A stretch of 64,000 nt of DNA from NCBI GenBank assembly GCA_023382175.1, contig JAMCQB010000063.1, positions 133-64,132 on the forward strand, in the 5' to 3' direction. The notes under the pieces are model-generated. The model searched no databases. It worked only from the letters and a program-made list of their open reading frames with translations, and was not told the origin of the DNA. Shown piece after piece: positions 1-64,000 of the stretch; within the stretch, counting starts at the first letter, position 1, and every line of letters begins with the position of its first letter. Source of the DNA: Nitrospirota bacterium. Lineage in GTDB: Bacteria; Nitrospirota; Thermodesulfovibrionia; Thermodesulfovibrionales; UBA9159. The position numbers and the translations under genes are program-made.

Positions 1-519
1 TTCTTTCCGGTAAAAGATGGCCCGGGGCGTGAACAGGGAGCTCCAGCACTGCTGAACCTTCCGGAGGAGCGTCTGGCCGGTCACGTTCAGGAAGGTGTCC
101 TGCTGGCCGGCAAAACTGGCGCCCGGCAGGTCCTCAGCCGTTGCCGAAGACCGGACCGCCACGGCAACATCCTTCCTGCCGCGCTGCTTGCAGAGCTCGC
201 CGTATGCCGCAAGGATTGCGTCCCCTATTTCTTCGGGCATCGACAGGCCCTCGAGGTGCGTTCTGATTTGACGTGAGGCCTCCTCTAATGCTTCCAGATC
301 ATCCATGTTGATATCGGCTAACAGGGCACCGATCTTTTCATCCGCACGGTTTTTTTCCAGAAAGATCCGGTATGCATCTGCTGAAACGGCAAAGCCGTTT
401 GGAACGGGCACGCCGATCTTCCCGTAGAGCTCTCCGAGATTGGCGCATTTTCCCCCGACCCGTGGAATGTCTTCCTTGCCCAGGCATTTGAACCATATTG
501 CCAGATTGCTCTCCTGCAT
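1..519 (-). CDS. ppsA: phosphoenolpyruvate synthase (pyruvate, water dikinase), N-terminal 173 codons; gene continues past window start
   Basis: Not in the ORF track because there is no stop inside the window. My own translation from the ATG at 519 reads MQESNLAIWFKCLGKEDIPRVGGKCANLGELYGKIGVPVPNGFAVSADAYRIF...VAVRSSATAEDLPGASFAGQQDTFLNV. This is the ATP-grasp N-domain of PEP-utilising enzymes. It lies directly downstream of ppsR on the same strand. Confidence 0.85.
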   Translation of the reverse strand, partial: MQESNLAIWFKCLGKEDIPRVGGKCANLGELYGKIGVPVPNGFAVSADAYRIFLEKNRADEKIGALLADINMDDLEALEEASRQIRTHLEGLSMPEEIGDAILAAYGELCKQRGRKDVAVAVRSSATAEDLPGASFAGQQDTFLNVTGQTLLRKVQQCWSSLFTPRAIFYRKE

Positions 520-562
520 AAAAATATCACCCCCTTCTTGGATGGTAAATTCTAATGCGTTT

Positions 563-1393
563 TCATGGTGAGCGACCTTCGATTTCCTGCCTCACCTCCA
601 TGATCTTGTTGGCAACTTCTTCTATCGAACTAACGGTGACATCGATAACCTGCAGATCCTTTATCTGATTGAATATCCGTCGGCTGTAAGCCAGCTCCTC
701 CTTGATATGCGTTACATCCAGATAATAATTCAAGGCTTCTTCACTGTATTTCACCCTCTTTCGCCTGATGAAAGCAAGTCGGTCATATTCGATGGCGAAA
801 CCTACTTTCTGGGTCTTTAACGTAAAAACCTTGTCCGGCGGTCTCATGCCAAGGATAAGGGGCACGTTGGCCACCTTCAAACCGTAGTTACAGGAAAGAT
901 AAAGGCTGGTTGGGGTTTTGGAGGTCCTTGAAACGCCCAGGATGATAATATCCGCCTTCTCCAAAGTCTCCACGCCCTGCCCATCATCGTGCTTCAGGGT
1001 AAAATCAATGGATTCGGCAAGGCGAAGCGATTCTTCTCCGATTCCCCGTAAAAGCCCGGGCTCCAGGAGGGGCATCAAATCCCACTGCTTTCTAATGCGG
1101 TCAATGATCGGGCCGAGGAGATCGATGGCGTACATGTCCATTGTTCGCCTTTCCTTGCGAATCCACGCCCTCAGTTCCTGTGAGACGAGGGAGTATATGA
1201 CGATGCCCTGTGCCGCATGGGCCTGGTTCAGGATCGCCTTGATCTGCTCTTTCGTTTTTATATAGGGAAATTTTTTAAAGACCGGCACGATATCTTTGAA
1301 CTGCACCAGGACCGCGCTTATCACCATTTCAGCCGTCATTCCTGTCGAGTCAGAGACAATGAATATATGTACCTTCTTTTTGGGCGGACTCAT
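563..1393 (-). CDS. ppsR: pyruvate, water dikinase regulatory protein (PSRP, DUF299 kinase/pyrophosphorylase)
   Basis: 276-aa ORF MSPPKKKVHIFIVSDSTGMTAEMV... with the P-loop-like GVSRTSKTPTSLYL. The pattern is typical of the PSRP family, and the gene is adjacent to ppsA. Confidence 0.9.
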   Translation of the reverse strand: MSPPKKKVHIFIVSDSTGMTAEMVISAVLVQFKDIVPVFKKFPYIKTKEQIKAILNQAHAAQGIVIYSLVSQELRAWIRKERRTMDMYAIDLLGPIIDRIRKQWDLMPLLEPGLLRGIGEESLRLAESIDFTLKHDDGQGVETLEKADIIILGVSRTSKTPTSLYLSCNYGLKVANVPLILGMRPPDKVFTLKTQKVGFAIEYDRLAFIRRKRVKYSEEALNYYLDVTHIKEELAYSRRIFNQIKDLQVIDVTVSSIEEVANKIMEVRQEIEGRSP

Positions 1394-1532
1394 AGGCTAC
1401 GGGTTCAGAAAGCACCTCGTTCCACCAACATCTCTCACGGGAGGCGCTGCCTCCCTATTAGTATCGAAGCAAACCTCAGGACGGTATTCCCCGCATCTTC
1501 GATTCCGTTGGAGCCTGGCATAAGGTGTATTT

Positions 1533-1579
1533 AAAGTATACTATTTTTTTCTAAAAAAGTTTCAAAAAAAATATACTTT
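1533..1579. repeat. AT-rich inverted repeat in the uvrA/ppsR intergenic region
   Basis: AAAGTATAC-TATTTTTTT ... AAAAAAAATA-TACTTT. The arms are read directly from the sequence. Its function (terminator or operator) is unknown. Confidence 0.4.
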
Positions 1580-1671
1580 GGAGAGCATTTAGGGTCACAT
1601 GACATTGTGTATCTGTAAGTGGAAGTGACGGGTCAGCATTGCTGGAGCGGCATGTCTGCCAATAAACATAA

Positions 1672-4446
1672 TTAATCGCCCAGAACACTCTTCAGATACT
1701 TCCCCGTATAGGACTCGCTGACTTTTACGATCTCCTCGGGCGTTCCCTCGAAGATGATCCTGCCGCCCTGGTCGCCGCCCTCGGGTCCGAGATCAACAAT
1801 CCAGTCCGAGGCTGCGATGACGTCAAGGTTATGCTCTATCACCACAACACTATTGCCCGCGTCCACCAGCCTTCGAAGCACATCGATGAGCAGTTTCACG
1901 TCATTGAAATGGAGGCCGACGGTGGGCTCGTCAAGGATATACAGGAATCCTTTACCCCCCCATCCCCCCCTTGCCAAGGGGGGGTGTGAGGGGGGTAGTT
2001 CAGAACATATCTTGAGCCTCTGGGCTTCACCTCCTGACAGGGTGGTGGCGGGCTGCCCCAGCTTGAGGTACCCCAGACCCACCTCTTTCATGAGGGAAAG
2101 CCTGCTGAATACTGCCGGCACATCAGAAAAGACCTCCAGGGCCTCGTCAACGGTCATGTCCAGGACATCGACGATATTCTTGCCCCTATAGATGACCTTC
2201 AGGGCCTCGGGTCTGTATCTCCTGCCGCTGCACTCTTCGCACTTGATAAAAATGTCTTCGAAAAAATACATCTCCATCTTCTGGTACCCCTCTCCCCTGC
2301 ACGTCTCGCATCTCCCTCCCGGCACATTAAAGGAGAAGAACCCCGGGCCGTAACCGTTGGCCTTTGCCTCTATCTGCTCAGAAAAGAGTTTCCTTATCTG
2401 GTCGAATATCTTCAGATACGTCACAGGGTTTGAACGGGGAGACCTGCCTATGGGGGTCTGGTCAATGATCTTCAGTCCCTTTACAAACTCCTTGCCCTGG
2501 AGGGACCGGTAGGGCAGGGGGGTATCCTCCTGAAGGCCGAAACTCTTTGCCAGCGCATGGCAAAGGGTCTCGACAACGAGGCTGCTCTTGCCGGAGCCCG
2601 AGACGCCGGTTACTGCGGTCAACGTCCTCAGAGGAATTGTCAGGTCAACTTCCTTGAGGTTATTTCCCCTCGCACCATAGAGGATGAGTTCCTTCCGCTC
2701 TCTTTTCAGCGGATGCCTGGCATCGCGGCTGAAGGTTATCCTTTCGATGCCTTTCACATACCGCGCGGTTAACGTGTTCGCATTCAGGAATTTTTCCCTG
2801 GGGCCTGAAAAGACGATTTCACCGCCTTTATGGCCGCCGCCGGGACCGAGTTCCACGATCCAGTCCGCAGCCTGTATGATTCCTTTGTCGTGCTCCACTA
2901 CCACTATGGTATTGCCCATTCCGGAGAGTTCAGCCATTATCTTTGCCACCCGTTCCGTGTCCCGTGCATGGAGTCCCACTGTGGGCTCATCCAGGACATA
3001 GAGGGTGCCCGTGAGGTAAGATGCAAGCTGGTTCGAGAGGTTCACGCGCTGATATTCCCCGCCCGAGAGGGTCTTCCCCTGCCTGCTGAGGGTGAGATAG
3101 TCGAGACCGACCCGCTGGAGGAAGGAGAGTTTAAGGGTGATCTGCCGAAGGATCTCTTTTGCCATATCCCTCTGGAACGGTGAAAGGTCAATGTCCCGGA
3201 AGAACCCGGCCAGGTTCACTAGCGGAAGATCGGTAAGCCCTGCGATGTCCAAATGGGAGATCTTGTAGGAGAGCGCCTCTCTCTGGAGCCGCTTGCCGTT
3301 GCATGTGGGACAGACGGAACTTTTCCTGTATCTGCTGAGGAAGACCCTGACATGCAGCTTGTATCTCTTGCTCTCCAGTTCCTCGAAGAAATCGTCGATG
3401 CCGTAGAAATTCGGATCACCCTTGAATATCTTCTCCTTTTCTTCTTCGGAAAATTCCAGGAACGGTTTTTTCAGATCGATCCCCGACTTCTTCGAGCCGG
3501 CCAGGAACTGCCGTTTCCACCATTTTGCAGCAGGTTTTTCCCATGGCTCTATGGCCCCTTCAGACAGGGAGAGGAGTTTATCCGGGAATATGAGGTCCTC
3601 GTCATAGACCAGAATGTTGCCGAACCCCTTGCATTTCTGGCATGCGCCCACCGGATGGTTGAAGGAGAAGAGAAGGGGTGACGGTTCAGGAAGCTCTATC
3701 CCGCACTCATCGCAGGCATTTGAAGCGGTGAATTTCAACACTGTTTTCCGGTTCGACCCGTTATCCACCAGCAGCACCTTTAGCCTCTCATTTCCCTCCC
3801 TCCATGCCATCTCAAGAGAGTCGGAGAGACGGGGGTCGTCCCTTATCACGAGCCTGTCCAGAACTACATCCAGGGGGGAGACCACACCGAACTCCGTGCC
3901 CTCATCAATGTCCACCACCTCATCGTTCACCAGAAAGCGGCGGTATCCCCGTTTCTTCAGCTCTTCAAGGGACTCTCCGGTTTCGAAGAGGATAAGGGCC
4001 TTTCTTCCCTCATACTCTTCTGTCAACAACCGGACGATCTGGGAGGTATCCCATTTTCTGATCTCTTTGCCGCACCGGGGACAGTAGGGCGTCGAGACCT
4101 TTGAATAGAGAAGCCTGAGATAGTCGTATATCTCGGTGAGAGTCCCCACTGTGGAACGGGAACCGCGCACCGGGTTTTTCTGTTCCAGGGCCACGGCGGG
4201 GCGTATATTGTGGATGGCATCCACGTCGGGTCTGTCCAGTTTTTCGAGGAACAGCCTTGCATAGGTAGACATGGATTCGATGAACCTCCACTGGCCTTCC
4301 GCAAATATGGTATCGAAGGCAAGGGATGATTTTCCTGACCCCGACACGCCGGTGACCGCAATGAAGGTATTATGGGGCAGCTTCAGAGTGATGTTTTTGA
4401 GGTTGTTCTGCCGCGCCCCTTCGATTATCAATTCCCGGATTGACAT
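1672..4446 (-). CDS. uvrA: excinuclease ABC subunit A (UvrA family, somewhat divergent)
   Basis: 924 aa with two ABC modules: Walker A GVSGSGKSSLAFDT and GVSGSGKSSLV, signatures LSGGEYQR and LSGGEAQR, Walker B LYVLDEPTVGLH and LYILDEPTVGLH. Several CxxC zinc modules are present. The motif AEGQWRFIESMSTYARLF deviates from canonical UvrA. Confidence 0.85.
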   Translation of the reverse strand: MSIRELIIEGARQNNLKNITLKLPHNTFIAVTGVSGSGKSSLAFDTIFAEGQWRFIESMSTYARLFLEKLDRPDVDAIHNIRPAVALEQKNPVRGSRSTVGTLTEIYDYLRLLYSKVSTPYCPRCGKEIRKWDTSQIVRLLTEEYEGRKALILFETGESLEELKKRGYRRFLVNDEVVDIDEGTEFGVVSPLDVVLDRLVIRDDPRLSDSLEMAWREGNERLKVLLVDNGSNRKTVLKFTASNACDECGIELPEPSPLLFSFNHPVGACQKCKGFGNILVYDEDLIFPDKLLSLSEGAIEPWEKPAAKWWKRQFLAGSKKSGIDLKKPFLEFSEEEKEKIFKGDPNFYGIDDFFEELESKRYKLHVRVFLSRYRKSSVCPTCNGKRLQREALSYKISHLDIAGLTDLPLVNLAGFFRDIDLSPFQRDMAKEILRQITLKLSFLQRVGLDYLTLSRQGKTLSGGEYQRVNLSNQLASYLTGTLYVLDEPTVGLHARDTERVAKIMAELSGMGNTIVVVEHDKGIIQAADWIVELGPGGGHKGGEIVFSGPREKFLNANTLTARYVKGIERITFSRDARHPLKRERKELILYGARGNNLKEVDLTIPLRTLTAVTGVSGSGKSSLVVETLCHALAKSFGLQEDTPLPYRSLQGKEFVKGLKIIDQTPIGRSPRSNPVTYLKIFDQIRKLFSEQIEAKANGYGPGFFSFNVPGGRCETCRGEGYQKMEMYFFEDIFIKCEECSGRRYRPEALKVIYRGKNIVDVLDMTVDEALEVFSDVPAVFSRLSLMKEVGLGYLKLGQPATTLSGGEAQRLKICSELPPSHPPLARGGWGGKGFLYILDEPTVGLHFNDVKLLIDVLRRLVDAGNSVVVIEHNLDVIAASDWIVDLGPEGGDQGGRIIFEGTPEEIVKVSESYTGKYLKSVLGD
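1953..1997. repeat. GC-rich nested palindromic element, copy A (inside the uvrA CDS, in frame)
   Basis: TAC7-AT-C7TTG-C-CAAG7-TGTGA-G6TA, 45 bp. It is translated within UvrA as PPSHPPLARGGWGG, between the second LSGGE signature and Walker B. Confidence 0.75.
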
Positions 4447-4496
4447 CCAAATATTTTAACATTTCCAACATGACGGCATAAATCTCTGGCAATTTT

Positions 4497-4555
4497 CATT
4501 CCGGGCTTGACCCGGAATCCAGTGCCTTCCGGATTCCCGCTTTCGCGGGAATGAC
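4497..4555. repeat. REP-like double hairpin (gtcattccNgc family)
   Basis: ATTCCGGG-cttga-CCCGGAAT followed by GGATTCCCGC-tttc-GCGGGAATGAC. Related hairpins lie at 32423..32447 and 44746..44769. Confidence 0.7.
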
Positions 4556-4608
4556 GCGCTGTTGTGATTGATGACGCTGTGTATAGAATAACCGAAGATG
4601 GGGGCGAT

Positions 4609-5076
4609 TCAGTTTTTTTCTCTTTTTCTCCTTACAAAGATCAGTACTACCAACAGCAATAAGGCCAGAGCAAGAAGCATGATACTGTTGAATGGCAGGA
4701 TGCTTTCTTCATGGACTGTTATATCGTAGGTATGCGAGATAATAGTTTTTTTATCAGGTTTTTCCGTTTCATGATTTTTTCCCGCTGTAGTGGCTGTCAC
4801 TTGAGTTTGCTCCACAGGCTCTATCGAACCAATCTGTTTTTGGGGTTCTGGAGGATGGATGAATTCAGGTTGAACAGGTTTAACCGGATCGCCCTTTGCA
4901 TCGAGCCTGATAGGGTTCCCGTCCTTGTCATGGAGGTGGTACTCACTGAAGGCCAATTCCCACCCGTCGCAGTTTTTCCAGCATTTGTGGCCTCCCCGGC
5001 CGTCAGTTTTTCCGGGGTGGGCAAGGGCTGATGCTGAAAATATGAGAATCGTTGCGAGGCAGATACCACTTTTCAT
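4609..5076 (-). CDS. YHYH-domain protein, secreted with a C-terminal membrane anchor
   Basis: Signal peptide MKSGICLATILIFSASALA. HPGKTDGRGGHKC...EYHLH matches the YHYH family motif. A C-terminal hydrophobic helix is followed by RRKREKN. Confidence 0.7.
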   Translation of the reverse strand: MKSGICLATILIFSASALAHPGKTDGRGGHKCWKNCDGWELAFSEYHLHDKDGNPIRLDAKGDPVKPVQPEFIHPPEPQKQIGSIEPVEQTQVTATTAGKNHETEKPDKKTIISHTYDITVHEESILPFNSIMLLALALLLLVVLIFVRRKREKN

Positions 5077-5290
5077 GGTGAGAGTGTATATAAAAGGCGA
5101 GATGATGTCAAATGGCTTCTCCGTCAGTCATTATCACTATGTCTTGTCCTCCTCTGGCGGGCTTGTCCCATCTCCTGTTTGAGAATGGAGATGGAGCATT
5201 TGATTCTATGTTTTTTGATGCAAATTTTGTATTATTGAGAATATCAGGTACTGGACCGGGAGGAAAGGGCTACGAGAGGGCTTCAATAAT

Positions 5291-5701
5291 TTGATATCAA
5301 TTCTGAAATATAATCGGTTAAAACTTGGAACCAATCCATTCGTATGGCTCGATCTTAGTACTCCCGTCATTGCGAATATGGTTTGCTTCACTGATGTACC
5401 TATCCGGCACTCCCGTATTCACTGTGCGCGGTATGGGAAGTTTGGTATCGCATTTTCGAAGCGAAATCTTGCCAATGTGGGTGCACATCCGGTTTTCTAC
5501 TACACTCATAGTACGCAACAAGATATAAATAAAATCGTCGCTTTTTTGTGCGATAGCCACGAGAGTCACACGTTCCCCGATGACATATATGAAGCGCTTA
5601 AGCGTCACTTCTATTTTTGCCAGGAGTATGGGCAAAACAGGATAGACTCACGCGACGCCTTAGACGCCGAATGGACAAAGGTGTTTGACACATGCGCATA
5701 G
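5291..5701 (+). CDS. AbiGi-like (abortive-infection family) protein, probably N- and C-terminally degraded
   Basis: The core MVCFTDVPIRHSRIHCARYGKFGIAFSKRNLANVGAHPVFYY resembles the AbiGi (PF10899) motif xVCFcDIPl...H...YG.yGIgf.k.w....g..PV.Y as I remember it. Family-like sequence continues upstream in frame (..REGFNNLISILKYNRLKLG) back to a stop at 5216 with no ATG. Only the TTG at 5291 is available as a start. Confidence 0.45.
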   Translation: MISILKYNRLKLGTNPFVWLDLSTPVIANMVCFTDVPIRHSRIHCARYGKFGIAFSKRNLANVGAHPVFYYTHSTQQDINKIVAFLCDSHESHTFPDDIYEALKRHFYFCQEYGQNRIDSRDALDAEWTKVFDTCA

Positions 5702-5780
5702 CAGAAGCTATTAAGAACCACTGCCGTCCTGACAGAAAGCAATGCAAGACCTTTCAATCGGCGCAAACATGGCTTGGCGG

Positions 5781-5809
5781 ATAGCAGCTTATAAAGCGAT
5801 TGGTATAAA
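5781..5809 (+). promoter_or_regulatory. candidate extended -10 promoter for the DUF433/DUF5615 pair
   Basis: TGgTATAAA at 5801..5809, about 30 nt upstream of the AAGGAGG RBS and the ATG at 5839. The -35 (ATAGCA) is weak. Confidence 0.3.
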
Positions 5810-5838
5810 ATATCAGGGAGTAAGGAGGTAAAACTAAT

Positions 5839-6126
5839 ATGCCGTTAGCACAAAAAGTAAAGCCGAAGCATCCGTATATCGTCTCACTAAAATCTCACTG
5901 CGGCGGAAGTCCGATTATTGCCGGAACGAAGTTTCCTGTGCGGTCGGTTGTCTTTTACGTGTTGAAGCAGGGGATGACGCCTGAGGAGCTTGTAAAGGAG
6001 TTCACACACCTTACCCTTGCACAGGTCTATGACGCCATTTCCTATTACTATGAGAATCGGGCAGAGATTGACAAGGAGTTATCCCTCACGGAACAACAAC
6101 TAAAGGTCAAGGGACAGGCACGCTAA
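5839..6126 (+). CDS. DUF433 domain protein (putative antitoxin-like partner)
   Basis: 95 aa. The pattern GGSPIIAGTKFPVRSVVFYVLKQGMTPEELVKEFTHLTLAQVYDAISYYYENRAEID is typical of DUF433. There is a strong AAGGAGG RBS. The stop overlaps the next start (TAATG). Confidence 0.75.
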   Translation: MPLAQKVKPKHPYIVSLKSHCGGSPIIAGTKFPVRSVVFYVLKQGMTPEELVKEFTHLTLAQVYDAISYYYENRAEIDKELSLTEQQLKVKGQAR

Positions 6127-6479
6127 TGTCCGAAATTTCTCTATATCTTGATGAAGACGTAAGGGTCCTACTGGCGGAAGTGTTGCGCAGCAGGGGATAT
6201 CACGCCACTCATGTCCTCGACGTGAAAAGAACGGGCAGGAGCGATGCTGAACAGCTTGCCCATGCCGCAAAAAACGGGATGGCTATATTGACCCATAATA
6301 TCAGGGACTATATTGTCCTCAATAAGGACTACCAAGTTGCTGAAAAAAACCATTTCGGCATTATCATTTCCGAGCAGCTTCCTTTCAATGAGCTTTTAAG
6401 ACGAACGCTGAAATGTCTCTCTGCTAATTCCAAAGAATCATTGAAGAATAATTTGATCTGGTTGCAGGATTATAGGTAA
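6126..6479 (+). CDS. DUF5615 (PIN-like/Mut7-C-like) protein, putative toxin partner of DUF433
   Basis: 117 aa, MSEISLYLDEDVRVLLAEVLRSRGYHATHV... with the acidic LDED start typical of DUF5615. It is translationally coupled to the DUF433 gene. Confidence 0.7.
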   Translation: MSEISLYLDEDVRVLLAEVLRSRGYHATHVLDVKRTGRSDAEQLAHAAKNGMAILTHNIRDYIVLNKDYQVAEKNHFGIIISEQLPFNELLRRTLKCLSANSKESLKNNLIWLQDYR

Positions 6480-6609
6480 TCGTCTGTGAAAGACCTGTCT
6501 AACGGCTGAACTTCCAATAACAGATCACACGCCCACTCCTGCACTGAGGAGGAAATTAGACTGGGCTGCCAACAAGGAAAGACAAAGCCACTTTGTTTTA
6601 TAATTAATT

Positions 6610-7785
6610 GTGCTCAAAACCATCAGTGATAAAGCGCTCTCAGGGCAAAGGCTTACCCGTGAAGATGCAATCGAACTGTTCCATTCCGACGACCTATTCA
6701 CCATCGGCAGGCTTGCTGCCCATGTAGCAGAGAAGAAGAATGGGAAGAAAGCCTTTTTCGTTGTGAACCGGCACATCAACCCCACCAACATCTGCGTAAA
6801 CCGGTGCAAGTTCTGCGCCTTCAGCCGGTCAAAAGGGGAGGATGGAGCTTTTGAATTAACGATCGAGGAAATCATCAATAAGCTAAAGGACGAAACGGAG
6901 AATCGGAGAATCGGAGAAATGGAGCGACAAGGAAACAGCAACACTACTTCACCGATTCACCCAATCACCGATTCACCCAATCACCGATTCAGGGAGGTGC
7001 ACATTGTAGGAGGGCTCCATCCTGACTGGTCCTTTGAGCGCTACTGTGCGATGCTCCTTGAAATTAAGAAAACGTTTCCCTCCATTGCCATAAAGGCGTT
7101 TACTGCAGTGGAGATAGACTATTTCTCAAGGATAAGCGGGCTGGCGGTGAGAGAAGTTCTTGAGAGATTGAAAAAAAGCGGCCTTCAGGCGATGCCCGGA
7201 GGAGGAGCCGAGATATTTGCGGAAAGGGTGAGGACGAAACTCTGCCCTGAAAAGATATCAGGGGAACGGTGGCTTGAGATTCATAGAACAGCCCACCTCT
7301 GCGGAATACCGACCAATGCGACCATGCTTTACGGCCACCTGGAATCCTATGAAGACCGGGTTGACCATCTCATGAGGCTTCGTGGGCTGCAGGATCTCAC
7401 CGGAGGATTCCAGGCATTCATCCCCCTGGCATACCACCCGAGGAACACCGACATCGGCGGCTTTTACACCTCCGGCATTGATGATCTGAAGACCATTGCC
7501 ATCAGCAGGCTTTTTCTGGGTAACATTCCCCACATAAAGGCGTACTGGATCATGCTGGGGGAGAAGATCGCCCAGGTGTCACTGCTTTTCGGAGCAGACG
7601 ATCTGGACGGGACGATTGTGGAGGAGAAGATTACCCATTCCGCCGGCGCAATGACCAGTGAGGGCCTGACGAGGAAAGAACTGGTGACCCTCATAAAAAA
7701 GGCAGGGAAGGTTCCTGTGGAGAGGGACGCCTTTTATAACGCTGTCCGATTAAGAGCGAGAAAGAGAAATTGTCATTGCGAGTGA
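6610..7785 (+). CDS. mqnE: radical SAM menaquinone (futalosine pathway) enzyme, MqnE/MqnC family; aminofutalosine synthase most likely
   Basis: GTG start. The CxxxCxxC cluster motif is NICVNRCKFCAF. Family blocks PGGGAEIF, NATMLYGH, GGFQAFIPL, IKAYW and FGADDLDGT are present. The family call is firm; MqnE versus MqnC is not resolvable by eye. The gene carries an in-frame repeat insert (6895..6990), and its last codons run into a REP element. Confidence 0.8.
   Translation: MLKTISDKALSGQRLTREDAIELFHSDDLFTIGRLAAHVAEKKNGKKAFFVVNRHINPTNICVNRCKFCAFSRSKGEDGAFELTIEEIINKLKDETENRRIGEMERQGNSNTTSPIHPITDSPNHRFREVHIVGGLHPDWSFERYCAMLLEIKKTFPSIAIKAFTAVEIDYFSRISGLAVREVLERLKKSGLQAMPGGGAEIFAERVRTKLCPEKISGERWLEIHRTAHLCGIPTNATMLYGHLESYEDRVDHLMRLRGLQDLTGGFQAFIPLAYHPRNTDIGGFYTSGIDDLKTIAISRLFLGNIPHIKAYWIMLGEKIAQVSLLFGADDLDGTIVEEKITHSAGAMTSEGLTRKELVTLIKKAGKVPVERDAFYNAVRLRARKRNCHCE
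6895..6990. repeat. tandem-unit inverted repeat inserted in frame in mqnE
   Basis: Left arm GGAGAATC GGAGAATC GGAGAAAT GGAG, a 23-nt spacer, then right arm TTCACCGATTCACCCAATCACCGATTCACCCAATCACCGATTC (GAATCGG / CCGATTC complementarity). It encodes TENRRIGEMERQGNSNTTSPIHPITDSPNHRF between EEIINKLKDE and REVHIVGG. Confidence 0.75.
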
Positions 7786-7845
7786 AGCGAAGCAATCTCG
7801 CCTTTGTGCATGAGATTGCCGCGGTCGAAACGACCTCGCAGTGAC
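7772..7845. repeat. REP-like palindromic element (gtcattgcgag family)
   Basis: GTCATTGCGAGtgaagcgaaGCAATCTCgcctttgtgcatGAGATTGCcgcggtcgaaacgaCCTCGCAGTGAC. It overlaps the last 4 codons and the stop of mqnE. The same modules occur inside the two MITE copies. Confidence 0.7.
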
Positions 7846-7867
7846 AGATTGACAAAGTGTGAGGGGT

Positions 7868-9037
7868 CTATTTCTCTTTTTTCCCCATTCCCCTTATGTA
7901 TCGTATCCTCTCCAGGATCGGCGGGTGGGAATAATACATCGTGACATAGAGCGGATGGGGAGAGAGGTTCGAAAGGTTCTCCTTCGAAAGCTTCACAAGC
8001 ACACTCACCATGCTTTCTGTATCCCTGGTTAGCTCATGGGAAATCCTGTCAGCCTCCCGTTCATGCCTCCTCGAAAAGGAATTCATCAGCGGCCTCAGGG
8101 GCATGGAAAGGATCCCCCCCAGAAAGGCCAGAAGCATGGCCTTGGCAAAAAGGGTGTTCTGCGCTATCTGAAAAAGAGAGAGAAGGAAGTCGCTCCGGAT
8201 GAGCCGGAACGAGACATAAAGGGTGACGAGGGAGACGGCTTCAATCAGGGCCATGCTTTTCAGGAGGTGCCGTTTCTTCCAATGGCCGATTTCGTGGGCA
8301 AGCACCGCAAGAATTTCGTCGTGGGTCATCCCCAGGAGGAGAGTGTCGTAAAGGACGATCCTCTTTGTTCTTCCGATGCCGGTGAAATAGGCGTTGGTAT
8401 GTCTCGATCTTTTTGAAGCATCCACCCTGAGCACCCTGCTTGCATGAATTCCCGCTTTACTGGCAAGGGCGATGATCTTTTCCCTGAGGGCTTTGTCTTC
8501 CACAGGGGTAAACTTGTTGAAAAGGGGCTCGATGACATAGGGAGAGATGTACATGATGAATATGCTAAAAACGAGAAGGAACCCCCATACCAGCAGCCAC
8601 CAGTGATCCGGGCTCCACTGGATAAGCCACAGTCCTCCAAAGATGATCACAGACAACAGAAGCGTTGAAATAAGGATGGACTTCAGGAAGTCTGATACCC
8701 ACAGCTTCGGCGTCATGGTATTGAACCCGTAAGCATTTTCTATCCTGAAGGTTTGATAGAGACTGAAGGGCACGGAGAGGAATTCGCCGGCACAGGAGAG
8801 GAGCATGAAGAAGAGCCATCCTGAGACGAGAAAGGGGAGGTTAAGGGATGTTATCCATGAATTATAGAAATTCAGCAGCCCGCAGAAAATGAAGACAATG
8901 ACGGTGATATCCCCGAAGAGGGATGAGACAAAACCGAAGCGGGTCTTATCTGCTTCATAGTCCTGAATCCTTCTCATTGTGGTTTCGTTCATGCTTCCTT
9001 CAAACTCGTGGGGAACGACTGCGCCTTTCTTCCTCAT
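7868..9037 (-). CDS. M48 family zinc metalloprotease (Ste24/HtpX-like), multi-pass membrane
   Basis: 389 aa with several TM helices, the HEIGHWKKRH zinc motif and a downstream EREAD. The start codon is uncertain (the alternative M16 is at 8992). Confidence 0.85.
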   Translation of the reverse strand: MRKKGAVVPHEFEGSMNETTMRRIQDYEADKTRFGFVSSLFGDITVIVFIFCGLLNFYNSWITSLNLPFLVSGWLFFMLLSCAGEFLSVPFSLYQTFRIENAYGFNTMTPKLWVSDFLKSILISTLLLSVIIFGGLWLIQWSPDHWWLLVWGFLLVFSIFIMYISPYVIEPLFNKFTPVEDKALREKIIALASKAGIHASRVLRVDASKRSRHTNAYFTGIGRTKRIVLYDTLLLGMTHDEILAVLAHEIGHWKKRHLLKSMALIEAVSLVTLYVSFRLIRSDFLLSLFQIAQNTLFAKAMLLAFLGGILSMPLRPLMNSFSRRHEREADRISHELTRDTESMVSVLVKLSKENLSNLSPHPLYVTMYYSHPPILERIRYIRGMGKKEK

Positions 9038-9120
9038 GTGGCGGAGATTGAGGCACTGAACTATGTGGTGAAATGCCTCTTCAGCAAGGTAGACGAAAAG
9101 GATGAGAAGGAGAAGGGCGT

Positions 9121-11103
9121 TCAGCGTTTTTCCTTTCCGCTGAGGGGATAAAGTCTGTTATGAAGGATGAGGTCGTGGAAGAACTGGAGATAGTAGTCTT
9201 CTTCCCGTGTGAGTCTTGCCACTGTTCCTTCCCTCTCAAGGGAGGGGTTTTTCGCGGACGCTCCGAAATGGTACTTGTCTGTAATGCCGTTGGCCGAGGA
9301 CACGAGCATCCAGCCCTCCCGCACAAAGACATCAGCGGCTCCATAGGACAGCAAGCCAACCCCGGGGAGATTATTAAAAGCGGACTGTCCGAAGGATGTA
9401 TGGGTGTCTGAGGATTTCAGGATATCCAGAATGGTAGGCGCGAGGTCCGTCTGGACAACTATCTTGGGCACCACCGACGGCGGTATGAGCCCGGGGGCAT
9501 AGATCAGGCAGGGCACTGAAAACCGTTCGAACAGATTGTTCCCTGTGGACTTTCCTTCAGTATGGTCCCCCACGATGATAAAAACGGTATTTTGAAAATA
9601 GCCGGCTTTTTCCGCCTCATCGAAGAAGCGGGAAAGGGAAAAGTCGGAATAGCGGAGGGAATCGAGGAAATCGTGAAAAGGTCTCGCAGGGCTGAAATGC
9701 TTAAAGCGTTCCGATGGAAGCCTGTAAGGCGTATGGCTGCTCAGGGAAAAGATCACCGCAAAGAAAGGGTCTTTCTGGGCCTCAAAAAGCCTGTGGGCGT
9801 AAAGGAAGGTATCTTCGTCGTAGATGCCCCAGACACCGTCTTCCCTGCCTCCCTCCCTCAGTATCTCTTCCTTTGATATATATCGCTCGATGCCTGTTTG
9901 CTTCACCAGACTGTTGAAACCCATGGAACCCAGTTTTGCCCCGTGGATGAAAAAGGTCTTGTACCCTTTTTCCTTCAATATGGCCGGAAGAAATTTCACC
10001 GGCATCTGGGAAAAGGCTCCGCTCTGGGAAAGGATCATGCCGCCGGAAGGGGGAATGGAAGTGAGGATCGCGGAGATCGCCTCTATGGACCGCTGTCCAT
10101 TGGAAAAGAAGTTCTTGAAGAGAACGCCCTTTTTCGAAATCCTGCTGAAATAAGGCATGGCGTCATCCTCTCCCCCCAGGGCGCCCACAAACTTGCTTGA
10201 CCAGCTCTCCATGATGAAGACCACCACATTTAACCGCCTGAATTCAGACTCCTTATATTTGAAATGGCGGTAAAGAGGATAGCGCGGATCAGGGACCTCT
10301 TCCCTCTCAGGCAATACGATCATTTTCGCTCCCTTCTGCATCGCTTCTTCCTCCGTGGAGCGGCGCCTTTCCCATCCCTTCATCTCCCTGTTTTCCTTGA
10401 AACTGTAATAAGTCCTCATGGTGGTGTAGACCCCGTTGAGGACCAGTTGCCCCAGAAAAGGGGAATGAAAGGCAAAGGCATCGCTGTACTTCAGGGGTTT
10501 CATCTGGAGGCCGCCCCTTGCCATTACCACCATAAGGGTTGCCATGACAAGGATGGTCACTCCATCGGTGATAAGTTTTCTCACGAGGGAGTATTTCGAG
10601 TGCGCATAATTCCTGAGTATTCTGCGGGTGAGGAAAAAGTAAGCAAACATCATGGCGGACACAAAGAGGGCGAACACAGCCATCTCCAGGGAGTATTCCA
10701 GGAGACCGAGCTTGACCATGGACATGAGGTCCCCTTTGGTGGAGAAGAGCTCGAAGCTGAGGTGTCTCAGGGAAAAGGGGTAATAAAGCAGGTCTGCGAA
10801 GAGGTAAATGGCCAGAAGGACGAGCCAGAATGCATTCACAACCGACAGGACACGCAGATATGTTCTGTTCCCTGAAAGATAGGGAAGGAACGCCAGTGAT
10901 GCGAAGGGAACCAACACGTATGCGGAAGTGGCTAGATCAAATCTCAAACCGGCAAGGAAGGCCGGGAAAAGGTCCACTCCCTTCAGCGCTGCAAAATCGC
11001 CATACTTAAAAAGAAAAACAAGCCTGTAGAGCAGGAGCGAGACCAGGAGAAATCCGAGATTCAGAAAAAACAAAGAGATCCTTTTCATAAGCGCTGAGAG
11101 CAT
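9121..11103 (-). CDS. LTA synthase / phosphoglycerol-transferase family sulfatase-domain membrane protein
   Basis: 660 aa. It has an N-terminal block of about 5 TM helices followed by a sulfatase-like domain (VVFIMESW..., IIVGDHTEG). Confidence 0.8.
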   Translation of the reverse strand: MLSALMKRISLFFLNLGFLLVSLLLYRLVFLFKYGDFAALKGVDLFPAFLAGLRFDLATSAYVLVPFASLAFLPYLSGNRTYLRVLSVVNAFWLVLLAIYLFADLLYYPFSLRHLSFELFSTKGDLMSMVKLGLLEYSLEMAVFALFVSAMMFAYFFLTRRILRNYAHSKYSLVRKLITDGVTILVMATLMVVMARGGLQMKPLKYSDAFAFHSPFLGQLVLNGVYTTMRTYYSFKENREMKGWERRRSTEEEAMQKGAKMIVLPEREEVPDPRYPLYRHFKYKESEFRRLNVVVFIMESWSSKFVGALGGEDDAMPYFSRISKKGVLFKNFFSNGQRSIEAISAILTSIPPSGGMILSQSGAFSQMPVKFLPAILKEKGYKTFFIHGAKLGSMGFNSLVKQTGIERYISKEEILREGGREDGVWGIYDEDTFLYAHRLFEAQKDPFFAVIFSLSSHTPYRLPSERFKHFSPARPFHDFLDSLRYSDFSLSRFFDEAEKAGYFQNTVFIIVGDHTEGKSTGNNLFERFSVPCLIYAPGLIPPSVVPKIVVQTDLAPTILDILKSSDTHTSFGQSAFNNLPGVGLLSYGAADVFVREGWMLVSSANGITDKYHFGASAKNPSLEREGTVARLTREEDYYLQFFHDLILHNRLYPLSGKEKR

Positions 11104-11254
11104 ACCTCTTAAATTTAGAATTTTAAGTTGACAAACGTCTCAAAGCATAACATATAATTTTAACAGCAATCCGCATTTTTTATCTAACAGGGGGGAGAGA
11201 GATGAAAAAATCTATTGATAGGGCGACGCTTTCAGCACTCACCGTATATAACAA

Positions 11255-12481
11255 TCATCTTGCGGTCTTTATACCGGCAAAGACGAGACCATAATTTGGA
11301 TAAGGGGAAAGGGTATAAGGTCTGTCAGCTACCGGAATGCCTCTCCTCATAAGTGACAGATAAACGCCTCCTCTCGTTACATCTCCAAGCAATTGAATAC
11401 CCTGTATACGGCCTTTTTCGTTTAGATAAACCTTTACTATCCCCTTTGAGTCACGTTTCTTTAACACTCTTTCCCCGCTCTGTGTGCCCAGAGATAAGAC
11501 AGATAATCCAAAGAGGGTTACCACGTTCATATCTTCGAAATGGGAATCAAGCCTTGTATCAAGACCCACAATATTGCATCCTGCGATGTATCCACCTTTC
11601 ACCGCATTTAAATGAATGGGGTTCACCTTCCTTGTACCGCCTATCTCTATTTCTGCAATATCTCCTGCTGCACAGATGTTTGAAATGTTGGTTCTCATGT
11701 GATCATCCACCAGAATCCCCTGGTTGGTCTTGATGGAGCCGTTTTTCAACATCTCAAGATTAGGTCTTACCCCGGCAGCAACAATCAACATACCGCATGG
11801 GATAATCTCTCCGTTATCAAGCATTACTCCCTTTATCTTATTTTTTGTCCTTTTCACAGCCTCTATACTTCTGCCTGTCAGTATCCTTGCGCCTTTGTTT
11901 TCCACATGTCTTTTAACAACTTCAGCAATCTCCCCGTCCAGCATTCTTGGAAGAATTCTGTCCTCTTTCTCAACAACAGTAACCGTTGCACCCATCAGGC
12001 TAAGGGCCTCGGCAATCTCAAGGCCTATAAATCCCGCTCCCATTACAACAGCTTCTTTAGATTCTTTTAGAGAACGCAATATCCTGTCTGCATCTGAGAT
12101 GGTTCTAAAGGCAAAGACCCCTTCCCCCTCGATGCCTTCACGCTTTGGAATAACAGGCATTGAGCCTGCCGCTACAAGAAGATTGTCATAAGTTAATTCT
12201 CTGCCATCGGAGAGCCTGAGCTTATTATTCATCGGCATAACCTCTGTAACAGCAACACCGAATATCGTACTTATCCTCTTTCTGTCATAGAAATCATCCT
12301 CTCTCATGTAAAGCCTCTCTTTACCTATCTCTCCGGAGACATACCTATGAAGAAAACAGGGCGTATAGGCAGGCTCTCCTTCCTTTGATATGATTGTTAT
12401 TTCGCAATCCATATCAAATTGCCGGATCGCCTCTATGGCGCTTATAGCAGCAGGCCCATTACCTATGATGACTATTTTCAT
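11255..12481 (-). CDS. FAD-dependent pyridine nucleotide-disulfide oxidoreductase, CODH-associated
   Basis: The start was moved to MKIVIIGNGPAAISA (dinucleotide-binding GxGxxA). A second Rossmann motif is VVMGAGFIGLE. The ATG lies 1 nt after the cooS stop, so the two genes are tightly coupled. Confidence 0.85.
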   Translation of the reverse strand: MKIVIIGNGPAAISAIEAIRQFDMDCEITIISKEGEPAYTPCFLHRYVSGEIGKERLYMREDDFYDRKRISTIFGVAVTEVMPMNNKLRLSDGRELTYDNLLVAAGSMPVIPKREGIEGEGVFAFRTISDADRILRSLKESKEAVVMGAGFIGLEIAEALSLMGATVTVVEKEDRILPRMLDGEIAEVVKRHVENKGARILTGRSIEAVKRTKNKIKGVMLDNGEIIPCGMLIVAAGVRPNLEMLKNGSIKTNQGILVDDHMRTNISNICAAGDIAEIEIGGTRKVNPIHLNAVKGGYIAGCNIVGLDTRLDSHFEDMNVVTLFGLSVLSLGTQSGERVLKKRDSKGIVKVYLNEKGRIQGIQLLGDVTRGGVYLSLMRRGIPVADRPYTLSPYPNYGLVFAGIKTAR

Positions 12482-12482
12482 G

Positions 12483-14384
12483 TTAAATTCCCAAAGCTGC
12501 CCTCTTCTGCGCAATATGAGCCATCATCCCTGCTGCTGCCTTTATCGGATCAAGTTCCACATATGCCTTGCCACCTGTTAGCTTTTCAATATCCTGTGTC
12601 AACACTTTTGTAGCCAGTGAACTGCCTAAAATCCTCGGCGAAGGGGCTATGTGAACAAGCAGTCCGAGGGCAAGCAGCCATGTGCCTATGGATATTGCTT
12701 TTTCCTGCACGAGTTCCGGCGCCGAACCAGCAACCGGAAGCTGACTTATCTTTACATCAAGCTTGTTTGCAAGGGCGCCGAGAAGTGTGGCAATCCTTGA
12801 ATTATCCACACACGACCCCATGTGCCACACAGGCGGCAGCGGCCCATCAAGCCCCGCAGCCTCACCAAGGGCCGTAAGAACTGATTTCAATCCATCGCCG
12901 CAGTATTTATTTGTGGCAGCAGTGTCCATAAAGCCTGCCTGGGCACAGATGTGGGCTGTGCATCCTGTGGTGACAATTAATACGTTGTTTTTCAGAAGCT
13001 CCTTTGTCATTATCTCTGTCATGGATGTGTCTCTTAACTTTATACTCGGACACCCTGCAAAACCTACTGCACCATAGATATTACCGTTAACAATATTGTC
13101 AATAACAGGCTTCAGAGGATATGATGGGTTGACCTTTTTGAGCACATCGAGGATCGCCTCCACCGAAAAACCAATAAGTCCCACTGATTTTTCCTTGGGG
13201 ATAGAGACTTCCTTCCCTTTCCTTGCCTTAAATGCCTCTACTGCCATCTTCACAACCTTTTTTGCCGCATCATCTGCATGCTCTGTTTCAAAGGCGATAT
13301 GTGTTGCACCCGACATCTTAACAAAGGACTCTGTGGTAATAATCTTTGTATCAAAACACTCCGCGATCTTTGTGGTAGACGGCCAGATGCACTGCATATC
13401 CACAACCATGGCATCCACAGCGCCTGTAAGGAGTATCAATTCTGACTGGAGGTTATGGCCTGCCATCGGGACTCCACGCCTCATGGTAAGCTCATTTCCT
13501 GTGCAGCATACACCAACCACATTTATACCTGTTGCCCCTGCCTCTTTTGCCTCGCTCTCGAGCTTACCTGCCCATTCGAGTATCTTCTCTGAAAGGACAG
13601 GGTTGTGTCCGTGCATCGCTATATTTACCTTGTCTTTTTCGAGGACGCCCATATTTGCCTCTATCATCCTCGGCTTGGGTGTTCCGAACATAATGTCGTG
13701 AAAGTCCGTTGCCATATGCAGCCCTGCATAACCGTCTACGAGTCCTATCCTTAAACATGCGAGGAGTAAGTTTGTCGGGTCAGCGTCATTGCCCATGGAT
13801 GTCCTGTGCATCCCCTCTTCAATCTCATTATGGGCGTTAGATACAAGGATTCCGAGTTCACGCCACATATCTATCTCTTTTTTCGGGGCCCTCAGTTTGA
13901 TCCAGTTCATGGGTTTATCGTCCTGTCTTGAGAGGTCTTCCAGTGCTTTATCCACGACCTCTGAGGCAATCTCGTTATCGGATTTTCCGTCTGCCTTGAT
14001 ACCAAGTCCGCTGGCAACTTCCATGAGCTTATCCCTGTCGGTGATCTTATACCCAGAAGCCTTACCTTCGAGCATCTTCTTAAATGAAAGAACCACATGC
14101 CTTGCATGACCGACATGGGAGGCTGCGCCTCCGATCTCTTCCCTCAAAAGGTTTCTGCATACAATAGTATCCACAGAGGCGCCACATACCCCTGTTGTTG
14201 CTCCTTCACCAAAAGGGTCTATCCGGCATGGCCCCATATAACACATCCTGCAGCAACTTCCCAGTTGTCCGAAACCGCACTGTGGCGTCTGGGCCTCAAG
14301 CCTGTTAATGCCTATACTTATGCCCATGTCCTCTGCCTTGTTTACCAGGAACTGCGAAGCCTTATCGAGCACCTTCATCGCCAT
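12483..14384 (-). CDS. cooS: anaerobic carbon-monoxide dehydrogenase catalytic subunit
   Basis: 633 aa. The N-terminal Cys motifs CGFGQLGSCCRMCYMGPCRI are present, with CooS/HCP-family blocks throughout. It lies between cooF and the FAD oxidoreductase. Confidence 0.92.
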   Translation of the reverse strand: MAMKVLDKASQFLVNKAEDMGISIGINRLEAQTPQCGFGQLGSCCRMCYMGPCRIDPFGEGATTGVCGASVDTIVCRNLLREEIGGAASHVGHARHVVLSFKKMLEGKASGYKITDRDKLMEVASGLGIKADGKSDNEIASEVVDKALEDLSRQDDKPMNWIKLRAPKKEIDMWRELGILVSNAHNEIEEGMHRTSMGNDADPTNLLLACLRIGLVDGYAGLHMATDFHDIMFGTPKPRMIEANMGVLEKDKVNIAMHGHNPVLSEKILEWAGKLESEAKEAGATGINVVGVCCTGNELTMRRGVPMAGHNLQSELILLTGAVDAMVVDMQCIWPSTTKIAECFDTKIITTESFVKMSGATHIAFETEHADDAAKKVVKMAVEAFKARKGKEVSIPKEKSVGLIGFSVEAILDVLKKVNPSYPLKPVIDNIVNGNIYGAVGFAGCPSIKLRDTSMTEIMTKELLKNNVLIVTTGCTAHICAQAGFMDTAATNKYCGDGLKSVLTALGEAAGLDGPLPPVWHMGSCVDNSRIATLLGALANKLDVKISQLPVAGSAPELVQEKAISIGTWLLALGLLVHIAPSPRILGSSLATKVLTQDIEKLTGGKAYVELDPIKAAAGMMAHIAQKRAALGI

Positions 14385-14385
14385 A

Positions 14386-14955
14386 TCAAATACCTCCTAT
14401 AATCCTTAATAAATCAAGGGGGGTGACTTTTCTCCCCTCTTCTTTTGCCATGCTCGCTGCTTTTGCCACTGTCTCAGCGGCAGACGCCCTTTTCCTTTTT
14501 GTAAGGTCATCCACATCGCCAAAACTTAAGGCATCCGTCGGACAGGCCTCAACGCAGGAAGGCCTCCCGCCTTCCTTGACCTTTTTTCGGCAAAAGTCAC
14601 ACTTCCGTGCAATCTTCATGTAAGGGTCTGCAGTGATAGCACCAAAAGGACAGACCATTGCACACATCCAGCATCCCATACATCGTTCCTTGTTAACATG
14701 GACACTGCCTATCTCCTCATCCCTGTACATCGCACCGGTGGGACAGACTGCCATGCAGGGCGCATCCGAGCAGTGCATACATTTCACAGGATATGAAAAG
14801 GAAAGTGCCTTTTCGACATGGACTCTCCTTATAGGCAGCGGATATTCAGAGATAGCTGTGAAAAGGTCTTTGGATCTCGAATGCTCCACAGAACAGGCAA
14901 TTTCGCAGGACTTGCAAGCAGTGCACCTTTCGATATTAATAAAGACCTCTTTCAT
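14386..14955 (-). CDS. cooF: 4Fe-4S ferredoxin-type CODH iron-sulfur protein
   Basis: The start was moved to MKEVFINIERCTACKSCEIAC, which has GGGAGG 8 nt upstream. Four CxxCxxCxxxCP-type clusters are present. The stop is adjacent to the cooS start. Confidence 0.88.
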   Translation of the reverse strand: MKEVFINIERCTACKSCEIACSVEHSRSKDLFTAISEYPLPIRRVHVEKALSFSYPVKCMHCSDAPCMAVCPTGAMYRDEEIGSVHVNKERCMGCWMCAMVCPFGAITADPYMKIARKCDFCRKKVKEGGRPSCVEACPTDALSFGDVDDLTKRKRASAAETVAKAASMAKEEGRKVTPLDLLRIIGGI

Positions 14956-15048
14956 ACGCTTTACCTCCCTAATGTGTTGAGTCTGTTTGACGTCTGCCCT
15001 GTAAACCAAGGCTGCGGCTGATAACAAAATATTCTTACGCAATTATAA

Positions 15049-15109
15049 ATTATAAAGGTTTCCACCGAGGAGGCAAGAAAGTTTTGATGAACGGTTAAAT
15101 TCCTTTGAT
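15049..15109 (-). promoter_or_regulatory. candidate cooF promoter with upstream 21-bp-spaced half-site repeats
   Basis: On the minus strand: ATCAAAGG (15109..15102), then ATCAAAAC 21 bp on (15088..15081), then TTGCCT (15076..15071), 16 nt, then TATAAT (15054..15049). Each element is short, so this assignment is tentative. Confidence 0.35.
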
Positions 15110-15810
15110 CAAAGGTTCAGGGACTTCTTAAGTGTACTAATCCTTCGCCTTGCCACAGGGACAGCAGGGAGGTCTCCTTTATTAAAGATAATAGTAGTCT
15201 GCCCTTTTGTATCCTTCTGTATTTTGTGAATATGTTCCATATTCACAACAAAGCTTTTGTGGACCCTCAAAAATTTTGAACCTGCATATCGCTTGAGAAC
15301 TGCCTTCAGGGTAAGGTGAAGATAATAAGAATTATCCTTTGTAAAGACCCTGCAATAATTTCCATCAGACCTCATGAAATAAATGGAAGACACATCAACA
15401 AACAAAAATGCTCCCCTATCACATACTGGAAACTTCTTCAATTCCACGATACCCGTATCTGGATTCATCTTTGCCCCTGTTTGCTCGGTGACATCTATAA
15501 ATGTCATGGCAACCATCGGTCCTGTCTCCGGAGATTCCCTCTCAATTTTACATACATTTATCATCAGAACCTTGTTCAATACATCAATAATCATAGCCAC
15601 AGGCATATCAGGATCGCAGGCATCAGCTTCACTTAACAGTCCTTCTATCTTTGGGTGGCTTTTCCTGGGATGATAACTGAAAACTCTTTCGCCGAACTCT
15701 GACATCGCGGGACCCAAAACCTTCCGGGCATACGCATTCATTCCAATGACACGGTAATCCGACGAAAGAAGTACAAGTCCGATATCGAGGCAAGGACCAA
15801 ATATCCGCAT
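15109..15810 (-). CDS. rcoM: PAS-LytTR single-component transcriptional regulator, RcoM-like (CO-responsive regulator candidate)
   Basis: 233 aa. The N-terminal ~110 aa are PAS-like with His/Cys/Met candidates (H47/H52, C65, M69/M73/M83). The C-terminal LytTR domain is FLFVDVSSIYFMRSDGNYCRVFT...FLRVHKSFVVNMEHI...VPVARRR. It lies immediately upstream of cooF-cooS. Confidence 0.6.
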   Translation of the reverse strand: MRIFGPCLDIGLVLLSSDYRVIGMNAYARKVLGPAMSEFGERVFSYHPRKSHPKIEGLLSEADACDPDMPVAMIIDVLNKVLMINVCKIERESPETGPMVAMTFIDVTEQTGAKMNPDTGIVELKKFPVCDRGAFLFVDVSSIYFMRSDGNYCRVFTKDNSYYLHLTLKAVLKRYAGSKFLRVHKSFVVNMEHIHKIQKDTKGQTTIIFNKGDLPAVPVARRRISTLKKSLNL

Positions 15811-15883
15811 TTAATGCACCTTGAGATGAGATCTTGCTAAAGTATATCAGTTCTTTGGAGAAAAAGTCTCGATCCTGATACAG

Positions 15884-16099
15884 GTGGGTTTCAGTTACTC
15901 GCAGAGGGTATTCGAATCCCCTGTCCCGGGTTTCCTTGTCGCTTTTGCGATCTTCCTTGTTGTGAAAAGCATCAATAATCTCCGGCGGCAGGAGACGCCG
16001 CCCCCTGCTCCGGCGACCAAGGACTGCCCGTACTGTCTGTCTGCAGTGCCTGTCAAGGCGATCCGCTGCGCTCATTGCACATCGGAGCTGAATGGGTAA
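15884..16099 (+). pseudogene. mscL: mscL fragment (C-terminal ~70 codons: TM2 plus zinc-ribbon tail)
   Basis: [21 protein letters not shown] matches MscL TM2 and the charged cluster (E. coli FLIVAFAIFMAIKLINKL, from memory). The CPYC...CAHC tail is as in some MscL proteins. The N-terminal ~75 residues (TM1) are missing, and the only start is a GTG. Confidence 0.6.
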
Positions 16100-16205
16100 C
16101 AGGGCGGCCTGACTGCCAGCGCACAAGCCGGTGGTCTTTTTCGAACAACCGGCTCCGGTGAGTATTCAGTTATTTTTTTTCTGCGACAGGACAGGGGGGT
16201 GGCCA

Positions 16206-16556
16206 CTATGTCTTTGCTTTTAGAACGGCTGCCTTTTTCCTTCCGTCAAGGAGATGAAAAAGGGCAAGGACGGGGTGACGGTATGTCATGCGGGGGCCTG
16301 CGTACCGCATCGCCACCTTAATTTTCTCCCGTATGGATGGCTTATAGCAGTGCACCGGGCAATTGGCACATGTCGTCTTGTTCTCCTGAAAGGGACACTT
16401 ATTGAGGCGCAGTTCGGCATAATCGAGGAGTTCCCTGCAGGCAGGGCAGAGTTCGCCCCGTGTTCCGTAATCGCCATGGTGGTCGCGGCAGTAGATCTTA
16501 ATCATGGCCTGGATCGTTTTGCTTTCCCTGACCATCCGGGGATGTCTCTGTTTCAT
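16206..16556 (-). CDS. nitrous oxide-stimulated promoter family protein (YgbA_NO, Cys-rich)
   Basis: The start was moved to MKQRHPRMVRESKTIQAMIKIYCRDHHG. The Cys pattern C..HH..CPAC...CPF...C.NCPVHCYKP fits my recollection of PF11756. Confidence 0.7.
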   Translation of the reverse strand: MKQRHPRMVRESKTIQAMIKIYCRDHHGDYGTRGELCPACRELLDYAELRLNKCPFQENKTTCANCPVHCYKPSIREKIKVAMRYAGPRMTYRHPVLALFHLLDGRKKAAVLKAKT

Positions 16557-17053
16557 CACCGATGCTTCTTGCACAGTCTGTTCAACCTCTCTCAAGCCTT
16601 TATGTCGGCTCGTTTCATTATAGAATGCCAGAAACGGCAGATATGAGCCATGATTTAAATCAGGGTGAGGTAATCCTTCCGGCATTGTCTGCGCTGGTGC
16701 AGTTAAAGAGAGATTCCCGGTCCGCCTCAGGCGGAGGAATGGCAGCGATCATTGATAACGTTTTGTCAGGCTCCTCCTGATTCTCTGCGAGTTTTTCCGG
16801 GGGTCTTTATTTTTTCTTTTTGGGGCCGTGGACCCACCAGTCGATGCATTAAGAAGTAAGTCAATAATTAATTGGTAAGACATAAGGCAAAAAACGCGGA
16901 AGGGCAAAAGAGCGAAAACAGAAAAGATCGTTCATAGCTCACACTTCAAAGCTTGCCAGAACCTTCTAAAAAACGCAAAAGGACAGAAGCGCAGAAAGCA
17001 CGTAGCACAAGAAGCTCGACTGCCGGGAAGCACGGAATTGCGTGCAATCAATA

Positions 17054-17082
17054 TTGACATGAGGGTAAGGATTTGATATGTT
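17054..17082 (+). promoter_or_regulatory. sigma70-type promoter for the 15-haem cytochrome gene
   Basis: TTGACA (17054..17059), 17 nt, then TATGTT (17077..17082). The ATG at 17094 is only about 5 nt past the predicted TSS and has no SD, so the transcript may be near-leaderless. Confidence 0.4.
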
Positions 17083-17093
17083 AATGCGGACTG

Positions 17094-18278
17094 ATGCGGA
17101 CAAGAACAGCACAGAGAGGTCTGAAGAAGCGTTTCCTGTTGTTGTCTGGTGTTGTCATTGCTTTCCTTCTCCTCTATTGGGGAATTTCGTTTTCTGAAGA
17201 ACTTCCCCTTTGCGCAGGATGTCATAAGAAACAAGTGGAGGGAAAAGAGCTGCATCCCGTGATGAAAACTCAGGGATGCGTATCCTGCCACACAAAACCC
17301 CATTCGAAGACGGCAAAACCCAGGAAGTTTCTTCCTGCAACAGGGGTGGACCTTTGCTGGGGATGTCACGACAAAACAAAATTTTCCCGTCAAGTGCAAC
17401 ATCGTCCTGTTGCCGAAGGTCAATGCATGTCCTGCCATAATGTTCATGTGTCGGATTTCCCGAAGCTGCTGCTTTCGAATATGCCGGACTTATGCTTTAA
17501 TTGCCACGATAAAGCCAAGTTCATGAACAAGACCACCCATCCGCCCGTTGCCGGCGGCATGTGCACGTCGTGCCACGACCCCCATAGCAGTGAAGTGGAA
17601 AAACTGCTCATCTCCTCATCGCCGGGGTTATGTTTCAGTTGTCATGACAAACAGAGGTTTTCCGGCAAGAAAGACGTCCATGTGCCTGTTGCAGACGGGC
17701 TCTGCCTGTCCTGTCATGAGCCTCATGCTTCTGCCGGAGAGAAACTTCTCGTGAAGCAGGCTCCGGAGCTCTGTTTCAACTGCCATACGAAAAGTAAGTT
17801 CGAGGGTAAGAAAGTCATGCATTCGCCGGTTGCGGGCGGCCTGTGCTTAAACTGCCACGCTCCCCACCAGTCGGACTCGGCAAGACTGCTTCTTGCGGAG
17901 ATGCCTGCCTTGTGTTTCACCTGTCATGACAAAAGCGATTTTTCACATAAAAATGTTCATCCCCCTGTTGCGGGCGGCCTGTGCATGTCCTGCCATATGC
18001 CGCACTTTGCAGATAACAAAAAGCTGCTCCCGTTACGGGTCAACGACCTGTGTCTGGAGTGTCACCCTCAGGTTGCCCAGGAGCCCCATGCAGTGAGCGG
18101 TATGACAAAGGTCGGACATCCCCTGGCCAGCAGGAGGGTAAAGGTCGTGGATGGCAACAGGGTAAAGCTCTCCTGTCTTTCCTGCCACGAACCTCACAGC
18201 TCCGACTGGATCAGGCTTTTCAGGTACAGGGCAAACACGCCTTTTGAAATCTGCGCCCGTTGCCACAAGAAGTTTTAG
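17094..18278 (+). CDS. multihaem cytochrome c, 15 CxxCH motifs, N-terminal signal anchor
   Basis: I counted 15 CxxCH motifs in 394 aa. Most lie in repeated ~37-aa two-haem modules (C.xCH DK.KF...HxPVAxGxCxxCHxPH), which resembles a cytochrome c7/c3-type polymer. Confidence 0.9.
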   Translation: MRTRTAQRGLKKRFLLLSGVVIAFLLLYWGISFSEELPLCAGCHKKQVEGKELHPVMKTQGCVSCHTKPHSKTAKPRKFLPATGVDLCWGCHDKTKFSRQVQHRPVAEGQCMSCHNVHVSDFPKLLLSNMPDLCFNCHDKAKFMNKTTHPPVAGGMCTSCHDPHSSEVEKLLISSSPGLCFSCHDKQRFSGKKDVHVPVADGLCLSCHEPHASAGEKLLVKQAPELCFNCHTKSKFEGKKVMHSPVAGGLCLNCHAPHQSDSARLLLAEMPALCFTCHDKSDFSHKNVHPPVAGGLCMSCHMPHFADNKKLLPLRVNDLCLECHPQVAQEPHAVSGMTKVGHPLASRRVKVVDGNRVKLSCLSCHEPHSSDWIRLFRYRANTPFEICARCHKKF

Positions 18279-18413
18279 GAAGCGCAAAAAAGAACAGCTC
18301 TGATCGTCGGCAGGCTGCACCATAAGCTTTTCCGCAGGCATCGGCATAAACTCCTGAAGTTTGGTTATGGGAAGGAGAAATTCTTGTCCCGGGCGGCGGA
18401 ATTGACGCGGAGG

Positions 18414-18459
18414 GCTAAAAAGAAAAAGGGCCGGGGCTCCAGCGGAGCCCCGGCCCTTT
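18414..18459 (-). terminator. rho-independent terminator of the 12-haem cytochrome gene
   Basis: Perfect 16-bp stem AAAGGGCCGGGGCTCC-agc-GGAGCCCCGGCCCTTT. It is followed on the minus strand by TTTTTCTTTTT and lies 16 nt after the stop. Confidence 0.85.
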
Positions 18460-18474
18460 CCTATCAAGGCATGA

Positions 18475-19317
18475 TCACTTCTTTTTCTTTATTTCCTTTG
18501 GTGCTTCCTTCTTCTCCGCAGCGGCGGTGAAGCGGTTCAGGTCGTGTGCAATGTTGTGGCACTCGCTACACTTCGGGAACTTTGCCATAATGCCTGCGGG
18601 ATGAGGAACACCGTGGCAGTCCTGGCACTGGGGTACCATCTTGTGCTTTGCCTGATGGCAGAATGCGCAGGCAAAGGTCTTGTGCTTGGCTGTGCTCGTG
18701 GTGAGAACCTCAAAGGCTTTCCTGTGACACGCTCCGCAGTCCTTTGACGGGATATCCGATGCGTACGTCACGGTCTTCGGCATATGGGCCTTGTGGCATT
18801 TTTTGCACTCTCCTGCGCCCATATCAGCAGCATGGGGTTTATGACACTGTGTGCATTGCGGGACTTTGCCATGCACACTGTGACAGGTGCTGCAGTACAG
18901 GGCAGTATGCTTGCTCTTGTTGTCCCTGAGCTGAGCGATCTGCTGGGTATGGCATGTGAGGCAAGGATCCGTAACATTACCGCCGAACGTGATCTTCAGG
19001 GGTGTGTGAGGATTCTTATGACAGCTGAGACAGCCCTTGAGCTCATAATGAGGTTTCCCTGTGTGGCACTGTGTGCATTGCGGGATCGGCTTTTTTACCG
19101 CTGGCGGATGTCCCACATGGCAGTCCGAACAGGCAACATTCTTGTGCTTTCCCCCCGCAGAGGCAATGTCAGCGGGTGGGCCGGTATGACACTTGACACA
19201 GTCTTCATTTGACAGGGCTGCCTTGGACGTCTGGGCCAGCGCCATGCCGCCATAAGCCAAGATTCCCACGATCAGGAAAAGTACGACCAGAAGACTACTG
19301 CGCTTTACTTCTCTCAT
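18475..19317 (-). CDS. multihaem cytochrome c, 12 CxxCH motifs, signal peptide
   Basis: 280 aa. The signal sequence is LLVVLFLIVGILAYGGMALA. There are 12 CxxCH motifs and a Lys-rich C-terminus. Confidence 0.9.
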   Translation of the reverse strand: MREVKRSSLLVVLFLIVGILAYGGMALAQTSKAALSNEDCVKCHTGPPADIASAGGKHKNVACSDCHVGHPPAVKKPIPQCTQCHTGKPHYELKGCLSCHKNPHTPLKITFGGNVTDPCLTCHTQQIAQLRDNKSKHTALYCSTCHSVHGKVPQCTQCHKPHAADMGAGECKKCHKAHMPKTVTYASDIPSKDCGACHRKAFEVLTTSTAKHKTFACAFCHQAKHKMVPQCQDCHGVPHPAGIMAKFPKCSECHNIAHDLNRFTAAAEKKEAPKEIKKKK

Positions 19318-19421
19318 TTTCCCCTCCTTTTTGATTTCCTGAAGCGCCCCTCTCCCCTACAAAACAGTATTCGATGAAAATTATGCCGTGAAGATCCCGC
19401 ACAAAACCGAAATTTCATGCC

Positions 19422-19476
19422 ATTATGCCACATTTCCTTAAGGCAGTCAACAGAGGTGACACCCCGGTGACACCCC
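19422..19476 (-). promoter_or_regulatory. strong sigma70 promoter with an adjacent 11-bp tandem direct repeat (activator site candidate)
   Basis: On the minus strand: GGGGTGTCACC GGGGTGTCACC tctg TTGACT, 17 nt, then TGgCATAAT. The -35 is at 19450..19445, the -10 at 19427..19422 and the repeats at 19476..19455. The promoter lies about 100 nt upstream of the cytochrome ATG. Confidence 0.6.
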
Positions 19477-19615
19477 GGGGAAAAAATGGAAATGGATCGA
19501 GGGGGAGAATCAGTCTGGCAGGAAGGCCGCCGGGGTCGGCCTCCCTTGTCGCCCGGTTCTTTTCTCGGAGAGATACTCCTGGAACGGCAGAGCGTGAGCT
19601 TTTAAGAGCAAAAGA

Positions 19616-19676
19616 ACAAGGCCAAGGTTGAGAATCCTGTCAGTCTTAACCTTAGCCTTGACCTCAATCCTTAACC
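19616..19676. repeat. tandem-unit hairpin, AAGG/CCTT type
   Basis: ACAAGGCCAAGGTTGAG ... CTTAACCTTAGCCTTGACCTCAATCCTTAACC. It resembles the element at 25663..25723. Confidence 0.5.
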
Positions 19677-19735
19677 TGATTTGTGAGATCCCGCCCTCTA
19701 TTGCACTTTCAATGTCGTATGGTATTTAATATTCT

Positions 19736-22327
19736 ATGCCCGAGTTGACACCGCTGATGAAGCAGTATTTCAGCATCAAGGAGAAGCATGGAGATGCCAT
19801 CCTCATGTTCCGCCTTGGCGACTTTTATGAGATGTTCGGCGAAGACGCAAAAGTTGCCTCAAAGATCCTCCAGATCGCTCTCACGACCAGGGACAAGGCA
19901 AAAGAAGACCCCATCCCCATGTGCGGCATACCGTATTTTGCCGCTGAATCATACATAGCAAAACTCATCAAGGCGGGGCATAGGGTCGCCGTGTGCGAAC
20001 AGATGGGGGATGCGAAGGAGGCCAAGGGCATTGTTCAGAGGGATGTGGTGAAGGTGATTACTCCGGGGACATACACGCCGGAAAATCCGAAGGAGAATAA
20101 TTACCTCTTCAGTTTCTTCCCGGACGGGAAACAATACGGGATCGCCCTTGCGGATATCTCCACAGGCGAGTTCATGGTCTATGAAACTGAGCAGCCCGTA
20201 GAGGACGAGCTCAGCAGGTTCGAGCCCACGGAGCTCCTTTTCCCTGAAAGTCTAAAGGACAACATCCATTATTCCGAGATCATGAAGGGTTATTACGCCA
20301 CCGCGGCCGAGGACTGGACCTTTCATTATTCCGAGGCCTACCGGATTCTCCTGAGACACTTCGCGGTATCCTCCCTGGAGGGCTATGGATGTGAGGGAAG
20401 GACTGCCGCCATATCAGCAGCGGGAGCGCTCATCGCTTATATCGAGAACACGCAGAAAGAGGCCGTTCAATTCAAAAAGATCACCCCTCTCATCCAGAGC
20501 GCGTATATGTTGCTGGACGCCGCGACGCAGCGGAACCTCGAACTTATACGCAATCTGAAGGGAGGAGCTGACGGGACCCTTCTTGCTGTGCTCGACGAGA
20601 CACTCACCCCCATGGGTGGCCGGCGCCTCAGGAACGCTCTCCTCAGGCCGCTCATCGATGTCACCGGGATACGGAAACGCCTTGATGCGGTTGAGTCCCT
20701 GGCGGATGATTACGAACTCATCGAGACACTGCGCAGCAATTTCCGGAGGGTTCAGGACCTGGAAAGGCTTGCTTCAAGAGTAAACGGAGGATCAGCCACT
20801 CCCAGGGATCTCATCGCCATAAAAAATTCCCTTGCATCCCTTCCCGCCGTAAGGAAAGCGGCCTTATCATCGCCGGATGATTATCTCAGGTCATTGGGTG
20901 AAGATATTCCCGACCTGGGCGCGGTCAGGGAACTGATCGACTCCTCGATCATGGACAATCCTCCCCTCGGTATCAGGGAAGGAGGCATCCTCAAGACCGG
21001 ATACAGCAGGGAGGTGGACGAGCTCAGAAAGATCTCGGTAAGCGGCAAGGATTTTATTGCCGACCTTGAGGCAAGGGAGAAGAGGAAGGCAGGGATCTCG
21101 TCTCTCAAGGTGGGGTATAACAGGATATTCGGCTATTACATCGAAGTGACGAAGGCAAATCTTGATCTTGTGCCGGATTACTATATCAGGAAACAGACTC
21201 TTGTGAACGGAGAGAGGTTTATCACCCCGGAGCTCAAGGAGTATGAGGCAAAGGTCATAGGTTCCGAAGAACAGCTCAAGAATCTGGAATACAGTTTATT
21301 CCAGGAGCTCCTTGAGAAAATACGTTCAGAGAGCAGCCGTCTCATTTCCTGCGGCCATGTCATTGCGCTCCTGGATTTTCTCACTTCCCTTGCCGTGGTG
21401 GCGAGGAGGCATAATTACATCAAACCCGTGATTGATGACGGCAGCGCTGTCATCGAGATTATTGAGGGCAGGCATGCCGTGCTCGAACGGCTTCTCCCGG
21501 AGCCGTTCATCCCCAACAACACTTACATTGACAATGAAAGTGACCGGCTTCTGATTCTCACCGGGCCGAACATGGCAGGGAAGTCCACCTACATGAGACA
21601 GACCGCCCTCATCGTCCTTATGGCCCAGATCGGCAGCTTTGTGCCTGCGACGGAAGCGAGGATCGGTGTCGTCGACAGGATATTCACAAGGATCGGCGCC
21701 TCGGACTTTATCACCAAGGGACAGAGCACCTTTATGGTCGAGATGATTGAGACGGCGAACATCCTGAATAACGCCTCGGAACGCAGTCTCATTATCCTGG
21801 ACGAGATCGGCAGGGGGACGAGCACCTTTGACGGCATCAGCATTGCCTGGGCTGTTGCCGAGCACATCGCAAAGGCAATAAAGGCGAGGACGCTTTTTGC
21901 CACCCATTACAATGAGCTTACCGAACTGAGTCTTACCCTCGACGGAGTAAAAAACTACAATGTCTCGGTCAAGGAATGGGGGGACGAAATCATCTTTCTG
22001 AGGAAGATCGCCCCCGGACCGGCCGACAGAAGCTACGGGATTCAGGTGGGACGCCTTGCCGGCCTTCCCGAAGAGGTGGTCGGGCGGGCAAAGGAAGTCC
22101 TCATGAACTTTGAGGACGAACTGGCCGGTTCGGGGAAAACACGGTCCATGCTCAGGGATTTCTCGACCCAGGGCCAGATGGATCTTTTCCTCACGGGATT
22201 GGATCCGTTGCTGCTGGAGCTCATTCGCCTGGACCTGTCAAAGATGACGTCCAGGACAGCGCTGGCAAAACTCAGGGAGCTCAAGAACAGGGCAGAATCA
22301 CAGGTCCTGTCAAATCGCAAGCAGTGA
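19736..22327 (+). CDS. mutS: DNA mismatch repair protein MutS
   Basis: 863 aa. N-terminal MKQYFSIKEKHGDAILMFRLGDFYEMF, Walker A GPNMAGKSTYMRQ, and DEIGRGTSTFDG. Confidence 0.95.
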   Translation: MPELTPLMKQYFSIKEKHGDAILMFRLGDFYEMFGEDAKVASKILQIALTTRDKAKEDPIPMCGIPYFAAESYIAKLIKAGHRVAVCEQMGDAKEAKGIVQRDVVKVITPGTYTPENPKENNYLFSFFPDGKQYGIALADISTGEFMVYETEQPVEDELSRFEPTELLFPESLKDNIHYSEIMKGYYATAAEDWTFHYSEAYRILLRHFAVSSLEGYGCEGRTAAISAAGALIAYIENTQKEAVQFKKITPLIQSAYMLLDAATQRNLELIRNLKGGADGTLLAVLDETLTPMGGRRLRNALLRPLIDVTGIRKRLDAVESLADDYELIETLRSNFRRVQDLERLASRVNGGSATPRDLIAIKNSLASLPAVRKAALSSPDDYLRSLGEDIPDLGAVRELIDSSIMDNPPLGIREGGILKTGYSREVDELRKISVSGKDFIADLEAREKRKAGISSLKVGYNRIFGYYIEVTKANLDLVPDYYIRKQTLVNGERFITPELKEYEAKVIGSEEQLKNLEYSLFQELLEKIRSESSRLISCGHVIALLDFLTSLAVVARRHNYIKPVIDDGSAVIEIIEGRHAVLERLLPEPFIPNNTYIDNESDRLLILTGPNMAGKSTYMRQTALIVLMAQIGSFVPATEARIGVVDRIFTRIGASDFITKGQSTFMVEMIETANILNNASERSLIILDEIGRGTSTFDGISIAWAVAEHIAKAIKARTLFATHYNELTELSLTLDGVKNYNVSVKEWGDEIIFLRKIAPGPADRSYGIQVGRLAGLPEEVVGRAKEVLMNFEDELAGSGKTRSMLRDFSTQGQMDLFLTGLDPLLLELIRLDLSKMTSRTALAKLRELKNRAESQVLSNRKQ

Positions 22328-22483
22328 TCTCTGTTTTTATGCGTCATGTGTTTTTTCTTTCATGGGGGGAATGATTCGCTCTTTCGGGAAGATGTGATAC
22401 AATTTCACATAGGCGGAGATACTGATTGACAAAGGCGAAATATCTATGATAGAAATTCTCACACATCATATAAGGAGGACGGA

Positions 22484-22870
22484 ATGAATCCAGAGAATCT
22501 CAAGTATCATAAGGAGCACACATGGGTGAAGGTGTCGGGGAAAAGGGCGACCATCGGCATTACAGACCATGCCCAGGAAGCCCTCGGAGATATCGTCTAT
22601 ATCGACCTTCCCGACGCGGACACCCCTGTTGAAGCGAACAGCGAGCTCGCCGAAATAGAATCCACAAAAGCCACCTCTTCGGTCATATCCCCTGTGGGCG
22701 GAACGGTCATCGAGGTCAATGAGGAATTGGCTGAATCTCCGGAGATCATTAACGAAGAGCCGTACGGGAAGGGCTGGGTTGCCGTCCTCGAAATGGACGA
22801 TGAGTCAGAGCTGGATGAACTCATGGATTCCACGGAATATGAAAGGTATCTGGAAGAAGAGGCAAAATGA
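22484..22870 (+). CDS. gcvH: glycine cleavage system H protein (lipoyl carrier)
   Basis: 128 aa, YHKEHTWVKV...ESTKATSSVISPVGG (lipoyl-Lys motif). Confidence 0.92.
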   Translation: MNPENLKYHKEHTWVKVSGKRATIGITDHAQEALGDIVYIDLPDADTPVEANSELAEIESTKATSSVISPVGGTVIEVNEELAESPEIINEEPYGKGWVAVLEMDDESELDELMDSTEYERYLEEEAK

Positions 22871-24252
22871 GAGTTGCGGTCATTGGGGGAGGTCCCGGCG
22901 GTTATGTGGCGGCATTGAAGGCCGCTCAACTGGGCGCCCAGGTCACGGTTATCGAGAAGTCAGAGGTCGGAGGGACGTGTCTTAACCGGGGCTGTATCCC
23001 TACCAAGACGTTGATCGCTTCTGCAGAAATCCTTCACAAGCTTAAGAGTCTCGCCGATTACGGCCTTGAGCTGAACGGCTCTGTCTCGCCGAATCTCTCA
23101 AAAATGATGGAGAGAAAAGATAAGGTCGTAGCGATTCAGGTTAAAGGAATCAAAGGGCTCTTCAAGAGCTGGGGAGTCAACCTCAGCCAGGGGAAAGGCA
23201 CGCTGCTGAGCGCGGGAAGGATTGAGGTTGAGAAAGAGGACGGCACGAGGGATACGGTAGAAGCGGACAGTATCATCATCGCCACAGGGTCACGACCTGC
23301 CCGGATTCCCACATTCCCCTTTGACGGAGAAAAAATTCTGTCCAGCGATGAGGCCGTTACCATTAAGGAAATACCGAAAAGCCTGCTTATTGTGGGGGCA
23401 GGGGTTATCGGCTCTGAATTCGCGTGCCTGTTTTCTGAATTCGGGACAGAGGTGACCATGGTCGAGGTTCAGGATCGGGCGCTCTCCACAGAGGACGGCG
23501 AAGTGTCGGAACTCCTCGAAAGGGAGTTCAAGAAGAAGGGGGTCAAACTGTTCACAGGAGCGAGTGTGACGAGGGTTGAGGCGAGGGAAGACGGCATGCA
23601 TTCCTTTCTCTCTGACGGAAAAGAGCTGGTCACAGAGAAGATCCTTGTCTCTGTCGGGAGGTCCTTTAACACTGAAAACATGGGGCTCGAGTCCCTTGGC
23701 ATACAGAAAGGTAAAAAGGGCGAGATCATCGTCAATGAGAAGATGGAAACGAATGTTGAGGGAGTATACGCCATCGGCGACGTAGCGGGAGGCATGCTCC
23801 TTGCCCATAAGGCATCAAGGGAAGGGATCGTTGCTGCATCCAATGCGTGCGGCAAAGAGGCGAGAATGGATTACTCGGTGGTGCCCGCAGCCATATTTAC
23901 CTCGCCTGAAATCGCTTCGGTGGGGCTGCGGGAACATCAGGCAGTGGAAAAGGGAAGCTCTTTCAGGAAGGGCAGCTTTCTCTACAGGGCGCTGGGAAAG
24001 GCCCATGCCATGGGCGAGATAACGGGATTCTTCAAGATCATTGCTGATGCCGGTTCCGACAGAATCATCGGCGCACATATTGTGGGACCTCATGCGTCTG
24101 ACCTCATCCACGAGGTTGCGGTCGCGATGCGAACGGGGCTGAAGGTAAGGGATATTGCCGAAACAATACATGCCCATCCCACCCTGTCCGAGGGTCTGCT
24201 GGAAGCGTGTGAAGATGTTCATGGAGAGGCTATCCATGTCCAGAAGAAGTGA
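22867..24252 (+). CDS. lpdA: dihydrolipoyl dehydrogenase
   Basis: 461 aa. GGGPGGYVAA, redox-active GGTCLNRGCIPTK, and the C-terminal HAHPTLSE. The start overlaps the gcvH stop (ATGA). Confidence 0.92.
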   Translation: MRVAVIGGGPGGYVAALKAAQLGAQVTVIEKSEVGGTCLNRGCIPTKTLIASAEILHKLKSLADYGLELNGSVSPNLSKMMERKDKVVAIQVKGIKGLFKSWGVNLSQGKGTLLSAGRIEVEKEDGTRDTVEADSIIIATGSRPARIPTFPFDGEKILSSDEAVTIKEIPKSLLIVGAGVIGSEFACLFSEFGTEVTMVEVQDRALSTEDGEVSELLEREFKKKGVKLFTGASVTRVEAREDGMHSFLSDGKELVTEKILVSVGRSFNTENMGLESLGIQKGKKGEIIVNEKMETNVEGVYAIGDVAGGMLLAHKASREGIVAASNACGKEARMDYSVVPAAIFTSPEIASVGLREHQAVEKGSSFRKGSFLYRALGKAHAMGEITGFFKIIADAGSDRIIGAHIVGPHASDLIHEVAVAMRTGLKVRDIAETIHAHPTLSEGLLEACEDVHGEAIHVQKK

Positions 24253-24261
24253 TCCTGAAGG

Positions 24262-25644
24262 ATGAATGCCATGCCCATGGGATCACTGGCGGACAACTGG
24301 GTCTCTTCCATAAAAAAGAAGAACAGGGACGTATTCTCTGAACTCGACGTCCTCCTCCGAGCCCTGGACCGTTTCTTCAATGTGGACAACCTTCCCCTTT
24401 CGAAAGAGGACATGGCGAACAGGAACTTCTTTGACGAGCTGTCCGCTGCAAGGGACACCATCCTCAGGATCGTGGGTCTCCTGGAAACGATCATCCCTGA
24501 GGGCAAAAAAAACGTCTACTGGTTCCAGAAGTTTGCCCATTCCAAGTTCCTCAATGACAAGAAGAGGGATGCCCTCCGGGAGGAACTGTACAAGCAGGAC
24601 GTGCCCGAGAAGAGCCTCTTCCTTCTCTACGATACGTTCATTAACCTCAAGGGGATCATTTCGGATATCCTGAAGACCGAGCACATACCGTATCTTACCT
24701 TCACGAACATAGGCCAGATCGTTGGGCGGGAGATTCGGGAAAATACTTTTTTCAACCCCTTCAAAATGGACCTGAATCCGGATTTTGACATGATCGAGAA
24801 CCGCGAAGTTTCCTGTGTTGTGAAGGAGATCAAGGATCCGGAGGTAAAAAAATATTGTTCCATGCTCCTGCTCTACCTTTTCCGGTTCCTCAGATATCTC
24901 AGATATGCGGACACATCCAGCAGGTTCGGCTCCCTCAGCTCTTCCCTCCTCATCATCCTGCTTCTCCGGTCGGAATTCACCGGTTTCCTGGCCTATTTCG
25001 ATAAAGCAGCGCGTAAACTCAAGGATGAAGAGTTCAGGACGTTTCTCAAGGTCATCTCCTACCAGTTCTCCATGGAATCAAAACGGGTATTTCTCCAGGA
25101 ACTGAGAGAGATATTCAGGAATAAATCTCCCCAATACCTCAAGGGGAAGATAGAGAACAGTCACGGCATTTTAAAAAACCTCGCGGAGCAGAGCATCGTC
25201 CAGCTCGTGCATTTCTTCCACCCCGACGTGAAGGGGACCGAGATCTTTGATGCCTTCATCACGAAGCTCGAACAATCCCTGAGGCTGCGGGAAGATGTCC
25301 TCATTCTGAACCGGTTCCTGGCCCTTATGGAGGAAGGCACGAATGAACGGAGACTCCATATCTTTGATGCCATGAGGAACTTCATGCTCTATTTTCAGAG
25401 CTTCACGTTCAAACTCCTCAGGTATGATGACTATGAGGAATTCATTTCCTTTTTTAATAAGGTGCTGGCCTTCAGCAGGGATGAGGTGAACGGGAAGGGG
25501 TTTGACAAAATGCTGGACAAGTTAAGGCAGTTCAGGATATTTACGGAGACGTGCCTGCGGCAGATTTCGAGCAGGACTGAATTGAGCGATCTGCCTGTGG
25601 ACATGGAGCGGGTTGAAAACAGCCTGAACCAGTATTTGCAATGA
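24262..25644 (+). CDS. hypothetical protein, 460 aa, no recognisable domain
   Basis: Long uninterrupted ORF starting 9 nt after the lpdA stop. It is rich in F/L/K/E/R. I see no TM segment, signal peptide or catalytic motif. It is followed by a large hairpin repeat. Confidence 0.6.
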   Translation: MNAMPMGSLADNWVSSIKKKNRDVFSELDVLLRALDRFFNVDNLPLSKEDMANRNFFDELSAARDTILRIVGLLETIIPEGKKNVYWFQKFAHSKFLNDKKRDALREELYKQDVPEKSLFLLYDTFINLKGIISDILKTEHIPYLTFTNIGQIVGREIRENTFFNPFKMDLNPDFDMIENREVSCVVKEIKDPEVKKYCSMLLLYLFRFLRYLRYADTSSRFGSLSSSLLIILLLRSEFTGFLAYFDKAARKLKDEEFRTFLKVISYQFSMESKRVFLQELREIFRNKSPQYLKGKIENSHGILKNLAEQSIVQLVHFFHPDVKGTEIFDAFITKLEQSLRLREDVLILNRFLALMEEGTNERRLHIFDAMRNFMLYFQSFTFKLLRYDDYEEFISFFNKVLAFSRDEVNGKGFDKMLDKLRQFRIFTETCLRQISSRTELSDLPVDMERVENSLNQYLQ

Positions 25645-25662
25645 CATGTTGTCATTTTGAAA

Positions 25663-27328
<1,666 letters not shown>

Positions 27329-27339
<11 letters not shown>

Positions 27340-29503
27340 TCCCCTTTCCGTCGCCTTTCTCTGGCACATGCACCAGCCGTATTACAGAGACCCTTTCACC
27401 GGGATCTACCGTCTGCCCTGGGTGAGACTTCACGGGACAAAGGATTACCTCGATATGGTCGCCGTCCTGGAGGAGTTTCCCGACATAAAACAGACCTTTA
27501 ACCTTGTACCGTCCCTGCTGGAACAGATTATCGACTATACGGATAACGGCGCGCAAGACGCATTTCTTGAGGTCACTCTGAAGAAGGCGTCAGAACTGAC
27601 AGACGATGAGCGGGTGTTTCTCCTCGAGAAATTTTTTCTCGCCAACTGGGATACCATGGTGAGGCCGTTTCCCCGGTACTATGAACTGCTTCTGAAGAGG
27701 GGACTGCGGTTTTCGAGAACCGACCTCCGCCGCACCATCAGGTACTTTACTGACAGCGACTTCCTGGACCTCCAGGTGCTGTTCAACCTCACGTGGATGG
27801 ACCCTATCTTCAGGACGCAGGATCCCTTTCTCGGCCAGCTGGTTGCAAAGGGCAAGAAGTTTACCGAGGACGAAAAGAGACTCCTCGTCGAAAAGCAGTT
27901 TTCCCTGCTGCGGGCCATCATCCCGAAATACAGAGAGCTCTCACAGAGGGGGCAGATAGAGATATCCACCACGCCGTTCTATCATCCCATCCTCCCTCTG
28001 CTCTGGGACACGAACACGGCCAGGGATCCGGTCCCTGATGCGCATCTTCCGAAGAGACGATTCGCCCACCCTGAGGATGCGCGAAAGCAGATTCAGATGG
28101 CGATGGAATACTACGAAGCACAGTTCAGGAGTAGACCTCGCGGCATGTGGCCCTCAGAGGGGTCTGTGAGCGAAGACGTTGTGAGGGCTTTTCATGAAGC
28201 AGGAATACAATGGATCGCCACTGATGAAGACATCCTTGCCCGTTCACTCAGAGAAGGGCTGAGGGGTTCGTCGGGGAATGTGCTTAAGCCCGATCTCCTC
28301 TATTCTGCCTATGAATATTCCGGCGTCTCGATGATCTTCAGGGATCACAAGATCTCGGATCTCCTTGGATTTGTTTACTCCGGGTGGGATCCGAAAAGCG
28401 CTGCAGAGGATCTGATCAACCGGTTGCTCCAGATTCAGAGTTCACTGCCGCAGAATGAGCCGCACGTTGTTCCCATCATCCTTGATGGTGAAAATGCGTG
28501 GGAGTATTACCGGAACGACGGCAATGACTTCTTCCGCTACTTGTATGAGGGTCTGTCAAAGAATGAGCGGTTGAAGACCACCACCGTATCGGAGTTTTTG
28601 GAGATGCAGGGCAGGAGGAGGAAGCTGGAACACCTGGCAGCAGGTTCATGGATCTATGCAAACTTCAATGTCTGGATAGGCCATGAAGAGGACAATACCT
28701 CATGGGACTATCTGACGGAGACGAGGGAGGCCCTTGAGGTGTTTCAGAGAGCACATCCCGAACAGGAGCTGGACTCTGCGTGGAAGTCCCTCTATGTTGC
28801 AGAGGGAAGCGACTGGAACTGGTGGTACGGCGACGAGCACTCCACCGAGCTTGGAGAGGAATTTGACGAACTCTACCGGTTGAATCTCATGAAGGTGTAT
28901 AAAGAGATGGGCAAGGATGTCCCCCAACACCTTTACGTGCCCGTGCTCAGGGAGGATAGGACTGTTGCGCCTGCGATCGAAATCAGGGGCTTTATTCACC
29001 CCAGGATTGACGGTATTATGACGAGTTATTTTGAGTGGTATCAGGGAGCGCACATTGAGGTGGGGAAGTCAGGGGGGAGCATGCACATGACCGAGGGCCT
29101 CATCTCCCGGATATATTACGGTTTTAACCAGGACACGCTTTTTATCCGCGTTGACCCCAAGGAATCCTTTGACGTCTTTCCCGAAGGATCGGTGCTTTCC
29201 GTCGAGATCAGCAGGCCTTTTCCTTTCAGGGTTGATATCCCCCTGAGCAAAGGGGCAACGGCAAAGCTCTTCGGCAGAAGTGACGGAGAATGGTCCGACA
29301 TCAGGGAAATCACGGATGTTGCCCTTGACGAGATCCTTGAATGCGCCATTCCCTTCCGGGATATCAAGGCAAAGGAGCGTGACGAACTGAATATCTTCAT
29401 CATGGTCAGGAGGGAAGACGAACAATTCGAGCGATGTCCGTGGAGGGGCTATATTACTGTTACCTTACCAACGCCTGATTTTGAGGCGATGATGTGGCAC
29501 TGA
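27329..29503 (+). CDS. glycoside hydrolase family 57 protein (alpha-glucan processing)
   Basis: AFLWHMHQPYYRD...LPWVRLHGTKDYLDM is the GH57 N-terminal signature. The start is ambiguous (ATG at 27317 or 27329), and both overlap the ftsB end. Confidence 0.85.
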
Positions 29504-29508
29504 GAACC

Positions 29509-32169
29509 TCACCTATCCAGCATCTCCCGCACCTTTCTCAGAAGCTCCTTTGGTGAGACAGGCTTCAGGATAAAATCCAATCCCTCTTCAAGTATCCCCT
29601 TTTTATGGATGAGGTTTGCTGTGTAGCCGCTTAGAAACAAGGTCTTTATGCCGGGATTGATTTTTTTGATTTCTTCATAGACCTCTTTGCCGTTCTTCTT
29701 CGGCATTATGACATCGAGGAGTAAAAGTTGTATATCCTCTTTGTTCTCCATGAACTTTTCTATTGCATCCTCCCCATCCTCTGCCGCTATGACTCTGTAC
29801 CCGAATCTCTCAAGTATATCCCTTGTCAGCTTTCTTACAGCCTGATCATCCTCTGCTACAAGCACTGTCTCTGTTCCTCCCTCCGGGTAGGCGGCAGGCA
29901 TTGTACTCGCTGTCTTTTCAACCTCTGATTCAATCAAGGGAAGATATATCTTAAATGTCGTGCCTTTTTGTGGTTCACTGTAGACATTTATAAAACCATC
30001 GTGCTGTTTTACTATCCCGTAGACCATCGCAAGCCCGAGACCCGTGCCCCGGCCGAGTTCTTTGGTCGTGAAGAATGGCTCGAATATCCTCTGCCTCGTC
30101 TTCTCATCCATACCGCTGCCTGAATCTGTTACTGACAATAGGGCATATATCCCGGCCTCTCCATAGCCATGTTTCTTTACATACTCTTCATCAATCTGGA
30201 TGGTTCCGGTCTCTATGATCAAATCACCTCCGACAGGCATGGCATCCCTCGCATTGGTTGCAAGGTTCATCACTATCTGCTCTATCTGGCCCCTGTCTGC
30301 CAATACTGTTAAATCCTTATCTAAAAGCTCTGTCTTTAATTCTATATCCTCGCCTATAATCCTCATTAGAAACTTTTCAACGCCCTTTATGATTTCATTC
30401 AGATTCTGGGGCTTCAGGTCTCTTATCTGCTTTCTGCTGAAGGCGAGTAAGCTCTGTGTCAGATGGGATCCCCTTTCTCCCGCATCAAGTATCTCTTTGA
30501 GATAGGCCCTATTGGGGTCGTCTTCCCTCGTATTCATTTCTATAAGGTTCCCGAATCCTATTATTGCATTGAGGATGTTGTTAAAGTCATGGGCAATGCC
30601 GCCGGCAAGCTGACCAATTGCCTCCATCTTCTGGGCCTGGCGGAACTGTTCTTCTAATTTTTTTCGCTCGGTGATGTCTCGTGTAATGCACACAAAGCCT
30701 GTATGCTCGCCCCTGTCATCCTTCAGTGCGGTGAGCGTCATTTCCACAGGGAATCCCCTTCCATCCTTTTTAATCCTCCCGGTTTCAGCCCTGACAGATC
30801 CTTCCAGGGTCGCTTTTTTGAACCTCTCACGGCATGCCTCTTGAGCCTCCTTCGGGACTATCAAGGAGTGCGGCCTGCCGATGATCTCTTGAGCAGAGTA
30901 GCCAAATAGCATTTCCGCACCGCGGTTCCATGAGACGATGTTAGTATCCAGGTCTATGCCCTCTATTGCATCAGTGGCGTGCTCTGTGATGTTTGCGAGG
31001 AATGCCCGCACCTCTTCAGCCCGGTTACGCTCTGTGATGTCGAGCAGTGTTCCGATGACAGCGGGGCGTCCACGATATACCGTTTTAGAGCCGTAAACTT
31101 CTACATAGATTATCTCTTTATCCTTTGTTATACCTCTAAAATCATAATTAATGGATTCAATCTCACCCGAAATCCGCTTCCGAAGATTTTCCTCAACGAT
31201 CGGCCAATCTTCTGGTAAGACCAGGTCCTCAGGTCCCCTCTTATCTATCAATTCATAGATGGTGTAGCCAAATATCTCAGCCAATCTTGAATTGGCATAC
31301 CTGAAGACCCCGTCCTGTATAAGGTAAACGCCGACTATTGATTTTTCTGCCAGGTCCCTAAATTTGTTCTCCGATTCCCGCAGTGCTTCTTCAGCATGCC
31401 TGCGTTCAATTATTTCGGCCCGCAATGCTTCATTAGCTTTGGCCAGTTCCGCGGTCCGCTCCGCAACTCGCACTTCTAACTCATCATGCGCCTTTCTCAG
31501 CGCTTCTGCATCTCGCTTCCGTTCCGCTATGTCATGACTCGCGTTGTTGATAACAAGTCCCAGACCCAGAACAAAAAATGAAAGTGCAGTATTGAGCGCC
31601 ATTGGTATTGTTGTCCCGCCATAAAGTAATGGCGCACCATAGATGTAACCTAAACAGAAAGCTAAACCAATAAAGGTTGTCAGTCCGGCCAGTACCCTTG
31701 TTAGAGCATCCGCAGACCAGCGTCTTTTCAAAGATGAGGCAAGAAAAAGCGCAACGCTTGCAAACAAGAAATTGAGGGCGGTAGGCAAAGCCATCCGGCC
31801 CACAGGAATAAGACCGAGTTTCTCCGATGGAACCTGAAAAATCCATCTATCAACATCCAGATTAATATTTACACTAATCTCTGTGGATCGGATCAGAGAT
31901 AGAACGAAAATCACGGTAGCGCCGATTCTTGATAATGTAAGACCCCTCTTTCTCTCCGTTAAGAGCGCACAAAGTGATATGCCAAGTACAATGAAGGAGA
32001 GGGCTGTATTTGGCGCCATGGGGATGTAATCTGTCCGTATACCGGAGAGGATTCTCCATCCCGTCAGCCAGCCCACAATGGCAACCACCCCTAATCCTGC
32101 CGCAATGAGACCGCAGAGTTGCGAAAAGAATTTAAAAGGGATTAAAGAATGATTGGATTGAGTGGTCAT
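29509..32169 (-). CDS. hybrid sensor histidine kinase HK1 (multi-TM sensor, PAS x2, HisKA, HATPase, REC)
   Basis: 886 aa. N-terminal polytopic region with a duplicated PMAxNTALSF motif; H-box [11 protein letters not shown]; G-boxes DSGSGMD and GTGLGLA; C-terminal receiver VLVAEDD...[13 protein letters not shown]. Confidence 0.9.
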
Positions 32170-32321
32170 TGATTGGCTCCTCTGGCTGCCTCATCGGCTG
32201 TTTTGTTTCTGTTGATTTCTTTATTCACCCTTTGAGCCGTCAAAAAAAGAAACAAACCGATTGCAGAGGCTATTGCCACAGAAAAGATTGTGATAGTTTG
32301 CAGTCTGGTCTTAATCTTCAT
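32166..32321 (-). CDS. candidate 51-aa single-TM protein translationally coupled to HK1
   Basis: Below the ORF-track cutoff. My own translation is [51 protein letters not shown]. The stop overlaps the HK1 start (ATGA), and GGTGAGAGG lies about 10 nt upstream. Confidence 0.35.
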   Translation of the reverse strand: MKIKTRLQTITIFSVAIASAIGLFLFLTAQRVNKEINRNKTADEAARGANQ

Positions 32322-32422
32322 CTGAAAAAATACCTCTCACCTAATTAGGTAGCCGCAGGCTTTAGCCTGCGCCAAATCACGAAACCTAAAGAGCCTGCCG
32401 TACTTGACGGGGGACGGCTTCT

Positions 32423-32447
32423 GGATTCCTGCTTCCGCAGGAATGAC
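32423..32447. repeat. REP-like hairpin (gtcattccNgc family)
   Basis: GGATTCCTGC-ttcc-GCAGGAATGAC. Further small hairpins follow (GCGCAGGCtaaaGCCTGCGGC and a cccgtcaagtacgg motif) in the 190-bp gap downstream of the SBP fragment. Confidence 0.65.
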
Positions 32448-32509
32448 ATTATCCTTATCCTTTGTGCATTAATAATGCATGCATATTTCATAACATCACC
32501 TGATGATAG

Positions 32510-32896
32510 TTACTGCTTCCAGGTTGATACAGCATCAACCTTACCCTCTGTCAGGGCATCAAACATCTCCTTTGGACTCAGATTAACGACCTCAACTTCA
32601 TCCCTTAATATCCTATGAGAGATTAAGAAAGTCTCCATGAAGAACTCTCCTTTTATTACTGCATTGAGGGCCTCTTTCCCTGTGTTATATTCTTGAAGCT
32701 TGACATCTAAGCCCTCCTTTTTGAAGTACCCCTTTTCAACTGCAATATACACAGGAGCTCTATGCAGCCCGCTTCCCACAGCATAGGTTATTTTCACAAG
32801 CGGCGCCTGTTTCTGGCTGAACCAGATAGTACCAGCTATAACGACAATCAGAGCCGTCAGAAGAAATGCAAGGACGAGTTTTGGTTTAAGCTTCAT
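32510..32896 (-). pseudogene. remnant of a periplasmic substrate-binding protein (NMT1/SsuA-like) carrying the HK2 leader
   Basis: 128 aa against the ~320 expected. An internal jump occurs after NAVIKGE, and the ORF stops right after VDAVSTWKQ. The first 53 nt including the start are identical to the HK2 5' end (35606..35658). Confidence 0.55.
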
Positions 32897-32953
32897 CTTG
32901 AAACCCTCCTTTTTCTCACCTATCCTCTCCTTATTCCTCCCCTTAGTAAGGGG

Positions 32954-35656
32954 TTAATCCAGCACCCTTCTCACCTTTCTTAAAAGCTCTTTTGGTGAGA
33001 CAGGCTTCAGGATAAAATCCAATCCCTCATCGAGTATCCCCTTTTTATGGATGAGGTTCGCTGTATAGCCGCTTAGAAACAACACCTTTATGCGGGGATT
33101 GATTTTTTTGATTTCTTCATAAACCTCTTTGCCGTTCTTCTTCGGCATTATGACATCAAGGAGTAAAAGCTGAATATCCTCTTTATTGTTCATGAACTTT
33201 TTTATCGCATCCTCCCCGTCCTCCGCCGCTATTACCTTATATCCGAATCTCTCGAGCACATCCCTTGTTAATTTTCTGACTGCCTGATCATCCTCTGCTA
33301 CAAGCACTGTCTCTGTCCCTCCTCCCGTGTAGACAGCCGGCGCAGCACTCACTGCCTCCCCGGCCTCTGATTTAATCAAGGGCAGGTATATCTTAAATGT
33401 CGTGCCTTTCCCAGGTTCACTATAGACATTGATATAGCCGTCATGCTGTTTTACTATCCCGTAGACCATCGCAAGCCCAAGGCCTGTGCCCCTTCCCATC
33501 TCTTTGGTTGTGAAGAAGGGTTCAAATATCCTTTTCCTCGTCTCTTCATCCATACCAATGCCTGAATCTGTAATAGATATTAATGCGTATATTCCCGGCT
33601 CCCCATAGCCATGCATTTTCACATATTCCTCATCCATCTCTGTAATCCCCGTCTCTATGATTAATTCTCCACCATTTGGCATGGCATCCCTCGCATTGGT
33701 TGCAAGGTTCATCAATACCTGCTCTATCTGGCCCCTGTCTACTATTACTGTTAAATCCCCTACCCCCCTTTCAATTCCCCCCTTGCCAAGGGGGGACACA
33801 GAGGGGTCAAAGAGGGGCAAGGAGGGATTTAGTATTGTCTTTAATTCTATATCCTCGCCTATGATCCTCCTTAAAAATTTTCCGACGCTTCTTAATATTT
33901 CATTCAGATTTTCAGATTTTGGACTGATTATCTGTTTTCTGCTGAAGGCGAGCAGACTTTTTGTTAGATGGGCTGCCCTTTCCCCTGCACTGAGTATCTC
34001 TTTTAGATAGGCCCTATTAGGGTCGTCTCCCTTCATATCCATCTCTATGAGGTTCCCGAATCCTATTATTGCATTGAGGATGTTATTAAAGTCATGGGCA
34101 ATGCCGCCAGCGAGTATGCCAATCGCCTCCAACTTCTGGGCATGCCTCAATTGGTCTTCGAGATTCTTGCGCTCTGTGATGTCGCGAGTGATGGTCACGA
34201 AGCCTATGTGCTCCCCTTTCTCGTTTTTCAGTGAGGTAAGCGTCATTTCTGCCGGAAACCGCCTGCCATCCTTCGCAACCCTAAGGGTTTCAGCCGTTTT
34301 GACGAGTCCCTCGAAGGTCGCTTTCTTGAACCTCTCACGGCAGGCATCCTGAGCCTCGTGGGGAACGACCATAGACCATGGCTTTCCGATAACCTCCTTT
34401 GCTTGGTAGCCGAATATCATCTCTGCGCCACGGTTCCACGAGACGATGTTAGTATTCAGGTCCAGACCTACTATCGCATCGGCGGCATGCTCTGTTATGT
34501 TTGCGAGGAATGCCCGCTCCTCCTGCGACTCTGCAAGCTGCGAAGCCATTCTGTTAAATGACGAGGCAAGGTCGCCGATTTCGTCCTTTGATTCAACAGG
34601 GGCGCGGACAGAAAAATCCCCTCCAGCAAGTCCTTGCGTGGCCTTTGAAAGGGCAACCACAGGACGGGAGATTCCATGGGCGATGAGATAGGCTAAGATA
34701 GATGCAAGCAGTGCAATTGCAACGCCCAGCGCAATTACGCGCTTCCTGAGGGACTCAACAGGCGCGAAGGCCTCCCTCGTTTCGATCTCAGTGAGCAGAG
34801 TCCAGCCCCTGCCCGGGATGCACATGGAGGCGCCTATCACCTCCCTGCCGAGATAATTCCTGTAAATTCCGGAGGTTTCTCTTCCGGCGGCGCACTCAAG
34901 CACAGGCAGGGTCTCTACACGCTGCTTCATAAGCTCACTGCTGAATCGTGAAGGGGTAATCAGCAGCTTCTCCTTATTCACCAGGTAGATGTCGAGGGTT
35001 TCCCTCCTGCCCAGCGTGCCGCTTATTGCACCCTTTTCAATCTGGTACTCTCCAGAGAGCATTTTTCTCAGCTCGTCATGGTAGTAAAAATTAATGATCA
35101 CGCCAAGAGGATTGCCGGTCTTTTTATCGGTCAGCGGTGCGGCAGCAGCAATGTATGGCCTCTTTCCCTCTGTGGGGCGGGGAGGTATGTACATATCGCT
35201 TATGTAAACGCCTTTTCCCCCCTGCAGGAAATACTCGTCCTCCGATTCATCAGCGCCTATCTCGCCCTCCTCGGTTGCGGCAATCACCCTTCCTTTCATG
35301 TCCGTGACAAGAATCAGGTAGATACCCATGTCGTGGTGCATCTTGTTGTGCTTCAGGTACATGCTCAGCGCCTTTTGCAGCCCGGTATAGCGCGGGCCTT
35401 TCGGGTCTAACTTCTGCATTGCTTCAGCGCTATTGCGGATGAAGCCGTCAGAGGAAAGCTCCATCGCCCTGTCCTTCGCCATCTCGAAAAAGTGGTAGAG
35501 GACCCACTCTTTAGCTTCGGCTACGAGGGTTAAATCTTCCAATGCCTGCCTTTGCAGCGCTGCCTTAGCGGAGCTGTAGCTCAGGTAGCCGATGACGGCG
35601 ACGGGAATCAGAGCCGTCAGAAGAAATGCAAGGACGAGTTTTGGTTTAAGCTTCAT
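32954..35656 (-). CDS. hybrid sensor histidine kinase HK2 (TM, Cache-like periplasmic domain, HAMP, PAS, HisKA, HATPase, REC)
   Basis: 900 aa. The C-terminal ~500 aa are closely paralogous to HK1 (e.g. [37 protein letters not shown]). The N-terminal sensor differs from HK1. It contains a 21-codon palindromic insert. Confidence 0.9.
33753..33830. repeat. GC-rich nested palindromic element, copy B (inside the HK2 CDS, in frame)
   Basis: AAATCCC-ctaccccccTTTCAATTCCCCCCTTG-C-CAAGGGGGG-acacagaggggtcaaagaggggcaagga-GGGATTT. It encodes ..[23 protein letters not shown].., which is absent from HK1. Confidence 0.8.
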
Positions 35657-35983
35657 CTGGTAGCCCTCCCCCAGCTCTTATTTCATCTGGATAGAAATTA
35701 TCCTATATTAGAGCTTAATCCAATACCATCAGTCCGTCAAGCCTCATTTACCATAATCCGCAGCCAATATGACAAACAAGCGGGCGAACTCATTCCCGGC
35801 ATCGCACCCCTTTTCTTAAAGGAGCGCCCTTGGTCTCTCCTGCAAAGTATAGCAGCGCTGCAGGAATTATCAACGTGAAAGTGGTCCTGGCATTCCCCGG
35901 GGTGAAAGCAATATGGTAATTTTTATTTGATTCCGTTATTATCTAAAGGGAGTGAGCGGCATATCTTCACAAGGAGGCTGTGC

Positions 35984-36691
35984 ATGATTCTCGGAGTGAA
36001 TGTTGACCATATTGCAACCATCAGGGAAGCGAGGAAAGGGGCCGAACCGGACCCGGTCATGGCAGCGACCCTTGCAATCCTTGGCGGCGCGGATGGTATT
36101 ACCGTACATCTCAGGGAAGACCGGCGCCATATAAAGGACAGGGATCTGAAACTATTGAGGGAAACAGCGCCTGTGGAACTGAATCTCGAAATGGCGGCCA
36201 CCGACGAGATGATCAGGATCGCCCTTTCGGTGAAACCTGACATGGTCACCTTTGTCCCCGAGAAACGCCAGGAACTCACCACAGAAGGGGGCCTTGATCT
36301 TGTGTCCCAGAAGACCAATATCGCCAAGGCAATAAAGAAGATCCGGGGAGCAGGGATCCCTGTGAGCCTCTTCATTAATCCTTTTGTCATGGACGTGGAT
36401 ATCGCAAAAAACATCGGCGCCGATATGGTGGAGATACATACCGGTCTTTATGCCAATGCAAAGGGCCCGAAACAGAAGGGGGAACTGCTCAGGGTGGTGG
36501 ATGCGGTGAAGGTGGCAGGTCAGAGCGGATTGAAGGCCAATGCAGGGCACGGGCTCAATTATTTCAATGTAACGGCTGTGGCAGGCATTGAGGGACTGAG
36601 AGGGCTTTACATCGGCCACAGCATTGTTTCCAGAGCGGTCCTTGTGGGCATGGAACGGGCAGTGAGGGAAATGAAGGGATTAATAAAATGA
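35984..36691 (+). CDS. pdxJ: pyridoxine 5'-phosphate synthase
   Basis: The start was moved to MILGVNVDHIATIREAR, which has AAGGAGG upstream. Family blocks are present throughout. Confidence 0.92.
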   Translation: MILGVNVDHIATIREARKGAEPDPVMAATLAILGGADGITVHLREDRRHIKDRDLKLLRETAPVELNLEMAATDEMIRIALSVKPDMVTFVPEKRQELTTEGGLDLVSQKTNIAKAIKKIRGAGIPVSLFINPFVMDVDIAKNIGADMVEIHTGLYANAKGPKQKGELLRVVDAVKVAGQSGLKANAGHGLNYFNVTAVAGIEGLRGLYIGHSIVSRAVLVGMERAVREMKGLIK

Positions 36692-36700
36692 TCTCAAGGC

Positions 36701-37133
36701 CTTGCCACAGAGGACACAGAGATCACCGAGATATTAGTGACGGATAGCTTGACGGAAAGTATTATAGCGGCATCCATTGAGGTTCATAGGGTCTTGGGAC
36801 CGAGCCTTTTGGAATCAATCTATGAAGAGGCTCTTTGTTACGAGTTATTTCTTAGAGGCATTCCGTTTGAACGTCAAAAGGAGGTTGACGTTCTTTATAA
36901 AGACAAAGTTATCAAAGGACAGAGACTTGATTTGGTGGTGAATGACGAGGTTGTAGTTGAGATAAAATCTGTGCGTAAATTAGAGGATATCTTTGTTGCT
37001 CAGGTATTATCCTATCTTAAGAGTACTGGCCTGAAACGAGCCCTGCTCATTAATTTTGGAGAAAGCAGACTTATTGATGGTCTGAAAAGAGTATCGCTTT
37101 AACTCAGTGAACTCTGTGGGCTCTGTGGCAAAG
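36701..37133 (+). mobile_element. GxxExxY gene cassette bracketed by ~30-bp CACAGAG-type inverted repeats, inserted between pdxJ and acpS
   Basis: Left arm CTTGCCACAGAGGACACAGAGATCACCGAG. The reverse complement of the right arm is CTTTGCCACAGAGCCCACAGAGTTCACTGAG. The arms start 10 nt after the pdxJ stop and end 15 nt before the acpS start. Confidence 0.55.
36737..37102 (+). CDS. GxxExxY protein (PDDEXK_3 nuclease-fold family)
   Basis: 121 aa, ..LGPSLLESIYEEALCYELFLRGIPFERQKEVDVLYKD...RLDLVVNDEVVVEIKSV..., the family signature. GTG start. Confidence 0.85.
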   Translation: MTDSLTESIIAASIEVHRVLGPSLLESIYEEALCYELFLRGIPFERQKEVDVLYKDKVIKGQRLDLVVNDEVVVEIKSVRKLEDIFVAQVLSYLKSTGLKRALLINFGESRLIDGLKRVSL

Positions 37134-37148
37134 AATTAATAAGTTATT

Positions 37149-37532
37149 ATGATTTACGGTATAGGCATAGATATCATAAAAGTCGAGAGGATGAAGGAAG
37201 CGGTGGAGAGGTGGGGGGAAAGATTCCTCCAGAGGGTCTTCACCGGGAACGAGATCTCGTACTGCTACGGAAAGAAAAATCCCTATCTTTCCCTGTCAGT
37301 GAGGTTCGCTGCAAAAGAGGCAATGATAAAGGCGCTGGGGTTGCGGGGATCCGTCACCTTCAGGGATATCGAAATTCTCAACGATGCCCATGGCAAACCC
37401 GCTATCCTGGCGCGCGGTGAACTTGATAGCGCGTTGAGGAGAAATTCCATTCGACATTCACATCTGAGCCTGAGCCATGAAAGGGATTATGGCATTGCCT
37501 TTGTGGTGCTCGAAAGGGATGACAATCCTTAG
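37149..37532 (+). CDS. acpS: holo-[acyl-carrier-protein] synthase
   Basis: 127 aa, MIYGIGIDIIKVERM...FAAKEAMIKALG...SLSHERDYGIAFVVLE. Confidence 0.9.
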   Translation: MIYGIGIDIIKVERMKEAVERWGERFLQRVFTGNEISYCYGKKNPYLSLSVRFAAKEAMIKALGLRGSVTFRDIEILNDAHGKPAILARGELDSALRRNSIRHSHLSLSHERDYGIAFVVLERDDNP

Positions 37533-37538
37533 CAGTTA

Positions 37539-38249
37539 TTATCCCTGGCCTTTCAACCGTTCCATGGCCTCTTTTGCCGCTGCGGTCTGGGCTTCCTTCT
37601 TATTCTTTCCCGTGCCGCGTCCGAACTTTTCCCCCGCGATAGAGACATCCACCGTAAAGGTCTTGCGATGTTCCTCTCCTTCCTGGCTTACGATCCGGTA
37701 CTCGGGCAACACTCCGAAACGCATCTGGCTTTCTTCCTGGAGCTCTGTCTTGAAGTTGTGGTACTGGCCCGAGGATATCACGGCGAGGATCCTCTCCCTG
37801 AGAAGGTGCAGGATTGATCTCCTCGCTGCCTCATACCCCCCGTCGAGGTAAACAGCTCCGAAAACAGCTTCCATGGCATTGGCGAGAATGGATTTCTTGG
37901 CCCTTCCCCCTGTCTCTTCCTCCCCCCTCCCCAACCATACATATCTGCCGAGGGTTATGGTCGCTGCTATCTCGGAGAGCAGAGAACCCCTCACGATATA
38001 GGATTTGATCTGCGACATCTCCGATTCAGAAAAATCTTTGTTATAGTGGAAGAGATATTCGACGACGACGAGCCCAAGAACCGAATCGCCGATGAACTCA
38101 AGCCGTTCATTATAGAAAGGCGCCCGATCAGGGTTCTCGTGGTGGTATGACCGGTGGGTCAGGGCCTCGATGAGGAGCGTCCTGTCTTTGAAGGAGTAGT
38201 TGAGCTCTTTTTCAAATGTCTCTAAATTTTTTGAAGAGGAGACAGGCAT
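37539..38249 (-). CDS. rnc: ribonuclease III
   Basis: The start was taken at [22 protein letters not shown] (38249), which overlaps the fabF 3' end by 38 nt. Signature [13 protein letters not shown] is present, with a C-terminal dsRBD. Confidence 0.9.
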
Positions 38250-39459
38250 TTGTCCCGCCAAACCCAAAGGAGTTAGAGAGCGCACATTCCACATTCCTAT
38301 ATCTCGGTTTGTGGGGAACATAATCGAGGTCACATTCCGGATCGGGATTGTCGAGGTTGATTGTGGGAGGGATTACATTATCCTGAACGCTGAGAATAGC
38401 GATCACGGTCTCTACACCTCCTGCGGCGCCGAGGAGATGTCCGGTCATGGATTTTGTGGAACTCACAGCGAGCTTATATGCGTGTTCTTTAAATACTATC
38501 TTGATGGCTGCGGTTTCCAGTTCATCGCCGTATTTTGTTGACGTCCCGTGGGCGTTGATATAATCCACCGCCTCAGGGGAAGCCCCCCCATCCTTCAGGG
38601 TCAACGCCATGCAGGATGCAGCTCCTGCGCCTTCAGGAGCCGGTGACGTGATGTGGTAAGCGTCGCTGGTCATGCCGTAGCCGGCGATCTCTGCATAGAC
38701 CTTCGCATTCCTCTTCTTCGCGTTCTCAAGGGATTCGAGAATCACGATCCCGGCCCCTTCGCCCATGACAAATCCGTCCCTGTCGCTGTCAAAGGGCCTG
38801 CTGGCGCGCTCGGGCTCTCCATTCCGGGTGGACAGGGCCTTCATTACTGCGAATCCACCGATGGCCATAGGGGTGATCACTGACTCGGCGCCTCCCGCGA
38901 TCATCACATCGGCATCACCCCTCTGGATGACCTTAAAGGCATCTCCTATGGCATGGCTTCCCGTTGCGCATGCTGTGGCTACCGCGGAATTCGGCCCCTT
39001 TGCCCCGAACTTTATGGAGACCTGCCCGGATGCGAGGTTGATGATCAGCATGGGGATAAAGAACGGGGTGATCCTCCGGTACCCTTTTTCGAGATAGGTC
39101 TTATGATAGTGCTCTATTGCGGGAAGTCCGCCCATGCCGGAGCCGATAATGACACCGACCCTCTCCGCATTCTCCGCTGTGACGGTGAGGCCTGAATCTT
39201 CCATCGCCATCGTGGAGGCAGCAACCGCGAAGTGGATGAACCGGTCCATCTTCTTCACTTCCTTGGGTTCTATATACTGGAGCGGATCAAAATCCTTTAC
39301 CTCCCCCGCAATATGGACCGGGAGGTCTGAGGAATCAAAGGTTCTGATAACACCGATCCCCGATCTCCCTTCCAGCAACGCTTCCCAGGAGGGTTTTACC
39401 CCTATCCCCAGAGGGGTGACCAGTCCTAATCCTGTGACAACGACACGACGTTTTTCCAT
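38212..39459 (-). CDS. fabF: beta-ketoacyl-ACP synthase II
   Basis: 415 aa with the active-site context [17 protein letters not shown] and GHLLGAAG. Confidence 0.93.
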
Positions 39460-39474
39460 GATCTTTACAAAAGC

Positions 39475-39708
39475 CTATCCCATCTTGTTCTTGATATACT
39501 CTACCGCGTCTTTCACCTTCGCGATCTTTTCGGCGTCCTCGTCCGGTATCTCTATGTTAAAGGCCTCCTCAAACGCCATGACGAGTTCCACGGTATCCAG
39601 TGAATCTGCTCCGAGGTCTTCTACAAATGATGCCTCAGGGGTCACCTCTGCGGGGTTCACCCCGAGCTGTTTTGCGATAATCTCCTTCACTTTTTCGTCA
39701 ACCATCAT
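39475..39708 (-). CDS. acpP: acyl carrier protein
   Basis: 77 aa with the [17 protein letters not shown] phosphopantetheine site. Confidence 0.95.
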
Positions 39709-39807
39709 TGCACCTCCATTTCATAAGTTATTTAGCCACTGAGTTACTGTGTCATAAGGAGTCAACAATCTTAATAACTTAACTACACAATGACATGCCG
39801 GCTTACA

Positions 39808-40542
39808 TTACATATACATGCCGCCGTTCACATGGACCACCTGGCCGGTGATATACCCGGTAGACGCCAGAAATGCGACGGCGTTTGCAACATCATCTAT
39901 GGTTCCGAACCTGGCCATAGGAATCGCCTTTTTCATTTCTTTCTTCACGTTCTCGGGGAGCGCATCGGTCATGGCCGTCATGATAAAGCCCGGGGCAACG
40001 GCATTCGCGGTTATCCCTCTGCTCGCATATTCCTTTGCGATCGTCTTTGTCAACCCGACAATGCCGGCCTTTGAGGCGCTGTAGTTCGCCTGTCCGGGAT
40101 TGCCCGTGAAGGCGACGACAGAGGCGATATTCACGATCCTTCCGTAGCGCTGCTTCGCCATGATCTTCACCGCCTCCTTTGAACAGAGGAACACCCCCTT
40201 CAGATTCACATTGATGACCGCGTCCCAGTCTTCCTCCTTCATCCTCAGCAGAAGGCTGTCTTTGGTTATGCCCGCATTATTGACGAGGATGTCCAGCCTC
40301 CCGAATTCCTTCACGATATCTTCAAAAGTCTGTATCACCTCCCCTGAGTGAGACACATCAAGCCGCACGGCCATGGTCCTGACACCCAGGCCTGCCACTG
40401 CGGCGGCGGTTTCCTTTGCCTCATCGAGCTGTATATCAGCGATGACGATATCAGCGCCCTTCCCGGCAAGGGCTTCCGCTATTGCCCTCCCTATGCCCCG
40501 CGCACTTCCTGTGACAAGGGCAACCTGACCTTTAAATTCCAT
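39808..40542 (-). CDS. fabG: 3-oxoacyl-ACP reductase
   Basis: The start was moved to [18 protein letters not shown], which has GGAGG 7 nt upstream. SDR motifs NNAG and YSASK are present. Confidence 0.92.
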
Positions 40543-40651
40543 CTGCACACCTCCCCCTAAAAGACGGCTATCATTTTAACAGAGAAATCTTTTTATTTTC
40601 CAGTCTTTTGTGAAACTCAGAAAATCTTGTTGAAAAAGCAGGAGATAATCC

Positions 40652-40800
40652 AGCAACTCACGGTGAAATCGCAAAGGCTTGAGATTGCTTCCCCCGTATC
40701 AAGTACGGGGTCGCAATGACAAAATAAAAGTCCGTAAAGTGTCATTGCGAGGAGTCTTTATTCCGAAGCAATCCAGTCACTATTCACCGTGAATTGCTGG
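40652..40800. mobile_element. 149-bp MITE, copy 1 (fabG / synthase intergenic region)
   Basis: Terminal inverted repeats (C)AGCAACTCACGGTGAA ... TTCACCGTGAATTGCT(G). It is flanked by direct repeats (GG)AGATAATCC and (GG)AGGTAATCC. It differs from copy 2 at about 9 positions by my count. Confidence 0.8.
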
Positions 40801-40892
40801 AGGTAATCCAAAAATTTGCAATAATCAGTGGCTTTTTAGTTATAATACCCGTCAATTATAAACGAAGTACAGGCGAAAGGGGTTGAACGTTC

Positions 40893-42128
40893 ATGCGCCA
40901 CAAAGTGTATCTCATTGACGTGACCGATAGAGACGGTGTCCAGACCTCGAGAATACTGCTGCCGAAACTTTCAAAGACCATGTTGAATCTCTATCTGGAT
41001 GAAATGGGTTTTTACCAGAGCGAGATGGGCTTTCCCACGTTAAAACATGAAGTGAACTATATTAACGCCAACCTTGAACTGGTGAAGCTCGGCGCTATAA
41101 AGAGGATTCACCTGGAGGGCTGGTGCAGGGCAGTGCCTGAAGATATTGAACTGGCATTCAAGAACTGTCCGGAAATCAAACACCTGAATATTTCCATGTC
41201 GACATCAGACATCATGATTCAGGGGAAGTTCCAGGGCAGGAAGACATGGAAGGACATCATCGATTCCCTGGCGAAATCGGCGAAACTGGCAAAGGAACTG
41301 GGCGTGGAGACCCTGGGTGTTAACGCTGAGGACGCGTCCAGGACCGAACTGAGCAAGCTGATCGAGTTCGTACTGGCGGGGAAGGAAGCGGGAGCGGACA
41401 GGTTCCGGTACTGCGATACCCTTGGCGTGGACGATCCCATCACCATTTACGAGACCATAAAGGCCCTGACCCTGGCTACCAGATTTCCCATTGAGATGCA
41501 CTGCCATAATGACCTCGGCATGGCTGAGGCGGTATCCGTGGCAGGGGCTCAGGGAGCCGTAGACAGCGGGGTGGACGCCTATATTAATACCACAATCAAC
41601 GGATACGGGGAACGGGCAGGCAATTGCGACCTCGTTTCGACGATCCTTGCACTGAAGTTCTCCCATGGGCTGAAGACCAAGATCCCCCTTGATGAGCATA
41701 TTGATCTGAAAAAGGCATGGAAGATGGCAAAGTATGCATCCTATGCCTTTAATATCCCTATACCGATAAATCAGCCCGGGGTGGGGGCAAATGCCTTTGC
41801 CCACGAGTCGGGCATTCATGCCGACGGCGCTCTGAAGGACCGGCGGAGCTATGAGCTCTATGACCCCGAAGACGTGGGCAGGGGCGAGCCGGAACTCCTT
41901 GAGACAGGAAGGATCATCACCACCGGTGAATACGGCGGAGTCAAGGGCTTCAGGCATGTGTACGACAAGCTGGGGATCCATTTCAGCACTGACAATGATG
42001 CGAGGAGGATTCTGGAACTGGTCCAGTACGCGAACCTCCATACCCAGAAACCACTCACCGACGACGAACTCCGGCTCATTGCGAGTTATCCGGACGTTGT
42101 CAGGAAGATCCTCACGGTAAACCCATGA
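40893..42128 (+). CDS. HMGL-like isopropylmalate/homocitrate/citramalate synthase family protein (candidate Re-citrate synthase)
   Basis: 411 aa. [10 protein letters not shown] (a variant of DTTLRDGEQ), [11 protein letters not shown] and NGYGERAGN. The stop overlaps the start of the isocitrate dehydrogenase-like gene (ATGA). Confidence 0.7.
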
Positions 42129-43204
42129 AATACACAATAACCTTGATACCGGGTGACGGCGTTGGGCCGGAAATTGCCGAGGCTACAAGACGGGTCATCG
42201 ATGCCACAGGGGTACCGATTCAATGGGAAATACAGGATGCGGGAGTGGATGTCTACGAAAAAGAAGGCACACCTCTTCCCCAGCGTGTTATCGATTCCAT
42301 CAGGAAAAATAAGATCGCCATAAAAGGACCGGTAACAACCCCTGTGGGCACCGGCTTCCGGAGCGTGAATGTCACTCTGCGACAGACCCTTGATCTTTAC
42401 TGCTGCCTGAGGCCGTGCAAGAGCTTCAAGGGGGCAAGGACGCGGTTCGATAATATCGACCTCATCATCGTGAGGGAGAATACCGAAGACCTCTACGCAG
42501 GGATTGAATTCCAGAAATCCTCCCACGATACCGCCCGTCTCATCGATTTTATAAGGGAGACGACGGGGAAAAAGATACCTCCCGATTCGGGGATAAGCAT
42601 AAAACCGATCTCGGTATCCGCCACTGAGCGCATTGTGAAGTTTGCCTTTGAATATGCAAGAAAAAACAAGCGGAAAAAGGTGACCTCGGTTCACAAGGCG
42701 AACATTATGAAGTTCTCCGACGGGCTCTTTCTTGAGGTGGCGCGGGATGTGGCAGCACGCTTTTCCGACATCGAATTTGAGGACAGGATCATCGACAATA
42801 TGTGCATGCAGCTTGTGCAGAAGCCTGAACTGTACGACGTGCTTGTGCTGCCGAACCTTTATGGTGATGTCGTGTCCGACCTGGCAGCGGGCCTCATCGG
42901 GGGTCTCGGGCTTGCGCCGGGCGCCAACATCGGGGATGAGATGGCGGTGTTCGAGCCTACCCACGGCAGTGCGCCGAAATATAAGGGCTTGAATAAGATG
43001 AATCCCATTGCTATGATATTGTCAGGAGTGATGATGCTCATTCACCTCGGCGAAACAGAAGCGGCACAGCGGCTGGAAAGAGCCGTTGCTTCCGTTATCG
43101 CAGAAGGCAGGGATGTCACCTACGATATGAAACCGACCCCGGATGACCCGACTGCTGCGACCACCTCGAGGGTTGCAGATGCCATCATCGAGAAATTAGC
43201 CTAA
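42125..43204 (+). CDS. icd: isocitrate/homoisocitrate dehydrogenase family protein (NAD-IDH-like, 359 aa)
   Basis: [25 protein letters not shown] and [25 protein letters not shown]. This is the short IDH3-like form. Substrate specificity is not determinable by eye. Confidence 0.75.
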
Positions 43205-43250
43205 TCGCCAAGATGGAAAGCGACTGTTCACCGCAAAGGGTACCCCGTAT

Positions 43251-43337
43251 AAAATGCAAAAGGCAAAATGCACAGAGAAGAATTTCGGAATTGAGGGCTT
43301 CCGTAATTCCTAAATTGCATTTTTGCTTTTTGCATTT
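43251..43337. repeat. tandem-unit hairpin (AAATGCAAAAGG arms)
   Basis: AAAATGCAAAAGGCAAAATGCA ... TGCATTTTTGCTTTTTGCATTT, with an inner GGAATT..AATTCC hairpin. It lies between icd and the CNNM gene and ends 14 nt before that gene's ATG. Confidence 0.7.
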
Positions 43338-43351
43338 GGTCTCCGAGTTCC

Positions 43352-44653
43352 ATGTGGCTTGATATCGTTTTCATCGTACTCTTCATTTTCCTGAACGGCC
43401 TCTTTGCTGCGGCAGAGATAGCGGTGGTGGCTGCGCGGAAGAGCAGGCTGAAGCAGCTTGCGGAAGAAGGCAACAAGGCCGCGGAAATCCTCCTGAGGTT
43501 CAAAGAGGAGCCTGACAGGTTCCTTGCCACCATCCAGATCGCTATTACCCTTGCCGGTGTACTTGCATCAGCCATCGGCGGAGCCGCGGCAGTTCAGGTC
43601 TTAAAGCCTGTCATTGCTGAAATGCCCTATAAACCGATAGCCGCCTCCAGCGAGGCGATCTCCATCGGTATCGTAGCGCTGGTGATTACCTATGTTACCC
43701 TTGTCTTTGGCGAGCTCATTCCGAAATCCATAGCCCTCACTCATCCCGAAGGGGTCGGGCTGAGAATCGCGAAGCTTGTGGAAGGGTTCTCGAAGGTTGC
43801 GACCCTCTTTGTGAAGGTCCTGACCTTAAGCACCAATCTGCTCCTGAGACCCTTCGGGAGGAAGCCCTTTACCGAGAGGGCCTATGTGACAGAGGAAGAG
43901 GTGAAGATGCTCATCATGGAAGGGGGCGAGCAGGGGGTGTTTGAACCCACCGAGCAGGAACTCATTCACAGCGTGTTCGAATTTACGGACATGTCGGCAA
44001 AGGAGGTGATGGTGCCGTCCACGCGGATGGTTTCCATAAGCCTCACCATGTCGGTGGATGAGATCAAGTCCACCATTGCTGAGGAACAGTTTTCCCGTTA
44101 TCCGGTGGTGGGGAAAGACCTCAATGACATCCGGGGCATCCTCTATGCAAAGGACTTCCTGAATGCGCTGGCCCGGGGGGAAGCGGACGTGAGAAAACTG
44201 ATCAAGCCGCCGTTCTTTATCCCTGAGACAAAGAAGATAAGCAATCTTCTGAGGGAAATGCAGAGGAAGAGGATCCATATGGCTCTGGTCATCGACGAGT
44301 ACGGAGGGGTCTCCGGCCTTGTGACCATGGAGGACCTCATCGAAGAGATCGTCGGCGAGATAAGGGACGAGTATGATATCGAAAGCCCCGTAATACAGCT
44401 CAGCGACGGCACCCTTCTCATCGATGCGTCCATAAGCATAAAGGACCTGGCAGACGACTACCGGATCGAGCTCCCTGAATCCACGGAATACGATACCCTG
44501 GGCGGTTTTCTCCTTGCTACCCTCCAGAGGATTCCCCGAATCAGTGATGTGGTGGAGATCGAGGGGAAGAAGATAACCGTGTCGGAGATGGTAGGCCAGC
44601 GTATCGCAAAGGTAAAGCTGGAGAAGATTCCGGTAAAGGAATCGGAAGAGTAA
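43352..44653 (+). CDS. CNNM/HlyC-CorC family transporter-associated protein (DUF21, CBS pair, CorC_HlyC)
   Basis: 433 aa. It has N-terminal TM helices, a CBS pair region and the C-terminal GGFLLATLQRIPRISDVVEIEG pattern. Confidence 0.85.
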   Translation: MWLDIVFIVLFIFLNGLFAAAEIAVVAARKSRLKQLAEEGNKAAEILLRFKEEPDRFLATIQIAITLAGVLASAIGGAAAVQVLKPVIAEMPYKPIAASSEAISIGIVALVITYVTLVFGELIPKSIALTHPEGVGLRIAKLVEGFSKVATLFVKVLTLSTNLLLRPFGRKPFTERAYVTEEEVKMLIMEGGEQGVFEPTEQELIHSVFEFTDMSAKEVMVPSTRMVSISLTMSVDEIKSTIAEEQFSRYPVVGKDLNDIRGILYAKDFLNALARGEADVRKLIKPPFFIPETKKISNLLREMQRKRIHMALVIDEYGGVSGLVTMEDLIEEIVGEIRDEYDIESPVIQLSDGTLLIDASISIKDLADDYRIELPESTEYDTLGGFLLATLQRIPRISDVVEIEGKKITVSEMVGQRIAKVKLEKIPVKESEE

Positions 44654-44745
44654 TACTGCCCCGTCAATAGTGTGTTTCGTCTTAGTCTCGGGTGCTCAAT
44701 TATTGAATCCTGCATTGATAATGTCCTATTGTAATCTTTGTCTTG

Positions 44746-44769
44746 TCATTCCGGCTTGTCCGGAATCAT
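44746..44769. repeat. REP-like hairpin (gtcattccNgc family)
   Basis: GTCATTCCGG-cttgt-CCGGAATCA. Confidence 0.6.
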
Positions 44770-44832
44770 TCTTCGGAAAGACTCCCGAGAAGACAAGGGG
44801 GAGTAACAGAATAGTGGCAGACATTTATTCTG

Positions 44833-44879
44833 CCGGAATCAGTAAATTGATTTACTAATTCCGGTCTTTCATTTATAAT
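44833..44879 (+). promoter_or_regulatory. candidate mdh promoter overlapped by a 32-bp palindrome
   Basis: CCGGAATCAGTAAAT-tg-ATTTACTAATTCCGG (44833..44864) contains the -35-like TTTACT. After 17 nt comes TATAAT (44874..44879), then AGGTGG and the ATG at 44912. Confidence 0.4.
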
Positions 44880-44911
44880 AAGGACTCAATTTTTCAAAAA
44901 AGGTGGCTGGA

Positions 44912-45838
44912 ATGAGGAAAAAGGTATCCATTATAGGAGGAGGAAACGTAGGAGCATCTGCGGCGCAGCTCCTTGCCCATGACGGGATTGCCGATGTGGT
45001 GCTGTTCGACATCGCGGAAGGTATGCCCCAGGGGAAGGCCCTGGACATGGCTGAAGCATGCCCCCTCTGGAACTCATCAGTGTCGGTGAAGGGCACGAAC
45101 AGTTATCGTGATACTGAGAAATCCGATGTTATCGTCATCACTGCCGGCATTCCCCGAAAGCCGGGAATGAGCAGGGATGATCTCCTGAAGACCAATGCGG
45201 AGGTTGTGAAGTCCGTTGCTGCTGAGACGTCGAAGCTCTCTCCTGATGCGGTGGTGATCGTGGTGACCAATCCCATGGATGTGATGGCCTATGTGGCCTG
45301 CAAGACCTCAGGCTGCAATCATCGTAAGGTGTTGGGGATGGGCGGCATTCTGGATTCTGCGCGGTTCAGAACCTTCATCTCCTTTGAACTGGGCGTTTCT
45401 CCCAGCGATGTGGAAGCCCTTGTGATGGGGGGCCACGGGGATCAGATGGTGCCCATGCCCCGCTACACCACGATAAAAGGCGTTCCGATAACGAAGATCC
45501 TGCCGCCGGAAAAGATCGCTCCCCTCATCGAGAGGACGAGAAACGGCGGCGCCGAGATCGTGTCACTCCTTAAGACGGGAAGCGCTTATTATGCCCCTGC
45601 GGCCGCAACCTGCCAGATGATCAGGGCGATTCTCTTTGATGAAAAAAGGATTCTCCCCTGCGCTGTATATCTTGAGGGGCAGTACGGCGTCAGAGATATC
45701 TATGTCGGGGTCCCGGCTGTCCTTGGGGCCCGCGGCATCGAAAAGGTGATAGAGCTGGAATTGAATGAAGAGGAGAGGGCGGATTTCGACAGGTCTGTTT
45801 CTGCGGTAAAAGCGCTTTTAGAAAAGATTACCGTTTAA
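44912..45838 (+). CDS. mdh: malate dehydrogenase (LDH-like type)
   Basis: The start was moved to MRKKVSIIGGGNVGAS. ITAGIPRKPGMSRDDL and GGHGD are present. Confidence 0.92.
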   Translation: MRKKVSIIGGGNVGASAAQLLAHDGIADVVLFDIAEGMPQGKALDMAEACPLWNSSVSVKGTNSYRDTEKSDVIVITAGIPRKPGMSRDDLLKTNAEVVKSVAAETSKLSPDAVVIVVTNPMDVMAYVACKTSGCNHRKVLGMGGILDSARFRTFISFELGVSPSDVEALVMGGHGDQMVPMPRYTTIKGVPITKILPPEKIAPLIERTRNGGAEIVSLLKTGSAYYAPAAATCQMIRAILFDEKRILPCAVYLEGQYGVRDIYVGVPAVLGARGIEKVIELELNEEERADFDRSVSAVKALLEKITV

Positions 45839-45852
45839 CTACATAAGCAATT

Positions 45853-45954
45853 AAACCACAGAGATCACAGAGCACACAGAGAAAGACACGAAGTCTTCGA
45901 GACAAGAAATTTATTTTGTTCTTCCTCTGCGAACTCTGCGTCCTCAGTGGTAAG
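45853..45954. repeat. gene-less CACAGAG-type inverted repeat
   Basis: AAACCACAGAGATCACAGAGCACACAGAGAAAG, 35 nt, then CTTCCTCTGCGAACTCTGCGTCCTCAGTGGTAAG. The arm type is the same as in the GxxExxY cassette. Confidence 0.7.
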
Positions 45955-45975
45955 TGATTCTTAATGGGAGGAGAG

Positions 45976-46389
45976 ATGGAAAATACATTATCGATTGTAA
46001 AGCCTGACGGCGTTAAGAAGAATGTCATCGGAGAGGTTATTTCGAGGTTTGAGAAAAACGGCTTGAAGGTCTCTGCGCTGAAGATGCTCCATCTTTCGAA
46101 GAAAGAGGCGCAGAAGTTCTATGTTGTCCACAAGGAAAGGCCTTTCTATGGAAGCCTTACCGAATTCATGTCAGAAGGCCCCATCGTTGTGATGGTGCTG
46201 AGCGGCGATAATGCCATTGCAAAGGTGAGGGGAATAATGGGCTCCACCAATCCCAAGGAGGCCGCTCCCGGAACCATCAGAGCTGACTTTGCATCGGACA
46301 TTGAACGCAACATCGTCCATGGCTCTGATTCACCCCGGTCCGCCGCATACGAGATACCTTTCTTTTTCTCTTCGCTGGAGATTCTGTAG
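45976..46389 (+). CDS. ndk: nucleoside-diphosphate kinase
   Basis: The start was moved to [12 protein letters not shown], which has GGGAGGAG upstream. The NIVHGSDS active-site His is present. Confidence 0.95.
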
Positions 46390-46426
46390 GAGCATATCGG
46401 CCAAAAGTTTGTATAGAGTACACCCC

Positions 46427-46575
46427 AGCAATTCACGGTGAAATCGCAAAGGTTTGAGATTGCTTCCCCCGTATCAAGTACGGGGTCGCAATGACAAAAT
46501 AAAATTTCGTAAAGTGTCATTGCGAGGAGTCTTTATTTCGAAGCAATCCCATCAATATTCGCCGTGAATTGCTGC
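46427..46575. mobile_element. 149-bp MITE, copy 2 (ndk / clpC intergenic region)
   Basis: The TIRs match copy 1 (AGCAATTCACGGTGAA ... TTCGCCGTGAATTGCT). It is flanked by the perfect 10-bp direct repeat AGTACACCCC (46417..46426 and 46576..46585). Confidence 0.85.
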
Positions 46576-46640
46576 AGTACACCCCCCCTCGGTTGACAAT
46601 CACCATGGAAAAGCATTATTATTTTTTTAGGAGGTTCACC

Positions 46641-49085
<2,445 letters not shown>

Positions 49086-49119
49086 CAGGCGTCGTATCCC
49101 CAGCATGCGCACAACCCGT

Positions 49120-49156
49120 AAAGAGTTCCCCATGGAATGGGGAACTCTTTCTTTTG
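49120..49156 (+). terminator. rho-independent terminator of clpC
   Basis: AAAGAGTTCCCCAT-gga-ATGGGGAACTCTTT, a 14-bp perfect stem followed by CTTTTG, 35 nt after the stop. Confidence 0.8.
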
Positions 49157-49287
49157 AAACGGATAGCGAGCGCATTCCCCGTAGCTTGCTGCGGGGTTAG
49201 CGAGCGAATATGACAAAGAAGAATTCATTGCGTTAAGATACCCTGTGGTCTTGCCGCAGGGTTCTTCATATTTAAGGGAGAACAAGA

Positions 49288-49818
49288 GTGAAGGCTAAAG
49301 CCATAATCATCGTCGTCATTATCCTCGCTGCCCTGATGGTCCTTCTTTTCGGTGTAAGAAAGCAGGAGACAAGGCTGCCCAAGGCTGCCATAGAGGGGCT
49401 GGCTGCTCCTGAACTTATACTCTCTGACCCGTCGGGGAAACTCCACAGTCTTTCCGAACTGAGAGGTTCTGTTGTCTTTGTGAACTTCTGGGCAACGTGG
49501 TGCCCGCCCTGCAGGGAGGAGATGCCTTCCATCCAGAACCTTTACAACCAGTTCAAGGACCAGAAGGAATTCCGCATGGTGACGATCCTTTACCGGGACG
49601 ATTATCAGAAGGCGATGGCTTACCTGAAGGAAAACAATTACGACTTTCCTGTGGTGGTGGACACCGACGAAAAGACAGCCAGGGCTTACGGGGTAACAGG
49701 AGTGCCGGAGACATACATCGTGGACAAAAAAGGCATTCTCAAACAGAAGAGGATAGGCCCCTTTGACTGGACGTCACCCCAGGCCATTTCGCTCATGTCA
49801 GACCTTGTGAGACAATAG
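49288..49818 (+). CDS. TlpA-family thiol:disulfide oxidoreductase (membrane-anchored thioredoxin-like)
   Basis: 176 aa with a signal anchor, WATWCPPCREEMP and GVTGVPETYIVD. GTG start. Confidence 0.85.
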   Translation: MKAKAIIIVVIILAALMVLLFGVRKQETRLPKAAIEGLAAPELILSDPSGKLHSLSELRGSVVFVNFWATWCPPCREEMPSIQNLYNQFKDQKEFRMVTILYRDDYQKAMAYLKENNYDFPVVVDTDEKTARAYGVTGVPETYIVDKKGILKQKRIGPFDWTSPQAISLMSDLVRQ

Positions 49819-49828
49819 CCCCTCCGCG

Positions 49829-50344
49829 ATGAGAAAGCCTTCTCCCCCTGAACCTGTCCTCCTCTTTACAGCAACGCTTTACCATGATGAAGAATGCTTC
49901 TCTGCTGCCCGGGAAGGACTTCACAAATGCTTCGGAGAAATAGTTATGGAGAGCCAACCCCTGCCGTGGGAGTATTCCGATTATTATACGGAGGAACTCG
50001 GCTCGCCGATCCAGAGGAAATTTCTCTTTTTCAGGAATATGATCAATCGCGAAAACCTCTCCGATATCAAGCTCGCAACAAATGAGATAGAAGAGCGGTT
50101 ATCAACAGGGGGGAAGAGGAACATCAATCTTGATCCCGGGTATCTTACTCCCTACAATGTGATCCTTGCGTCCACCAAGAATTATTCCCACCGGATTTAT
50201 ATCGGCAAGGGAATCTTCGCCGAGGTTACCCTTATTTACAAAGAGAAAGACCACAGATACCAGCCCCATCTGTTTACCTACCGGGACTATGCAAGCGATG
50301 GATATGCAGAAATTTTTTCTCGGGCAAGGAAGTTGCTGAAATAA
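49829..50344 (+). CDS. DUF4416 family protein
   Basis: 171 aa. The pattern W.YSDYYTEELG...RKFLFF...NINLDPGYLT...ILASTKNYSHRIY...FTYRDY matches my recollection of DUF4416. Confidence 0.65.
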   Translation: MRKPSPPEPVLLFTATLYHDEECFSAAREGLHKCFGEIVMESQPLPWEYSDYYTEELGSPIQRKFLFFRNMINRENLSDIKLATNEIEERLSTGGKRNINLDPGYLTPYNVILASTKNYSHRIYIGKGIFAEVTLIYKEKDHRYQPHLFTYRDYASDGYAEIFSRARKLLK

Positions 50345-50431
50345 AGATCCGCTCCGAAGAACACGCCCTTGCGAGTTGCATGGAATGATTATAGCAAAAA
50401 GGTCAGAGATGTTGAGAACTATACAATTTCT

Positions 50432-50692
50432 ATGAACTTGCCGTTTTTTATCGTAAGGGAAAAGGCTTTTGTCAAAAGGCACCCCGAACTTGTTGAGAGA
50501 TACAAAAAGATTCTGCGATTACTGGAACTGAACCCCTCCCATCCTTCCTTAAAGCTTCACAAACTAAAAGGCAGATTCAGCGATAAGCATGCTGTCTCGA
50601 TCACCTATGCTTACAGAATCGTTATCACCCTGATTGTTGCAGACAATGAGATCATATTCATCGATATCGGCCATCACGGCGAGGTCTACTGA
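50432..50692 (+). CDS. RelE/ParE-superfamily toxin-like protein (no adjacent antitoxin gene)
   Basis: 86 aa from MNLPFFIV... The pattern NPSHPSLKLHKLKGRFSDKHAVSITYAYRIVITL..DNEIIFIDIGHHGEVY is the typical RelE/YafQ-type C-terminal pattern. Confidence 0.6.
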   Translation: MNLPFFIVREKAFVKRHPELVERYKKILRLLELNPSHPSLKLHKLKGRFSDKHAVSITYAYRIVITLIVADNEIIFIDIGHHGEVY

Positions 50693-50700
50693 AGAACTTT

Positions 50701-51420
50701 TCATTCCCCCAAATACGCCTTCTTCACCCGCTCGTTGTTGAGAAGTTCCTCTCCCGTGCCCTGGAGCGTTATTCTGCCGCTCTCAAGGACGTGCCCCCTG
50801 CTCGATAGACTCAGGGCTGCATGGGCATTCTGCTCCACAAGGAGGATCGTTACTCCCTCGTTATTGATCTCCCTTATTATCTTGAAGATCTTGCTCACAA
50901 GGATGGGCGCAAGGCCCAGGGACGGCTCATCAAGGAGAAGCATCTTCGGGTTGGACATGAGGGCCCTTGCGATGGCAAGCATCTGCTGCTCTCCGCCGCT
51001 GAGGGTGCCCCCCTGTTGTTTCTGCCTCTCCTTGAGGACCGGGAAAAGGCTTAAGACCCTTTCCAGATGGTCTTTCGTCCTTGTTTTGTTGAGGACGCCG
51101 CTGTTGCCGGCAGAGTATGCGCCCATCTCAAGGTTCTCCATGACGGTGAGCCGGGGAAATATCCTCCTGCCCTCGGGAACCTGACTTATCCCCATGCCCA
51201 CTATCATATGCGGAGGAAGGTCATTGATCGTTCTTCCTTCAAAGGAAATGTCGCCGGCTGCAGGCCTGAGAATCCCCGAAATGGTCATGAGGGTTGTGGA
51301 CTTGCCTGCGCCGTTGCTGCCGATGAGGCAGATGATCTCCCCCCGCTTCACCTCCAGGTCTATGCCCTTCACCGCTTCAATGGGTCCGTAGAAGGTATGG
51401 ATATTTTTGAGCTTAAGCAA
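50701..51420 (-). CDS. livF: branched-chain amino acid ABC transporter ATP-binding protein
   Basis: 239 aa with GSNGAGKSTT, LSGGEQQML and LLLDEPSLGLAP. Confidence 0.9.
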   Translation of the reverse strand: MLKLKNIHTFYGPIEAVKGIDLEVKRGEIICLIGSNGAGKSTTLMTISGILRPAAGDISFEGRTINDLPPHMIVGMGISQVPEGRRIFPRLTVMENLEMGAYSAGNSGVLNKTRTKDHLERVLSLFPVLKERQKQQGGTLSGGEQQMLAIARALMSNPKMLLLDEPSLGLAPILVSKIFKIIREINNEGVTILLVEQNAHAALSLSSRGHVLESGRITLQGTGEELLNNERVKKAYLGE

Positions 51421-52180
51421 AAATTCCCCTCCCCAGATACGCCTCTATGACGAGGGGGTCGCTCTTGATCATCTCCGGCGTTCCTTCTGCGATCTTCACC
51501 CCGTGGTCAAGCACCACGATGGTTTCCGATATCCCCATCACCACCTTCATGTCGTGCTCGATAAGAATCACGGTTTTGCCGAGCTTCTGGAGCTTTCTGA
51601 TGATCTCCATGATCTCCGATGTCTCCTGGGGGTTCATCCCTGCAGTGGGCTCATCCAGGAGCAGGATGGTGGATTCTGTGGCAAGGGCCCTGGCGATCTC
51701 GAGCCTCCTCTGGTCTCCGTAAGGGAGGTTAAAGGAGGTGATATCAGCAGAAGATTCAAGCCCCACAAGTCCGAGATACTCCAGCGCCCTGCGCCGTGCA
51801 TTGTCCTCCTCTGAGAGAAAATCACCGTGCCTTGCGAGGATCTTGAAAAGGCCGGAGTGCATCCGCTGATGCTGGGAGACCATGACATTTTCGAGAACGG
51901 TCATATCCTTGAACAACCGTATATTCTGGAATGTCCTTGCGATGCCGAGGGAGACAATGCCATGGGGAGCCATGCCGGTAATATTGGTATCGGATAAACG
52001 GACCATCCCCTTGGTAGGCTTTGTGAGCCCGGTCAGGCAGTTGAAAAGGGTGGTCTTTCCTGCGCCGTTGGGCCCTATGATGCTCGTAATGGAGTCCTCC
52101 TTCACCTTGAAACTCACTTCCTCAAGGGCCCTTATCCCGCCGAAGTGTTTTGTGAGCTCCCGCACCTCCAACAGATACAT
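51413..52180 (-). CDS. livG: branched-chain amino acid ABC transporter ATP-binding protein
   Basis: 255 aa with GPNGAGKTTLFN, LPYGDQRRLEIARAL and LLLDEPTAGMNP. Confidence 0.9.
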   Translation of the reverse strand: MYLLEVRELTKHFGGIRALEEVSFKVKEDSITSIIGPNGAGKTTLFNCLTGLTKPTKGMVRLSDTNITGMAPHGIVSLGIARTFQNIRLFKDMTVLENVMVSQHQRMHSGLFKILARHGDFLSEEDNARRRALEYLGLVGLESSADITSFNLPYGDQRRLEIARALATESTILLLDEPTAGMNPQETSEIMEIIRKLQKLGKTVILIEHDMKVVMGISETIVVLDHGVKIAEGTPEMIKSDPLVIEAYLGRGIFA

Positions 52181-52183
52181 ATG

Positions 52184-53305
52184 CTACACCAAAGGCTTCG
52201 GGACCCTCTGGCCGACGCTGAAAAGGCCTTGGGGTCTGAATATCATTATCAGTATCAGTCCCGCTCCGAGGGCGATCATCCTGTAGGACTGGACTTCCCT
52301 GAGGACCTCGGGGAGTACAACGAGCGCTACCGAACCTATGATCACCCCGCCTATGCTTCCCAGCCCGCCCAGTATCACCATGCAGAGGATCAGGACAGAC
52401 TCCATGAAGGTAAAGCTTTCGGGCGACACAAATCTCATCTTCGCCGCAAAAAGGGCGCCAGCCAGTCCTGCCCAGAAGGCCCCGAAGGCAAAGGAATAGA
52501 GTTTGTACCGCATGGTGTTTATTCCCATGGAAGAGGCGCCGATCTCATCCTCCCGTATAGCGATCCAGGCCCTGCCGATCCTGGATGAACGGATGCGGCT
52601 CACCACGACGTAAGTCAAAAGCGCTGCCCCCAGGATCAGGTAATAATACCTGTTCAGCGTTCCCATGGGCAGGCCGAATAGATGGGGAGAGGCTATTCCA
52701 GATATGCCGTTGGGACCTCCGGTGAGGGAATCCCAGTTATTCAGGATGAGACGTACGATCTCTCCAAACCCGAGGGTCACGATGGCAAGATAGTCTCCCC
52801 GCAGCCTGAGGGCAGGAATGGCGAGGATAAACCCAGACAGGGTAGTAAGGGCGAGGGATAAGGGCAGGGACTGCCAGAAACCGAGACCGAGTTTCACGTT
52901 GAGAAGGGCATAGGTGTATGCGCCCACTGCATAGAATGCAACAAAACCGAGGTTAAGAAGACCGGTGAACCCCACCACAACGTTGAGACCGAGGGCGAGA
53001 ATGATATAGATGCCTGAAAGGATCGCAACATCCAGGAAATAGTCCCTCAAAAAAAAGGGAAGGGCCATAAGAACGAAGAGAAGGAGGGAACGGGTCACAA
53101 GGGGAGAGGGTCTGAAGAGTTTTGCAGAGCGAATGCGCTGCATCATGGCGCCTCCATGCCCTATCAAGGTGTGCGCATATCCCCGGAGAAAGACGAGGGT
53201 CATTATGGTGAAAGAAAGGGAGACGAAAAGGATCAGGGATGGCAACGGGCCTTTAAAGGGGAGGAAAAGGAGGGAGAACCATAATGCGATAAGTAAACTT
53301 CTCAT
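52184..53305 (-). CDS. livM: branched-chain amino acid ABC transporter permease
   Basis: 373 aa, polytopic, with LivM-type blocks (GLLNLGFVAFYAVGAY). Confidence 0.88.
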   Translation of the reverse strand: MRSLLIALWFSLLFLPFKGPLPSLILFVSLSFTIMTLVFLRGYAHTLIGHGGAMMQRIRSAKLFRPSPLVTRSLLLFVLMALPFFLRDYFLDVAILSGIYIILALGLNVVVGFTGLLNLGFVAFYAVGAYTYALLNVKLGLGFWQSLPLSLALTTLSGFILAIPALRLRGDYLAIVTLGFGEIVRLILNNWDSLTGGPNGISGIASPHLFGLPMGTLNRYYYLILGAALLTYVVVSRIRSSRIGRAWIAIREDEIGASSMGINTMRYKLYSFAFGAFWAGLAGALFAAKMRFVSPESFTFMESVLILCMVILGGLGSIGGVIIGSVALVVLPEVLREVQSYRMIALGAGLILIMIFRPQGLFSVGQRVPKPLV

Positions 53306-53306
53306 T

Positions 53307-54209
53307 TTATACCTTCTCCTCGGTTGTCTTGCCGAAAATTCCTGACGGTTTGATAAGCAGAATCACGATAAGCACGGCAAAGGCATAAGCATCCTTGTAT
53401 TCACTGGATAGGTAACTGCCGCCGACGCTCTCCACAAGACCGAGGAAAATCCCGCCGAACATGGCGCCGGGGATGCTCCCGATGCCGCCGAGCACGGCAG
53501 CGGTGAAGGCCTTGATCCCTGCAATATAGCCGATGGAGTAATTCACGAGGCCGTAATACATGGCGACCATTATCCCTGCCACAGCAGCCAGACCGGAACC
53601 GATGATAAAGGTGACCGAGATCACCGAGTCGATATTGATGCCCACGAGGGATGCCATTACCTTGTCCTGCGCCACTGCACGCATGGCCTTCCCCATCTTC
53701 GTCCTCGTGACATAGAGGTGAAGGGACAGCATGAGCAGGCAGGAGAGGACAATGATGAAGATCTGAAGGTACGTGATCCTTGCTCCGGAGAGAGTAAGAC
53801 CTGCATCCCCGAAAAGATGGGGGAATACCTTATCCGTTGCCCCCTGTGTGAGCATCACATAGTTCTGGAGGAAGATGGACACGCCGATGGCGCTTATCAG
53901 GGGACTGAGCCTCGGCGCATTCCTTAGGGGTCGGTATGCGATCCTTTCCATGGTAAACCCGTAGGCAGAGCAGAAAGTAACAGAAAGGACAAGGGTGAGG
54001 ACCAAAGACAGCGGGAGGCTGTAAGCGGTAAGCCCTGCTGCGGTAAAAAAGGCGAAAAAGATAATTCCCAGGTAGGCGCCGAGCATATAGATTTCGCCAT
54101 GTGCGAAATTGATCAGCTCCAGGATGCCGTACACCATGGTATAACCGAGGGCGATGAGGGCATACACACCGCCCACGGTAAGGCCGTTGATGAGCTGCTG
54201 GAAAAACAT
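53307..54209 (-). CDS. livH: branched-chain amino acid ABC transporter permease
   Basis: 300 aa, MFFQQLINGLTVGGVYALIALGYTMVYGIL..NFAHGE. Confidence 0.9.
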   Translation of the reverse strand: MFFQQLINGLTVGGVYALIALGYTMVYGILELINFAHGEIYMLGAYLGIIFFAFFTAAGLTAYSLPLSLVLTLVLSVTFCSAYGFTMERIAYRPLRNAPRLSPLISAIGVSIFLQNYVMLTQGATDKVFPHLFGDAGLTLSGARITYLQIFIIVLSCLLMLSLHLYVTRTKMGKAMRAVAQDKVMASLVGINIDSVISVTFIIGSGLAAVAGIMVAMYYGLVNYSIGYIAGIKAFTAAVLGGIGSIPGAMFGGIFLGLVESVGGSYLSSEYKDAYAFAVLIVILLIKPSGIFGKTTEEKV

Positions 54210-54232
54210 GGGTGAGGCTCAGATTCCGGGCT

Positions 54233-56275
54233 TCACAGAGAGGTGTTTCCTCGTGCTATAGAGTCAGTGGTTCCCCCTACGACTGTTCTGTCTTTGCCTT
54301 TTACTTTTGCCCCATAGAGCGCCCTGTCTGCGTTCTTGATCAGTGTTTTTGCGTCTTTTACCTCTGCAGTGAATGTTGCGATGCCGATGCTCACCGTTAT
54401 CTTCTCACGAGGGAAGTTCTTCCATCTGAACGGCATAAGCTCCGCGATGTTCTTCCTCACCCTTTCCGCCACGAGAAAGGCCTCATCCCTTTCGGTCCGG
54501 GGCATTATGATGGCAAACTCTTCACCACCGAACCTCGCCAGTATATCAATGGACCTGAGCGACTCCCTCGAGATATCTGCGATCGCCTTTAATACCTCAT
54601 CGCCGGCAACATGCCCCTCTGTATCATTAAACAACTTGAAATCATCGATGTCAAAGATCGCCAATGAGAACACGGAATCATAACGTATTGCACGCTGTAA
54701 TTCTTCGAAGAGACGGTCATCAAAATATCTCCTGTTGAAGATCCCTGTAAGAGAATCTGTGATGGAGAGGGTTCTCATCTGTTCCGATATGCTGTAGTAA
54801 TGGGCTCCCTTTATGGCTAGGGAGGCGTATGAGACAAAATAGCGAAGGAATTCCATGTCCGCCTGAGAGAAGACCTCGCCGCTCATCTTATCGGAAAGGT
54901 TGAGGACACCTATGGTTTCATCCCCTATTCTCAGCGGGATGCTCACAAAGGAGTTTGTTTTGTAATTGGGCCTCGTCTTTGTAAAGAGATTCTTCTCTAT
55001 ATCCGAGACCATCAAGGGTTTACTCTCTTGATAGACCTTCCCGGCAATCCCTTCACCGACCTTTACCCTGATATTTTTTGCGATCAATTTGTTTATCCCC
55101 CTCACCGCCTTTATGAAAAGCTCTGTCCCGTCCTCCTCCGGGAGCATGAGGGAGACCTTTTCCGCATCCAGCATTTTAGAGGAAACCTCCACAATGGATT
55201 CATAAAGCGTATCGGGGTCTTGAAATGTCGGGCTCAAATTCAAAGCGAGATTCATGGTGGCGAGACCGTTGATCCGGGTGCTGAACATCTTCCGGGAAAT
55301 AATGGTGTCCAGTAAAAAAGCCGCAAAGCTGCACATTCTGGATATTATATCGACATCCTCTTCTGAAAGCGGGGAATTAAAAACGCTGAGGAGACCAAAG
55401 GTCTCATCCCTTATTGAGAGGGGGAATATCTGAATTGATGTAATGTCTTCGGGGTAACCGAGCCGCAGCAGTTCAATGGCTTCCAGGCAGATAAAAGGCC
55501 TGCGGTTTTTAACGGCATCCGAGATAAGGAAATGATCGCTTCCTACAGGGACAAATTCCACCTGCTTCTTTAACCTCCCCGTGGTGAGCACCGGAGCGAA
55601 TCTCCCATCGGTTCGCGCCATGGCAGAGACGGTATCTCCGCCGAAGAGGAAAATGACTGCATCAGTAAGGAGATTATAGAGCTCTTTCTCACTGATGTCC
55701 TTCTCGACCTCGGAAAAGAGTTCCATGATGGTCATCGTTTTTCGATATCTTTCCCGATAGGTGCTTTTTTCATGACTGCTCTTAACACTCAGATTGAATA
55801 ACCGATGAATTTTTTCATATACCTCGGAGACTTTCTTAATATCCTCCGGGACTATCTTCTTTGTCCAGAGTCTCATATCCTCTCTGGAGAGCCCATAGTC
55901 GTGCCCTTTCGACGCGAAGTCTTCCGGGTCCTTCACCGATAGATAAAAAGCATTCCCCACCAGAACCAAACTCGCACTGCCGATCTGAGCCGGAATAAAA
56001 TAGTGGTACTGGTTCATGGGTCCCTTGAGTACTGTAGGACTTTTTCTGAGAACCGCCTTCTCTATGCCCCCTTCAAGATACCTCCTGTGCTCCTTTCGCC
56101 CTTTCTCCGACAAAGAGAACGCCTCTATTATCGGATCAGGAGAAAGGGAAGGGATGACCAACTGACCCGTCCGGTCATAAATCGTAAAATCAAGGTTCGT
56201 CAGACCGGCAATACAGTCTCTCAGTTCAATTACAGGCCCTATTTCCATCCGTTTAAAATTCATCGTCAACTTCAA
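54233..56275 (-). CDS. diguanylate cyclase with an N-terminal sensor region, GAF domains and GGDEF (GGEEF) with an RxxD I-site
   Basis: 680 aa. RSIDILARFGGEEFAII shows the I-site RSID 5 residues before GGEEF. The GAF-like block is GEGIAGKVYQESKPLMVSDI...IGVLNLSDK. The gene sits between livJ and livH on the same strand. Confidence 0.88.
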   Translation of the reverse strand: MKLTMNFKRMEIGPVIELRDCIAGLTNLDFTIYDRTGQLVIPSLSPDPIIEAFSLSEKGRKEHRRYLEGGIEKAVLRKSPTVLKGPMNQYHYFIPAQIGSASLVLVGNAFYLSVKDPEDFASKGHDYGLSREDMRLWTKKIVPEDIKKVSEVYEKIHRLFNLSVKSSHEKSTYRERYRKTMTIMELFSEVEKDISEKELYNLLTDAVIFLFGGDTVSAMARTDGRFAPVLTTGRLKKQVEFVPVGSDHFLISDAVKNRRPFICLEAIELLRLGYPEDITSIQIFPLSIRDETFGLLSVFNSPLSEEDVDIISRMCSFAAFLLDTIISRKMFSTRINGLATMNLALNLSPTFQDPDTLYESIVEVSSKMLDAEKVSLMLPEEDGTELFIKAVRGINKLIAKNIRVKVGEGIAGKVYQESKPLMVSDIEKNLFTKTRPNYKTNSFVSIPLRIGDETIGVLNLSDKMSGEVFSQADMEFLRYFVSYASLAIKGAHYYSISEQMRTLSITDSLTGIFNRRYFDDRLFEELQRAIRYDSVFSLAIFDIDDFKLFNDTEGHVAGDEVLKAIADISRESLRSIDILARFGGEEFAIIMPRTERDEAFLVAERVRKNIAELMPFRWKNFPREKITVSIGIATFTAEVKDAKTLIKNADRALYGAKVKGKDRTVVGGTTDSIARGNTSL

Positions 56276-56331
56276 ATCCTTCGATTATAAGAATCTTTTT
56301 TATCACACATGCATAGACTGATATTCTTCTC

Positions 56332-57447
56332 TCAGAATACAGGCCTCCAGTATTCCTCGAACTTTCCGCCCTTAGTGATCCAGACAACGTAGGGAGAGAC
56401 CGTAACGTCACCCTTTTCATTAAACTTGATCTTGCCGAGAGCGCCAGGGAACTCCATGGTGTGGAGCTTGTCGATGACTGTCTTTCCTTCTGTGGTCCCA
56501 GCATCCTTTATGGCAGCAAGCAGGATATTGGCGGCGTCATAGGCGTATACTGAATACGGGCCTATCTCTCCGAACTTTTTCTCGTAATTTTCGATAAAGG
56601 ACCTGGCAGAGGGGATCTTCCTGGCGTCCGGGCTGAAGGTCAGATAGGTGCCTTCCGCAGCAGAGGCCCCCGCAATCTCGATGAACTTCGGGTCAATGCT
56701 GCCGTCACCGCTCATGAAGGGGACCGAAATGCCCAGTTCCCTGGCCTGCTTCACAAGGAGACCCGCCTCGGGATATATCCCGCCGAAGTAGATGAGTTCC
56801 GGCTTCTTCTCCTTGATGGAGGTAAGCGCCGTCTTAAAATCTTTGTCACCCTGAATGATGCCTCCGTAATATACCACCTCGACCTTGTTCGCGATGAACT
56901 TCTTGAATTCATCGGCAAGGCCCTGTCCGTAGGTGGTCTTGTCATGGATCACCGCCACCTTTTTCAGCTTCAGCTTTTCCGTGACGAACTCTGCTCCCAC
57001 CTTGCCCTGCTGGTCGTCCCTCCCGCAGACCCTGAATACACTGCGGTAACCCTTTTCTGTAAGCTGGGGATTTGTGGAGCCCGGGGTTATCATCGGGATC
57101 CCTGCCCGGTTATAGACATCAGAAGCCGGGATGGAACAGCTGGAATTGAAATGGCCGATTACGCCCACAACGCCGTCGTTCACCAGTTTATTCGCTATGG
57201 ATACGGCCTGCTTGGGGTCGTGCTGATCATCAGCAACGAGCAGCGTGACCTTCTTGCCCAGAAGTCCGCCCTTTGCGTTCCACTCCTCCACCGCAAGGGC
57301 AACGCCGTTCTTGAAATCAGTGCCCATCTTCGCCTGATCGCCGGTCATGGGGCCGGCCACGCCGATCCTGATCACCTCTTCCTTCTTCTGGCATCCTACG
57401 GAGAATACGAGCAATGCCAGGGCGAGCGCCATAAAAGACCTTTTCAT
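56332..57447 (-). CDS. livJ: branched-chain amino acid ABC transporter substrate-binding lipoprotein
   Basis: 371 aa with the lipobox LLVFSVGC. Peripla_BP_6-type blocks are present (IRIGVAGPMTGDQA, VGVIGHFNSS). Confidence 0.88.
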   Translation of the reverse strand: MKRSFMALALALLVFSVGCQKKEEVIRIGVAGPMTGDQAKMGTDFKNGVALAVEEWNAKGGLLGKKVTLLVADDQHDPKQAVSIANKLVNDGVVGVIGHFNSSCSIPASDVYNRAGIPMITPGSTNPQLTEKGYRSVFRVCGRDDQQGKVGAEFVTEKLKLKKVAVIHDKTTYGQGLADEFKKFIANKVEVVYYGGIIQGDKDFKTALTSIKEKKPELIYFGGIYPEAGLLVKQARELGISVPFMSGDGSIDPKFIEIAGASAAEGTYLTFSPDARKIPSARSFIENYEKKFGEIGPYSVYAYDAANILLAAIKDAGTTEGKTVIDKLHTMEFPGALGKIKFNEKGDVTVSPYVVWITKGGKFEEYWRPVF

Positions 57448-57545
57448 TATCTCCTCCTCAGCAACAGTATATTTCCTTCATTCCTCCTCCTTTTTCTGTC
57501 AGGGGAGGATTGGACGTCTTTTTCCGTATCCCTCTTACGGCAGAC

Positions 57546-58250
57546 TTATTTCATCTTCGATAATATCTCTTTCGCCTTTTCAGCGAGTTTTACGGGCGAC
57601 GTGGACATCTTGGGCAGATATTCCCTTGCTCCCAGGGCTATGGCTCTCTGGATGTCTGCGGGGACGCTCCGCGCCGACAGGACGATCACAGGGATATCCT
57701 TGAAATTGGGATTGAGCTGCATGAGCTGGAGAATTTTGAACCCGTCTATACCCTCCATCCAGAGGTCGAGGATCACCAGGTCAGGCATCATCTCCTGGAG
57801 CTGCTTTAACGCCTCCACTCCGTTGGCTGCCTCGATGACGGAGAACCCCTCGAGGTTCAGCTTATTGCGGTAAATCGCCCTTGATTGGGTGCTGTCATCG
57901 ACCAGAAGGATCTTCCTTCCCGGCTTTCCTGCAATGGTGGCGGTGACCCCCTCGGACTGTTCAACGAAGTTTCGGATGAGGGTGTAATGCTCCGGAATGA
58001 GGCTAATGAACTTCGCCCCGATGCCGATGCCCGGCTGGGCATGCTGCACAACAGCCTTCGCCGTAATGGGAGCGTCGTTGATCTTGAAGCTGAGGTCGAG
58101 GACCGCTCCCGAGAGAAGCTCGGCCTGGGTGCTTATGTACATCCCCTCTCCGGAAATATCCAGGGCACTGGCCTTTAAAATACCGTTGATGATTACGTCC
58201 TGCTGTATCATGACCCTTTTTTTCTGTCTCTGTTCACTACCGTCGCTCAT
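57546..58250 (-). CDS. PilZ domain - response regulator receiver fusion protein
   Basis: N-terminal PilZ motifs RQKKR (RxxxR) and DISGEG (DxSxxG). The C-terminal REC is ILLVDDS...DLVILDLWMEGIDG...VIVLSA. The ATG at 58250 lies 1 nt after the thiE stop; the ORF-track TTG at 58265 is less likely. Confidence 0.8.
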   Translation of the reverse strand: MSDGSEQRQKKRVMIQQDVIINGILKASALDISGEGMYISTQAELLSGAVLDLSFKINDAPITAKAVVQHAQPGIGIGAKFISLIPEHYTLIRNFVEQSEGVTATIAGKPGRKILLVDDSTQSRAIYRNKLNLEGFSVIEAANGVEALKQLQEMMPDLVILDLWMEGIDGFKILQLMQLNPNFKDIPVIVLSARSVPADIQRAIALGAREYLPKMSTSPVKLAEKAKEILSKMK

Positions 58251-58251
58251 A

Positions 58252-58899
58252 TCACTCACCCCCAATGACCTTCATAAAAGACCTCACATTTTCCGATATA
58301 TCGCCCCTGAGGATCGCAGAGGCTGCCGCAACGGCATCAGCCCCTGATGCGAGAACTTCCGGCAGGTTCTCCACTGTTATTCCTCCTATGGCAACCACAG
58401 GCATGCTCACCTGTCTCTTTATTTCCCGCAGCATTTCGACCCCCTTCGGCATTCCCGCATCCTTGGTAGCGGTGGGGAACACAGGGCCGAAGCCGATATA
58501 ATCGGCGCCGCCTTCAGCCGCGTCCATGGCTTCGCTCAGAGAATGGGTGGATATCCCGATGATCCTGTCTCCCACGATCTTCCTTGCCTCCCGCAACGGC
58601 AGGTCGTCCTGTCCCAGGTGGACACCGTCGGCATCCACTGCAAGGGCAATATCAATATGGTCATTCACAATAAAGAGGGCTTTGAATTGCTGAGTTATAT
58701 CCCTTAACTTCAGCGCCTCTCTGTAAATTTCCCTTCTTGTTTTTTCTTTCTCCCTGTATTGAATCCATCGTGCCCCGGAATCAAGGGCAGTCTTGACCAT
58801 CTCTTCAGCTGTCCGTCCGCCTGCCTTCCTGTCGGTGATGAGGCAGAGCCCCTGAAACACGCGCCGGCCTGTGCTTGCACCCTGGAACGGCCCGCCCAC
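58252..58899 (-). CDS. thiE: thiamine-phosphate synthase
   Basis: The start was moved to the GTG at 58899, 4 nt after the accC stop with GAGAGAGGA upstream. LCLITDRK, GVHLGQDDLP, IGISTHS and GADYIGFGPVFPT are present. Confidence 0.88.
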   Translation of the reverse strand: MGGPFQGASTGRRVFQGLCLITDRKAGGRTAEEMVKTALDSGARWIQYREKEKTRREIYREALKLRDITQQFKALFIVNDHIDIALAVDADGVHLGQDDLPLREARKIVGDRIIGISTHSLSEAMDAAEGGADYIGFGPVFPTATKDAGMPKGVEMLREIKRQVSMPVVAIGGITVENLPEVLASGADAVAAASAILRGDISENVRSFMKVIGGE

Positions 58900-58903
58900 C
58901 GTG

Positions 58904-60274
58904 CTATCCTCTCTCTTCCGGAGATGCTTCAGACCTGAAGAGTTTCTCCACAAAACCGGTATTGAATTCGCCGTTGATAAAATCAGGGTGATTGAAGACC
59001 CTCTTATGAAAAGGGATCGTGGTCCTTATGCCTTCGATGATAAACTCATTCAGCGCCCTCTTCATCATCTGGATGGCTTCCTCCCTGTTCTTTCCGTGAA
59101 CAATGAGCTTTGCGATGAGGGAATCGTACTGGGAAGGCACCACCCAGCCGCTGTAAGCAGCCGTGTCTACCCTCACGCCCGGCCCGCCCGGCTGATAGAA
59201 AAAGGTTATCTTGCCCGGATGGGGGATGAACCGTTCGGGGTCTTCAGCATTGATCCTGCATTCAATGGAATGGCCTGAAGGCTTTATGGCGCTCTGCTTA
59301 TATTCCAGGGGGAGTCCCGCGGCGAGCTTTATCTGCTCCTTGATAATATCGATGCCTGTTACCGCCTCGGTCACGGGATGCTCAACCTGCACCCTGGTAT
59401 TCACCTCCATGAAATAGATGTCCCCCGCCGAGTCAACGATGAACTCAATCGTGCCTACATTTTTATATTTCAGGGCCTTTGCTGCCTTGATACCGAACTC
59501 ACCGATCTTTTTCCTGAACTTGTCCGTGGAGATGGGCGAGGGGGATTCTTCGATGAGCTTCTGGTGGCGTCTCTGTATCGAACAGTCACGCTCCCCCAGG
59601 TGAATCACGTTTCCCTTCCCGTCTGCCATGATCTGGACCTCAATGTGTCTCATGTCGGGAATGTATTTTTCTACGTAGAGTTCGCTGTTCCCGAAAGCGG
59701 TGAGGGCCTCCCGCTGGGCGAGATAAAATGCCTGTTCCAGGTCCTTCTCCTCGTTCACCACCCGCATGCCCTTCCCGCCACCGCCTGCAGAGGCTTTCAC
59801 GATAACGGGAAAGCCTATCTTTTTCGCGACCTTGACAGCTATCTCTTCCGACACCACGGGACCGTCGCTCCCCGGGACAACCGGCACGCCCTTCCGCTTC
59901 ATGATCTGTCTTGCCTTGGCCTTGTCCCCTCCAAGCCGGATATTCTCGGAGGAAGGCCCGATAAAGGTGATGCCCGAAGTGTGGCAGGCTTCTGCAAAAT
60001 GGGGGTTTTCAGAGAGGAATCCGTATCCCGGATGCACCGCCTCTGAATCGGTTATCTCTGCTGCGCTGAGGATCCCCGGTATGTTGAGATAGCTCTGGGA
60101 GGAATTGGCAGGACCGATGCAGACCGCTTCGTCAGCCAGCCTCACGTGCATGGAGTCCTTCTCTATGTCGGAATAGACGGCAACCGTCTTTATTCCCAGT
60201 TCCCTGCAAGCCCTGATAATCCTGACCGCGATCTCACCCCGGTTGGCAATGAGTATCTTCCGGAAAAGTTTCAT
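58904..60274 (-). CDS. accC: acetyl-CoA carboxylase biotin carboxylase subunit
   Basis: 456 aa, [23 protein letters not shown]..., with ATP-grasp blocks. Confidence 0.95.
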
Positions 60275-60702
60275 GATACCGGCTCTATGAGGAAGAGAGG
60301 CTCTCCGTACTCCACCGGCTGACCATTTTCGACCAGGGCCCTCACCACAACACCCTCCGCCTCGCTCTCTATTTCGTTCATCAGCTTCATGGCCTCGATA
60401 ATGCAGATCACCTGTCCCTTCTTCACCCTCGCACCTGCGTCAACAAAAGCAGGCGCGTCCGGCGAAGGGGACCGATAAAATGTCCCGACGATGGGAGCGG
60501 TGACGGTGATAAGCCTCTGAGTCTCTTCATCCGTCTCTGTGGACTTCTCGATAACCGTCGTCCCCTTTGGATGCACTTCAAGAGACGGGAGCAGCATCTG
60601 CCGCCGTATCTTCACCTTTGTCCCGTCCTTCTCCAACTGGAGCTCAGTGATGTCCGTATCCTGGAGAAGGGATATGAGTTCTTTCAGGTCATCAATTTCC
60701 AT
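60271..60702 (-). CDS. accB: acetyl-CoA carboxylase biotin carboxyl carrier protein
   Basis: 143 aa with the [13 protein letters not shown] biotinyl-Lys motif. ATGA overlap with accC. Confidence 0.93.
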
Positions 60703-61262
60703 TATTTAACCCTTTCGATGTATTCCGACGTCCTCGTGTCGATCCTGATCACATCGCCTTCATTGATATGAAAAGGAACCCTCACCACGGCACCGGTTTC
60801 CAGAGTTGCGGGTTTGGAACCCCCTGATGCCGTATCGCCCTTGAACCCCGGATCCGTTTGGGCCACCACAAGCTCCACAAAGGTCGGCAGCTCCACCGTA
60901 AGGGGTTCACCCCGGTAATTCAGTATCTTTACCTTCATGTTTTCCTTTAAGAATTTCCTGGCATCCCCAAGCTTGGACGCGGTAATGGGGATCTGTTCAA
61001 AGGTCTCCGTATCCATGAAGTAACGGAAATCTCCCTCCGCATAGAGGAACTGCATCTCTTTCTCTTCAAGGTTGGGGGTCTCGAATTTCTCTCCCGACCT
61101 GAAGGTATCCTCAAGAACATTGCCTGTTTTCAGACTCTTCATCTTTGTCCTGATGATGGCCCCTCCTCTCCCCATCTTGACATGCTGGAAATCGACGATT
61201 TCACAGGGCTCTCCCTTGTACTCTATTTTTGCGCCTTTCCTGAATTCATTTGTCGAAATCAA
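60702..61262 (-). CDS. efp: elongation factor P
   Basis: The start was moved to the TTG at 61262, which has AAGGAGG 6 nt upstream, giving (M)[18 protein letters not shown] (186 aa). The ORF-track extension MPSPLEGEGWVVG.. is a translated palindromic repeat. Confidence 0.92.
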
Positions 61263-61297
61263 TGCAACCCTCCTTTTTAAAACATATGACAAGCCCA

Positions 61298-61342
61298 CCA
61301 CCCATCCCTCCCCCTCGAGGGGGGAGGGCAAGGGAGGGGGTG
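61298..61342. repeat. GC-rich nested palindromic element, copy C (intergenic, pepP/efp)
   Basis: CCACCCATCCCTCCCCCTCGAGGGGGGAGGGCAAGGGAGGGGGTG, centred on CTCGAG. It has the same C-run-AT-C-run / G-run-spacer-G-run architecture and the same 45-bp length as copy A. Confidence 0.75.
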
Positions 61343-61359
61343 AAAATCTATTACTTTTT

Positions 61360-62574
61360 CTATATAATTTCCAGACTCCTCGGCAATTTTGTCAATACTT
61401 CCGGTCCATCCGGTTTCACCAGGACCATGTCCTCGATGCGTACCCCACCGAGTCCCGGAAGATAGATTCCCGGCTCCACCGTGAATACCATACTTTCTTC
61501 CAGGGTCTCGCTCCTTGCCCAGGAGATACGTGGCAGCTCATGGACCTCCAGACCCACACCGTGCCCAGTCCCGTGACCGAAGAATTCTCCATACCCGGCA
61601 CTTTTTATAACATCCCTTGCAGCGCTGTCAACCGTCCTGCTTTCGGCGCCTGCCCTTACCGCTGAAACCGCCCGTCTGTTTGCATCAAGCACGTGCCGGA
61701 ATATCTCCCTTTTCCTGGTCAAATCTTCGCCGCGACCATTGGAAGATCCGGATCCTTTGATCAGGAATGTCCTTGTCATATCGGAATAATATCCCCCGGC
61801 TTCTCCCCCCCAGTCCACAACAACGAGGTCCCCGGCGGAAAGTTTCCTGGAGGTAGCCCCGGCATGGGGCATGGCCGCGTTATCCCCGGATGCCACTATT
61901 ATATCAAATGGGATTCGATTACACCCTCTTTTTTTCAGCCTCTCCTCCAGCATGAGGGCTATCTCCCTCTCCCTCCTGCCCTGCCGTATATGCGGCCTGA
62001 CATCGCGGAAGGCATCCTCTGCACGCCTCACCGCCTCCCGTATGGAGCGTATTTCCTCACGGTCTTTCACTTCCCTCAATCTCTCAACGGCATCCCGGAA
62101 GGGCTTAAGTCCGGCGCCGCATTGTGAGAGCCCTTTAAAAAATTCGTACGCAACAGCGGACTCAAAGCCGAGGGTGCGTATTCCGAGGTTCGCAATGAGG
62201 TTTTTTATGATTTTGAGCCTGTCCCCTTTTTCAATGATAATGTCCCATCCGATCCCTCCCCTGGGAGGAGGAAACTCCGTTCTCTTTTCAATGCCCCCAA
62301 CGGAAAGCTCTCTCTCCGCCTGTTCCTTATACCTGAAGTCAGTAACAAATATATTCTTATTTTTCGTGATCAGGACGAAGCCTGAGGAACCCGTGAAACC
62401 GGAAAGGTATCTGACATTGGCGACAGTGGTGACAAGGAATCCCTGCGTCCTCTTCTTCTCGAAGGATTCCCGTAACCCGGCAAGGCGCAATGGGAGATGG
62501 CCGGAAATGGTACTACCCCCTGGAGAGAATGTTTTTTGCAGCAATAAGGGCGAGCAGGTAGCTGTCCGCTCCAA
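61360..62574 (-). CDS. pepP: Xaa-Pro aminopeptidase (M24B family)
   Basis: Creatinase-like N-domain plus the M24 domain ([23 protein letters not shown]). The start is uncertain: the first ATG overlaps aroQ by 62 nt, and a TTG near 62481 is an alternative. It contains a probable 20-codon repeat insert. Confidence 0.88.
62248..62307. repeat. probable GC-rich palindromic element, copy D (inside the pepP CDS, in frame)
   Basis: It encodes [20 protein letters not shown] between KEQAERE and WDIIIEKG. The DNA has CCCTCCCCTGGGAGGAGG and CTCCGTT..TTTCAATGCCCCC..AACGGA. It shares TTTCAAT-N-CCCCC (GGIE[KR] at the peptide level) with copy B. Confidence 0.5.
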
Positions 62575-62944
62575 AGCCGGTTATCTGGCCCTGGGCTACC
62601 TCTGCGATATAAGACCTTCTCCTGAACTCTTCCCTTTTGTGGATATTCGAAAGATGGACCTCAATAGCAGGCTTGGCAACAGCGGAGACGGCATCACGGA
62701 TGGCTATGCTGGTATGCGTATACGCTCCGGGATTTATGATCAGGCAGTCATAGTCGCCTTTCTGTATGGCATCGATGATCTCTCCCTCGCTGTTTGACTG
62801 CTTCACGGAAACATCCATGCCCATGCCTGATGCCTCCGACTGTATTCTCCGGTTGATGTCCCTGAGGCTGAGAGTCCCGTATACCCCGGGCTCCCTTTTG
62901 CCGAGCAGGTTCAGATTGGGACCATGGATGACTAAAATCTTCAT
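62513..62944 (-). CDS. aroQ: type II 3-dehydroquinate dehydratase
   Basis: The start was moved to [23 protein letters not shown]. The ORF-track extension [13 protein letters not shown] is translated heptamer repeat. Confidence 0.92.
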
Positions 62945-62946
62945 AT

Positions 62947-63031
62947 AACACGTGACACGTGACACGTAACGCGTAACACGTGACAAACCGGAACGAATTC
63001 TTTATTACTTGTCACGGGTCACGCATCACGG
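62947..63031. repeat. tandem-unit hairpin (ACACGTG heptamer arms)
   Basis: ACACGTG ACACGTG ACACGTA ACGCGTA ACACGTG ACA, ~24 nt, then TGTCACGGGTCACGCATCACGG. It abuts the aroQ ATG. Confidence 0.75.
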
Positions 63032-63034
63032 TCT

Positions 63035-63391
63035 TTAGAATTCTCCCTCTATCTTCGGGACTGAGGTCTTCAGGACAAACCTGCCCTTGCCGTAATTGCC
63101 CTCCGGCCTGATAACAAGGGCTAAATAGTAAGCAGGGTTTATCTGGCGCAGGATAATTCCGCACTTGTCCGATATAATCGAAAATTCCCGCGCGGCGCCG
63201 AGTCCGAGGTCTCTTGCAGCGGAGTTTATGTCCCTTATCATTGTGGATGCTTCCGCACCCAGGTCTTCGAGACTGAGGAGTTTCTCCACGGCGTACTCTT
63301 CAACGGGAATACCGTCAGAGCCCAGTATCATAGCAGACACCGCGCCGTCAACCTTTTCAACAGCCTCTCTCAGGATCTCGGAAAAGCTCAC
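63035..63391 (-). CDS. Roadblock/LC7 (MglB-like) domain protein
   Basis: 118 aa. The pattern AVEKVDGAVSAMILGSDGIPVEEY...FSIISDKCGIILRQINPAYYLALVIRPEGN is typical of the Robl_LC7 fold. The GTG start overlaps the upstream gene's stop by 4 nt. Confidence 0.65.
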   Translation of the reverse strand: MSFSEILREAVEKVDGAVSAMILGSDGIPVEEYAVEKLLSLEDLGAEASTMIRDINSAARDLGLGAAREFSIISDKCGIILRQINPAYYLALVIRPEGNYGKGRFVLKTSVPKIEGEF

Positions 63392-64000
63392 GGCCTCGTG
63401 GGGAACCCCCTCTTCACCGCATCCAGAAATGATTCCAGTTTCGCAATCAGGACCTCATTCCCCTTCCCCATGAGCGTCATCAGGGCTTTCAGTTCTGCCA
63501 CTCTCTGGAGGATCTGTTTATTTTCAGGATCATTGGTCAGGATCTGCCTGTAGGTTTCCAGGGCCTTGTAGAAATTTCCGCCGGCGATGAACGCATCAGC
63601 GGTTGATGCATTCATCGTTTCCAGAGGAGCTCCGGCCTCCTCATTGGGGACGGTAGCTTCCGAAAGATCGGAAACCTCTTCCGCCATCCCGGGGGCTTCG
63701 GTTAAGATATCCCCGAAGGACGATTCATCCGGCATTTCAAATGACTGATCTTCGGGAATCTCGACCACTTCCCCGGCTTTCTCCAGCTCTTCTTCCTCTA
63801 TGCCCGGGAAAGAACCGCTGAACTTGTCAAAGTCACTGCCGAATGCTTCCCCCGGTTCCGCTTCTGCCCTAAGGTGCGCCCCTCCTTCCGGTTCTCCGCC
63901 GGGAAAGGCCCCGGCCGTCCCGGTCTCAGGGGCAAGAGGCGGCTCCGCCACTGCAGAAACAGCTGGCTCTTCTTCAAAGGCGCGTCCCTCGATCTCGCTC
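63388..64000 (-). CDS. acidic low-complexity protein with a C-terminal TPR-like helical segment; 5' end outside the window
   Basis: The frame stays open to the window end. It has an E/D/P/G-rich region and then AFIAGGNFYKALETYRQILTNDPENKQILQRVAELKAL. It is coupled to the Roadblock gene. Confidence 0.5.
   Translation of the reverse strand, partial: SEIEGRAFEEEPAVSAVAEPPLAPETGTAGAFPGGEPEGGAHLRAEAEPGEAFGSDFDKFSGSFPGIEEEELEKAGEVVEIPEDQSFEMPDESSFGDILTEAPGMAEEVSDLSEATVPNEEAGAPLETMNASTADAFIAGGNFYKALETYRQILTNDPENKQILQRVAELKALMTLMGKGNEVLIAKLESFLDAVKRGFPTRP

Follow-up and report, generated by a model that had tools for sequence, protein, structure and literature searches.

A tandem-repeat insert in the reading frame of a Nitrospirota aminofutalosine synthase, at a loop that is a hot spot for short-unit arrays across Thermodesulfovibrionia

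A block of short tandem repeats lying in frame within a gene of a core biosynthetic pathway raises the question of whether the repeats do something for the protein, do something for the message, or are repeat DNA that the enzyme puts up with. We considered this question for a radical-SAM gene in a 64-kb stretch of DNA, the whole of which we call the window:

6610..7785, plus strand: mqnE, aminofutalosine synthase (radical SAM), 391 aa, host of the insert

Where the original prediction had spoken of the MqnE/MqnC family, a profile search with the whole protein settles on MqnE, the TIGR03700 model scoring 509.2 bits against a cut-off of 434.55, with the MqnC and CofH models staying under their respective cut-offs. 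The TIGR03700 match falls into two stretches that skip the insert, at residues ~93-120. The open reading frame (ORF) additionally matches PF04055 and PF19288, its translation contains CVNRCKFC, the radical-SAM CxxxCxxC cluster motif, and a sequence search matches it to PDB entry 6XI9 at 1e-80.

The insert adds ~27 residues to the stretch that joins helix alpha1 to strand beta2; it is read as the peptide KDETENRRIGEMERQGNSNTTSPIHPITDSPNHRF and is bounded by EEIINKL and REVHIVGG. Its DNA, at 6892-6991, divides into three parts:

6892..6924, plus strand: left purine-rich array, GGAGAATC x3 plus a degenerate fourth unit, encoding TENRRIGEME (Tandem Repeats Finder, sequence)
6925..6947, plus strand: 23-nt non-repetitive spacer, forming the hairpin loop and encoding RQGNSNTT (sequence, folds)
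6948..6991, plus strand: right array, TCACCGATTCACCCAA x2.7, which amounts to TCACCSAW 8-mers x5.5, encoding SPIHPITDSPNHRF (Tandem Repeats Finder)

Tandem Repeats Finder resolves the left array at period 8 (3.4-4.1 copies, 88-94% matches) and the right array at period 16 (2.7 copies, 100% matches, score 86), the right array being also reported at period 8 (5.5 copies, 77%). The period-8 signal of the loop DNA was equalled by none of 300 shuffles, the spacer is unpaired or weakly paired in computed folds, and the sequence previously quoted for 6895-6990 is correct as it was given. Judging from the sequence, the insert is probably translated, and its predicted tryptic peptides include IGEMER and QGNSNTTSPIHPITDSPNHR. 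Near-identical MqnE proteins with the same insert come from two NCBI accessions, one Logan and one JGI, and the identity of the insert across these independent assemblies rules out an assembly artefact. We also ruled out an intein or intron, the segment being short, in frame, free of such motifs and a plain repeat, and set aside the target of a diversity-generating retroelement, as the variation apparently involves whole units or elements and not adenine-specific substitutions. Rfam contributed no family at gathering score in the whole 64-kb window and only chance-level matches in 6800-7100.

Comparison with other phyla bears out the expectation of an in-frame insert of ~30 residues. The segment that runs from CxxCAFSR to EVH measures 55 aa in the window's MqnE and 26-29 aa in Geobacterales, Brocadia, Scalinduaceae and other non-Nitrospirota, these lengths being those of MqnE genes with findable anchors only, and in the crystal structure of Pedobacter heparinus MqnE (6XI9) ~6 residues stand opposite 33 in the window protein. 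The orthologue alignment that had been put forward as a refuting check thus turned up no equally long, alignable segment in other phyla. Modelling of the barrel, likewise proposed as a way of placing the insert, puts it in the alpha1-to-beta2 loop, which is predicted to be disordered: AlphaFold2, given 43 homologues, assigns a pLDDT of less than 50 to residues 96-124, which are flanked by helix 85-92 and strand 129-132, and the remainder of the model superposes on 6XI9/6XIG with TM 0.81-0.83. In radical-SAM barrels, alpha-to-beta loops lie on the side away from the cluster and the SAM site.

The source genome is not alone in having an insert here; the same loop is a class-wide hot spot. Among 114 scorable MqnE homologues, all of them Nitrospirota-type wherever the source carries a name, the segment is at most 31 aa long in 48, 32-36 aa in 26 and at least 37 aa in 40, and the reading frame is intact in every one. 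At least five unrelated insert types, mostly tandem 7- or 8-mers, occupy one codon position:

Type TETRRxGDT...SPIHPFTDSPxHRF: this window, P0049, P0093 and P0114
Right half of the SPIHPFTDSPxHRF type, alone: P0018, P0069 and P0106
Type GQGAxxKG...NSSxITHxSSLPF
Type PPxPPLxKGGxGG
Type GHGSRVTGHG
Type EQQSSRAAEQQ...SSLVTHHSSLSF

In the relatives for which DNA could be read, the loops consist of tandem 7- or 8-mers, whose copy numbers and unit variants vary:

L002: GGTCACG x4, encoding GHGSRVTDHG
L004: GTCGGCA x4
L010 and L014: GAGTYAA opposed to TTAACTC
L016: GGCAAGR opposed to ATCGCCC
L083: GCAAAGR opposed to TCATCAC
L084: GGAGACAC x4 opposed to TTCACCSA x6
L082, a 'short' loop: AACTTCG x5

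In 13 Nitrospirota loops a period of 7 or 8 was equalled by 0-1 of 300 shuffles, the period being 8 in the window and L084 and 7 in 11 related loops; MqnE loops of other phyla gave no 7-8-nt periodicity.

The history of these inserts departs from that of the gene around them. L083 is a close relative that keeps the order DUF433, DUF5615, mqnE, M48 peptidase and sulfatase, and its identity to the window is 88% in the 5' flank, 93% in the 3' flank and 46% in the insert, which is chance level; L084, from a distant lineage, gives 73%, 65% and 69% for the same three segments. In a neighbour-joining MqnE tree with the loop masked, the window's neighbours are proteins with other insert types or none, and the other carriers of its own insert type sit at the far end. 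Such a distribution argues for repeated acquisition or exchange, or strong convergence, and against simple vertical descent. The sole clean filled/empty pair is L081 and L082, where L081 differs from L082 solely by a cleanly added 66-nt GC-rich hairpin within the heptamer array (-48 kcal/mol, z = -3.3), with no target-site duplication seen at the junction. The relatives compared include no empty/filled pair for the window's own insert and, because of these two absences, transposition is a proposal only. Set against the features of a MITE, the opposed arrays could act as terminal repeats, and the L081/L082 pair again shows no duplicated target.

The right-arm unit is widely spread. An exact scan found the TCACCSAW array (TCACCSAWTCACCSAWTCACC, x2.6) in at least 120 contigs of metagenomes from diverse sample types, with at least two GGTGA motifs within 160 nt upstream of the array in 22 of 120 contigs, versus 8 of 460 background windows, and GGTGA motifs downstream of it in 2 of 120. 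Across the 1.73 Mb examined, ~41 pairs of opposed arrays with matching units cluster at a spacing of 0-50 nt, most commonly 20-30 nt. The array lies within long ORFs in 12 contigs. Two of the in-frame copies are in ValRS genes (..NSPIHRFTDSP..), and others are in ORFs that resemble CbiA and MoeA on inspection by eye. One of these ValRS genes, that of L170, also bears a C-run/G-run hairpin that is missing from its close homologue L153. Within the 64-kb window a search for further copies of either 8-mer unit found none, and the 8-mer class is confined there to MqnE.

The reading that we favour, and regard as probable, is that the MqnE insert is translated and most likely functionless repeat DNA in a permissive loop. 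The element would belong to a widespread kind, built of tandem 7-9-nt units that often form two opposed, hairpin-capable arrays, and the alpha1-to-beta2 loop, opposite the iron-sulfur cluster, could lengthen without damage to the fold. The loop would have acquired short-unit arrays early in Thermodesulfovibrionia, after which array elements would have been repeatedly gained, swapped and lost at this site, so that close relatives come to carry unrelated inserts and distant ones similar inserts. Inside the frame, the only strong constraints would be a length divisible by three and the absence of a stop codon. As to arrival, we infer copying in from elsewhere, followed by growth and homogenisation through replication slippage; neutrality is suggested by the insert's variability together with its predicted disorder.

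The best-surviving rival, which we nevertheless consider rather unlikely, has nothing imported: a seed at the locus would have expanded by slippage, the opposed arm would have come from inverted duplication or template switching, and similar units elsewhere would be convergent. It sits well with the tandem heptamers already present in the shortest Thermodesulfovibrionia loops (L082 with its five AACTTCG units), with the differences among relatives in copy number and unit variants, with the right-arm peptide standing by itself in P0018, P0069 and P0106, with the lack of a target-site duplication in L081/L082 and with the absence of the units from the rest of the 64-kb window. What it handles poorly is a near-identical right arm in distant MqnE lineages when nearest relatives carry unrelated inserts, an 8-mer family that turns up in numerous unrelated places, other proteins included, and the clean all-or-none gains in L081/L082 and in the ValRS pair L170/L153. 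The right arm shared by distant lineages could, for its part, reflect convergence from a few slippage-prone units instead of transfer.

The two arms had been described as partly complementary tandem 8-mers, and they are: of the 8 bases of the left unit TCGGAGAA, 7 agree with the complement of the right unit TTCACCGA, and the best ungapped complementarity between the arms was equalled in none of 2000 plain shuffles and in 4 of 2000 when a tandem 16-mer was kept. The RNA fold of 6889-6993 reaches -24.4 kcal/mol (z = -3.2, 2 of 200 shuffles as good), and the DNA fold of the slightly wider 6885-7000 only z = -1.5. When the exact complement of the right arm is put in the place of the left arm, an in-frame TGA appears in 20 of 20 registers. 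All three frames of a tandem 8-mer array get read, and it is for this reason that the left arm carries GGAGAA and not GGTGAA, a departure from the exact complement that recurs once per unit, eliminates the in-frame TGA and thereby makes the MqnE hairpin imperfect. Intergenic copies of the unit family in other organisms (L085, L093, L107 and L188) show perfect pairing of GGGTGAAT with ATTCACCC.

A reading frame that shapes the MqnE hairpin is also in line with the stronger folds of the window's intergenic hairpins, most of which do better than the z of -3.2 of the MqnE element:

19615..19677, no strand assigned: intergenic hairpin with AAGGTT / AACCTT units, upstream of ORF 19736-22327, z = -3.0
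25665..25723, no strand assigned: intergenic hairpin with tandem 6-mer arms of AAGGTA / CTTAAC type, RNA fold z = -6.2
43251..43337, no strand assigned: intergenic hairpin with tandem 7-mer arms AAAATGC / GCATTTT, z = -4.9
45857..45950, no strand assigned: intergenic 'empty' hairpin with 9-mer arms CACAGAGNN / NNCTCTGYG, z = -4.3
62946..63030, no strand assigned: intergenic hairpin with 7-mer arms ACACGTG / GTCACGG, z = -2.3

The likeness in architecture that had been claimed between the MqnE element and the four hairpins near 25665, 43251, 45857 and 62946 holds in that all have opposed tandem-unit arms and folds that beat shuffles. Inspection by eye found no T-run behind the intergenic hairpins, and we rejected intrinsic terminators as a reading of them. 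The hairpins at 19615..19677 and 25665..25723 share their unit type, and the unit GGTCACG of the hairpin at 62946..63030 is also the one that encodes GHGSRVTDHG in the MqnE loop of L002.

Strong hairpins are formed by the MqnE loops of some relatives (L010, z = -4.3; L014, z = -5.4), and in others (L016, L083, L084 and L005) neither fold nor array complementarity rises above shuffles. Because complementarity is absent in several relatives, the 'hairpin' is possibly incidental to a two-array layout. What the elements share is a layout in which a spacer separates a purine-rich from a pyrimidine-rich array, and complementarity is not kept up inside coding sequence.

These folds bear on a second rival, a functional element, which could act either in the mRNA, as a structure that adjusts how mqnE is translated or degraded, or in the protein, as a segment such as a His/Pro-rich linker or an interaction site. 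We think it improbable. Some insert is retained at the site in most Thermodesulfovibrionia, the right-arm peptide SPIHPFTDSPxHRF is similar across distant lineages, and the RNA fold has its z of -3.2; yet ~40% of homologues make do with a short loop only, close relatives' inserts are non-homologous, several relatives' folds are equal to shuffles, the segment is predicted to be disordered, and the seemingly conserved peptide is what must be translated from a unit that is also found in intergenic DNA. Heptamer and tetramer repeats drive phase variation in some pathogens (background in PMC4679880), and with units of 7 or 8 nt, neither length divisible by three, a single-unit slip would shift the frame, but a contingency locus that toggles menaquinone synthesis through the gain or loss of one 8-nt unit is very hard to credit in a core biosynthetic pathway gene with just 3-5 copies, a copy number constant across independent assemblies and a frame that is intact in 114/114 scorable homologues.

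The window's coding sequences hold another kind of repeat:

1953..1997, minus strand: C-run/G-run hairpin in frame in uvrA, PPSHPPLARGGWGG, z = -4.0
33777..33826, minus strand: C-run/G-run core in frame in a hybrid histidine kinase (sequence)

An exact 19-nt core, CCCCCCTTGCCAAGGGGGG, occurs twice, in uvrA and at 33777-33795 in the histidine kinase, in frame both times. The MqnE 8-mers are unlike this class, in agreement with the suggestion that they represent a second repeat class within coding sequence; the CCCCCCTTGCCAAGGGGGG class is presumably the 'first' that was implied.

Around one gene of the window, the 9-mer arms seen in the 'empty' hairpin at 45857-45950 occur again:

36706..37127, plus strand: GxxExxY / PD-(D/E)XK gene 36737-37102 (PF13366, TIGR04256), with 9-mer arms at 36706-36732 and 37103-37127

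The gene matches PF13366 at 2e-38 and TIGR04256 at 3e-38, its arms are the same 9-mer and flank it exactly, and the arm pattern has 8 matches in the window versus 0.47 expected. GxxExxY genes in five other contexts, from Geobacterales, Scalindua, Elusimicrobia, Thermodesulfobacteriota and Brocadia, are all edged by CACAGAGNN or NNCTCTGTG arrays, which terminate in GCCACAGAG or CTCTGTGGC and which in Brocadia are direct, not opposed. What we provisionally group as array-flanked GxxExxY cassettes are seen in the window, L027, L205/208, L210-212, L213/215 and L217/218, and the proteins are 75-88% identical across phyla. Genes of the four-helix-bundle family TIGR02436 lie between GGGTGAWT and AWTCACCC arrays at L125, L171, L173 and L200, loci that come from a set chosen for TCACCSAW arrays and from which no frequency can be derived. 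Our literature search returned no description of such elements in Nitrospirota, nor any of arrays bordering GxxExxY or TIGR02436 genes.

That the arms of an 'empty' hairpin also border a GxxExxY gene suggests that opposed tandem arrays may be the ends of small cassettes, and we tentatively raise the possibility, itself doubtful, that opposed arrays of 7-9-nt units are the ends of undescribed small mobile cassettes that cross phyla. The identity of 75-88% between GxxExxY proteins of different phyla would be indirect evidence of such movement. Loaded forms would be the GxxExxY PD-(D/E)XK nuclease gene with CACAGAGNN arms and a four-helix-bundle Avd/IVS-like gene with GGGTGAWT arms, and the intergenic hairpins would be empty forms. 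New copies would settle by preference in arrays already present, and the MqnE loop would in this way become a self-reinforcing landing pad in an essential gene. The MqnE element, which has no gene between its arrays, could at most be the 'empty' form of such a cassette.

Among known systems, Rickettsia palindromic elements (RPEs) are palindromic repeats of ~100-150 bp that lie in frame in housekeeping genes and are translated as a tolerated surface segment (Ogata et al. 2000, summarised in PMC3184786). The MqnE element is RPE-like by description, with its 100 nt, partly complementary arms, in-frame position and predicted disordered loop, and RPEs are its closest described analogue. RPEs form near-identical 100-150-bp families in one genus, whereas here tandem 7-9-nt units make up the arms, the unit changes from site to site, a single loop has repeatedly been filled, and the host belongs to a free-living lineage of Nitrospirota. 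Judged by copies, as an RPE would be, the units have no second copy in the 64-kb window, and the unit family is common in metagenomes.

Tandem arrays have analogues of their own. Cyanobacterial STRR heptamer arrays and long-unit simple repeats were reportedly described by Mazel et al. in 1990 and Mrazek et al. in 2007. Neither GGAGAATC nor TCACCSAW, the MqnE units, is a unit of STRR1-3, which we take to be CCCCAGT, TTGGTCA and CAACAGT. TAACTGA repeats are known from Beggiatoaceae (PMC4679880). STRR and TAACTGA repeats resemble the arrays seen here in being of the 7-nt class, abundant within a lineage and mostly intergenic, with some ORF copies that are limited by stop codons in the unit; they differ in their unit sequences, and opposed array pairs and occupation of an enzyme loop are not among their described features. 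The small dispersed repeats (SDRs) of Nostoc (Elhai et al. 2008, cited in PMC3116915) are reported to be very small hairpin elements of 21-27 nt and conserved sequence that insert into heptamer arrays and occasionally into genes. By that description, the L081/L082 hairpin nested in a heptamer array is SDR-like and the MqnE element is not, being ~100 nt long and itself built of arrays.

REP and REPIN sequences are short hairpin-forming repeats, abundant between genes and associated with RAYT transposases (PMC3116915, PMC3733652), and the REP palindrome ends with the tetranucleotide GTAG or CGTC on one side (PMC3733652). At the arm ends of 6892-6991 neither GTAG nor CGTC is present, and the MqnE element further differs from REP/REPIN in being intragenic, with arms made of tandem units. 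Intervening sequences of 23S rRNA have a long stem, with an ORF for a four-helix bundle (TIGR02436 family) in the loop. The TIGR02436 genes found between GGGTGAWT / AWTCACCC arrays, which belong to the unit family of the MqnE right arm, recall this arrangement. Unlike the intervening sequences, the MqnE element is cargo-free and lies in mRNA, where excision by RNase III would destroy the message.

What sets the MqnE element apart from RPEs is its STRR-like tandem-unit arms, the repeated filling of a single loop throughout a class and the signature of stop avoidance. If translated, most likely functionless repeat DNA is the right reading, one loop of a core enzyme has, throughout a bacterial class, been collecting repeat DNA for a long time, and the stop-avoiding mismatch is a place where the reading frame visibly sculpts a repeat. 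For annotation, the rule would be to take odd low-complexity peptides such as SPIHPFTDSP, GHGSRVTGHG and PPLxKGGxGG, when met in the proteins of environmental bacteria, as translated repeat DNA, not as domains. The link with arrays also offers a testable handle on the role of the very common and unexplained GxxExxY and four-helix-bundle genes, and it may account for the spread of short-unit arrays between phyla. At the far end of the host gene, the C-terminal tail and stop codon of mqnE lie inside a third palindrome, GTCATTGCGAG...CTCGCAGTGAC, at 7771-7846.

In the window, opposed arrays of the 9-mer CACAGAGNN exactly border a GxxExxY gene, and arms built from the same unit recur in a hairpin that holds no gene:

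36706-37127, array-bounded stretch containing the GxxExxY / PD-(D/E)XK gene at 36737-37102
45857-45950, gene-less hairpin with the same 9-mer arms

Together these look like the loaded and the empty form, respectively, of one cassette. Elsewhere, GxxExxY genes were located on the following compared contigs:

L027:199-661
L205, L208, L210-L213, L215, L217 and L218 (gene at 301-666)

These GxxExxY genes, whose sources are Geobacterales, Scalindua, Brocadia, Elusimicrobia and Thermodesulfobacteriota, all have CACAGAG-type arrays at their borders. The encoded proteins share 75-88% identity between these phyla, an indication of horizontal spread. In Brocadia, a reverse-transcriptase gene precedes the GxxExxY gene.

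A second class of gene, the TIGR02436 four-helix-bundle family (kin of Avd and of the 23S rRNA intervening-sequence protein), is enclosed by opposed GGGTGAWT / AWTCACCC octamer arrays at four loci, which were picked because the arrays were present:

L171:1592-2098
L173:2144-2811
L200:66-708
L125:about 150-640

The right array of the in-frame insert in mqnE (the MqnE right arm) is built of units of this same family. Around TCACCSAW arrays, some intergenic regions carry different short-unit arrays in series as a mosaic (L192, L198, L127, L177, L186, L190 and L194), with units that include TTCGGAC, CACAGAGGA, TCACCGAT, ATTACGA and GGACCTG and with non-complementary array pairs also among them; a small common set of short units, such non-complementary pairs included, is therefore reused by unrelated contigs.

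Another hairpin, made of a C-run and a G-run, lies within coding sequence twice in the window:

1953-1997, minus strand, in uvrA
33777-33826, minus strand, in a histidine kinase gene

Both copies contain an identical 19-nt core, CCCCCCTTGCCAAGGGGGG, and are read in frame, giving PPxxPPLxxGGxGG-type peptides in two unrelated proteins. Peptides of this type also fill the MqnE loop of four homologues (P0010, P0025, P0059 and P0107) and are found in the ValRS encoded on contig L170.

Further repeats lie at the 3' end of mqnE and beyond:

7771-7846, palindrome GTCATTGCGAG...CTCGCAGTGAC over the mqnE 3' end
40650-40800 and 46425-46575, two copies of a ~150-bp element

The palindrome takes in the final MqnE residues (..NCHCE) and the stop codon, and since most homologues stop ~12 residues earlier, the C-terminal tail seems to be read-through into the repeat. 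It has the motif GTCATTGCGAGG in common with both copies of the ~150-bp element, which have ~90% column identity where they align and, with terminal inverted repeats of 17-19 bp (CCAGCAAYTCACGGTGAA ... TTCRCCGTGAATTGCTG), look like a MITE.

Directly upstream of mqnE lies a DUF433 / DUF5615 gene pair (5839-6479), a putative toxin-antitoxin module whose position is conserved in the closest relative (L083:1065-1735). A 21-nt tandem repeat of 2.6 copies with 75% matches (55802-55858) was also observed, within the following gene:

54233-56275, minus strand, ORF of a GAF-GGDEF protein

Follow-up and report, generated by a model that had tools for sequence, protein, structure and literature searches.

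Several families of small repeats resemble the element described here. The repeats SDR4-6 of Nostocaceae, reportedly described by Elhai and colleagues in 2008, are said to be very small, hairpin-like, and mobile, to encode no transposase, and to sit nested in other repeats. They are reported as 21 to 27 nt long and confined to Nostocaceae, and HIP1 (GCGATCGC) is said to be the precise insertion site of SDR5. Rickettsia palindromic elements (RPEs), reported from that genus, are about 100 to 150 bp long (Ogata et al. 2000, via PMC10969869 and PMC3733652). They are small, non-autonomous palindromic repeats that lie in frame in housekeeping ORFs, including repair and replication genes, where they contribute a peptide that the protein fold can accommodate (PMC10969869, PMC3733652). 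REPs of the GTAG and CGTC superfamilies are GC-rich stem-loops of 20 to 40 nt, with stems of 6 to 13 bp and loops of 2 to 4 nt (PMC3733652; PMC3116915). More than 90% of members carry an unpaired GTAG (or CGTC) tetranucleotide at one end (PMC3733652). REPs are dispersed in many copies as single units, inverted dimers, or clusters, and REPINs are mobilized by RAYT (Di Nocera et al. 2013, PMC3733652; Bertels and Rainey 2011, PMC3116915). In-frame intragenic REPs have been reported in many phyla, including Cyanobacteria and Planctomycetes, and strikingly often in uvrA and other repair genes (PMC3733652). Bacterial MITEs (Correia/NEMIS, Nezha, and ERIC) are 70 to 300 bp long and have transposase-derived terminal inverted repeats and target-site duplications (PMC10969869).

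We analyzed a window of 64 kb, meaning the whole stretch of DNA under study. The best homologues of its proteins were from Nitrospirae/Thermodesulfovibrionales. The window encodes two hybrid histidine kinases, HK1 and HK2. We put the probability at roughly 80% that the 21 extra codons of HK2 come from a short, GC-rich hairpin repeat of the non-autonomous kind, similar to REPs, RPEs, and SDRs, a copy of which was inserted after the HK1/HK2 duplication. The features at this locus are as follows.

32954..35656, minus strand: HK2, the host gene, a hybrid histidine kinase (dCache-HAMP-PAS-HisKA-HATPase-REC, a domain list taken from the close relative P0241) with reading frame and catalytic motifs intact.
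33753..33830, minus strand: GC-rich composite element of 78 nt inside HK2; coding strand AAATCCC...GGGGATTT.
33762..33807, minus strand: family unit of 46 nt, ACCCC-TCTGTGT-CCCCCC-TTGGCAA-GGGGGG-AATTGAAA-GGGGGG-T.
33776..33796, no strand: core hairpin, 10 + 10 nt with 1 nt between the arms, TCCCCCCTTG C CAAGGGGGGA, 100% complementary.
30307..30333, minus strand: empty site in the paralogue HK1, ACAGAGCTTTTAGATAAGGATTTAACA.

The composite encodes a peptide of 25 residues, and the net gain relative to HK1 is 63 nt. Its core is a perfect inverted repeat (TCCCCCCTTG at 33776-33785 and CAAGGGGGGA at 33787-33796). Outer arms of 8 nt, TAAATCCC and GGGATTTA, lie at 33752-33759 and 33824-33831. The family profile matched the 46-nt unit with nhmmer at an E value of 5e-13. 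The 17-mer CCCCCTTGCCAAGGGGG is present exactly at both 1966 (uvrA) and 33778 (HK2). The search gave 5 matches where 0.38 were expected, and 5 were reached in 0 of 100 shuffles. The nested C-run/G-run pattern occurs twice in the window (0.04 expected). C and G runs are not enriched overall across the window (113 versus 102 +/- 9 expected), so the signal lies in the arrangement and not in the composition. The insert folds on the mRNA strand at -43.1 kcal/mol (z, -3.4); the + strand as DNA gives an unremarkable fold (z, -1.15). The core hairpin as RNA reaches -16.3 kcal/mol. Rfam returned no family at the gathering threshold for the whole window and only noise-level matches on the insert.

The original prediction described a nested inverted repeat with no stop codon in the coding frame. 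The HK2 frame is indeed intact across the insert, and the inverted-repeat arms are real, but the spacers between the C and G runs are not complementary across the family. Mean complementarity in a compensatory-spacer test for a true nested palindrome was 0.33, versus 0.385 in shuffled pairs. With spacers that do not pair, the family does not qualify as a true nested palindrome.

HK1 and HK2 align well over PAS-HisKA-HATPase-REC, as expected of the close paralogues they had been taken for. The 21 extra codons in HK2 were borne out, with 21 residues in the protein alignment and a 63-column gap in the DNA. The two genes, called tandem in the original prediction, are not immediate neighbors, since an ORF of 128 aa lies between them. 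A short spacing of 25 to 26 residues at the insert site is found in 115 of 120 database homologues and likewise in HK1. Among homologues that cover the site, P0245 is the nearest to share the sensor architecture, and it has no insert. HK1 thus represents the ancestral state and is not a deletion. We found no homologue that carries the same 21 residues without palindromic DNA, and the few homologues with an insert in this loop have their own C-run/G-run elements there. Independent elements occupy the kinase loop in P0001, P0011, and P0026. An exact-protein look-up returned no identical HK2 protein on record, and a search for HK2 orthologues through the sensor domain in 185,579 genomes returned distant relatives only. 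The protein database search gave one N-terminal relative, P0241, which is 98% identical. Its contig, L377, from sample SRR28401836, joins the 5' half of HK2 to the 3' half of HK1, contains frameshifts, and does not contain the element. This contig arose either by recombination or by chimeric assembly. We dropped it as an empty-site orthologue because it is an HK2/HK1 hybrid with frameshifts.

A profile census of the window gave two strong and two or three weak copies. The sites other than HK2 are as follows.

1954..1996, minus strand: family copy in uvrA, 43 nt, in frame, ACCCCCC-TCACA-C7-TTGGCAA-G7-AT-G7-T; E value, 1e-9.
61297..61341, no strand: variant C-run/G-run hairpin in the pepP-efp spacer, CCCCCTCGAGGGGGG plus flanking runs; E value, ~4.
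62248..62307, minus strand: possible decayed copy in pepP, at a site where the protein has 17 residues more than solved prolidases.
32924..32954, no strand: short related hairpin directly 3' of the HK2 stop codon, CCCCTTAGTAAGGGG; E value, 0.79.

Related palindromes had been proposed in uvrA, in pepP, and upstream of efp. The uvrA copy is strong and the one upstream of efp is weak, but the pepP site has no significant match to the family profile. The pepP site could be a decayed copy, since it coincides with the 17-residue insertion. The uvrA copy encodes PPSHPPLARGGWGG between the ABC signature and Walker B, with a net gain of 9 residues. Solved UvrA structures show a 9-residue gap at the copy relative to the UvrA of the window. 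The closest UvrA homologues, P0121 and P0122 (85 to 86% identity), are without the copy. The hairpin in the pepP-efp spacer folds as RNA at -33.5 kcal/mol (z, -2.7).

The family profile was built from 89 unique sequences from other genomes, with near-palindromic copies gathered from both strands. The oriented consensus is A-C4-6-TCTRTGT-C6-TTGSCAA-G6-AATTRAA-G6-T. Only the G run plus T and the A plus C run are conserved across about 230 copies, and the hairpin centers follow TTNNNAA. The family is strongly polar: in the fetched loci, 202 hairpins run from C to G and 22 run the other way. Of the 202, 137 contain the motif by which the loci were fetched. The possibility that no further copies exist was disposed of by the near-consensus uvrA copy and by more than 200 copies in other genomes. 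Complete genomes and hundreds of independent assemblies are among the carriers. The family occurs at unrelated sites in many Nitrospirota genomes, with near-identical copies in many Nitrospirota MAGs, and related MAGs contain 5 to 16 exact-core copies each. Related forms were found in Cyanobacteria, Planctomycetota, and candidate phyla. Tandem and nested arrangements of family units were seen in other loci. Near-identical units of 43 to 78 nt at unrelated loci, here and in many genomes, indicate that the sequence is propagated as one piece.

All 78 nt of the composite are found again in another genome (L178), in the opposite orientation inside a PMT_2 glycosyltransferase ORF. Both copies share an asymmetric left module of 28 nt. 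The sole match to this module in a metagenome scan was the 3' end of a tRNA-Leu gene, which is probably due to chance. The core was also found on 10 viral contigs. These are too few to support a phage vector, and we set that candidate aside.

Copies inside long ORFs made up 25 of 77 and 19 of 47 copies in low-GC loci (~30 to 40%). Orientation was forward in 13 intragenic copies and reverse in 6. Pfam domains span the insert in GATase (HisH), DEAD helicase, UvrD helicase, and GlnE, and the domain match of the PMT glycosyltransferase stops just upstream of it. These domains confirm that the host ORFs are real genes. Relatives of hisH show the empty site. The UvrA loop is occupied by independent elements in P0136 (PPLGKAG) and P0224 (PPLAKGG), and in the kinase, UvrA, and HisH alike, different lineages repeatedly carry inserts in the same loop. 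Intragenic copies are common, and they sit in permissive loops of real genes. Among UvrA homologues gathered by protein similarity, most loop inserts are too decayed to recognize. Old copies decay in place and leave lineage-specific loop expansions.

The AlphaFold2 model of the kinase has a mean pLDDT of 82.7. Residues ~108 to 134 are modeled as coil with a pLDDT of ~50, between strands 102-107 and 135-138. The insert thereby falls between strands one and two of the ATP-binding domain, immediately ahead of the N-box helix. The predicted loop before the N-box thus appears in the model as a low-confidence coil in that position. By this model, the element survives in HK2 as an extra floppy protein loop. 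The encoded peptides had been said to converge on P-L-x-[RKE]-G-[GE]. The shared P-L-x-K/R-G-G peptide is there, but it is a by-product of C run, TTG, and G run in any frame, and it is no sign of peptide-level function. Stop codons can arise at few places in the unit: five of the six frames are open in the 46-nt consensus as judged by eye, and any frame or orientation of the unit gives a Pro/Gly-rich peptide. We rejected a selected peptide-level motif, as well as an intein and a CRISPR remnant, because copies are found in intergenic DNA as well as in both orientations and more than one reading frame of genes.

The insertion junctions are not visibly clean. Because the 46-nt unit is not a multiple of three and the gains are 63 nt (HK2) and 27 nt (uvrA), host bases must have been lost or filler added. 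Comparison with empty sites gave no target-site duplication at the HK2, uvrA, or hisH junctions, and no conserved flanking motif was apparent at the compared sites. Neighbor-gene clustering found no transposase or recurring neighbor gene within ~4 kb of 119 loci. Nothing came out of a crude scan for HUH/Y motifs over ~1.6 Mb around copies (~8 kb per copy). We infer that insertion would proceed without targeting at the level of primary sequence and that movement would rely on an enzyme supplied in trans. The conserved hairpin and the lack of target-site duplications point to a putative single-strand mechanism of the HUH/Y1 type (RAYT or IS200-like). Copies that break frame or fold would be purged by selection, so that survivors may accumulate in the same tolerant loops.

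The family seems to cross phylum boundaries. It is possible, as a tentative extension that we consider doubtful, that one homologous, very small hairpin element of ~45 nt has spread horizontally among at least Nitrospirota, Cyanobacteria, Planctomycetota, and candidate phyla. Its core would be ACCCCCC-TYAGT-CCCCCC-TTGSCAA-GGGGGG-AA. It would encode no protein and leave no target duplication, and it would frequently invade the conserved domains of housekeeping genes and DNA-repair genes. If so, a widely shared trans-acting mobilization route would be implied, either a host repair or replication function or an unrecognized HUH-type enzyme, and the element would be a general source of loop indels in bacterial proteins.

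Other explanations of the HK2 segment were weighed against insertion of a mobile repeat. The 21 residues might be ancestral and deleted from HK1 and most homologues. The bare indel, and nothing more, fits this account. Repeated precise deletions would be needed to give HK1 and 115 of 120 homologues the same spacing, the segment comes close to the consensus of a dispersed repeat, and P0245 lacks it despite the same sensor architecture. This account is very improbable and is effectively already refuted. An assembly or sequencing artefact is barely credible. The hybrid contig L377, which joins the two paralogues without the element, indicates that the pair can confuse assemblers. However, L377 has frameshifts itself and simply follows the HK1 sequence, whereas the HK2 frame is intact across the insert and the family is present in complete genomes and hundreds of independent assemblies.

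The segment could instead have been built in place by slippage or template switching, with its likeness to sequences elsewhere due to convergence on a low-complexity C-run/G-run pattern. The untidy junctions without target duplications are consistent with this, as are the tandem and nested arrangements elsewhere and the left arm AAATCC, whose reverse complement, GGATTT, is also present where HK1 has its empty site. A fold-back mechanism predicts complementary spacers, however, and the observed spacers are not. The non-palindromic spacers TCTGTGT and AATTGAAA are nearly base-identical in unrelated genes and genomes, and L178 has the same 28-nt asymmetric left module. The independent copies with identical asymmetric spacers that would tell against pure convergence have largely been seen already, and we regard formation in place as quite improbable. 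It is unlikely that the host has taken the sequence over and keeps it by selection, whether for a hairpin in RNA or DNA that would influence mRNA stability, translation pausing, or supercoiling, or for a flexible linker of use to the protein. The mRNA folds into a very stable hairpin (-43 kcal/mol), and REPs are believed to work at the RNA level (PMC3733652). In four Nitrospiraceae species, intragenic copies in orthologous genes (hisH and a methyltransferase) are more conserved than flanking codons, but this comparison is biased, since an exact 23-mer of the core was used to pick the loci. The decay of most UvrA loop inserts also argues against selective retention, as does the presence of elements in unrelated genes, in both orientations, and in several frames.

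The best reading remains a small non-autonomous REP/RPE-like hairpin element. The suggestion that such behavior was undescribed goes too far: palindromes of the REP type that lie in frame in ORFs, uvrA among them, were reported in 2013 (PMC3733652), and the HK2 insert shows a known kind of selfish-DNA behavior. The family itself was not found described: a search of 8 million papers by literal motif gave no match, and no C6/G6 families were found in the supplement of Di Nocera et al. 2013 (PMC3733652). With this finding, gene-dwelling palindromic selfish DNA, as seen in Rickettsia and in proteobacterial REPs, takes in Nitrospirota as well. It accounts for loop insertions that are lineage-specific in UvrA (signature motif to Walker B), in HisH, and in the kinase, where the first hairpin of the ATP-binding domain is affected. 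Annotators and structure modelers should note that Pro/Gly-rich loops of the PPLxKGG type can be repeat-derived. The compact, recognizable hairpin is also a handle for finding the enzyme that moves such elements.

Compared with MITEs, the present family is likewise non-autonomous, dispersed, and sometimes fused in frame to ORFs, and the HK2 composite has outer arms (AAATCCC/GGGATTT). It differs in that the HK2, uvrA, and hisH sites are without target duplication. Many of its cyanobacterial copies are flanked by GAT...ATC, which recalls the SDRs; going by the SDR descriptions, it is longer and occurs in several phyla. Its stem, C6TT(G)/(C)AAG6 with a center of 1 to 3 nt, falls within the 6- to 13-bp stem class of REPs. 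Unlike REPs, it has no conserved unpaired GTAG/CGTC tag; the HK2 and uvrA copies end in GGGGGGTAG, and the flanks are only A...T. It also has extra outer C/G runs and conserved non-complementary spacers. As regards the REPIN/RAYT system, no RAYT gene was seen in ~8 kb around each copy by neighbor clustering and the crude HUH/Y scan. The family is set apart from RPEs, going by their descriptions, by its 43- to 46-nt unit, 78-nt composite, and C6/G6 runs, and its hosts are Nitrospirota, Cyanobacteria, Planctomycetota, and other phyla, not Rickettsia. The likeness to RPEs drawn in the original prediction is nevertheless apt. Both are small palindromic repeats that persist in frame as extra loops, and the present family adds a fold-compatible peptide in HK2, uvrA, HisH, UvrD, DEAD helicase, GlnE, and PMT.

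The insert and the two hybrid histidine kinases that frame it are as follows.

33753..33830, HK2 insert; the plus strand reads AAATCCCCTACCCCCCTTTCAATTCCCCCCTTGCCAAGGGGGGACACAGAGGGGTCAAAGAGGGGCAAGGAGGGATTT by direct sequence reading
32954..35656, minus strand, HK2, the host ORF, 900 aa
29509..32169, minus strand, HK1, the paralogous ORF, 886 aa, downstream of HK2

The HK2 insert was confirmed. From the last PAS domain through the receiver domain, HK1 and HK2 are closely alignable as proteins, and HK2 contains 21 additional residues directly after GEDIELKT. The DNA alignment contains a single 63-column gap. The insert core is a perfect inverted repeat of 10+10 nt, and the entire segment is bracketed by outer 8-nt arms (TAAATCCC/GGGATTTA). 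The palindromic insert of 21 codons named in the original prediction was thus recovered at both levels. The coding strand, folded as RNA, forms a single long hairpin (-43.1 kcal/mol, z -3.4); folding of the plus strand as DNA was unexceptional (z -1.15). The G+C content of the window is 51%, and by a run count C and G runs are not generally enriched in it.

Between HK2 and HK1 lies a 128-aa ORF (32510..32896, minus strand) whose first 17 residues are identical to the HK2 start. About 64 nt of the HK2 5' end recur in it, suggesting that part of this locus was duplicated as a segment or rearranged. In a Logan contig from a close relative (L377 1..3169, SRR28401836), the region upstream of HK2 and the HK2 sensor half are fused to the PAS-kinase-receiver half of HK1 and its downstream flank. 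The HK1-derived half has about 98% identity to the window, 3.4 kb is skipped, and frameshifts are present. Either recombination between the paralogues really deleted this stretch, or the contig is an assembly chimera.

We queried 5.8 billion proteins with the HK2 HisKA-HATPase part and aligned the best 120 matches. The spacing from GEDIE to DxGQxEQ was 25 to 26 residues, as in HK1, in 115 of these 120. A Nitrospirae homologue with 56% identity and a dCache-HAMP-PAS sensor architecture like that of HK2 (P0245) also has the short form. A deletion in HK1 is therefore not viable, and HK1 holds up as the empty site. Five homologues carry other inserts at exactly the HK2 insertion loop. DNA was fetched for three (P0011, P0001, and P0026), and each has its own nested C-run/G-run element with a different center (TCTTATTTTAAGA, TCTTAATTTAAGAGA, and TTTACTAAA). 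Judged from these sequences, the kinase loop is a recurrent landing or survival site. The kinase homologue P0044 has a 30-residue insert there, around ESSQFTVNGSQTAKAAVVLNREPSTVNNEQS, without C/G-run character, so unrelated insertions are also tolerated at this loop.

The HK2 DHp-CA region was modeled with AlphaFold2 using 64 homologues (mean pLDDT, 82.7). Insert residues about 108 to 134 are coil with a pLDDT of about 50. Strand 102-107 (IELKTI) precedes this coil and strand 135-138 (TVIV) follows it, leading directly into the N-box helix (140-157). The model agrees with a loop before the N-box, as raised in the original prediction. The insert falls at the same hairpin in an alignment with CckA (5idj). 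HK2 retains intact H-box, N-box, G1, F, and G2 motifs, and we infer that it still works as a kinase.

The window contains two exact occurrences of the 17-mer CCCCCTTGCCAAGGGGG, at 33778 and 1966; the search counted 5 matches in all against 0.38 expected, a total that 0 of 100 shuffles reached. The second site is in uvrA. The window was also searched with a profile built from copies in other genomes.

33762..33807, family unit in HK2, E 5e-13
1954..1996, copy in uvrA (1672..4446, minus strand), E 1e-9
32924..32954, short hairpin just 3' of the HK2 stop, E 0.79
61297..61341, pepP-efp spacer, E about 4

Of the related palindromes claimed earlier for the window, the uvrA copy stood, the site upstream of efp was weak, and the pepP site did not match the profile. 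The uvrA copy, ACCCCCCTCACACCCCCCCTTGGCAAGGGGGGGATGGGGGGGT, codes for PPSHPPLARGGWGG, which is placed after the C-terminal ABC signature (LSGGEAQR) and before Walker B (LYILDEPT). All solved UvrA structures have a 9-residue gap at this insert, and the two nearest database homologues (85-86% identity) have SELSVGSKSDFLYILDEPT there, without the element. Longer loops occur at this point in about 24 of 120 UvrA homologues. Two of them, P0136 (PPLGKAG) and P0224 (PPLAKGG), contain recognizable yet decayed copies at the DNA level. UvrA proteins of other Nitrospirota (P0123, P0149, and P0168) contain a different recurrent insert type at this loop (GIGDRGLGISKANPQPPTPKPG, GIRDQSLGINKNQSLKTNPQPHN), which may derive from another repeat family.

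Compared with solved prolidases, the protein has 17 extra residues at the pepP site, which makes a decayed copy there plausible, though not proven. In the same comparison, pepP (61360..62574) has a second insert, of 9 residues around KGSGSSNGR. The longest efp ORF (60702..61331) opens with a TTG that lies within the hairpin, so that MPSPLEGEGW... precedes the conserved start, ISTNEFRKG. Translation probably begins farther downstream, which would place the hairpin in the pepP-efp spacer.

Further copies in other genomes were found in an exact scan for CCCCCCTTGCCAAGGGGGG with one genome per species. It retrieved >119 loci; by our estimate, chance would give roughly four in 596 Gb. The matches listed cluster in three groups: Cyanobacteria (Scytonema, Nostoc, and Tolypothrix among them, with complete genomes), Planctomycetota (Gemmataceae, Phycisphaerae, and Isosphaeraceae), and Nitrospirota/Thermodesulfovibrionia. 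A few more are from Patescibacteria, Chloroflexota, Calditrichia, and others. Several genomes contain 5 to 16 exact-core copies. The common architecture is A-C6-spacer-C6-TTGSCAA-G6-spacer-G6-T. A narrower scan with GTCCCCCCTTGSCAAGGGGGGAA retrieved 94 loci and defines a Nitrospirota subfamily, with the consensus ACCCC-TCT(G/A/C)(T/A)GT-C6-TTGSCAA-G6-AATT(A/G)AA-G6-T. The HK2 unit is a near-consensus member. Left spacers are alike across the three phyla (TCTGTGT/TCTCAGT, TCAGT, and TTAGT), which argues for homology rather than convergence.

The nested inverted repeat proposed for the insert applies to the runs and center but not to the spacers, which are noncomplementary (mean, 0.33 versus 0.385 for shuffled pairs). 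The element is therefore oriented. The fetched loci contain 202 C-run-to-G-run hairpins versus 22 of opposite polarity. The center is TTGCCAA, the one searched for, in 137 of the 202; the commonest others, TTAGCAA and TTACCAA, fit TTNNNAA. The full 78-nt insert, including its asymmetric left module, recurs in locus L178 within a 539-aa PMT-type glycosyltransferase ORF, on the other strand, where it is read as a 27-residue peptide. The outer boundaries first assigned to the insert are therefore those of a real repeated unit.

The core hairpin also occurs in larger structures. It is nested in a repeat of roughly 110 nt in Nostocales (L008, L012, L063, L072, L100, L103, L110, L113, and L116), forms REPIN-like inverted doublets about 130 nt apart in a Gemmataceae MAG (L010, L031, and L111), and lies within a TTTTGCC...GGCAAAA hairpin element in Nitrospirae (L003, L005, L027, L101, and L193). 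The composite left module (AAATCCCNCCTNGCCC...TTTNACCCC; window 33803..33830 and L178) matches the T-arm, acceptor 3' end, and trailer of tRNA-Leu(CAG) in two metagenome contigs (L285 35-62 and L286 2090-2117), probably by chance, an origin from a tRNA end being less likely.

Residence within genes is a general property of the family, and the in-frame residence proposed for this element type was upheld. At loci below 53% G+C, 25 of 77 copies are in ORFs that stay open for 60 codons or more to either side (random positions, 54%). The Nitrospirota subfamily has 19 of 47 copies in such ORFs, split 13 to 6 between the two orientations. They encode PPLAKGG, PPLPRGG, PPCQGG, or SPLGKGG, depending on frame. 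Pfam matches show that the hosts are real genes: domains of GlnE, the HisH GATase, a UvrD-type helicase, and a DEAD-box helicase span the insert, and that of the PMT glycosyltransferase stops just upstream. By our reading of motifs, further putative hosts are MutL, EF4/LepA, WD40 proteins, and several N6-adenine methyltransferases. Relatives of hisH fetched by protein similarity have an empty site, and L167 has 21 more residues. The hisH of a Nitrospirota MAG (L151) has four tandem CCCCAAT heptamers just 3' of the element, which resemble cyanobacterial STRR heptamer repeats.

No target duplications were found at the HK2, uvrA, or hisH junctions, and no conserved flanking motif at the junctions and copies compared. 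The net gains there are 63, 27, and 63 nt. None equals the unit length, which means that insertion was accompanied by loss of host bases or by added filler. Only insertions in multiples of three would survive. We found no recurring neighbor gene beside the copies, and a crude motif scan covering the window and about 4 kb to each side of the copies gave no HUH/Y1-like ORF. Y1 TnpA(REP) classes with high-copy hairpins are known in Cyanobacteria and Planctomycetes (PMC6006769), and an HUH-type route is for this reason our leading guess, though a low-confidence one. Retention for a host function is a minor rival. Within genes, orthologous copies seem more conserved than the sequence that flanks them, but those loci were chosen by the core motif, and the UvrA loops, collected by protein similarity, decay.

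Family copies, empty sites, and in-gene residence support the reading of the HK2 insert as a palindromic element. In-frame hairpin repeats are already known as a phenomenon, so the claim that none had been described for this element type appears to hold for the family but not for the kind of event. Rickettsia palindromic elements are the classic case of palindromic repeats inside ORFs (PMC10969869, PMC3733652) and are likewise resident in genes. The catalogue of GTAG- and CGTC-tagged REPs by Di Nocera et al. (2013) covers eight phyla, Cyanobacteria and Planctomycetes among them, and lists in-frame intragenic REPs, many in uvrA, uvrB, uvrD, recBCD, and polymerases (PMC3733652). Their defining terminal tag is absent from the present family, and additional outer runs are present; the family is therefore kept out of those superfamilies. 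A literal-string search of 8 million papers gave no match to the core motif, and neither this family nor its occurrence in Nitrospirota and spread across phyla appears to have been described so far. The family may be related to the cyanobacterial SDRs (Elhai et al. 2008). SDR5 is reported to insert inside HIP1. Many cyanobacterial copies of the present family are bracketed by GAT...ATC or lie in GCGATC contexts (e.g., L023, L024, L030, L039, L052, and L068), which is consistent with insertion into GATC/HIP1 sites, as reported for SDR5.

Follow-up and report, generated by a model that had tools for sequence, protein, structure and literature searches.

Positions 36701–37133 of the window, by which we mean the whole stretch of 64 000 nucleotides that was analysed, hold a 433 bp unit that lies between pdxJ and acpS and is made up of a left arm, a 121 aa open reading frame (ORF) and an inverted right arm (Table 1). 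A first-pass annotation of this DNA had described such a unit, with a GxxExxY gene bracketed by inverted repeats, and both the layout and the identity of the gene proved correct; its boundaries hold for the arms, while the segment that varies between strains is wider by 23 bp and 12 bp.

Table 1. Features at the pdxJ–acpS junction and the gene-less doublet, in window coordinates.
Feature	Position	Strand	Description
pdxJ	35984–36691	+	Upstream flank; Pfam PdxJ, 1e-93; TGA stop
Strain-variable segment	36678–37145		468 bp; from BLASTN of the window against L082, L084, L085 and L089
Left arm	36701–36730	+	CTTGCCACAGAGGACACAGAGATCACCGAG; 9 nt past the pdxJ stop codon, 6 nt before the GTG
Left arm units	36701–36730	+	C-TTGC + CACAGAG GA / CACAGAG AT / CACCGAG
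Cargo GxxExxY ORF	36737–37102	+	GTG start, 121 aa
Right arm	37104–37133	−	Reverse complement is CTTTGCCACAGAGCCCACAGAGTTCACTGAG; 1 nt past the ORF stop, 15 nt before the acpS ATG
Right arm units (minus strand)	37104–37133	−	CTTTGC + CACAGAG CC / CACAGAG TT / CACTGAG
acpS	37149–37532	+	Downstream flank; Pfam ACPS, 2e-17
Gene-less doublet	45853–45953		CACAGAG repeat family, between a malate/lactate dehydrogenase gene and ndk

Each arm consists of TTGC followed by three tandem 9 bp units, a unit being the heptamer CACAGAG plus two free bases. Left and right arms are identical at 25 of 29 aligned positions, and all four mismatches fall either in the 2 nt spacers or at heptamer position 4. With up to three mismatches allowed, TTGCCACAGAGNNCACAGAG was found four times in the window, as compared with 0.03 copies expected from shuffled sequence, the four copies being the cassette arm pair and the second inverted pair at 45853–45953. 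A count so far above that in shuffles leads us to reject chance, and the presence of the cassette, 100% identical, in independent assemblies from Logan and ENA as well as in an NCBI MAG argues against both chance and an assembly artefact. The window also contains 17 solitary CACAGAG heptamers and shows no avoidance of them, so a lone heptamer is no lethal target. A 13 nt imperfect direct repeat (36674–36686 and 37130–37142) overlaps the right arm and restores no plausible empty site.

The 121 aa protein certainly belongs to the GxxExxY/PDDEXK_3 family: it matches Pfam PDDEXK_3 (PF13366) at 2e-38 with 131.7 bits against a cut-off of 22, its only Pfam match, and NCBIfam TIGR04256 ‘GxxExxY’ at 3e-38 with 130.7 bits against a cut-off of 35. 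The family is very large, with more than 8000 matches and 349 confirmed relatives in species-representative genomes. In an alignment of 62 diverse members the invariant residues were G21, E26, Y29, E30, Q47, D65, E75, K77, Q89, Y93, N106, F107 and R118, among which G21, E26 and Y29 make up the N-terminal G..E..Y motif, and E26, D65, E75, K77, Q89 and Y93 an E…D…ExK…QxxxY set that we take to be the RecB/Cas4-type nuclease motif. When AlphaFold2 was supplied with a diverse alignment it returned a model with pLDDT 93.8 and pTM 0.87, as compared with pLDDT 54 from a shallow alignment, and predicted an alpha-alpha-beta4-alpha-beta fold. The nearest folds in the PDB were those of Cas4 SSO0001, the lambda and LHK exonucleases and Argonaute-associated Cas4-family proteins; these structural neighbours are weak (E ∼2e-3, TM 0.5–0.63; best matches 4ic1, 3syy and 6m9k), and PDB sequence searches detected no solved structure for the protein. 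The E…D…ExK…QxxxY set is common to the protein and to Cas4, lambda exonuclease and RecB domains. In contrast to Cas4-type domains, GxxExxY is a bare core of only 121 aa without Fe-S cluster cysteines and without CRISPR context, and it has no separate DNA-binding domain. As modelled, the protein would be a minimal Cas4/lambda-exonuclease-like nuclease core with every sign of activity, and because all catalytic residues are invariant it is probably an active nuclease rather than a mere binder. Assignment to a known defence or phage gene was rejected: PADLOC gave only weak matches to Cas4 HMMs (E ∼2e-3) and PHROGs none. Our full-text literature search, with subscription journals and curation notes outside its scope, returned passing mentions and, in a catalogue of the superfamily, an entry labelled ‘unknown’, and no account of GxxExxY function or flanks.

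The window's exact AcpS protein occurs on 15 contigs, ten of which were examined for the cassette. It was present in six, and the junctions of L081 (NCBI MAG, GCA_023485285.1) and L083 are 100% identical to the window. Elsewhere the junction is differently occupied: L082 and L085 have a 118 bp gene-less hairpin of unrelated units (TCTAAATCC/AAATCCTAA), L084 has an 86 bp version of that hairpin, and L089 has a DUF559 endonuclease ORF (3e-14) followed by CGACTAA repeats. Homology of the window to cassette-less strains ends at 36677, inside the last pdxJ codons, and is found again from 37146, 3 nt upstream of the acpS ATG; the end of pdxJ (the last four or so codons and the stop) is not the same in the cassette allele as in the others. 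Consistent with the earlier statement that pdxJ and acpS are normally adjacent, the two genes are 13 nt apart in a relative whose PdxJ is 89% identical (L091), an almost empty site. More distant relatives carry a hairpin of TCAAGGGNT units (L092) and a ∼200 bp element with GTAACNAGT units (L093). We conclude that the pdxJ–acpS junction is a hot spot with at least five different palindromic occupants and, because sister strains carry unrelated palindromes there, that the site itself may attract or generate them.

The GC content of the cassette is 41.8%, and only 1.7% of 433 bp segments are as GC-poor; the GC3 of its ORF is 0.38, as compared with 0.61 for pdxJ and acpS. This foreign composition and the polymorphism between strains together suggest that the cassette, a strain-variable occupant of the junction, was acquired horizontally. 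The event had earlier been described as a discrete insertion with clean boundaries. Presence and absence alongside an identical AcpS, and the foreign GC3, speak for a discrete event, while the nearest cassette-less strains are not empty at the site. Cleanness fared worse, because identity to the cassette-less strains in BLASTN is 99.4–99.6% for the right flank and 95.7–96.2% for the left. A left flank diverged by ∼4%, against ∼0.5% on the right, shows that homologous recombination took part at the junction and points equally to replacement at a hot spot. As a description of the data, ‘replacement’ is no worse than ‘insertion into an empty site’, and homologous recombination bringing in the pdxJ side could account for the polymorphism.

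A scan of one genome per species yielded the 349 relatives, of which the best 80 loci, containing 82 GxxExxY ORFs, were analysed, an arm being defined as at least two CACAGAG units (up to one mismatch) in 9 bp register. These best 80 loci span more than ten phyla together with ANME archaea (Elusimicrobiota, Planctomycetota, Nitrospirota, Acidobacteriota, Verrucomicrobiota, Chloroflexota, Desulfobacterota, Marinimicrobia, Pseudomonadota, ANME-1 and ANME-2), and their proteins are 62–85% identical to that of the window. They contain 257 arms in 427 kb, as compared with two in shuffled sequence, and an arm lies within 120 bp of the gene in 80 of the 82 close homologues, the remaining two being without one. 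The layout seen in the window, with a plus-strand arm upstream of the gene and a minus-strand arm downstream, recurs in 40 of 82 ORFs. A further 23, all from Planctomycetota, have the order arm(+), gene, arm(+), second gene, arm(−), the second genes being diverse accessory genes (DUF5677, MUG113/T5orf172, HNH_repeat and SIR2-like). In two loci, L018 and L019, only the C-terminal 33 aa of the gene are left between the arms, an internal-deletion intermediate. A generic detector found no other cargo families with other unit types among the analysed loci.

The homologues occupy many unrelated junctions and keep their arms there (epimerase|EpsH, YfhO|SxtJ, radA, fabD|fabG and others). Distant members, too, are wedged co-directionally into tight housekeeping junctions, such as radA|G, ade|G|manC-like and fabD|G|fabG, where G stands for the GxxExxY gene. 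Between related lineages the gene retains its orthologous position; nucleotide identity between the paralogues of a single MAG is 80–87%, and one Pirellulales MAG has three GxxExxY loci. The census of GxxExxY genes and their flanks that had been proposed as a check on the annotation thus ties the arms strongly to other copies of the gene, and revealed neither the same gene at the same site without inverted repeats nor a lack of association between the arms and other copies.

Alignment of 41 arm–gene–arm elements gave the consensus TT(A/T)GC for the outer end, followed by CACAGAG units. Heptamer positions are near-invariant (39–41 of 41, and 34–40 of 41 at position 4). The 2 nt spacers are free: bases match between arms at 42 of 120 spacer positions, where 35 ± 5 are expected by chance, and the spacers show no compensatory base-pair evolution between arms. 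Outside TTWGC, no conserved or duplicated sequence was found in the 41 elements, and no target-site duplication is visible outside the arms. Comparison of the window gene with its homologues showed saturated synonymous sites (pS 0.7–0.99) and low non-synonymous divergence (pN 0.11–0.25). Because pS is saturated and pN is low, the protein similarity across phyla (65–85% amino-acid identity) is old and held by purifying selection, and does not reflect recent transfer. The non-coding heptamers beside the gene are as tightly constrained. Since the heptamers are invariant, the spacers free and non-complementary, and the adjacent synonymous sites saturated, selection acts on the heptamer sequence and not merely on the pairing of the arms.

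As the gene diverges the unit changes and the architecture is kept, so that the co-variation between arms and gene phylogeny suggested as a test in the first-pass annotation was indeed observed. Paralogues in L013 and L020, 52% and 46% identical to the window protein, have CGCAGAG/CGCAAAG units, and the L002 paralogue and the P0253 clade (40% and 48%) have C(A/G)CAGAC. In Sphingomonas (∼35–38%) the units are TTCAC + GCGAAG, in Gemmatirosa (44%) they are CACGCGGAT, and in Treponema and a Fusobacterium (∼37–42%) repeats of the ACACGGATT type are found. Bacteroides finegoldii and Bernardetia (∼41%) have CACAGAG-type units. On the L002 contig, a CACAGAG and a CRCAGAC cassette lie 2 kb apart, each gene with its own arms. 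Judged from these sequences, the correspondence between unit and clade is real and not one-to-one.

The second inverted pair in the window is a gene-less doublet, with three CACAGAG units (45857–45881), a 43 bp loop and three inverted, degenerate units (45925–45949); there is no ORF between its arrays, and the contigs on record for this mdh–ndk locus are all from the same strain. A search for the exact three-unit pattern identified more than 120 stretches in JGI metagenomes, and 80 loci (433 kb) were analysed. Among their 116 three-unit arms, 68 were in gene-less doublets, 32 were solo and 13 were at contig ends. There were 43 doublets, with loops of 7–161 bp (median 35 bp), and only two GxxExxY genes, so in this arm-first search gene-less doublets are ∼20 times commoner than gene-bearing copies. 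Wherever an arm had a partner, that partner lay on the inner side of the arm reading CACAGAG (28 vs 0), so that one end of an array is consistently the outer one. Solo arms make up roughly a quarter to two thirds of the total. With respect to neighbouring ORFs the arms have no preferred strand, and this lack of orientation bias leaves a role for them as a sense-strand 5′-UTR or ribosome-binding element without support. A numerous non-coding repeat accompanied by a rarer gene-bearing form is the REPIN/RAYT pattern. The earlier picture of the nuclease gene as the cargo of the unit does not sit well with these counts, since arms are far more often gene-less than gene-bearing.

The three-unit pattern was also present in 104 stretches of IMG/VR; the 80 loci analysed there (706 kb, 197 arms) contained no GxxExxY gene, and a direct search of IMG/VR for GxxExxY relatives found none. 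Arms in IMG/VR often lie beside arrays of other short units (AATCGNA, GTCAATNG, CACGAAG and TAACACGGAT). The window and the viral loci are alike rich in similar short-unit arrays of other sequences, including GGAGAATC, AAAATGC, ACACGTG, AATCGNA and GTCAATNG.

The first-pass annotation had spoken of a small mobile or selfish unit. Neither target-site duplications nor identical copies in different contexts were seen: P0094 (174 index blocks) and P0253 (57), both abundant identical proteins, occur in one genomic context each and give no sign of recent transposition bursts. Nor does the module look like a short-lived parasite, since it is ancient and under strong purifying selection. With no target duplication, single contexts, paralogues only 80–87% identical and orthologous sites kept, the family has the character of a long-standing resident, inherited vertically for the most part and moved or exchanged now and then, as others have argued for REPIN/RAYT, and not that of an active insertion sequence.

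Our preferred interpretation, to which we give somewhat less than an even chance, is that the cassette represents a nuclease–repeat partnership resembling REP/RAYT that was acquired horizontally at a junction hot spot. The 433 bp unit is a full-length member of a very widespread palindromic cassette family, in which the gene of a small PD-(D/E)XK nuclease of Cas4/RecB type lies between two inverted CACAGAG arrays that have a 9 bp period and end on the outside in TTWGC. The arrays would be the nuclease's own recognition sites, because the encoded protein is the only factor common to hosts of both domains. By binding or cutting the arrays the protein would mobilise or maintain them, and gene-less doublets such as that at 45853–45953 would be non-autonomous copies acted on in trans. 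The copy described here would have come from a donor of lower GC content and now sits exactly between the pdxJ stop and acpS start codons; the family may still be mobile at present.

Such a partnership would parallel that of REP/REPIN and RAYT, with another class of enzyme and another design of repeat. The REP/REPIN–RAYT system likewise has a single nuclease-type gene flanked by inverted copies of a short palindromic repeat, and likewise long-term vertical inheritance, purifying selection and repeat variants that track gene clades (PMC3116915, PMC3337134, bioRxiv 10.1101/2021.07.10.451892). In both systems, inverted doublets of the repeat without a gene are scattered through intergenic DNA in far greater numbers than the gene (here 43 doublets against two genes, with one doublet in the window). 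The differences are clear-cut. RAYT is an HUH/Y1 (IS200/IS605-like) transposase, whereas the enzyme here is a PD-(D/E)XK protein of Cas4/RecB type; a REP is an imperfect palindrome of 20–40 nt with a GTAG/CGTC head, whereas an arm is an array of two to five tandem 9 bp units. Unlike RAYT, the GxxExxY gene often has several copies in one genome, and the distribution of the cassette includes archaea. Membership in REP/RAYT, in rRNA intervening sequences or in classical IS/MITE elements fails on defining features.

The likeness to intervening sequences is closest in dimensions. In the 23S rRNA of Coxiella, these are 428–444 nt long with a 28 bp terminal stem and one S23p ORF, and are excised by RNase III (PMC4990558). 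The 23S intervening sequences of Coxiella burnetii and Leptospira share with the cassette a length of ∼430 nt, terminal inverted repeats of ∼28–30 nt and one ∼120 aa loop ORF, as well as a GC content lower than that of the host and a patchy distribution (PMC4990558); a terminal complementary stem around the ORF is common to both, although for the cassette it is predicted only, from RNA folds. In contrast to intervening sequences, the cassette lies outside any rRNA helix, between the protein-coding genes pdxJ and acpS; its ORF belongs to another family (GxxExxY, and not the S23p four-helix bundle), and its arms are heptamer arrays whose sequence is conserved across phyla. The earlier assertion that rRNA intervening sequences are a known setting of GxxExxY genes could not be substantiated, as the documented ORF is S23p (PMC4990558) and we found no paper on GxxExxY flanks.

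These resemblances bring in an explanation that we consider improbable, namely that the arms act mainly in RNA, much as in an rRNA intervening sequence, and that a stem in the pdxJ–acpS transcript is cut by RNase III or another RNase. Cutting would free the cargo mRNA and allow the operon to tolerate the insertion, and the role of the protein need not involve the arms. Because no promoter or terminator above chance was found for the cassette, it is probably transcribed, on our preferred reading too, by read-through of the pdxJ–acpS operon; in this transcript the arms can form, on either side of the ORF, an interrupted stem of ∼25 bp. In predicted RNA folds, the arms of the cassette do pair in both minimum-free-energy and centroid structures (z = −3.4), forming helices of 11, 7, 4 and 3 bp separated by 2×2 loops; the gene-less doublet also folds as a hairpin (z = −5.1). 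In many loci, furthermore, the arms lie directly against the stop and start codons of neighbours running in the same direction. However, a stem alone does not explain why different phyla share invariant heptamers when the spacers show neither conservation nor complementarity. Solo arms lack a pairing partner, arms lack the strand bias with respect to neighbouring ORFs, and the arm that follows the gene in the 23 Planctomycetota elements is direct, not inverted. Processing of the stem may be regarded as a live possibility, one compatible with the nuclease–repeat hypothesis; it leaves sequence invariance and solo arms unexplained. A known RNA family was rejected: nothing in Rfam reached the gathering score, lax E-values returned only miRNA-like hairpin noise, and the window contains no rRNA or other Rfam family.

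Equally doubtful, in our estimation, is the proposal that the arrays are general-purpose, REP-like intergenic repeats with a structural, terminator or protein-binding function that are spread by something else. GxxExxY would then be a passenger; alternatively, it would be a domesticated DNA-binding protein for which the arrays serve as operators, its own control included. The excess of arms over genes, their occurrence in viral contigs that lack the gene and the wealth of other short-unit arrays in the window and the viral loci would all be expected, and strong long-term purifying selection on the protein fits a host function. Were the gene a passenger, however, neither its association with the same arms in 80 of 82 cases, in hosts of both domains, nor the tracking of its clades by unit variants would be expected, and the invariant catalytic residues argue for an active nuclease over a mere binder.

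A free-standing homing endonuclease that cuts the cassette-less pdxJ–acpS junction and is copied in by repair, with the arms incidental, would suit a PD-(D/E)XK nuclease gene that sits between conserved genes, occurs in only some of a set of near-identical strains, shows recombination mosaicism on one side and has a DUF559 nuclease gene as its counterpart at the same site in L089, but we think it very unlikely, because homologues occupy many unrelated junctions with the same arms kept, so that the conserved partner of the gene is the arm and no host target. An integron cassette was set aside: we take the arms to bear no resemblance to attC, and there is no integrase among the called genes and ORFs adjoining the locus.

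Two further classes of repeat invite comparison. MITEs and Correia-type elements are short, gene-less intergenic elements with terminal inverted repeats, hairpin transcripts and many copies; the family described here differs from them in having a cognate gene-bearing form, no target duplication that could be seen and arms that are internally periodic, and from classical IS/MITE elements in that P0094 and P0253, with one context each, are not identical copies at several sites. Cyanobacterial STRRs are intergenic tandem arrays of heptamer-scale units in several sequence families. The cassette arms are likewise intergenic tandem arrays of heptamer-scale units; to our knowledge, no account of STRRs places them in inverted pairs on either side of a cognate nuclease gene. 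The gene-plus-repeat family apparently has not been described so far.

A wider generalization of the nuclease–repeat partnership, which we regard as somewhat unlikely, is that a second REP-like system, independent of RAYT, extends across the prokaryotes with GxxExxY proteins as its dedicated nucleases, each clade with its own heptamer (approximately C-R-C-R-R-A-N) and with doublets that are spread or maintained in trans, including in phage genomes. By extension, other inverted arrays of short units, with periods of ∼6 to 10 nt, may be partners of DUF559, S23p four-helix-bundle and other small orphan genes; if true, this would unify rRNA intervening sequences with operon cassettes.

Should the partnership be real, the ‘nuclease plus dispersed palindrome’ lifestyle of REP/RAYT would have had a second, independent origin, one extending to archaea and to the genomes of phages. 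A class of repeats that breaks metagenome assemblies and gives rise to spurious N- and C-terminal peptide extensions in annotations would also be accounted for. Operon junctions such as pdxJ|acpS are shown to be recurrent landing or exchange sites for elements of this kind. The GxxExxY family gains a concrete and testable partner, arrays of a defined heptamer, and simple cassettes exist in cultured organisms, namely Sphingomonas (fabD|G|fabG) and Bacteroides finegoldii.

The junction between pdxJ and acpS, which in the window carries the GxxExxY cassette, is a hot spot for small nuclease genes and palindromic elements. At least five different occupants are found there among related strains and species, some of them hairpins built from TCTAAATCC, TCAAGGGNT or GTAACNAGT units and another a DUF559 gene (encoding a Vsr-like PD-(D/E)XK protein) accompanied by CGACTAA repeats. 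Among strains with identical AcpS, the occupant measures 118 bp in L082 and L085 and 86 bp in L084. The cassette is flanked on both sides by an imperfect 13-nt direct repeat (AAGGGATTAATAA and AAAGAATTAATAA), which could be the remnant of a duplication or could have arisen by chance; when one copy is deleted from the window sequence, pdxJ does not regain an open frame that ends in a stop codon.

GxxExxY genes also interrupt another operon. In cultured Sphingomonas and Sphingobium the gene lies between fabD and fabG within the fatty-acid operon (proteins P0261-P0296), and the C-terminal extension of the annotated protein is the right arm in translation. This cassette offers a tractable model, and it illustrates how repeats can give rise to annotation artefacts. 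In a further set of loci (L207-L216), found on contigs of ∼4–5 kb and up to 13.7 kb, the GxxExxY gene encoding P0253 has arms of the variant unit CRCAGAC and is adjoined by an AEP-type primase gene and a RepB/ParB-like gene; the cassette may here be borne by satellites or small plasmids.

A more elaborate arrangement was observed in Pirellulales, Sedimentisphaerales and Phycisphaerae, where a direct arm, the GxxExxY gene, a second direct arm, a variable gene and an inverted arm follow one another. The variable gene encodes a DUF5677, MUG113/T5orf172, HNH_repeat or SIR2-like protein, or one of unknown type, and an extra single unit is present ∼17 nt upstream of the direct arms. These two-gene cassettes look like passenger capture or cassette arrays.

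Contigs bearing GxxExxY genes are frequently very short or terminate at arms; many of those encoding homologues span only 500–2000 bp, and at one locus (L339) 31 bp separate the gene from the contig end. Such truncation would be expected of arms that are present in many copies and so interrupt assembly. CACAGAG arms were also present in 104 stretches of viral contigs from IMG/VR (L094-L173), and the GxxExxY gene was absent from these arm-bearing contigs. Here the arms are adjoined by direct arrays of AATCGNA, GTCAATNG, CACGAAG and TAACACGGAT, and in some hairpins a CACAGAG arm is paired with a CACGAAG arm. Small ORFs lie between the arm pairs, including those for a 3D-domain protein and a weakly Hjc-like protein.

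Other intergenic short-unit arrays in the window, most of them laid out as inverted pairs, are composed of GGAGAATC/GATTCACC (period 8), AAAATGC/TTGCATTT, ACACGTG/GTCACGG (period 7) and AGGTAA/CTTAAC (period 6). Several families of unit-array palindromes appear to be present in the genome, and in the window none of them is accompanied by a gene of its own. A G-rich array falls inside a long histidine-kinase ORF.

Features and comparison loci (positions refer to the window unless a locus is given)
Feature	Locus	Position	Strand	Remark
Intergenic short-unit array		6892-6991		units differ from CACAGAG arms
Intergenic short-unit array		19645-19677		units differ from CACAGAG arms
Intergenic short-unit array		25665-25723		units differ from CACAGAG arms
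Intergenic short-unit array		43251-43337		units differ from CACAGAG arms
Intergenic short-unit array		62946-63030		units differ from CACAGAG arms
G-rich array		33788-33826		∼11-bp period (GGGGACACAGAGGGGTCAAAGAGGGGCAAGGAGGG); one CACAGAG inside
Histidine-kinase ORF		32954-35656	-	
13-nt direct repeat		36674-36686 and 37130-37142		
rnc (RNase III gene)		37539-38333	-	directly 3' of acpS, opposite strand
fabD-GxxExxY-fabG example	L201	1455-1920		Sphingomonas parapaucimobilis chromid
Alternative pdxJ|acpS occupants	L082, L084, L085, L089, L092, L093			
Two-gene cassettes	L027, L037, L040-L042, L045, L046, L049, L050, L056, L059, L061-L063, L065, L066, L068, L069, L073			

Beyond rnc lie fabF, then acpP, then a gene for a short-chain dehydrogenase/reductase that is probably fabG. 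The pdxJ-acpS-rnc neighbourhood brings to mind the E. coli cluster rnc-era-recO-pdxJ-acpS; that rnc lies so near a candidate substrate of RNase III is probably a coincidence.

Follow-up and report, generated by a model that had tools for sequence, protein, structure and literature searches.

The window, which is the whole 64-kb stretch of DNA analyzed here, contains two copies of a 149-bp repeat. Copy 1 lies between a divergent fabG-like gene and a homocitrate-synthase-like gene, and copy 2 lies 5.8 kb away in the same orientation, between ndk and a clpC-like gene (Table 1). There are no other copies in the window. The two copies differ by nine mismatches and no indels (93.96% identity over 149 bp), in agreement with the initial annotation, which had described two copies of equal length with about nine differences. 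Both elements exist as it described them, with coordinates that were off by one nucleotide: the full terminal inverted repeat (TIR), CAGCAA...TTGCTG, bounds the copies at 40651-40799 and 46426-46574. The 149-bp elements carry no genes, and the only open reading frames that overlap either copy are antisense frames extending into neighboring genes.

Table 1. Features of the two repeat copies, their flanking genes and promoters, and the related hairpin in the window (TSD, target-site duplication).
Feature	Position	Strand	Description
Related hairpin without terminal repeats	7772-7845	+	between convergent genes; GTCATTGCGAG...GAAGCAATC module head-to-head with an inverted copy; same module family, outside the MITE copies
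fabG-like gene	39808-40548	-	divergent; flanks MITE copy 1
Left TSD, copy 1	40642-40650	.	GAGATAATC; 8/9 match to 40800-40808
MITE copy 1	40651-40799	+	149 bp; flanked by the fabG-like gene (divergent) and the homocitrate-synthase-like gene
Left 17-bp TIR, copy 1	40651-40667	+	CAGCAACTCACGGTGAA; same terminus on the IS family
Hairpin module A, copy 1	40683-40720	-	GTCATTGCGA-C[CCCGTACTTGATACGGG]G-GAAGCAATC; includes the CCCCGTA/TACGGGG hairpin at 40692-40710
Hairpin module B, copy 1	40741-40773	+	GTCATTGCGAG-GAGTCTTTATTCC-GAAGCAATC
Right 17-bp TIR, copy 1	40783-40799	+	TTCACCGTGAATTGCTG; includes the 11-bp palindrome TTCACNGTGAA
Right TSD, copy 1	40800-40808	.	GAGGTAATC
Host promoter, homocitrate-synthase-like gene	40816-40846	+	TTGCAA-19 nt-TATAAT; -35 starts 16 nt from the MITE right end
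Homocitrate-synthase-like gene	40893-42128	+	flanks MITE copy 1
ndk	45964-46389	+	flanks MITE copy 2
Left TSD, copy 2	46417-46425	.	AGTACACCC; 9/9 match to the right TSD
MITE copy 2	46426-46574	+	149 bp; between ndk and the clpC-like gene
Left TIR, copy 2	46426-46442	+	CAGCAATTCACGGTGAA
Hairpin module A, copy 2	46458-46495	-	
Hairpin module B, copy 2	46516-46548	+	
Right TIR, copy 2	46558-46574	+	TTCGCCGTGAATTGCTG
Right TSD, copy 2	46576-46584	.	AGTACACCC; an extra C (46575) separates the element from the duplication
Host promoter, clpC-like gene	46593-46622	+	TTGACA-18 nt-TATTAT, 11/12 matches; -35 starts 18 nt from the MITE right end
clpC-like gene	46642-49085	+	flanks MITE copy 2

Both copies are bounded by a 17-bp TIR pair (CAGCAAYTCACGGTGAA / TTCRCCGTGAATTGCTG), with the consensus CAGCAA[C/T]TCACGGTGAA on the left and TTC[A/G]CCGTGAATTGCTG on the right, which bears out the inverted-repeat ends of the initial annotation. 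Complementarity between the two ends extends over 16 of 17 positions in each copy, with an 11-bp palindrome inside each terminal repeat. Similarity between the copies ends exactly at the TIRs, and the DNA flanking each copy is unrelated. The direct repeats that had been noted at the flanks are real and different at each copy; they are best read as 9 bp long, not 9-11 bp as first proposed. The one-nucleotide offset of the copy 2 duplication is also present in a relative from another assembly (L132).

The interior of the element consists of an inverted pair of a module with the organization GTCATTGCGAG-[variable hairpin]-GAAGCAATC. Both interior features of the initial annotation are present, namely the gtcattgcga modules (GTCATTGCGA) and the CCCCGTA-tcaag-TACGGGG hairpin, the latter at 40692-40710 and 46467-46485. 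The module is abundant in phage contigs, with at least 213 occurrences in 120 contigs, and also forms 31 head-to-head pairs there. Its 20 flanking bases are conserved, and its central stem is hypervariable yet complementary across many instances. GCGNAGC mini-hairpins are present, and tandem G.A pairs may form. Single modules have no strand bias relative to genes (33 on the same strand and 25 on the opposite strand), and no recurrent gene family adjoins the module in phage contigs. The common families near phage modules, as read by eye from their sequences, resemble ordinary structural and packaging proteins. Rfam searches returned no matches in 12 module-rich phage loci and only noise for positions 7740-7880 of the window at E-values up to 10, and neither the MITE repeat nor the module strings were found in the searchable literature. 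Its conserved flanks, complementary hypervariable stem, phage abundance, and absence from Rfam make the module a candidate new structured nucleic-acid element.

MITEs are DNA transposons that are non-coding and unable to move by themselves. The size of the window repeats, their TIRs and target duplications, their copies elsewhere, and the existence of a partner insertion sequence (IS) all support the reading of the initial annotation, which had proposed a MITE spread by transposition. Elements of 135-176 bp with the same ends are also present in assemblies of other Nitrospirota and of Desulfobacterota. These relatives occupy unrelated sites in BMS3Abin06 (L039), Nitrospirota MAGs (L037, L114), a Desulfobacteraceae MAG (L003), and metagenomes (L130-L137), and besides the two window copies they comprise 11 full and two truncated elements. 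Of 13 MITE copies, seven have a target duplication that is perfect over 9 bp and three more, including copy 1, have one with 7-8 matching positions out of 9; in two copies, including window copy 2, the duplication is offset by one nucleotide. MITE interiors can differ wholly (L003, L132), and the 17-bp TIRs are the most conserved part. Four 137-bp copies within one metagenome share 96-99% identity, suggesting that they spread recently. Several terminal repeats are located at contig ends.

A scan of a genome collection with a 16-nt repeat pattern, which is too short, gave at least 120 loci that are mostly chance matches, with about 11 real ones among the matches listed. A blastn search of the MITE against plasmids and phages found no match, and the repeat-gap-repeat pattern had no matches in viral contigs. 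A look-up of the homocitrate synthase retrieved a single genome with an identical copy 1, the near-identical GCA_023485285.1 (L121). The sister loci L122 and L124-L129, where the flanking protein is 88-94% identical, keep the gene order and lack the MITE. The nearest sister genomes thus have the element at neither site, but divergence of the intergenic DNA prevents alignment over the junctions, and no clean empty site emerged. One of these loci, L124, contains a single GGAAATAATC at the position of the window's duplication, in intergenic DNA that is not alignable across the junction. The window copies are old insertions that lie 6% apart and have slightly decayed duplications, and they are now probably inert passengers.

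An IS with matching TIRs, which the initial annotation had suggested looking for, exists as a family of elements of approximately 1.43-1.9 kb bounded by the same ends as the MITE (termini CAGCAATTCACGG), with its closest members at approximately 1.73 kb. As in the MITE, the IS termini start CAGCAATT(CACGG). The family encodes a DDE transposase of 431-434 aa; L010, for example, is a 1737-bp IS with a 433-aa open reading frame that matches Pfam DDE_Tnp_1 above the cut-off (E 3.8e-7). L138-L142 and L272-L279 have the same termini as the MITE, and L031 contains the exact 17-nt MITE repeat followed 275 nt later by the transposase N-terminus. A subterminal motif, TTTCGTAAT, is located approximately 55-67 nt inside the transposase-proximal IS end and about equally far inside the MITE left end.

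The most reliable IS junctions come from complete plasmids of Saccharobesus (L145), Nostoc (L144/L270), Acaryochloris (L267), and Anabaena (L271). The termini of all five plasmid IS copies start CAGCAATT; the duplication is a perfect 9 bp in four of them and a perfect 10 bp in Nostoc L144. Across the 15 IS copies, a perfect 9-bp duplication is present in six and a 9-bp duplication is absent from nine, in a collection where some short metagenomic IS contigs can be shown to be chimeras joined at the repeat (L277/L278). The MITE and the IS have their termini in common, and a 9-bp target duplication is found with both.

More than 6800 homologues of the transposase exist, and many of them are on stand-alone contigs of approximately 1.7-2 kb; WP_108601012.1 of Saccharobesus litoralis is one member of the family. 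Its AlphaFold model (pLDDT 81, pTM 0.80) has its best PDB structural matches in Tn5 transposase (1MUH, E 9e-11, TM ~0.5), and a sequence search of the PDB with the transposase gave no match. The NCBIfam models for IS4, IS701, IS1380, and ISAs1 gave only sub-threshold scores (the best approximately 17 bits against a cut-off of 170), so the IS is filed in none of these families. By tblastn, coding sequences that NCBI's annotation labels 'ISNCY family' in Nostoc, Acaryochloris, and Gloeothece plasmids are 32-39% identical to the transposase over 93-98% of the query; ISNCY is a holding group of ISfinder. The initial annotation had stated that the 64 kb contain no transposase; this holds for homologues of the cognate transposase, of which a tblastn search of the window found none. 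The family transposase was not seen in the organism's own genome within the DNA covered, which is the 64 kb plus one 30-kb contig.

Host promoters lie just downstream of the right end in both window copies. No promoter was found inside the MITE, and the strong promoter matches are host DNA downstream of it; both of these promoters are also conserved at sister loci that have no MITE. Neither copy has a T-run or terminator-like site of an intrinsic terminator within or adjoining it. Across the family, a match of at least 5/6 to TTGACA occurs at an offset of 16-18 nt from 8 of 31 oriented right (3') ends and from 0 of 26 left (5') ends (p 7.8e-9). Six of these eight hexamers are at exactly 17 nt, and most are followed by a -10 box at a spacing of 16-18 nt. 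Among the 56 evaluable flanks (57 collected), nine have the hexamer at exactly 17 nt (p 8e-11). The association of the right end with the -35 hexamer is shown statistically as a preference, not an absolute rule, which about a quarter of right ends follow. Copy 1 fits it loosely, with TTGCAA (4/6 matches) at an offset of 16. The 17-nt spacing is also found for full-length IS copies whose hosts and replicons are unrelated (the Saccharobesus plasmid L145, L138, and L275) and for a MITE with an unrelated interior (L132). No description of -35-directed IS insertion was found in the searchable literature.

The 149-bp element would be moved in trans by the DDE transposase of the IS family, for which a Tn5-like fold is predicted. 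Based on this fold and the 9-bp duplication, the transposase may bind the 17-bp TIRs, excise the element by cut-and-paste, and integrate it through 9-bp staggered cuts. The target preference of the family is orientation-specific: the right (transposase-distal) end comes to lie upstream of a -35 hexamer resembling TTGACA, at a distance of 17 +/- 1 nt that is made up of the 9-bp duplication plus about 8 nt, and the core promoter is therefore left intact. Both window copies follow this pattern, copy 1 loosely. As the target cue, the transposase may read TTGACA directly or sense promoter-bound RNA polymerase. Taken as a whole, the best explanation, which we consider highly probable, is that the window repeats are MITEs trans-mobilized by a Tn5-like IS family, with promoter-linked landing and an interior made of a module pair. 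The broader proposition has about an even chance of being correct: that the IS/MITE family targets promoters in one orientation, with its distal end 17 bp upstream of TTGACA, and that the module is an undescribed structured element widespread in bacteria and phages.

Two copies in the same orientation and only 5.8 kb apart, with no others visible in the window, might instead have come from local segmental duplication or gene conversion, with flanking direct repeats that arose by chance or lie within the duplicated block. Such an origin conflicts with identity that stops exactly at the TIRs, unrelated flanks, a different 9-bp duplication at each copy, and same-ended elements with perfect 9-bp duplications at unrelated loci in other phyla. 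The initial annotation had itself named only two copies within a longer segmental duplication as the finding that would count against transposition; more than two copies exist, and homology stops at the TIRs. Because copies exist in other genomes, local duplication is already refuted, and we give it practically no weight. The very stable multi-branched predicted fold of the unit (-64 to -68 kcal/mol, z about -9 against shuffled sequence) also raises the question of whether it is the gene of a structured noncoding RNA, or a cis-regulatory RNA ahead of the homocitrate-synthase-like and clpC-like genes, with the copies being paralogous RNA loci. The common orientation of both copies, 67-93 bp upstream of plus-strand genes, and the stem complementarity that the variable module hairpins keep across many instances are in line with an RNA. 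However, both strands fold equally well, as a DNA palindrome would, and there is no Rfam match for the MITE at gathering thresholds or for the related hairpin (7740-7880) at permissive thresholds; a scan of the entire window at the gathering score likewise gave no matches. The conserved host promoters are downstream of the element, which therefore lies upstream of the adjacent gene's transcription start, and an RNA gene leaves the target duplications and IS-type termini unexplained. A covariation test on 11 family members found compensatory changes in none of 47 pairs, and variation broke pairs; the RNA-gene reading was dropped on this result and is very improbable.

The interior of the MITE, in which a short hairpin module is paired with an inverted copy, is reminiscent of a REP/REPIN-like hairpin doublet moved by a tyrosine (RAYT or IS200-IS605-type) transposase, in which case the outer TIRs would be incidental. 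The module without outer repeats at 7772-7845 and the head-to-head pairs in phage contigs resemble REP doublets. REP/RAYT and IS200/IS605 systems, however, make no target duplication and lack TIRs, whereas 9-bp duplications are the rule in the MITE family and the TIRs are its most conserved part even where interiors are entirely different; in addition, no recurrent gene family is found beside the modules. We regard this origin as highly unlikely. A different question is whether the fixed position of the -35 hexamer reflects selective retention of insertions whose right end serves as a regulatory site modulating the downstream promoter, for example through the TTCACNGTGAA palindrome centered near -65, which would be compatible with MITE identity. 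Promoter spacing and orientation are alike in independent copies and each terminal repeat has its 11-bp palindrome, as selection would predict. Against it, the 17-nt spacing recurs in the full-length IS copies mentioned above, whose hosts and replicons are unrelated, and in the MITE with an unrelated interior, and single-nucleotide phasing across many lineages arises more easily from target choice than from random insertions followed by selection. Selective retention is unlikely as the explanation of the spacing, although less so than the other alternatives, and it may contribute to the target bias.

A MITE is a routine kind of genome parasite, and naming it as such prevents mis-annotation: its palindromic interior yields spurious open reading frames, and the repeat breaks assemblies. 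The kind of element is ordinary, and what is unusual is its precise landing approximately 17 bp upstream of -35 boxes together with a widespread, undescribed hairpin module. If promoter targeting is correct, the family would be a promoter-directed, gene-sparing bacterial DDE transposon and a natural example of such insertion. This target choice would bear on how mobile elements find safe sites and on the rewiring of DNA upstream of promoters, and it is possibly relevant to programmable insertion tools.

Correia/NEMIS elements of Neisseria and RUP of Streptococcus pneumoniae are bacterial MITEs. The elements described here resemble bacterial MITEs in being 100-250 bp long, non-coding, intergenic, and strongly hairpin-forming, with IS-matching TIRs and target duplications. 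The MaeMITEs of Microcystis are a further comparison case (PMC2779907). Unlike Correia/NEMIS, RUP, and MaeMITEs, the present family has different termini (CAGCAATTCACGGTGAA) and a different partner IS family, a duplication of 9 bp instead of TA or 2-4 bp, a link to -35 hexamers in position and orientation, and an interior built from a transposon-independent module. This module is similar to REP, REPIN, and BIME sequences, which are short imperfect palindromes, often in intergenic inverted doublets and in many copies per genome. It differs from REPs, which are typically lineage-specific, in that its 20 conserved flanking bases are common to very different genomes and phages, its central hairpin is hypervariable yet complementary, and no RAYT gene was seen adjoining it.

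The IS partner is comparable to IS50/Tn5 of the IS4 family: its predicted transposase fold matches Tn5 transposase over the full length, it matches Pfam DDE_Tnp_1, and a single transposase open reading frame lies between short inverted repeats. The target duplication of IS50 and IS10 is 9 bp, the same as in the present family, and the ISMae2 group also makes 9-bp duplications; the Microcystis genome paper gives no details of the ISMae2 ends. The family departs from Tn5 in its structural alignment identity of only 13-14% and from IS50/IS10 in its termini, and we know of no promoter-linked target choice by Tn5. The cyanobacterial-plasmid 'ISNCY family' elements (Nostoc punctiforme pNPUN02 WP_234711115.1, Acaryochloris marina S15, and Gloeothece PCC 7822) have a homologous transposase, termini that start CAGCAATT, and duplications of 9 bp (10 bp in one case), as in the present family. 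They are distant relatives, with inverted repeats that are longer and different after the first 8-9 nt, and a TTGACA-like hexamer is at +17 in only 1 of 5.

Target-specific insertion sequences and transposons include IS1397 and ISKpn1, which insert into REP loops, IS1111-attC elements, and Tn7, which inserts at attTn7. The present family is like these systems in its defined distance and orientation to a recognizable, gene-sparing host feature, and it is distinguished from them by the feature itself, which here is a sigma-70-type -35 hexamer.

Two stretches of the window, initially annotated as 149-bp copies of one MITE with about nine differences, inverted-repeat ends, a direct repeat flanking each copy, and an interior hairpin with GTCATTGCGA modules, are a real MITE pair, and each of these features is borne out. 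The copies align at equal length with 9 substitutions and no indels, and similarity breaks off sharply at either end of the aligned regions. Both elements are present, with the coordinates first proposed for them shifted by one base relative to the full inverted repeat, which spans 17 bp. Copy 1 is directly abutted by GAGATAATC and GAGGTAATC, and copy 2 is flanked by AGTACACCC on both sides, with one additional C at its right junction. They are the sole such repeat pair found by a repeat search of the 64 kb (93% identity over 153 nt), and all four occurrences of the terminal repeat motif in the window are their ends. When folded, both are more stable than shuffled sequence by about 9 standard deviations, with no difference between the strands. 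An 11-bp palindrome inside every terminal inverted repeat may serve the transposase or a host protein as a binding site; in the right ends, about 65 nt separate its centre from the predicted start of the promoter downstream.

Copy 1 lies between divergently transcribed fabG-like and homocitrate-synthase-like genes, and copy 2 between ndk and a clpC-like gene. The homocitrate-synthase-like protein has an identical counterpart in GCA_023485285.1, on a contig that matches the window at 99.97% identity and contains copy 1; its nearest homologues are in Thermodesulfovibrionales and other Nitrospirota MAGs. Sister loci (88-94% protein identity) keep the gene order and have both sites without the element, with intergenic DNA too diverged to align an empty site base by base. 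Both downstream promoters are conserved in these MITE-free genomes and are therefore older than the insertions. Other repeats in the window include tandem units with CxxCH-type codons (e.g., CTGTGCATGTCCTGCCAT), which presumably encode a repeated domain of a multihaem cytochrome c, and paralogous blocks whose sequence suggests a gene set duplicated in tandem.

Features of the window and of loci fetched from other assemblies, metagenomes and viral contigs (L-numbers)
Feature	Source	Position	Detail
MITE copy 1	window	40651-40799	149 bp; complete inverted repeat CAGCAA...TTGCTG
MITE copy 2	window	46426-46574	149 bp; complete inverted repeat CAGCAA...TTGCTG
Promoter downstream of copy 1	window	40816-40846	TTGCAA-19-TATAAT
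Promoter downstream of copy 2	window	46593-46622	TTGACA-18-TATTAT
Terminal palindromes	window	40657-40667, 40783-40793, 46432-46442, 46558-46568	TTCACNGTGAA
Head-to-head module hairpin	window	7772-7845	74 nt; GTCATTGCGAGTGAAGCGAAGCAATCTC-loop-GAGATTGCCGCGGTCGAAACGACCTCGCAGTGAC
Convergent genes beside hairpin	window	6610-7785 (+), 7868-9037 (-)	
Tandem CxxCH units	window	17364-17997	5-6 units, 138-141 bp
Paralogous blocks	window	29515-31014 / 32957-34522; also 32841-32909 / 35601-35669	~3.45 kb spacing; 77-93% identical
Hairpins swapped into MITE loops	L133; L134	2538-2685; 200-380	GTAGGGGCGTATTGCAATACGCCCCTAC
Tandem triplication	L037	1022-1197	CTCGCAATGAC units
Facing IS ends	L138	650-730	…GAATTGCTG-atgtaaacgc-CAGCAATTC…
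MITE with AT-rich, unrelated interior	L132	2135-2269	135 bp; same terminal repeats
Module examples	L160; L191; L175	3339-12744; 2695-2818; 4598-4672	

In a genome scan with the 16-nt repeat, limited to one genome per species, the matches listed were chiefly due to chance, with some real ones among them. Bacterium BMS3Abin06 has a relative of 137 bp (L039), and one Nitrospirota MAG has a relative of 176 bp (L037). A Nitrospirae MAG contains a truncated copy with 90% identity to the window form (L114), and the interior of a 135-bp element from a Desulfobacteraceae MAG (L003) is wholly different; in several Nitrospirota MAGs, the repeats are situated at contig ends. A metagenome scan for repeat-gap-repeat arrangements added 8 loci, 5 from a single sample, and four of these five are 137-bp copies with 96-99% identity. 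A perfect 9-bp duplication abuts both ends of 7 of the 13 repeat-bounded elements; three others match at 7-8 of 9 positions, two are perfect at a 1-nt offset, and one has none. The 149-bp window form is the 137-bp form with a CCCCGTATCAAGTACGGGG hairpin in place of GCTCCGC, and a left-truncated metagenomic copy also carries this hairpin. MITE interiors are modular, with additional hairpins swapped into their loops and units that can be tandemly triplicated.

Homology that stops sharply at the element ends, together with copies in other phyla, excludes segmental duplication as the origin of the window pair, and mobility of the REP/RAYT type leaves the terminal repeats and duplications unexplained. 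An RNA gene is rejected: the element has no Rfam match, folds symmetrically between strands, and lies upstream of conserved promoters, and among 11 members none of 47 pairs shows a compensatory change.

The MITE reading gains a partner IS. No homologue of the family transposase was found within the window; the initial annotation had advised looking for an IS with matching terminal repeats, and one occurs in a Desulfobacterales MAG (L010), where MITE termini bound a 1737-bp element with a 433-aa ORF matching Pfam DDE_Tnp_1. The identical 17-nt repeat also occurs at a further locus, L031, where the N-terminus of a transposase of the family follows after 275 nt. More than 6800 homologues of the L010 transposase exist, and many occupy stand-alone contigs of about 1.7-2 kb, a pattern expected for a repeated IS. 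Termini of the form CAGCAATT... bound nearly all homologues with DNA fetched, at a distance from the ORF of about 80-330 nt (about 220 nt for the nearest relatives), except at a Legionella locus and one end of an Aureispira element. Reliable junctions come from complete plasmids: perfect duplications of 9 bp flank the IS of Saccharobesus litoralis (45% identity; duplication TAAATAAAG) and those of Acaryochloris, Nostoc edaphicum, and Anabaena cylindrica, and the duplication in Nostoc punctiforme is 10 bp. Perfect 9-bp duplications also flank the IS in two longer metagenomic contigs, L274 and L275. Short metagenomic contigs can be chimeric across the repeat, as in L277 and L278, where the 9-mer TACGCCGAG lies right and left of the IS, respectively, and thus represents the duplication of one insertion. 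In L138, two ends of this IS family face each other only 10 bp apart, which indicates adjacent or nested insertions.

The transposase-proximal IS end contains, about 55-67 nt in, a TTTCGTAAT motif that recurs at the same distance inside the MITE left end. This recurrence suggests that the left half of the MITE derived from the transposase-proximal IS end. NCBI labels cyanobacterial relatives of the transposase 'ISNCY family transposase'; the partner transposase reaches none of the curated IS4, IS701, IS1380, and ISAs1 models and has no match in a PDB sequence search. Its AlphaFold model (pLDDT 81, pTM 0.80) is closest to Tn5 transposase over the whole length. With this predicted fold, a Tn5-like enzyme and a 9-bp duplication form a coherent picture, in which movement would be cut-and-paste.

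Beyond the right, transposase-distal end lie the 9-bp duplication, 8 variable nt, and then a TTGACA-like hexamer, exactly 17 nt out. At least a 5/6 match to TTGACA occurs at offset 17 in 9 of 56 evaluable flanks (p about 8e-11; background 0.6% per position). With elements oriented on the transposase gene, the hexamer lies at 16-18 nt from 8 of 31 right/3′ ends (6 at exactly 17) versus 0 of 26 left/5′ ends (p about 8e-9). The full-length IS that show it come from unrelated hosts (L138, the Saccharobesus plasmid, and L275, where a cold-shock gene lies downstream). It also accompanies window-type MITEs (L039, L131, a truncated L134 copy, and window copy 2), contig-end repeats (L036 and L120), and, on both sides, a MITE with an unrelated interior (L132). 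The L132 target is near-symmetric, TGTCAA-N8-[9 bp]-N7/8-TTGACA, with TTGACA exactly 17 nt outside each end.

The majority of hexamers are followed at 16-18 nt by a -10-like box (e.g., TATAAT, TATTAT, TAAAAT, or TAAATT) and therefore resemble real sigma-70-type promoters that point outward from the element. No conservation is seen in the 17 bases between element and hexamer, and the window's promoters exist in MITE-free relatives, so the hexamer is host DNA outside the element. Copy 2 fits at offset 18 because of its additional junction base, and for copy 1 the fit is loose, with TTGCAA at offset 16. The rule expresses a preference and does not hold absolutely, and it is mostly missing from distant cyanobacterial relatives. 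The transposase may read TTGACA directly, it may sense promoter-bound polymerase, or selection may contribute to the bias. No description of such a -35-linked insertion rule was found in the searchable literature.

Inside the MITE, a module, GTCATTGCGAG-[insert]-GAAGCAATC, is present as an inverted pair; the module also forms a window hairpin without terminal repeats, between convergent genes. This hairpin folds well on both strands (z about -4.5), and its opening 26 nt match the L039 MITE core exactly. IMG/VR viral contigs, scanned with 20 specified bases and 3-25 nt of insert allowed, gave at least 180 exact and at least 213 near-exact instances (1.07 Mb, at least 120 phage-like contigs, L146-L265). 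They occur as singles, inverted pairs, and tandem arrays, frequently several per contig, and recurrent proteins of these contigs look, by sequence, like phage structural and packaging types. Among the matches listed, at least 97 distinct inserts form hairpins that vary greatly in sequence and length with stems remaining complementary; 28% of distinct inserts are closed by 4 bp of stem or more, versus 0% of shuffles, and the commonest inserts are GCGNAGC mini-hairpins with every one of the four N. Pairs are head-to-head in at least 31 cases and in the MITE arrangement in at least 4. Among the matches listed, modules that occur singly favour neither strand relative to genes, and no recurrent neighbouring gene was found among the contigs listed. 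The module is absent from Rfam, and a literature search for its sequence found no paper containing it.

Two features rise above the routine, the orientation-specific association with a -35 hexamer and the cargo of a widespread, undescribed hairpin module, and both the association and the module's spread are supported statistically. By kind, the MITE is ordinary: a new family tied to the Tn5-like IS family that NCBI labels ISNCY.
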